Shown here in pieces: positions 1 to 20,979 of a stretch of DNA of 20,979 bases. Below the pieces are notes generated by a model that did not search any database, was not told the DNA's origin, and saw nothing but the letters and a program-made list of their open reading frames with translations. This DNA comes from Candidatus Hermodarchaeota archaeon. Lineage in GTDB: Archaea > Asgardarchaeota > Lokiarchaeia > Sigyniarchaeales > SOKP01. The position numbers and the translations under genes are program-made. The first letter of the stretch is position 1; the number at the start of each line of letters is the position of its first letter. The stretch is taken from assembly GCA_048885535.1 (NCBI GenBank), contig JBHLLO010000054.1:1-20979 (forward strand), in the 5' to 3' direction.

Positions 1-281
1 TTATCTCGCATAACTCCCATTCCACCAAAAATCCCTGTGAAAAGTATTATAATTGCGGATATACCTGAAGCAGCAAAAGCTTTTTGATCCACCTGTATTC
101 CACCTACTGTTGGTGTTATGAAACCAAATCCATTACTGAATACTACTAAAAACAAAACGCCTTGAACTAATGAGGATATCAATCTTGTTTTATTTCTCCA
201 AAATTCTAGTATTTCTCTTTTAGCTAATACCCAAATTGCTCCATAGTTTAATTTTATCTCTTCAACATTTAAATCTGACAT
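1..281 (-). CDS. ABC-2 type transporter permease (DrrB-like), N-terminal part; runs off the window edge
   Basis: Not in the ORF track. Manual translation from ATG at 281 gives MSDLNVEEIKIKLYGAIWVLAKREILEFWRNKTRFISSLVQGVLFLVVFSNGFGF...AFAASGISAIIILFTGIFGGMGVMRD. This has the typical 'aKRE..r.wR' start and hydrophobic helices. It lies directly downstream of the ABC ATPase, and a GGAGG SD overlaps that gene's end. Confidence 0.88.
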   Translation of the reverse strand, partial: MSDLNVEEIKLNYGAIWVLAKREILEFWRNKTRLISSLVQGVLFLVVFSNGFGFITPTVGGIQVDQKAFAASGISAIIILFTGIFGGMGVMRD

Positions 282-287
282 ATCTCA

Positions 288-1613
288 CTACCTCCTTAAT
301 TGCCGCATTTGAATTAATTTTTTTATATTTTTCCCCGTATCAGATGATTCTTCCCTGATATTACTTCCCACAAAATGTAAGAAAACATCCTCTAATTTTG
401 GAGCATGCATATTTACATCCTTTATTTTTAAGCCATCGTTATTAATCGCCTGGATAATTTCTGGAAGACATTTTCCCCCACTTTCGCAAGAAATTGAGAT
501 AGTTGGTTCGAAATCTTTTTCTTCCTCTTGATAATTTCCACTTTTGATTTTAATAACCTCTTCTCTAATTTCATTCGGAAGTTCTTTTAAAAGATCCTCG
601 GTAAAAAGATTACTAATTCTTTTTTTCATATCTATTGGAGCATTTAAGAACATTTGAGCAGCCATTGGAAATCTTTTAAATGCCATTAAAAGTTTATTTG
701 GGTCAGACATTATCTGATTTAATTGAGTTTTAATCATTTCGGGATTCAAACCAGGCATCCCTTTAGGGAGATTTAGTTCCATTGGCAATACTGTCTGATT
801 CCCTTTAGCACCTTCCACTGAAATGTTCTTTATGCTAGGAAAACTCCTCAATTGAGATATTATAGCAGGAATTTTCATTCTATCCTCCACTCTCTCAAAT
901 TTTATATCTATAATATCTCCCGATATCTGTTTCTTAAGATTTTCTGATGTATCTAAAGCTATTATTTTTCCATGATCCATAATGCAAATTCTATCTGCCA
1001 ATTCGTCTGCTTCATCCATATAATGAGTAGTAATTAGGATCGTGACATCTAAATCATTATTTAGTTCTTTAATTTTATCCCATATCTTTCTTCGTGTTTG
1101 AGGGTCTAATCCTAAGGTAGGTTCATCTAGAAATAACATTTTTGGTCTATGTAACAAACCTCTTGCAATTTCTAATCTCCTCTTCATTCCTCCTGAATAA
1201 TGTTTAACATAAGTTTCTGCTTTATCTTCTAAGTCAACCAACCTAAGAACTTCACTAATTCTCTGTTTTCTTTGTTTCTTTGGCATGTGGTATAAAATAG
1301 CATGGAGTTCTAAGTTTTCTCTTGCTTTCATTTCATTATCTAAGGAAGGTTCTTGAAATACTATACCTATACTCTTCCTTACTTGATCTGGATATTTTTT
1401 TACATCATAGGAATTTATAAATGCTTCTCCTTTAGTCGGAGTTAATAACGTAGCTAACATTGAGATTGTAGTAGTTTTACCCGCTCCGTTAGGACCTAAT
1501 AAGGCAAAAATCTCTCCTTTTTTAATGTATAGACTAATATTATCTACTGCTAAAACATTCCCTTGTTTGTATATTTTAGTAAGATTCTTTATTTCTACAA
1601 TACTTTCATTCAT
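288..1613 (-). CDS. ABC transporter ATP-binding protein (DrrA-like multidrug type) with ~100-aa C-terminal insertion
   Basis: Walker A GPNGAGKTT, Q-loop VFQE, signature YSGGMKRR, Walker B LFLDEPTLGLD, H-loop TTHYMDEA, and a C-terminal 'pkLEDVFL' motif. Confidence 0.95.
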   Translation of the reverse strand: MNESIVEIKNLTKIYKQGNVLAVDNISLYIKKGEIFALLGPNGAGKTTTISMLATLLTPTKGEAFINSYDVKKYPDQVRKSIGIVFQEPSLDNEMKARENLELHAILYHMPKKQRKQRISEVLRLVDLEDKAETYVKHYSGGMKRRLEIARGLLHRPKMLFLDEPTLGLDPQTRRKIWDKIKELNNDLDVTILITTHYMDEADELADRICIMDHGKIIALDTSENLKKQISGDIIDIKFERVEDRMKIPAIISQLRSFPSIKNISVEGAKGNQTVLPMELNLPKGMPGLNPEMIKTQLNQIMSDPNKLLMAFKRFPMAAQMFLNAPIDMKKRISNLFTEDLLKELPNEIREEVIKIKSGNYQEEEKDFEPTISISCESGGKCLPEIIQAINNDGLKIKDVNMHAPKLEDVFLHFVGSNIREESSDTGKNIKKLIQMRQLRR

Positions 1614-2169
1614 TTATTTTTTCCACTTTATTTGGATTAGTTAACTTTTGAATATTCTTTTCCAATTTACCTTTTTCTATATGTAATTGCTTCAAAAGTC
1701 TCATTATATCATATTCAATTTCTGATAATGCCTTTAATTTTTTTTCGTCTGAAATATCTTTATTTATAATAAATTCTATCGGACTTGACCAGACATTAAA
1801 TGTAGCCTCATTTAAGAATTTAGAATGATCTAAATCAGAGTTTGACTCTGGAAACCTCAATTTGATGAATTCAAAAATCTCTCCAATCTTTTTCCGTAAA
1901 TCATCTAACTTTTTCGCTCCTTTATCCGATAAAAAGTATAAGTGTTTAGGTCTTCCTGTTTCTTGACTAATATCATCTTTTCGAACCAGATCACCATCTT
2001 CCTCTAAAGATTTCATTATTCGATATATTTTTGAGTGTGGAATGTTTCCATATTGCGTTAAGTCGTAATATGTCATCCCATCTTTATACTCTTTAATTGT
2101 ATTAAATATAAATATCATTCGCAAGTCATTCATGAATTCATGAAAAAACTTAAACTGCTTTGGCCACAT
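1606..2169 (-). CDS. PadR-like winged-helix transcriptional regulator with C-terminal coiled coil
   Basis: GMTYYDL...SKIYRIMKSLEEDGDL...GRPKHLYFLSDKG matches the PadR wHTH pattern. It overlaps the ABC ATPase start by 8 nt, consistent with an operon. Start moved to ATG 2169 (MWPKQ) because the ORF-track extension to 2253 is AT-rich promoter-like sequence. Confidence 0.85.
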   Translation of the reverse strand: MWPKQFKFFHEFMNDLRMIFIFNTIKEYKDGMTYYDLTQYGNIPHSKIYRIMKSLEEDGDLVRKDDISQETGRPKHLYFLSDKGAKKLDDLRKKIGEIFEFIKLRFPESNSDLDHSKFLNEATFNVWSSPIEFIINKDISDEKKLKALSEIEYDIMRLLKQLHIEKGKLEKNIQKLTNPNKVEKINE

Positions 2170-2323
2170 AATTAAATCTGTAAATGGAAAAGTTTTTTTC
2201 AAAATGAAATATTTAAATTTGAAAAATAAATGAATGTTTATATTTTTTTTCATTTTGAAATATTGATTTATGGATTCAATACCTTTTCAAATAAAACAAT
2301 ATTATGAGTTATTGGTAAAAGAA

Positions 2324-3646
2324 ATGACTGATGTTTTTATTATTGACACAAAAAATGGAATTCAAGATGCGGTAAATAATATATTAACTAAAATTGAAGA
2401 CTCGAAACCTATTTTAAAGAACTCTAAAGTAGTATATATTAAACCTAATGCAGTAGATTTTAGAAATCATTCATATACTTCTCCAGAGGTACTCGAAGCT
2501 GTTATCAGATTTTTAAAGAGAAAAGAAGCAGAAGTTTATGTTATGGAAAATTCAACGCAAGGAAATATAACGAGGATAGTTTTTACTATTAATGATTATG
2601 AAAGAATATGCAAAGAAAATGGAGCAGCAATCATATATTTGGATGAGGAACAAACTACCGAATTTACATTTAAATCTTCAGAAGAGGATCACTCTGTAGA
2701 TTATAATTTAAAAACTTTTAGATTACCTTCAACTATAGTTAAAATCATGAAAAACAGAGATTCAGTTACATATATTAATCTACCTAAACTAAAGACTCAT
2801 TCCATGGCTAGAGTTTCGCTTGGAATAAAAAATCAGTGGGGATTCCCCCAGCATGAAGATAGGGGTAAAGATCATAACTATAACTTGCATTCAAAGCTAA
2901 TAGATGTTTATGAATTAATTAAACCAGATATCACTATAATAGATGGAGTGGAAGGAACTATTCATGGGCATTATCCTCCCACAACATGGGAGGATAAATT
3001 AGTCATTCCCTTTGATATTTTGATTGGAGGAAGAGATACATTATCAGTTGATGTGGTGGGAGCAAGAATCTTTGGATTAACTATAGATGAGGTTCCACAT
3101 TTAAAAATAGCAAATGAACGAGGATTAGGTGTAGGAGATCTAGGTAAAATTAATATTACTGGCAAAAACATTGAAGAATACCAGGTAAAATATGATTGGA
3201 ATTTACTACAAATATTTCCCGAAGATGTTAAGATTGTTAAAGGAAAAGATTTATTGTGCATTGAAGGCTGTCAGAATAATTCTCTAGTTATTCTACAAAC
3301 TTTGGCATATGATTATCCAGATAAATTTAACGGAGGTTGGTTTTTGATAATGGGTAAAGGTCATGACAGAAATTTAATAGAGAATTTAAAAGTTGAGGGG
3401 TATACCAAAGGTCTTGTAGCTGGTTACTGCGCAATTGATGAAGTGGGCAATAAACTTAGGGAGGCATTTGGAAGACGAAAGGTGTTCTTTTCTGGAGATT
3501 GTAATAATCTAGCAGAAACTATAAAAGCAGAATTAAAGCTGGCAGGTATGAGCGTATTTGACTTAGTTCCTCTTTCGAATGAAGACCTTATGAACCTTAT
3601 TGATACAGCTCAAAAAAATGGCAGTACAGCATTAACTCCTTTATAA
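2324..3646 (+). CDS. DUF362 domain-containing protein (putative Fe-S protein)
   Basis: VYIKPN, TSPEVLEAVI, INLPKLKTH, SLGIKNQWG, IIDGVEG and D..svD motifs of DUF362, plus C-terminal Cys motifs (CIEGC, GYC, GDC). Likely start is ATG 2324 (MTDVFII); the ORF track starts at 2270. Confidence 0.85.
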   Translation: MTDVFIIDTKNGIQDAVNNILTKIEDSKPILKNSKVVYIKPNAVDFRNHSYTSPEVLEAVIRFLKRKEAEVYVMENSTQGNITRIVFTINDYERICKENGAAIIYLDEEQTTEFTFKSSEEDHSVDYNLKTFRLPSTIVKIMKNRDSVTYINLPKLKTHSMARVSLGIKNQWGFPQHEDRGKDHNYNLHSKLIDVYELIKPDITIIDGVEGTIHGHYPPTTWEDKLVIPFDILIGGRDTLSVDVVGARIFGLTIDEVPHLKIANERGLGVGDLGKINITGKNIEEYQVKYDWNLLQIFPEDVKIVKGKDLLCIEGCQNNSLVILQTLAYDYPDKFNGGWFLIMGKGHDRNLIENLKVEGYTKGLVAGYCAIDEVGNKLREAFGRRKVFFSGDCNNLAETIKAELKLAGMSVFDLVPLSNEDLMNLIDTAQKNGSTALTPL

Positions 3647-3752
3647 TATGATGAAAAATGAAGATTTCAATGGAATTCCTAACCTAAACTTTTTAACATT
3701 TTTGTCAATTAAAATCAACTTTTATTAATATTATGATTCAATAACATAATTA

Positions 3753-4496
3753 ATGGAGTTTGAATCTAAATATTCTGTTATAAAAACGTTCTTATCAATT
3801 CCTGATAATTCATATAAGCTTAAACAGAAAATAGATTCATTATTTCAATCTGATACTTTTAAAGAAGAAATTTTAGCGAGAATCACTCAGTTCATGTACT
3901 ACTTTTCCATGTTTAAGAATATCACATCATTCATGAATTCTGTATACAGATGCATTGAAAGAACTCTTGATATCAAATTTGAATCAATAGAAGATTTTCA
4001 AGAATTACTTATAAAAAATACATTATTAGCTTTCATTCAAGATTACATTAGTTACGCAAAACTGACCCAAAAGCGACAAATTTTGAAACTTTTATCAGAT
4101 TCTTTAGATAAACTTCAAATTCAACCTCTAATAATTAATTTAGGGCTTCTTCTAAAACCTATGTATCAAGATAAAGAATATCTTGAAAAGCTAGAATATT
4201 TAGAAGAAGTTGAAATTTCTTATAATCAAGAAGATAAACTTGGCTTCGAAATAAAACAAGAAATTGATAGTTGGCTCACAAATCAAACTTTAGATTTAAA
4301 TTCACAAGAAATCCTGAAATTATCATTGAAAAAGAAATATGATGAAATCATTTCCCAAAATAATATTGATAAACAATCAAAGTATTACCAGAAATTATTA
4401 ACAGAAGTTATGGAAATGCTTACAATGAAGCTTACTATGATTAGTTTGATGGAGACAATGTCCGATGATTCAATTGAATCGATACCCATAAAATAA
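3753..4496 (+). CDS. Hypothetical protein (predicted all-alpha)
   Basis: 247-aa ORF with ATG start, preceded by an AT-rich TATA-like stretch (~3720-3730). No recognisable motif. Confidence 0.75.
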   Translation: MEFESKYSVIKTFLSIPDNSYKLKQKIDSLFQSDTFKEEILARITQFMYYFSMFKNITSFMNSVYRCIERTLDIKFESIEDFQELLIKNTLLAFIQDYISYAKLTQKRQILKLLSDSLDKLQIQPLIINLGLLLKPMYQDKEYLEKLEYLEEVEISYNQEDKLGFEIKQEIDSWLTNQTLDLNSQEILKLSLKKKYDEIISQNNIDKQSKYYQKLLTEVMEMLTMKLTMISLMETMSDDSIESIPIK

Positions 4497-4656
4497 GAAA
4501 TAACAAGGCTAAAAACTGAAGAAATAATTTTAAATATTCAAGCAAAATTCAAACCTAAAATTCCAAACTATTAATTCTTCGATAAACAAATTAATAAATA
4601 CAAATTTTGATTTTATATTTATCAAGTAGTATTTCAAATTTTATGAAGTGAGGTAA

Positions 4657-6015
4657 TTGGAAGAAAACGAGGAAGATTTAACACCGGAAGAAATCGAAAA
4701 GCAGAAGAAGATCGTTAATGAACTTTATAAAAAGGAGAAAGAAGAGCGAGAAGAATATCTTAAAAAGTTCGAAGAACAAAGAAAAAAAGGGTTTGAAGAA
4801 AGCAAAAAATTGATATCTAAATTAATTTCAGAAAAAAGTTTTAAGCGAGAAAAACAAAGAGAAGAAGATTTCAAAAGAATCGAGCTTAAGCCAGACATAA
4901 AAGGTGCTGGAGAAGCAATAAGCAAATCAGTCGATCAAAAGTTATTCATGATTGAAAAGAAGAAAGAAAGTGATGCTCAAAGATTAAAGATTAAGCCAGA
5001 TATAGAAAAAACAACTAAAGCTATAAGCAAATCAGTTAATGAAAAGGCTTTTTTAATTGAAAAAAAGAAGGAAGTTGAAGCCCAAAGAATTAGTGTAAAA
5101 CCTGAAATTAAAAAGATGGGACAGGCCATAGAGAAAACTATAAGTGAACAATCATTCATGAGAGAAAAACAGCGTGAAGAAGACACTAAAAGAATGGAAA
5201 TAAAACCAGATTTTAAGGAAGTTGGTGAGGCAATTGAGAAGAGTGTTAGTGAAAAAGCATTTCGGATTGAAAAGCAACGAGAAACAGACCAGAAATTAAA
5301 GACTATCAAAACAGATGTTGAGAAAGTGGAAGAAGCTATAGGCCAATCTGTTAGTGAGAAGGCTTTTAGAATGGAAAAACAACGGGAAACAACAGAAGAA
5401 TTGAAAAAAGTAAAACCCGATTTAGACAAGGCAGGACAAGCAATCGAAAAGTCAGTTAGCGAAAAAGCATATATGCGGGAAAAACAGCGTGAAGAAGATA
5501 CAAAAAGAATGGAAATAAAACCCGATTTTAAAAAAGTCGGTGAGGCAATTGAGAAGAGTGTTGGTGAAAAAGCATTTCGGATTGATAAGCAACGAGAAAC
5601 TGATCAGAAATTAAAGTCAATCAAAACAGATGTAGAGAAAGTAGAGGAAGCAATAAGTCAATCTGTTAGCGAGAAGGCCTTTAGGATGGAAAAGCAACGG
5701 GAAACAGCAGAGGAACTAAAAAAAATAAAGCCTGATTTAGATAAGGCAGGGCAAGCTATTGAGAAATCAGTCAGCGAAAAAGTATTTATACGAGAAAAAC
5801 ATCGTGAAGAAGATGCTAAAAGAATGGAACTAAAACCTGATATACAAAAAACAGGGAAGGCTATTGAGAAAACTATCAGTGAAAAAGCTTTTAGAAGAGA
5901 CAAAATGAGAGAGGAAGACTCAAAGAGAATGGAATTAAAACCTGATATCAAAGGAATAAGTGAAAAAATCGAAGATAAAATAGAAAAAATCGAAGAGAAA
6001 AAGAAAAAAGAATAA
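4657..6015 (+). CDS. K/E-rich 35-aa tandem-repeat protein (nebulin-repeat-like candidate)
   Basis: TTG start preceded by a GTGAGGT SD. After a 42-aa charged N-terminus come 11 full 35-aa repeats plus a partial one. Confidence refers to the CDS and repeat, not to the function. Confidence 0.9.
   Translation: MEENEEDLTPEEIEKQKKIVNELYKKEKEEREEYLKKFEEQRKKGFEESKKLISKLISEKSFKREKQREEDFKRIELKPDIKGAGEAISKSVDQKLFMIEKKKESDAQRLKIKPDIEKTTKAISKSVNEKAFLIEKKKEVEAQRISVKPEIKKMGQAIEKTISEQSFMREKQREEDTKRMEIKPDFKEVGEAIEKSVSEKAFRIEKQRETDQKLKTIKTDVEKVEEAIGQSVSEKAFRMEKQRETTEELKKVKPDLDKAGQAIEKSVSEKAYMREKQREEDTKRMEIKPDFKKVGEAIEKSVGEKAFRIDKQRETDQKLKSIKTDVEKVEEAISQSVSEKAFRMEKQRETAEELKKIKPDLDKAGQAIEKSVSEKVFIREKHREEDAKRMELKPDIQKTGKAIEKTISEKAFRRDKMREEDSKRMELKPDIKGISEKIEDKIEKIEEKKKKE
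4783..6012 (+). repeat. 105-bp (35-codon) intragenic tandem repeat, ~11.7 units, with a 315-bp higher-order duplication
   Basis: Units start at 4783, 4888, 4993, 5098, 5203, 5308, 5413, 5518, 5623, 5728, 5833 and 5938. Consensus is approximately KPD(I/F/L)xKxGxAIEKSVSEKAFRxEKQRExxxKxxx(I/L/V). Blocks 5203-5517 and 5518-5832 share 92/105 aa. Confidence 0.95.
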
Positions 6016-6037
6016 GTTTAATCTATTATTGAAGATT

Positions 6038-6532
6038 TTACATTTCAAAATTATTATTATAATAATAAAGCATTTCTAACTTTTTTTCATAATTTAAAAT
6101 CGAGGGTTCAATTATTCCATTAAATCGTTCGATTGAATTTTCATAACGACTATAAAAATCATTTATGATATAGTGAAGTAGGTGCCTTTCGAATTTTAAA
6201 TTTAATTTTTTAGTTATTGCAATTACAGAGAGGCGCCCCATTCGTTCATATAAAATTCTAGTTTCTCTAAAATTAATTTCTTGTATTTCCTCTTCAGTCT
6301 CAGCAGGTTTTATTTCTTTTATAAACAAATTTAGAGCATTTAAAAATCCGCTTATTAAATCTCCATTCGAAGTAGAATTCTTATTATCTGAATATTGCTT
6401 ACTTAAGAGTAAAGATCCCGTTAAATTATCTAAAAAATAAATTGCATGAAAATAGCAATCATTTTGGTTTGTTCTTCTGACATTAAAGCCAAAAATCCTT
6501 TTCTCTGTATTTTCATTAGAATTAGAAGACAT
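6038..6532 (-). CDS. Stand-alone longin-like domain protein (Asgard eukaryotic-signature type)
   Basis: AIYFLDNLTGSLLLSKQY...DLISGFLNALNLFIKEI...IQEINFRETRILYERMGRLSVIAIT...LHYIINDFYSRY follows the beta-beta-alpha-beta-beta-beta-alpha longin pattern. The 'dLisGflsAl..F..e' helix is typical of Lokiarchaeal longin-like proteins. Confidence 0.75.
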   Translation of the reverse strand: MSSNSNENTEKRIFGFNVRRTNQNDCYFHAIYFLDNLTGSLLLSKQYSDNKNSTSNGDLISGFLNALNLFIKEIKPAETEEEIQEINFRETRILYERMGRLSVIAITKKLNLKFERHLLHYIINDFYSRYENSIERFNGIIEPSILNYEKKLEMLYYYNNNFEM

Positions 6533-6779
6533 AGTTTAGAATTTTCTTTTTAATAATCAAAGTAGCATAATTAACAAACTTTAACTTATGATTTAAAATA
6601 CATATATTATCTTTGTAATATCCTGAAGATATTTTTCTAATTAGATTGAATTATACATTGATTGTACCTATAGTCGTGATTTACAAATTCTCCTCATTGA
6701 AATTTTTAAAAAAAATAAATATTAAAAACAAACGAGTTTTATTAATAGACATATATTTGTATTTTCTTAGGAGTTTTAG

Positions 6780-7244
6780 ATGCATATGAGCACTGAGGGG
6801 AAAAATAAAAATAAAATTTCCTTAGGTTTGATAATAACAAAAGAAGATTTAAAATCTACGATTTTTCCTGATGAAGTTAAAGATGACATTATTGAATCAC
6901 CTTATTATCTACTAATTTTCATATCAAGAGAAGATGTTATAAAAATTAGTTGCTTTCCCACCAATACAAACTTAATTAAAAAAGTGTTAATAAAATTAGA
7001 AGAATTTTCACCTGAAATAGTTAAAGGAATTTCAGAAGTTTTAAGCAAGTTAAACTTAAGCAAAGATATACTACATACGACAGGAATTTGCTACGAATTA
7101 GAAAAGTGTTTTTATGAAACTTATTTAATTGGAGATTCTCTCGAATCTGGGAATATAAATACAGATACCATTATAGATGAGTTTTTAATGATAGAAAAAG
7201 TCAATGATGTCACTATAGAAGATATTCCAATATATTCTAAGTAA
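6780..7244 (+). CDS. Hypothetical protein with possible C-terminal ACT-like domain
   Basis: 154-aa ORF with an AGGAG SD. The C-terminal half (VLIKLEEFSPEIVKGISEVLSKLNL..DILHTTGIC....CFYETYL...LMIEKVNDVTIE) has a beta-alpha-beta-beta-alpha-beta pattern. The fold call is an inference. Confidence 0.65.
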   Translation: MHMSTEGKNKNKISLGLIITKEDLKSTIFPDEVKDDIIESPYYLLIFISREDVIKISCFPTNTNLIKKVLIKLEEFSPEIVKGISEVLSKLNLSKDILHTTGICYELEKCFYETYLIGDSLESGNINTDTIIDEFLMIEKVNDVTIEDIPIYSK

Positions 7245-7296
7245 ATAAAATTCACTATCTTTAAATCAATTAGAAAACTTCAAACCTTCATATTAC

Positions 7297-7680
7297 TTAT
7301 TCTTCAATTCGTATTGAATCAAGGGAGCGCCAAGTCTTCCAAAATATTAGCCATAATATCGCAAAAATAAAAATAGTCGTAATACAAGTATAACCTCCTA
7401 TAAACGGATCAATTAAAATCATAAAGGGGATTCCTGCTATAGAAAACCCAAAAAGATAAGCATACCCCCAATATCTTTTCTTTAAAGCAATAATAACTCC
7501 TGGAATAATCGTTGTAATAATTATTGATAAATATGCTAGAACTTCAATATATCTGGGACTTTCCAAAATTAATAACATATTGAACCATGAAACAATAAAA
7601 CCTATTATGAAAAAAATAACCGTTAATAAATTAAATTTCAAATTTAGCTCTCCTTTCACAAAGGATTTATTAAGAGTCAT
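7297..7680 (-). CDS. Small 4-TM membrane protein, unknown function
   Basis: 127 aa with four hydrophobic segments. Confidence 0.8.
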   Translation of the reverse strand: MTLNKSFVKGELNLKFNLLTVIFFIIGFIVSWFNMLLILESPRYIEVLAYLSIIITTIIPGVIIALKKRYWGYAYLFGFSIAGIPFMILIDPFIGGYTCITTIFIFAILWLIFWKTWRSLDSIRIEE

Positions 7681-7909
7681 GTTTACTATCTATCAAATTT
7701 TTTAATTATGTTTTAATAATTTTAATATTATAATTTTCCAAGCTTGAAAATTTTGACCTAAAACTTAGCAAAATTCATCAATTATTTTAAATACATCCAA
7801 AATCATATATTGCATAAGATAAGAATTTAAAATTCAAATTTTATCTATAATAATTCCAAAAGTAAGATAAAAATTTAAAAAGCATCCAAAATCAAAATCA
7901 ATATAGGGT

Positions 7910-7918
7910 AAAAAAAAA
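7910..7918 (-). terminator. Oligo-T tract (T9 on the minus strand), possible archaeal terminator
   Basis: A9 on the plus strand, 13 nt beyond the 7932 end of the structured element. Confidence 0.3.
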
Positions 7919-7931
7919 GACATAAAACTTT

Positions 7932-8050
7932 GACTCCTGCTACCGCCCTGGATTTTTGTCTTTTGGTAGTGTGTGAAAACACACTCTGATTTCGCCCTCC
8001 TCCCCCTATTTTGTTTTTGACCTTACTTTTAGGTCTTGGTGGCAGGAGTC
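7932..8050. ncRNA. Putative structured non-coding RNA (unassigned family; strand uncertain)
   Basis: 56/119 GC (47%) within a very AT-rich intergenic region. 13-bp terminal stem 7932-7944/8038-8050. Hairpin 7968-7985 (7 bp, GAAA loop). Hairpin 8019-8035 (5 bp, 7-nt loop). No ORF covers it. Confidence 0.6.
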
Positions 8051-8106
8051 TCCCTTTTATATAAAAAGACTCTAAATTATAAATTAATAAAAAAGTAAAA
8101 AAAAAA

Positions 8107-8850
8107 TTAAGCTAATTTTAAAATTTTTTTCATCCACTTGGGTAATAAAAATCCAATATAATAAAAAGTACTCGCCAGTAGCATTAAAACTCTAAAAATA
8201 GTAAGAGTAAAAGGATTAAGTTCTAAGAATCCATCTCCAATAGCGCCAATTGCAAATAGGTTAAATGAAAATATCAGAAATCGCCCTTTCCATTTAATTA
8301 CCTTATCTTCACTTTTTATTGAGTGGATAGAAAACTCATTACCAGTAATTAACATTATTATCAGTGAAATAGCTAAAAAGATTAAAGCAAAACCCTTGTA
8401 TTCAATGTCAATGGCACTCTGTTTTATTCCTATAAGTGCCTCAATAGGAGCTCCAGGGGCAAAAAACAGAAAAAAGAAAACATATCCATAATAAATTAGA
8501 GAAAGTATTGCTGTGCCTATTAATAATGGATATTTTAGTTTGGGATGTAAAGCAGGGATATAGATCTGGAACCACGCAAATATAGCTATTGGGACACCTA
8601 ACGTCCCTAGCAGTACATAAACTGGATATGGGATAACCTGATTTGTTATCAGCCAATATATATAACCAAATCCACTAGGAAACCAAGGAGATATCGTAAA
8701 AATTATTGCAAAGAAAAAATAATAGAGATCTCTAGACCTTAATTGAAGAGCTTTAATAATAACTAATATTCCATAAAAGAAGACGACTGATAGACTGATT
8801 ACTCCGAAAATTCCGGAAAGTTGACTTAAAAAATCTAATTCTATAAACAT
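8107..8850 (-). CDS. Seven-transmembrane protein, unknown function
   Basis: Seven hydrophobic segments with basic loops after TM1, TM3, TM5 and TM7, implying N-out/C-in topology. Start is ATG 8850 (MFIELD) or 8862. Confidence 0.8.
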   Translation of the reverse strand: MFIELDFLSQLSGIFGVISLSVVFFYGILVIIKALQLRSRDLYYFFFAIIFTISPWFPSGFGYIYWLITNQVIPYPVYVLLGTLGVPIAIFAWFQIYIPALHPKLKYPLLIGTAILSLIYYGYVFFFLFFAPGAPIEALIGIKQSAIDIEYKGFALIFLAISLIIMLITGNEFSIHSIKSEDKVIKWKGRFLIFSFNLFAIGAIGDGFLELNPFTLTIFRVLMLLASTFYYIGFLLPKWMKKILKLA

Positions 8851-9008
8851 TAGGCATAACATAATTTAGAATTAGTTCAGTTATTAAAAAAACTATTTTT
8901 TTAAAAAGATTAAAATAATTGATATTATACAATAATAATACTATTCCAAGTATTATCTAGCATAAAAAATTTTTATAGAAAAGTTAACTAACCTTTTAAT
9001 TAAATAAT

Positions 9009-9021
9009 TTTTTATATAAAA
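9009..9021. promoter_or_regulatory. Palindromic TATA-like element between the divergent 7TM and tes genes
   Basis: TTTTTATATAAAA about 45 nt upstream of the tes ATG. Weak evidence given the AT-rich background. Confidence 0.35.
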
Positions 9022-9065
9022 AAATCGTAATTTTCTTTAACAATATAATTTAAGATTTGATTAAT

Positions 9066-10766
9066 ATGACAGAAGAAATAATAAGACGTACAACTAGTAT
9101 ATGCCCAGAATGCTTGCAACCGATAGCAGCTGAAATATATGTCGATGAAGATAAAAATTGGGTAATGATGAGAAAGAACTGTAAAGATCATGGAGATTTT
9201 AAAGACAAACTTAGTATAGACCCAGAAGATTACAAGTGGCAGCAAACATTTACGGACGATATCGGCTCTACAGGAAACCATACTACCAAACCTGAATATG
9301 TTTCTTCGGGAATAAAAGATTGTAATCAAGGTTGTCCTTACGATTGTGGACTTTGCGAGAACCATAAAAGTGCTCCAAATATTTGTCTTATTGATATAAC
9401 AAATAGGTGCAATTTAGCGTGCCCAATCTGCTTCGCTAATGCGAGCGCAAAAGGATATGTTGTCCAACCAACATACGATGAAATCGTCCAAATAATGGAA
9501 CACTTTCGTTCTATGAAACCCACTCCAGCCGTTTTACTCCAGATATCTGGGGGCGAACCAACAGTTAGAGATGACCTTCCCGATATCATTCGAAAAGGAA
9601 AAGAGTTAGGCTTTATTGAAGTCATGGTTACATCTAATGGAGTGAGATTCGCTAAATCAATCGAATATATGAAAAAATGCAAAGATGCTGGAATGGATGC
9701 TATTTATTTGCAATTCGACGCAACCGATAATGCAGAAGTATGGAAGAAAATAAGAGGCGTAAACCTATGGCCTCTAAAACAAAGAGTTATTGAAAATGCA
9801 CGTAAACTTGGATTTTATGGTGTAATGTTAGTTCCTGTAATAGCTAAGGGAGTAAATGATAAAGAAGTCGGTAAAATTATGGATTACGCCAGAGACAATA
9901 ATGATGTCATTTCAGGGATAATATATCAACCTGTATCGCTATGTGGTCGTATAAGTTTTGAAGATTTAATGGATCTACGATATACAACCTCAGACTTGAA
10001 AATAGCGTTGAATGAACATACAAATAATGCAATCACTAAATTTTATCCTTTAGCCACTACAGCCAAAATGACCCGACTGTTAGCATGGTTTGATGATTTG
10101 CCTGAGTGGAGTCCAACTAGTCATTCAGATTGCGGGTTTGCCACTATAGTCGTCGTAAATAATAAAGGTGAATATGAACCCATTGAAAATTATTTTGACG
10201 CAGAAGGTCTCATTAACTGGTCAAATAAAGTCTATGACATGGCTATGAAACAAGAAATTCCCAAACCTACTGGAATCATTAAGGGTTTCAATTTAGAACA
10301 GTTAGGTAGTATTGCGACTAAAGTAGGACAGTTTATCGATGATATAACCAGTTTAGGATATCGCCAGCTAATGAAGGCTTATTATTTTGGTGGAGCGATG
10401 AGATATGTGCGTAATCCTGCAAAAATAATGGATAGCAAAACGTTACTGGCATTTTCTCGCCTAATAGCATTCCCTAACCTACAATCTGCTGGCATGTTCT
10501 TCCACGAGAAAAATTTACTGGTTTCGAGCATGCATTTCCAGGACTCCTACAATTTCGATTTGGACAGAGTATGCCGTTGTTTAGTTCATTATGGAGTAAT
10601 AGACCCCAACGATTCGACTAAGGTCTTAGAAGTACCATTCTGTGCTATGAATACATTGCACAGGGAACGTCTAGAAAATGCTCTGGCTATACAAGGTGAA
10701 GAAGCAAAGAAACCAGAAGTTATCCAGTCTGAGATCGAAGAACTTTTAGAAACCGTTAAGGATTAA
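9066..10766 (+). CDS. tes: Tetraether lipid synthase (Tes / GDGT-MAS, MJ0619 family radical SAM)
   Basis: N-terminal TxSICPEC...KNCKDHG metal site, GCPYDCGLCENH cluster motif, radical SAM TNRCNLACPICFA, QISGGEPT, IYLQFD, HSDCG, SMHFQDSYNFDLDRVCRCLVHY and VPFCAMN. This is the full MJ0619-family layout. Likely start is ATG 9066. Confidence 0.88.
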   Translation: MTEEIIRRTTSICPECLQPIAAEIYVDEDKNWVMMRKNCKDHGDFKDKLSIDPEDYKWQQTFTDDIGSTGNHTTKPEYVSSGIKDCNQGCPYDCGLCENHKSAPNICLIDITNRCNLACPICFANASAKGYVVQPTYDEIVQIMEHFRSMKPTPAVLLQISGGEPTVRDDLPDIIRKGKELGFIEVMVTSNGVRFAKSIEYMKKCKDAGMDAIYLQFDATDNAEVWKKIRGVNLWPLKQRVIENARKLGFYGVMLVPVIAKGVNDKEVGKIMDYARDNNDVISGIIYQPVSLCGRISFEDLMDLRYTTSDLKIALNEHTNNAITKFYPLATTAKMTRLLAWFDDLPEWSPTSHSDCGFATIVVVNNKGEYEPIENYFDAEGLINWSNKVYDMAMKQEIPKPTGIIKGFNLEQLGSIATKVGQFIDDITSLGYRQLMKAYYFGGAMRYVRNPAKIMDSKTLLAFSRLIAFPNLQSAGMFFHEKNLLVSSMHFQDSYNFDLDRVCRCLVHYGVIDPNDSTKVLEVPFCAMNTLHRERLENALAIQGEEAKKPEVIQSEIEELLETVKD

Positions 10767-10876
10767 TCTTTCTCAAACATTTTGTTTTTAATTTTTTATA
10801 CTTATCTGACTTTTTTAATAGTTTTTTTAAATTTAAAAAGAAAAAAAGATTAAAGTTATTTTTATGTATCTTTTGT

Positions 10877-11434
10877 TCATTGAATGCTAGAGCCACAATT
10901 CTCGCAGTAACTAGCTCCTTCTCGGATTTTATGACCACAATAAACGCAGAAATTCTTACCTGTTGCTGGTAAAGGTTCTTGAAGTTTTTTTGGTGGAGCT
11001 ACGTAATTTTCGGCGGGAGAATATTGAATTGTTTCTCCTAGAATGATTTCTCCAGTTTGAGGGTTAAATTTATATTGTATTAATCCATTTGCTCTCAAAT
11101 CTACGAGAACTCTTAATACATCATTAGGTTTGATACCTACTTCAAGTGCGAGATCTTCAAGCTTAACTGTACTTTGACCGCGGTCTAAGAGTGCATTTCT
11201 TACAGCCTTCTTAAATTTCATATTTGTATAGAGCTGTTGAAACCCACCAAAAAATAAAATAAAGAACGCAGGAATAAACATCCAATATCCCCATCCCGAG
11301 AGTCCTAGAAAATCATTTTGAAGCGTTAAAAGAACTAACGACACGATAGCCACAGTTAAGAAAGCACCTCCGCAGAAAAATGAACCATAAGTACTTTCAT
11401 ACTTTTCCTTAGTATAATACCTATCATGAGGCAA
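10877..11434 (-). CDS. Membrane protein: 2 TM + PCI-like winged helix + C-terminal zinc ribbon
   Basis: TTG start with a GGTGA SD 6 nt upstream. Two TM helices, a wHTH (VKLEDLALEVGIKPNDVLRVLVDLRANGLIQYKFNPQTGEI), and a zinc ribbon FCVYCGHKI...YCENCG. Confidence 0.85.
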   Translation of the reverse strand: MPHDRYYTKEKYESTYGSFFCGGAFLTVAIVSLVLLTLQNDFLGLSGWGYWMFIPAFFILFFGGFQQLYTNMKFKKAVRNALLDRGQSTVKLEDLALEVGIKPNDVLRVLVDLRANGLIQYKFNPQTGEIILGETIQYSPAENYVAPPKKLQEPLPATGKNFCVYCGHKIREGASYCENCGSSIQ

Positions 11435-11679
11435 ATTTATTCACCAAATTGATAAAATTGTTAATAATCTTCGAGTATTAAATTAATGTTAATTTATTAG
11501 AAGCTGGATTATATTAAAAAGATTGTTAGTCCAGTTTTTGAATCAAATTTCGTAAAAACAAAACTTAAAAGTATTGAATTTTCTAAAATTATAAGTGTGT
11601 TTATTTTAGGATCGGAAAATTAAACCTTAAGAAATTAATAAATAAATCTACAAATTACTGCTAGACCCTACAAAGATTT

Positions 11680-12261
11680 ATGCCAAACAATTCTGGACTA
11701 ATTGGAGAGTATAGAGGTACAGTTCGAAATAGAGTGGTTACAGCTCTTTTACAATCATATCTTGATAACCTTGATTATGATGGAATGAAGTCTATTTTAA
11801 GAGAAGCAGGATTATTAGAATTAAAAGATATACAAGATGCGAACCCTGATGAAAGTATTGATTTTTTTTCTTTTAAAAAGTTAATTACTGCTCAGAATTG
11901 CCTATTATATGATTCTACAAAACTACTATTCGAAATAGGACGTAAGTTATGCTTTTACTTGTTTCCCTACGGTAAGGATTTTGAAGGGATCATTAAAGAT
12001 ATTAACAATTATATTCAAACTGATTGGAAAGTCGAGATTTTAGAAAATAATAAAGAATCAATCGTTGTTAAAGTCGATAAATGTATATTTTGTTCTGAAA
12101 TTGGAGTTAAATGCGATTTATTTAAAGGTTTTATTGTTCATTCTGTTGAAAAAACACTATCATCGAATCATGAAGTAGTTTATTATGGAGAAAGAGAGAA
12201 TATAGACGATCCTCGTCATAATTCATTCATTCTAAAATTGAAAATTAAAAAAAAGCATTAG
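11680..12261 (+). CDS. V4R (4-vinyl reductase)-domain protein, V4R/Bet3/H-NOX superfamily
   Basis: ILREAGL...LLFEIGRK...IVVKVDKCIFC......CDLFKGFI matches the V4R C-x2-C...C-x3-G pattern. Confidence 0.75.
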   Translation: MPNNSGLIGEYRGTVRNRVVTALLQSYLDNLDYDGMKSILREAGLLELKDIQDANPDESIDFFSFKKLITAQNCLLYDSTKLLFEIGRKLCFYLFPYGKDFEGIIKDINNYIQTDWKVEILENNKESIVVKVDKCIFCSEIGVKCDLFKGFIVHSVEKTLSSNHEVVYYGERENIDDPRHNSFILKLKIKKKH

Positions 12262-12341
12262 AACAAAAAAGGAAAACAATTAAATATATCAAAAATCAAA
12301 ATTATGTTACATCCTTAATTATCCAATATTTTTGGTTATTA

Positions 12342-12890
12342 ATGACTACCGAAGAAAGAGAGTTTGTATTTAAAATTACGATTTTAGGAGATGCAGCAGT
12401 AGGTAAAACATCATTAATAAATCAATTCGTTGAAGGAGCTTTTCAAGAGGATTATAAGCCAACATTAGGAGCAAATATTGTTCGCAAGGATGTAGATCTT
12501 AGCGAAATAAATGCACAAGTGCGATTAATCATGTGGGATCTTGCGGGTCAAGAAAAATATAACGTAATTCGTTCTATGTATTTTCAAGGAGTCAGTGGTT
12601 GTATAATTGTTTTTGATTTGACACGTATGGTTACATTCGAGTCGATAGAGACTAAATGGCTAAAGGATTTTAGAAAATATGCTAAAAGAGATGCAGCGTA
12701 TATACTTATAGGCAATAAGGTTGATTTAAATGATGAAAGAGCCGTTCCTGAAGAAAGAGGAAAAGAATTAGCTCAAAAAATACAAGCTAGCGATTTTATT
12801 GAAACAAGTGCTAAATATGGAGATAATGTTGAAAAAGCTTTTAAAAACTTAGTCTTTCAAATTTTAAGAAATTATGGAGAGAAGGTGTGA
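12342..12890 (+). CDS. Rab-like small GTPase (Ras superfamily)
   Basis: G1 GDAAVGKTS, G2 YKPTLG, G3 WDLAGQE, G4 NKVD, G5 ETSAK. RabF-like segments LGANI, YFQGV, IVFDLT. No C-terminal Cys prenylation motif. Confidence 0.95.
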   Translation: MTTEEREFVFKITILGDAAVGKTSLINQFVEGAFQEDYKPTLGANIVRKDVDLSEINAQVRLIMWDLAGQEKYNVIRSMYFQGVSGCIIVFDLTRMVTFESIETKWLKDFRKYAKRDAAYILIGNKVDLNDERAVPEERGKELAQKIQASDFIETSAKYGDNVEKAFKNLVFQILRNYGEKV

Positions 12891-12978
12891 ATCTTCTTAT
12901 TTTTTAGATCAAATTCTCCTATAATTTAAAAACATTTAAAACCAAATGTTTTAAATAGAACTGAAGGGTTAGTAAATT

Positions 12979-14130
12979 ATGAAAGAATTATCCAGTAATG
13001 TGGCTAGAACCCCTAAGTCTCAAATTCGAGAATTAATGGATTTAGCTGCAGGGCATCCAAATATAATAAGTTTAGGAATAGGGCAACCAGACTTTTGTAC
13101 TCCGGATCCTGCAATTAAAGGCACTATTAAAGCTTTAAAAGAAAAAATTACATATTATGCACCCACCAAAGGGGTTCCAGAATTATTAGAATTAATAGAA
13201 CACAAAGCTAAGACGTCTAACAATATCAATTGTGATTGGACTGAAAATATTATTATTACAAATGGGGGTTCACAAGCTTTAACTCTTGCATTTGCGTCAA
13301 TTTTTAATCCTGGTGATGAGTTAATTGTTCTTTCACCAAATTTCATATCTTATTTCTATTTGGGGAACTTTTTTGGAGTTAGAGTTATAGAAATTGAAAG
13401 AAATAGTGATTTTAGTCCTAATTTTGAAAACATGAAAGCATCAATTACTTCAAAAACAAAAGCAATTCTAATTAATTCCCCTAATAATCCAACTGGATAT
13501 GTATTGACACCTAAAGAAATAAATGAATTCGCTGAAATTATTAGAAAAAATGATTTATATTTAATAACTGATGAAGTTTATGAGAACTACCTATATGATG
13601 GGTCTAAGCACATCAGTTTTGCTTCTTTAGATGGTATGTTTGAGCGAACAATTACTACCAATGCGATGTCGAAACTATTTTCAGCCACAGGTTTTAGACT
13701 TGGATATGCTATAACAAGCAAAAAAATTATAGATCAGATGGAGAAAGTTCATCAATACACTGTTGCTGGGGCGAATCATGCTGCTCAATATGGATTTATT
13801 GAAGCTTTGAAAATGGGTAAAAAATTTTTTAATGATATTCTAAAAAGTTTTGATCAGAGGAGACTGCTTGTATACAATAAACTAAAAGAACTTGGATTTG
13901 AAGTGGTAAAACCAAAAGGTGCATTTTATATTATGCCCTCAGTAAAAAACTTTAATATGTCTGGATCTGAATTCTCAAAAGAGATCATGAAAAACCAAGC
14001 AGTGGCAGTAGTACCAGGAGATACTTTTGGATCCTTCTCAAATGATAAAATTAGAATATCATATGCTACAGAGATAAATAAATTAAAAGAAGCTATGAAT
14101 CGGATTGATAAGTTTGTAAGAACTTTATAA
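12979..14130 (+). CDS. PLP-dependent aminotransferase class I/II (aspartate aminotransferase-like)
   Basis: SLGIGQPDF, NSPNNPTG, TDEVY, SKLFSATGFRLGY (PLP lysine), PKGAFY, IRISYA. Confidence 0.95.
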   Translation: MKELSSNVARTPKSQIRELMDLAAGHPNIISLGIGQPDFCTPDPAIKGTIKALKEKITYYAPTKGVPELLELIEHKAKTSNNINCDWTENIIITNGGSQALTLAFASIFNPGDELIVLSPNFISYFYLGNFFGVRVIEIERNSDFSPNFENMKASITSKTKAILINSPNNPTGYVLTPKEINEFAEIIRKNDLYLITDEVYENYLYDGSKHISFASLDGMFERTITTNAMSKLFSATGFRLGYAITSKKIIDQMEKVHQYTVAGANHAAQYGFIEALKMGKKFFNDILKSFDQRRLLVYNKLKELGFEVVKPKGAFYIMPSVKNFNMSGSEFSKEIMKNQAVAVVPGDTFGSFSNDKIRISYATEINKLKEAMNRIDKFVRTL

Positions 14131-14142
14131 AAACTTAAAAAA

Positions 14143-15276
14143 TTAAGTATATGTTTGTATTATTGCTTCTGTAAGACTTTTTGTCGATTTAAAAACAGAT
14201 TTAAGTTCAATATATTCATTTACAATATGAACAATTGAGGGATCACCAGGTCCAAAAATAATGAAAGGAATTGGATTACTTTGATTTAGCAAGTTTGCAC
14301 CATCAGTAGCATAAGGCAAACCAATTAATTTAGTTCCACAGATATTCTTTAAATTGTATAAAAAAGGATGATTCACATTACTTTGAAAGGCAGGTAATTT
14401 CTTGAGTATTTCAAAACTGAAACTACAAGGATCTATCCTTAATTTATTCAACTTTTCGATTAATTTATCTGGATTTTGTTCAGGAGTCAATCTAAAATCA
14501 AGTTCTAATTCTGTCTTTTCTGGTACAACATTGATCAGTGATCCTCCACTTATTTTGCCAATATTTAGTGTGGATGATCCTAGGATTTCATTTACTTCTT
14601 TATCCAGAGAATTATAGAGATTTGGGATGATATTTGTAGCTCCTAGAATGGAACTGATACCTTTTTCAGGCATGGCACCATGAGCAGCTTTTCCAAAGAC
14701 TTTTAATTTAAGCCATAATAATCCTTTTTCTGCGATACCAATATTCATGTTGGTTGGTTCAGCGATAACTAATAGTTCAGCATTATCCATCAATCCTTGT
14801 TTAGATAGTGTGATAGAGCCTGTCATTCCCAACTCTTCATCAGCTGTACCAGCAAAAATGATAGAGTATTTCTTTAAAAGATTAGCGTTTTGGCTTATAT
14901 TTTTCATGACTCCTATTAGCATCGTTAAACCACCTTTCATATCAACAGAACCTCGACCATATAATTTATTATCTTTTATTTCTGCTGAAAATGGTGGATA
15001 ATACCAGCTGGATGGGTCTCCTGCAGGAACAACATCAAAATGACCCGTTAAAATAATCTTTTTTTCACCGGATCCCACCTTAGTCACTAGGTTATGAAGT
15101 GTAAGGTTATTTTTTTTATAAGTAATTACTCTATTCTCGAATCCGTATTCTTCTCGAAGTACTTCTGAAACTAAATAATCCACTATTTCTTTTGTTAAAC
15201 CTGGCGGATTTTCTGATGGAATTTGAACTAACTTTCTTAATATTTCGGTGAGTTCTTTGTTTGAATTTAAAATCAT
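14143..15276 (-). CDS. M20 family metallopeptidase (ArgE/DapE-like)
   Basis: GHFDVVP, LYGRGSVDMKGG, DEELG, IAEPT, GKAAHG, GPGD and H..NEY motifs. Confidence 0.93.
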   Translation of the reverse strand: MILNSNKELTEILRKLVQIPSENPPGLTKEIVDYLVSEVLREEYGFENRVITYKKNNLTLHNLVTKVGSGEKKIILTGHFDVVPAGDPSSWYYPPFSAEIKDNKLYGRGSVDMKGGLTMLIGVMKNISQNANLLKKYSIIFAGTADEELGMTGSITLSKQGLMDNAELLVIAEPTNMNIGIAEKGLLWLKLKVFGKAAHGAMPEKGISSILGATNIIPNLYNSLDKEVNEILGSSTLNIGKISGGSLINVVPEKTELELDFRLTPEQNPDKLIEKLNKLRIDPCSFSFEILKKLPAFQSNVNHPFLYNLKNICGTKLIGLPYATDGANLLNQSNPIPFIIFGPGDPSIVHIVNEYIELKSVFKSTKSLTEAIIQTYT

Positions 15277-15398
15277 CTTTATTAAAAAGTGTTTAAATTA
15301 ATTTTAAGAAAATTATACATAATCTACTTCAAATTTAGTTTTTGTTAATAATAGAAAATATTTAAGAAATCAATAAAAAAGATTTAGAAATCGAAGAC

Positions 15399-17729
<2,331 letters not shown>

Positions 17730-17770
17730 TTATTTTCTTTTTTATTATTAATTCTTATTTCATAAAGAAA

Positions 17771-18580
17771 TCAAGAAAGTTCAGATTTTAAACCTTTCTT
17801 TATAAATTTAAATAATTCTTCTGAAATTTGCATATCTGTGAATAACCTATCCTTATTTATTTTTATGAACTCTTTACGCATCTTAGAGATTTTTTTCATG
17901 AATGGACGAAATTCATCATATCTACTAATTTCTGTTATTAAATTTCTTGTAATTTTATCTACTTTTTCATGATATCGTTCCTGTTCTGATTTTTTTCTTT
18001 TAGAGTGCTTACCAAAAGCTTTTTTTTCTAAGTTCCCTTCAATAAGATTTATTAAATTATTGACTTCCTTTTCGAGATTTTCTGTTTTGGATGGATCTAT
18101 TGTCATCAGTGGCTTATCCCAATTGTATTGATTAAATAGATCAAATTTTTCATATATATTTTGAACCACTTCCTGTGGAATCGGAAGCCCTCTATTTTTA
18201 TTCCACTCAATGCATTTTTCTAACGGAGTAGCAATATGCACGATAAAAAACCTTTTCTCATACTTTTCAGCAATTTCTTTTAAATCATGACGCATGCTAG
18301 TATAATAATTTAAATCATCACTAATTACAATTGAACCATTCCTTAATCCATTTTTAACTTTTTTTAAGCTTTTTTTTCTAATTAATCCTTCTTTTTTATA
18401 ATCAAACTTGTTAGGAGTTAACGAATTTCTTATTTTGTCTGGATCTACTATTTCTATCCGGAATTTATCATTCCTTTTTTCCATTTGTTGTTGTAAAATA
18501 GCAGCAATTGTACTCTTACCTGATGAAGGTAAACCAACTAATATAATTAAAAAATTTCTATGAATCAATTTTATTTTCAA
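17771..18580 (-). CDS. pstK: L-seryl-tRNA(Sec) kinase (PSTK)
   Basis: LIILVGLPSSGKST, D.IR, VISDDLNYYTSMRHDL, IP.EVV..IYEKFD...YNWDKP and a C-terminal 'vDKiTR.lI.E...RKEFiK' tRNA-binding domain closely follow archaeal PSTK (KTI12/PSTK family). Exact start uncertain (TTG 18580 or 18568). Confidence 0.88.
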   Translation of the reverse strand: MKIKLIHRNFLIILVGLPSSGKSTIAAILQQQMEKRNDKFRIEIVDPDKIRNSLTPNKFDYKKEGLIRKKSLKKVKNGLRNGSIVISDDLNYYTSMRHDLKEIAEKYEKRFFIVHIATPLEKCIEWNKNRGLPIPQEVVQNIYEKFDLFNQYNWDKPLMTIDPSKTENLEKEVNNLINLIEGNLEKKAFGKHSKRKKSEQERYHEKVDKITRNLITEISRYDEFRPFMKKISKMRKEFIKINKDRLFTDMQISEELFKFIKKGLKSELS

Positions 18581-18845
18581 TGCAATTGAAGTTTTTTATG
18601 AGCTCTACTTTCTCTTTTCTTGGAAGAGACTTAATTTCTAATTCCCTTCTCATAGCTTCTTTTCGTTCTGTAAATGATTCAAAATATTTAAGTCTAATTA
18701 CCTTTTTTCCACGACAAAATTTAGCTCCAATACCTTTATTATGCTCAGATAATCTTCTTTCTAGGTTATTGGTGTATCCAGTATAAAATCTTTTCTTATT
18801 GTTTTTAGAAATTGTTTCTAATATATATACGTAGAAAATAGGCAT
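18558..18845 (-). CDS. GIY-YIG nuclease (UPF0213/YhbQ-like)
   Basis: FYVYIL...FYTGYTNNLERRLSEHNKGIGAKF...EAMRRELEIK. Likely start is ATG 18845 (MPIFY). Overlaps the pstK 5' end. Confidence 0.9.
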   Translation of the reverse strand: MPIFYVYILETISKNNKKRFYTGYTNNLERRLSEHNKGIGAKFCRGKKVIRLKYFESFTERKEAMRRELEIKSLPRKEKVELIKNFNCIENKIDS

Positions 18846-19028
18846 TTCAAATCCACTACTAATACAGTGACTTTTTTGATATTTATTTTTTAAGTCAAGA
18901 TTTTTTTGTAGACTAGTATACATTTTGTTTTATTCTTCTAGTATGAAATTTGTATTTTCAAATTAAATTTATTAATATATAATTTTATAATTTTAGAGTA
19001 AGAGTTAAGTTTGGTTTGGTGATGTTCT

Positions 19029-19667
19029 ATTCCTTTAGGAATTTTTTTAATTAAATGGGATCAAGTTGCTGGAGGAGTGATTTACATGAAATATCCAGAT
19101 GAAATGTCAATCCCAGATAATATTGTCCAACAAATTCAAATCTCCCACAATTTTGTAGAATCTCATATTACTATTGAAGAAAAAAATTGGAATTCAATAT
19201 CATATTATAATGAGGAAAAAGATATAATCCTCGTTCTAGTGTTAGATAAATATGATGAGAGTCAAGATTATGTTGGTATTTTAGATGACTTCAAAAAAAC
19301 ATTAGAGTTAGAACTCACAGAAGAACAACTAAAAGAACACCTAGAAAGGATGTTCTTGGAAAAAGTGTTAAACGTTTTTAGAACTAGAGATGAGGTTATT
19401 GGAAAGTTAAGTAATGAAGTTGCTAATCTTAAAACAAAAGAATATGATCTTAAAAAGAAATTTGAAAAAATTGCGAAATCAGATCACTTACAAGTAAAAA
19501 GCAAAATTCAATTTTTATTAACAATAAATGATGAGTTAAGCTTTGAAGAGCTTCAAAATGCGATAAAGACAAGCAAGAGATGGTTAAATGACGTAATTGA
19601 AACTCTAGTAAAAAATAACATAATTGGATTTAATGCTTCAAGTGAAACTTATTATTTAATATTTTGA
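19029..19667 (+). CDS. Longin/uDENN-like N-terminal domain + coiled coil + C-terminal winged helix; probable ATT start
   Basis: The frame is open upstream of the GTG at 19077 back to a TGA at 19020, giving (I/M)PLGIFLIKWDQVAGGVIYMKYP. A GGTGA SD lies at 19018-19022. Coiled coil IGKLSNEVANLKTKEYDLKKKFEK. wHTH LSFEELQNAI..SKRWLNDVIETLVKNNIIGFN....YYL. Confidence 0.8.
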   Translation: MPLGIFLIKWDQVAGGVIYMKYPDEMSIPDNIVQQIQISHNFVESHITIEEKNWNSISYYNEEKDIILVLVLDKYDESQDYVGILDDFKKTLELELTEEQLKEHLERMFLEKVLNVFRTRDEVIGKLSNEVANLKTKEYDLKKKFEKIAKSDHLQVKSKIQFLLTINDELSFEELQNAIKTSKRWLNDVIETLVKNNIIGFNASSETYYLIF

Positions 19668-19762
19668 AGCATTCCAACTTGAATAATCAGATTCTTAAGA
19701 AGGAAATAATTTTCATCTTCAATAATTGCATTTCAATAATTAATATTGAGTTTTATTTTACC

Positions 19763-20896
19763 ATGAATCTTACAGAGGAAGAGCAAAAAGAAGTAATAAG
19801 AGTAATGGAATCCCAAATGTTAACTTTACTTCACGGTGAGGCTGTAAAGACCTTTGAAAAAGAATTTGCGAATTATATTGGCGTCAAACATGCTATTGGT
19901 GTTAATACTGGTACAGCAGCTTTACACATTGCTATAGCTGCTCTAAATATAGGACCTGGAGATGAAGTAATTGTACCTCCATTCACATTTATAGCTACAG
20001 CGAGCTCAATCTTGCATAATAATGCCATACCCATCTTTGCTGATATAGATGGTAAGACATATACACTGGATCCTAAGTCTGTGAAAGAAAAAGTGAATTC
20101 TAAAACGAAAGCGATAATTCCTGTTCATTTAGCAGGTATAAGTGCTAACATGGATTCCTTAACAGAAATAGCTAAGGAAAATAACATATTCATCATTGAG
20201 GATGCTGCTCAATCTATCGGTACAAAATATAATGGAAAAAAGGTCGGTTCTATTGGAGATATTGGTTGCTTTAGCTTTTACCCTTCTAAAAATATTACTA
20301 CTGGAGAAGGGGGAATGATTACAACAAATAGTGATGAAATTGCCGAACAATGCCGCTTATTAAGACATCATGGTGAGCCATCATGGTATACCTATGATCG
20401 TCTCGGGTATAATTATAGAATGACTGAAATTCAAGGCGCTATAGGTAAAGTCCAGTTAAGAAGAATAGATCAATTTATAGAAATACGGAATAAAAATGCC
20501 CAGTATTTATCAGATGGTGTAAGTGAGATTAAGGGAATTGATCCTCCTTTTATTCCAAAATATTGCGAACCTGCATTTAATTACTGGATTGGGCGAATTC
20601 ATCCTGATATTATTGGTTTAAATAAAACGCAATTTATTGAAAAATTCCCAAACAGTAAAATTCTTTATCCTAAACCACTTTATGAAACCAAGCTTTTTCA
20701 AAACAAAGTTGGGTATCCAAAAGGATGTCCTTGGTCTTGTCCATTCTATGGAAAAGAAATTGATTATAAGAAAATTAGTCTACCAAATGTCGAGAGAGTA
20801 ACTAAAGAAATCTTCTCTTTGGACATACATCCAAAGATTAATAAGCAAAATTTAGATGAGTACATTGCAATTATGAAGAGTCTGGTTAAAGATTAA
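19763..20896 (+). CDS. DegT/DnrJ/EryC1/StrS family PLP-dependent aminotransferase
   Basis: NTGTAALH, GDEVIVPPFTFIAT, IEDAAQ, FSFYPSKNITTGEGG and GYNYRM motifs. Likely start is ATG 19763 (MNLTEE). Confidence 0.95.
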   Translation: MNLTEEEQKEVIRVMESQMLTLLHGEAVKTFEKEFANYIGVKHAIGVNTGTAALHIAIAALNIGPGDEVIVPPFTFIATASSILHNNAIPIFADIDGKTYTLDPKSVKEKVNSKTKAIIPVHLAGISANMDSLTEIAKENNIFIIEDAAQSIGTKYNGKKVGSIGDIGCFSFYPSKNITTGEGGMITTNSDEIAEQCRLLRHHGEPSWYTYDRLGYNYRMTEIQGAIGKVQLRRIDQFIEIRNKNAQYLSDGVSEIKGIDPPFIPKYCEPAFNYWIGRIHPDIIGLNKTQFIEKFPNSKILYPKPLYETKLFQNKVGYPKGCPWSCPFYGKEIDYKKISLPNVERVTKEIFSLDIHPKINKQNLDEYIAIMKSLVKD

Positions 20897-20920
20897 ATAA
20901 TTTTCAAGCTTTATTTTTTT

Positions 20921-20979
20921 ATGAAGAAGATAATTATTAAAGTATATGGATTAGTTCAGGGAGTTTTTTTCCGTTATAC
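20921..20979 (+). CDS. acyP: Acylphosphatase, N-terminal fragment (runs off the window edge)
   Basis: Not in the ORF track. ATG 20921 gives MKKIIIKVYGLVQGVFFRY, matching the acylphosphatase signature V.G.VQGV.FR. Confidence 0.8.
   Translation, partial: MKKIIIKVYGLVQGVFFRY

What the first reader, a model, noticed from the sequence alone, without database searches (positions are those of the whole stretch)
4657..6015. 35-aa tandem-repeat protein resembling nebulin repeats: candidate filament-binding ruler/stabiliser in an Asgard archaeon
Seen in sequence: 11 full units of exactly 35 aa with no indels, e.g. KPDLDKAGQAIEKSVSEKAYMREKQREEDTKRMEI. Each has a helix-breaking KPD, an amphipathic helix and a conserved S-E-K-A-[F/Y]-[R/M] core. 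The protein is too polar for a self-folding solenoid, and the recurring Pro plus non-heptad hydrophobic pattern argue against a plain coiled coil. Established knowledge: nebulin repeats are ~35 aa, have the pattern PExxxAK...SDxxYK, are unstructured alone and bind one actin protomer each. Asgard archaea encode bona fide actins and actin regulators. Here the P-to-S spacing is 14 versus about 13 in nebulin, and SExx[F/Y]R parallels SDxxYK. Some units also end in LKKV, LKKI or LKTI, the WH2/beta-thymosin actin-binding motif. Inference: strict length conservation implies binding to a periodic polymer, with Lokiactin filaments the best candidate. I know of no described prokaryotic nebulin-like protein. 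The similarity could be convergent or coincidental.
Basis: partly seen in the sequence, partly recalled or inferred. Interest (0 to 1): 0.82.

Follow-up and report, generated by a model that had tools for sequence, protein, structure and literature searches.

The report
Lokiarchaeal 35-residue helical repeat protein
A family of Lokiarchaeia (Asgard archaea) carries a previously undescribed, highly charged protein built from 11-12 helical units of exactly 35 residues; it may lie along a filament such as Lokiactin, but it shows no detectable kinship to nebulin and its partner is unknown.

Summary
Window 4657-6015 (+) encodes a 452-aa protein that is almost entirely 35-aa units. In 69 related Promethearchaeota (Lokiarchaeia) loci plus the fetched relatives, 633 of 647 unit-to-unit spacings are exactly 35 aa. 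dN/dS is 0.10-0.20, and protein length changes only in whole units.

The nebulin/WH2 resemblance fails every test I could run. The Pfam Nebulin, WH2 and Thymosin models matched 0 of 116 units. Strict SDxxYK is absent, and LKK-like endings occur in 8 of 116 units.

AlphaFold2 and the ESM Atlas model give one roughly 30-aa helix per unit and no tertiary fold (pTM 0.14-0.20). The top 30 column couplings include no contacts between different positions of neighbouring units.

The gene is confined to one family of Lokiarchaeales (109 of 134 genomes), with diverged relatives of 32-aa and 37-aa period elsewhere. It is cleanly missing from two genera whose Lokiactin is 97-100% identical.

My best reading, at about 0.35, is an extended modular scaffold whose units dock on a periodic partner. 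The protein is at most an analogue of nebulin, not a homologue.

The parts
4657..6015 (+). Complete ORF of the repeat protein (452 aa plus stop), TTG start
   Evidence: The start is conserved in orthologues. dN/dS is 0.10-0.20 between orthologues.
4648..4654 (+). GTGAGGT Shine-Dalgarno-like site, 2 nt before the TTG
   Evidence: Read directly. GTGAG(A/G)AA precedes the start in the orthologues for which upstream bases were printed. Its function is inferred.
4678..4782 (+). aa 8-42: degenerate 'unit 0', the best conserved part of the protein and part of a long N-terminal helix
   Evidence: Invariant columns E11 E12 I13 E14 K17 I19 and others in 20 orthologues. AF2 helix 10-76 has pLDDT 82-88. 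Reading it as a degenerate unit is my inference.
4783..4887 (+). aa 43-77: first unit, with no KPD linker (starts KKG) but a recognisable core
   Evidence: It is counted among the 11 unit-profile hits in G000.
4888..5937 (+). aa 78-427: ten canonical 35-aa units (a K-P/T-D linker followed by a roughly 30-aa helix)
   Evidence: AF2 helices break at each KPD.
5203..5832 (+). Two copies of a 3-unit (105-aa, 315-nt) super-repeat, 5203-5517 and 5518-5832
   Evidence: TRF gives period 315, 2.3 copies and 85% matches over 5162-5892. The unit-by-unit identity matrices are 3-periodic in the centre of the array, also between species.
5938..6012 (+). aa 428-452: truncated terminal unit plus lysine-rich tail, conserved among orthologues
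   Evidence: P429 D430 I431 G433 E439 E446 K448 K449 are invariant in 20 orthologues.

Best explanation
The gene encodes a cytoplasmic, single-copy, lineage-specific structural protein of one family of Lokiarchaeales.

Architecture: the protein is a string of about 12 rigid, salt-bridged alpha-helices of roughly 27-30 residues each. Short K-P-D-x4-G linkers join them, and both ends carry specialised, conserved sequences. It has no globular fold of its own.

Proposed mechanism (inferred): the protein acts as an extended multivalent scaffold, ruler or stabiliser. Each 35-aa unit would dock on one subunit of a periodic partner. Conserved residues lie all around the helix (I11, I15, E17, K18, A19, F20, E23, K24, R26, E27, D29, R32), and unit length is held fixed so that successive units stay in register.

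Candidate partner: the Lokiactin filament is the best dimensional match. One unit can span the 55.8 A between successive subunits of one strand.

If this is right, the protein works like nebulin by convergence and is not a nebulin family member.

Shown: the architecture, the length constraint, purifying selection, the distribution, the lack of a predicted fold, and the lack of homology to nebulin or WH2.

Inferred: that a periodic partner exists, and that it is Lokiactin.
For: - Length constraint: 633 of 647 unit spacings are exactly 35 aa. Within the home-family loci only 9 of about 642 are irregular. That is roughly 0.04 irregular spacings per 100 aa. Neighbouring genes in the same loci show 0.18-0.84 gap openings per 100 aligned aa. 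The two measures are not identical, so this is an order-of-magnitude comparison only.
- Protein lengths step by whole units: 280, 385, 419, 452-456 and 489-491 aa.
- The array is old, not freshly amplified. Units are 26-89% identical to the first unit. The terminal units are recognisably orthologous between species. dS is saturated between subclades while dN/dS is 0.10-0.20.
- No autonomous fold is predicted. AF2 on the full length with 20 sequences gives pLDDT 63 and pTM 0.18. Six units with 107 sequences give pLDDT 71 and pTM 0.20, with one helix per unit. The Atlas model has pTM 0.14. Foldseek against the PDB found 0 matches at E<=10.
- In an MI/APC analysis of 598 adjacent unit pairs, the top 30 couplings are all either within a unit or between the same column of successive units.
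- Conservation is spread around the helix: the information moment is 0.07, and invariant F20 lies opposite the I11/I15 seam.
- The termini are conserved and specialised.
- The genome has actins at about 440 bits. The Lokiactin filament rise is 27.9 A per subunit (passages of PMC9834061). By my geometry, a 27-30-aa helix (40-45 A) plus a 5-8-aa linker can span 55.8 A.
Against: - No partner is shown. The only complex job (two Lokiactins plus three units) was not folded.
- The period is not universal. It is 37 aa in the G030 homologue and about 32 aa or mixed in the metagenomic relatives P0042 and P0001 (read by eye).
- A uniform period within a protein is also what unit duplication produces, and fixed unit length is also typical of packed solenoids.
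- The gene is cleanly absent from genera g17 (0 of 2) and g23 (0 of 7). There its two flanking genes abut each other, and Lokiactin is 97-100% identical. Any role on actin is therefore dispensable.
- It was not found in the other 30 or so Asgard families sampled, all of which would be expected to have actin.
- There is no expression evidence.
- The fold predictions rest on shallow, closely related alignments.
Confidence: 0.35

Rival explanations
1. Self-assembling fibrous or bundle protein. The helices pack against helices of the same or other chains, for example spectrin-like three-helix bundles from each 105-aa super-repeat, or an antiparallel sheet of helices. Unit length is fixed by that packing, not by a foreign polymer.
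For: A 3-unit (105-aa) super-repeat is seen at the DNA level and between species. Each helix has two opposite semi-hydrophobic faces, I4/I11/I15/22 against A19/F20/L35. The N-terminal 67-residue helix is confident and partly heptad-like (the heptad reading is mine). Fixed unit length is normal for packed repeats (established knowledge).
Against: AF2 gives no packing even with 107 sequences (pTM 0.20). No inter-unit couplings at differing positions appear in the top 30. Only 23% of residues are VILMFWY and the charged fraction is 0.515. There is no Pfam Spectrin or other repeat-family hit.
Confidence: 0.2
2. Docking rail for many copies of a soluble globular partner, as with Sfi1 and centrin or IQ arrays and calmodulin. 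The partner might be the Roadblock/longin-like protein encoded convergently next door.
For: The helices are regularly spaced and conserved on all faces. The neighbour at 6038-6532 (-) is syntenic in 63 of 69 loci. It has an Atlas lead to Roadblock/LAMTOR2/longin clusters at 0.89, which is a lead only.
Against: The neighbours persist unchanged in genera that lack the repeat gene. The synteny lies within a single family, so it carries little information. The distant homologues are not syntenic with these neighbours. No binding test was run.
Confidence: 0.12
3. Peripheral membrane or lipid binder made of proline-punctuated amphipathic helices, in the manner of exchangeable apolipoproteins or perilipins. 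It might coat or shape the membrane protrusions of Lokiarchaeia.
For: Residues 9-22 of the unit have a hydrophobic moment of 0.82 per residue, with I4, I11, I15 and position 22 on one face. Proline punctuates the helices. The net charge is slightly positive and the pI is 9.06.
Against: The hydrophobic face is narrow and interrupted by invariant K18. The C-terminal half of each helix is purely charged. Invariant F20 lies on the opposite face. There is no Pfam apolipoprotein, perilipin or LEA hit. Membrane binders rarely need an exact unit length.
Confidence: 0.1
4. Non-specific hydrophilin, entropic spacer or stress protectant (LEA-like polyampholyte) with no defined partner.
For: The composition is extremely charged and lies on the 'natively unfolded' side of the charge-hydropathy plot. 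It is an orphan family with presence/absence variation.
Against: Position-specific conservation is strong: I11 is invariant, and K18 occurs in 115 and F20 in 113 of 116 units. Within-unit indels are almost absent. dN/dS is 0.1-0.2. All of this is unlike typical disordered protectants.
Confidence: 0.08
5. A true homologue of eukaryotic nebulin or WH2 actin-binding repeats, inherited from the Asgard ancestor of eukaryotes.
For: It has the same nominal unit length of 35 aa, and the organism has eukaryote-like actin.
Against: - The Pfam Nebulin, WH2 and Thymosin models matched 0 of 116 units at E<=10.
- They gave nothing on the full protein at E<=1.
- The Nebulin model found 0 hits in the six-frame genome at E<=10, while it rang by chance (below the family cut-off) in 9 of 14 control genomes.
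- Strict SDxxYK occurs 0 times and the relaxed form in 11 of 116 units. LKK-like endings occur in 8 of 116 units.
- The super-repeat is 3 units, not 7, and there is no SH3 domain.
- The family is confined to one Lokiarchaeales family plus two sister families.
Confidence: 0.03

Closest known systems
Nebulin / nebulette simple repeats (Pfam PF00880)
   Same: The nominal unit is about 35 aa. The unit is mostly helical with a short linker. The protein is not globular on its own. It has end-specific modules and a higher-order super-repeat. One unit can span one actin subunit along a strand (my geometry). Nebulin's own properties are recalled from established knowledge.
   Different: There is no profile or motif similarity. 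The super-repeat is 3 units, not 7. There is no SH3 domain or other terminal domain. The protein has 11-12 units, not about 185 (recalled). Actin binding is untested.
GvpC of gas vesicles (33-aa helical repeats that lie across the periodic GvpA ribs; recalled)
   Same: It is a prokaryotic precedent for a charged helical tandem-repeat protein whose unit length matches a periodic protein lattice and whose unit number varies between strains.
   Different: No Pfam GvpC hit appeared among the 7 families listed for the units. No GvpA was found in the genome, although the control for that search was silent.
Sfi1 centrin-binding repeats and IQ-motif arrays (recalled)
   Same: A long helix, or string of helices, with regularly spaced conserved motifs, each able to hold one copy of a partner.
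   Different: No sequence similarity was detected. Those arrays form one continuous helix without proline linkers.
ER/K single alpha-helices and proline-punctuated apolipoprotein helices (recalled)
   Same: i/i+3 and i/i+4 opposite-charge pairs run along each helix (read from the consensus), and prolines separate the helices.
   Different: Here invariant hydrophobic and aromatic positions and an exact period are conserved across 69 genomes. Neither class requires this.
Spectrin repeat (106 aa, three helices; recalled)
   Same: The 105-aa super-repeat of three roughly 30-aa helices is the same size.
   Different: There is no Pfam Spectrin hit. AF2 does not pack the three helices. Linkers occur after every helix.

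Membership tests
Nebulin repeat (PF00880) | Matches the Pfam Nebulin profile | tested here: not met
   0 of 116 units at E<=10. The full protein gave no hit at E<=1. The six-frame genome search with PF00880 gave 0 hits at E<=10. A profile-profile (HHpred) comparison could not be run.
Nebulin repeat (PF00880) | Conserved SDxxYK motif in each unit (motif recalled) | tested here: not met
   Strict motif: 0 in 23 full-length proteins. Relaxed S[DE]xx[YF][KR] at the aligned place: 11 of 116 units.
Nebulin repeat (PF00880) | Unit of about 35 aa | tested here: met
   633 of 647 spacings are 35 aa.
Nebulin repeat (PF00880) | Seven-unit super-repeat and C-terminal SH3 domain (recalled) | tested here: not met
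   The super-repeat is 3 units. There is no SH3 or other domain hit.
Nebulin repeat (PF00880) | One unit binds one actin protomer of a filament | not testable with these tools
   The complex-prediction job was not folded because of a rule on eukaryote-like chains. This needs biochemistry.
WH2 / beta-thymosin (PF02205, PF01290) | Profile match and conserved LKK[TV] after an amphipathic helix (motif recalled) | tested here: not met
   Neither family appears. L[KR][KTS][VIL] at positions 32-35 occurs in 8 of 116 units, and LKK[TV] occurs once in 23 proteins. The most frequent residues at positions 32-35 are R, M, E and L.
Alpha-solenoid repeats (TPR/PPR-like) | Two packed helices per unit forming a confident superhelix | tested here: not met
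   One helix per unit, pTM 0.18-0.20. No inter-unit couplings. No Pfam hit. These are predictions only.
Canonical coiled coil | Continuous heptads with hydrophobic a/d positions | tested here: not met
   With a = 4, 11, 18, 25, 32 and d = 8, 15, 22, 29, only positions 4, 11, 15 and (partly) 22 are hydrophobic. K18 and D29 occupy core positions. Pro2 is present in 97 of 116 units. No coiled-coil program was run.
GvpC (gas-vesicle repeat protein) | GvpC profile match and a GvpA lattice in the same genome | tested here: inconclusive
   There is no GvpC family among the hits. GvpA (PF00741) was not found in G000, but that search also rang in no control genome.

The most novel reading that the evidence does not exclude
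The protein is a convergently evolved, nebulin-like side-binder of Lokiactin filaments. Each 35-aa helix-plus-linker unit would cover one actin subunit (55.8 A), so an 11-12-unit protein would stabilise or measure roughly 60-70-nm stretches of filament. It would be the first filament 'ruler' known in archaea, and an accessory that some Lokiarchaeales genera have lost.
Probability: 0.17. Interest if true: 0.85.

Novelty: new variant of a known kind. Interest (0 to 1): 0.52.

Why it matters
Known Asgard actin regulators are essentially profilins and gelsolins (passage of PMC13716822). No filament side-binding or length-setting protein turned up in my searches: 'Asgard' with 'nebulin' gave 4 irrelevant papers, 'nebulin-like' with 'archaea' gave 0, 'Asgard archaea' with 'actin-binding' and 'tandem repeat' gave 1 general review, and 'Lokiactin' with 'repeat' gave 17 papers, of which I read passages of two.

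This family is a clean, experimentally tractable candidate. It is small, single-copy and soluble-looking, and it has invariant positions to mutate. Its natural alleles carry different unit numbers (the profile detects mostly 9-12, range 2-12).

If it decorates Lokiactin or another polymer, it would show that modular rulers arose independently outside eukaryotes. If it does not, it is still an undescribed fold-less repeat family with an unusually strict length constraint that needs explaining.

Tried and rejected
- Word-index homology search with the full protein: no hit at E<=1e-3 among 8000 candidates, probably swamped by K/E-rich words. The exhaustive representative search gave only 44 hits, mostly fragments. 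The two long hits (P0039, P0041) are unrelated repeat proteins. No informative domain fusion was seen.
- Profile of the unit against PDB sequences: only chance hits, E>=0.63.
- Foldseek of the 6-unit model against the PDB: 0 matches at E<=10. I did not run the VIA searches, because a model with pTM 0.20 cannot give a meaningful fold match.
- ESM Atlas: the best feature hit scored 0.76, below the chance level the tool states, and structural TM scores were <=0.26.
- Pfam hits to Entericidin (16 of 116 units, best E 0.0019) and CAT_RBD (11 of 116, best E 0.022) are short matches that I rejected as spurious.
- Viral contigs: no relative found.
- RNA evidence: no RNA holder was listed.
- Complex prediction returned 'not folded' (no verdict), see below.
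- Exact look-up: this exact sequence is not in the 15-billion collection, and the neighbours are unnamed.
- The antisense ORFs at 4977-5429 and 5658-5951 (-) are rejected as by-products of the repeat. The + frame carries the conservation and the low dN/dS.
- Supplementary files of papers were not opened. Protein lists in the supplements of PMC13716822 and PMC9834061 could bear on whether a homologue has been seen.
Full report
**What is there.**
Window 4657-6015 (+) is a 452-aa ORF with a TTG start. A GTGAGGT Shine-Dalgarno-like site precedes it. The same start (ATG in two orthologues) and upstream GTGAG(A/G)AA recur in the orthologues examined.

In register from residue 78 the protein has ten canonical 35-aa units, for example KPDLDKAGQAIEKSVSEKAYMREKQREEDTKRMEI. 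A semi-degenerate unit (aa 43-77) comes before them, and a still more degenerate but very conserved stretch (aa 8-42) comes before that. A truncated conserved unit with a lysine-rich tail follows (aa 428-452).

Tandem Repeats Finder sees period 105 and a 315-nt, 3-unit super-repeat at 85% identity. The only correction is that the 'S' of its S-E-K-A-F core is variable (S in 30 of 116 units). The conserved core is E17-K18-A19-F20, with I11 invariant.

**Whose gene it is.**
The genome (G000, 3.09 Mb, 112 contigs, 91.6% complete) holds one copy. A pattern-plus-tblastn scan of one genome per prokaryote species found 69 loci. Nearly all are titled Promethearchaeota or Promethearchaeia MAGs. A few carry Hodarchaeota, Odinarchaeota or, once, a bacterial label, which I take to be mislabelled bins.

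G000 encodes two actins at about 440 bits on Pfam Actin. It also has two more distant actin-family genes (215 and 162 bits, ARP-like by my reading) and two FtsZ/tubulin-family proteins. A Ras-family GTPase, CDC48 and KTI12 lie in the window. 'Asgard archaeon' is supported.

**How strict the period is.**
A unit HMM built from 116 units was run on the ORFs of the 69 loci and of the loci fetched earlier. It gave 647 successive unit spacings, of which 633 are exactly 35 aa. The exceptions are 37 (six, five of them in the single sister-family homologue G030), 32 (five), 59 (two) and 74 (one).

Within the home family that is 9 irregular spacings in about 642, or roughly 0.04 per 100 aa. Neighbouring genes of the same loci show 0.18-0.84 gap openings per 100 aligned aa against the window's proteins. 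The two measures differ, so this comparison is order-of-magnitude only.

Orthologue lengths step by whole units: 280, 385, 419, 452-456 and 489-491 aa. In 56 complete ORFs the unit profile detects 2 (1 ORF), 6 (2), 7 (1), 9 (5), 10 (4), 11 (24) or 12 (19) units. Thirteen loci that touch a contig end or are split were left out.

The array is old. Units are 26-89% identical to the first one. Terminal units are recognisably orthologous between species, while central units show a 3-periodic pattern. dN/dS is 0.10-0.20, with dS saturated between subclades. This is a real gene under purifying selection, with an unusual ban on within-unit indels.

**Distribution.**
With the unit profile, 113 of 400 genomes of the phylum match. 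These are 109 of 134 in the home family (11 of its 13 sampled genera), 1 of 14 and 2 of 4 in two sister families of the same order, and 0 in all other families.

The exhaustive search of 1.84 billion representatives found only 44 hits, mostly fragments. Distant relatives keep the I-x-K-x-[IV]-x-E/x-K-A/S-F core but use other periods. The G030 homologue uses 37 aa throughout. P0042 uses about 32 aa and P0001 mixed periods, read by eye.

Genera g17 (0 of 2) and g23 (0 of 7) lack the gene. In four of their genomes the two flanking genes sit next to each other with the repeat gene cleanly missing. Their Lokiactin is 97-100% identical to that of G000. The distant homologues are not syntenic with these neighbours. 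No viral relative exists in IMG/VR.

**Does it fold?**
The composition is 21% K and 19% E, with a charged fraction of 0.515, net charge near zero, pI 9.06, 23% VILMFWY, and hydropathy 0.352 against a Uversky boundary of 0.422.

AF2 on the full length with 20 orthologues gives pLDDT 63 and pTM 0.18. It predicts one helix of about 30 residues per unit, broken at each KPD, and a confident 67-residue N-terminal helix. Six units with a 107-sequence alignment give pLDDT 71 and pTM 0.20, with the same picture. The ESM Atlas's own model has pTM 0.14. Foldseek finds nothing in the PDB.

A mutual-information analysis with APC correction on 598 adjacent unit pairs puts only within-unit pairs (separations 1-12) and same-column pairs in the top 30. 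There are no contacts between different positions of neighbouring helices. This is a crude analysis confounded by relatedness.

Heptad core positions are hydrophobic in only about 4 of 10 cases. K18 and D29 sit in core positions, and Pro2 is present in 97 of 116 units.

**Is it nebulin-like by sequence?**
No. The Pfam Nebulin, WH2 and Thymosin models do not appear for the full protein at E<=1 or for any of 116 units at E<=10. The Nebulin model finds nothing in the six-frame genome at E<=10, although it rings by chance (below the family cut-off) in 9 of 14 control genomes.

Strict SDxxYK occurs 0 times in 23 proteins, and the relaxed form sits at the aligned place in 11 of 116 units. LKK-like unit endings occur in 8 of 116 units, four of them in this window. 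The most frequent residues at positions 32-35 are R, M, E and L. The super-repeat is 3 units and there is no SH3 domain.

The nebulin and WH2 motifs are recalled, not taken from a tool. A profile-profile test could not be run, because no nebulin alignment was obtainable here.

**What it most likely does.**
The anatomy is rigid, charged helices with conservation on all faces, including an invariant exposed aromatic residue. Linkers of fixed length, specialised ends and the absence of a fold of its own complete the picture. It fits best an extended multivalent scaffold whose units dock in register on a periodic partner.

Lokiactin filaments rise 27.9 A per subunit (passages of PMC9834061), which is 55.8 A along a strand. 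A 27-30-residue helix plus a 5-8-residue linker can span that distance by my geometry. This would be functional analogy to nebulin by convergence.

I give the periodic-partner reading 0.35, and Lokiactin specifically about 0.17. The variable period in sister lineages, the loss in genera with identical actin and the complete lack of binding evidence all count against it.

I did not pursue it further. No RNA run was listed.

**Rivals.**
- Self-assembly into bundles or fibres: 0.20.
- A rail for many copies of a soluble partner, such as the Roadblock/longin-like neighbour (Atlas lead 0.89): 0.12.
- A membrane-binding amphipathic-helix coat: 0.10.
- A non-specific hydrophilin: 0.08.
- True nebulin/WH2 homology: 0.03.

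**Novelty and verdict.**
My paper searches found no description of such a protein. [quoted passage not shown] The family matches no Pfam or PDB entry.

I rate it a new variant of a known kind (periodic helical repeat scaffolds) in an undescribed family, with interest about 0.5. The structural regularity is striking and the hypothesis is testable, but the functional claim is still inference.

Noticed in passing
window 6038-6532 (-): A 164-aa protein convergent with the repeat gene and syntenic in 63 of 69 loci. It has no Pfam hit. The ESM Atlas places it among Promethearchaeota-only clusters (0.93-0.97), with a 0.89 lead to 'Roadblock/LAMTOR2 domain' clusters in which Fuz_longin_1 occurs on 22% of members. 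It has several paralogues in relatives.
   Followed up: partly
window 3753-4496 (+), 6780-7244 (+), 7297-7680 (-): Three further small ORFs without a Pfam family. The last, by eye, looks hydrophobic and membrane-like. They are conserved in order and orientation around the repeat gene in 53-62 of 69 loci and are retained where the repeat gene is absent.
   Followed up: partly
window 12342-12890 (+); 15399-17678 (-); 17771-18580 (-); 9057-10766 (+): A Ras-family small GTPase (169 bits), CDC48 (AAA, two domains), a KTI12 homologue, and a radical-SAM protein with an HMPTM-type N-terminal zinc ribbon.
   Followed up: no
G000:C8:65729-66841 and G000:C58:5437-6546: Two Lokiactin-type genes that are 85% identical to each other. 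The first is 95-100% identical across the whole family. One search lists a second paralogue of this kind (81-85% identity) in only some of the 41 genomes.
   Followed up: partly
L049, L034, L035, L051, L081, L095, L097: Contigs carrying this Lokiarchaeal gene and its syntenic neighbours are titled 'Nanopelagicaceae bacterium', 'Hodarchaeota' or 'Odinarchaeota'. The labels of these MAGs look wrong or inconsistent.
   Followed up: no
window 4657-6012 (+): The exact protein is absent from the 15-billion-protein collection although its three neighbours are present. The ESM Atlas, however, holds it letter for letter. Gene callers may treat its TTG start or its repeats inconsistently.
   Followed up: no
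L022, L023 (G027, G029), about 3965-4897 (-): The weak homologues in a high-GC sister family carry, after one or two EKAF-type units, a different C-terminal repeat of about 38-41 aa, read by eye.
   Followed up: no
window 4610-4622 (+): An AT-rich TTTATATTTAT stretch about 35-45 nt upstream of the TTG could be an archaeal TATA box giving the gene its own promoter (read, not tested).
   Followed up: no
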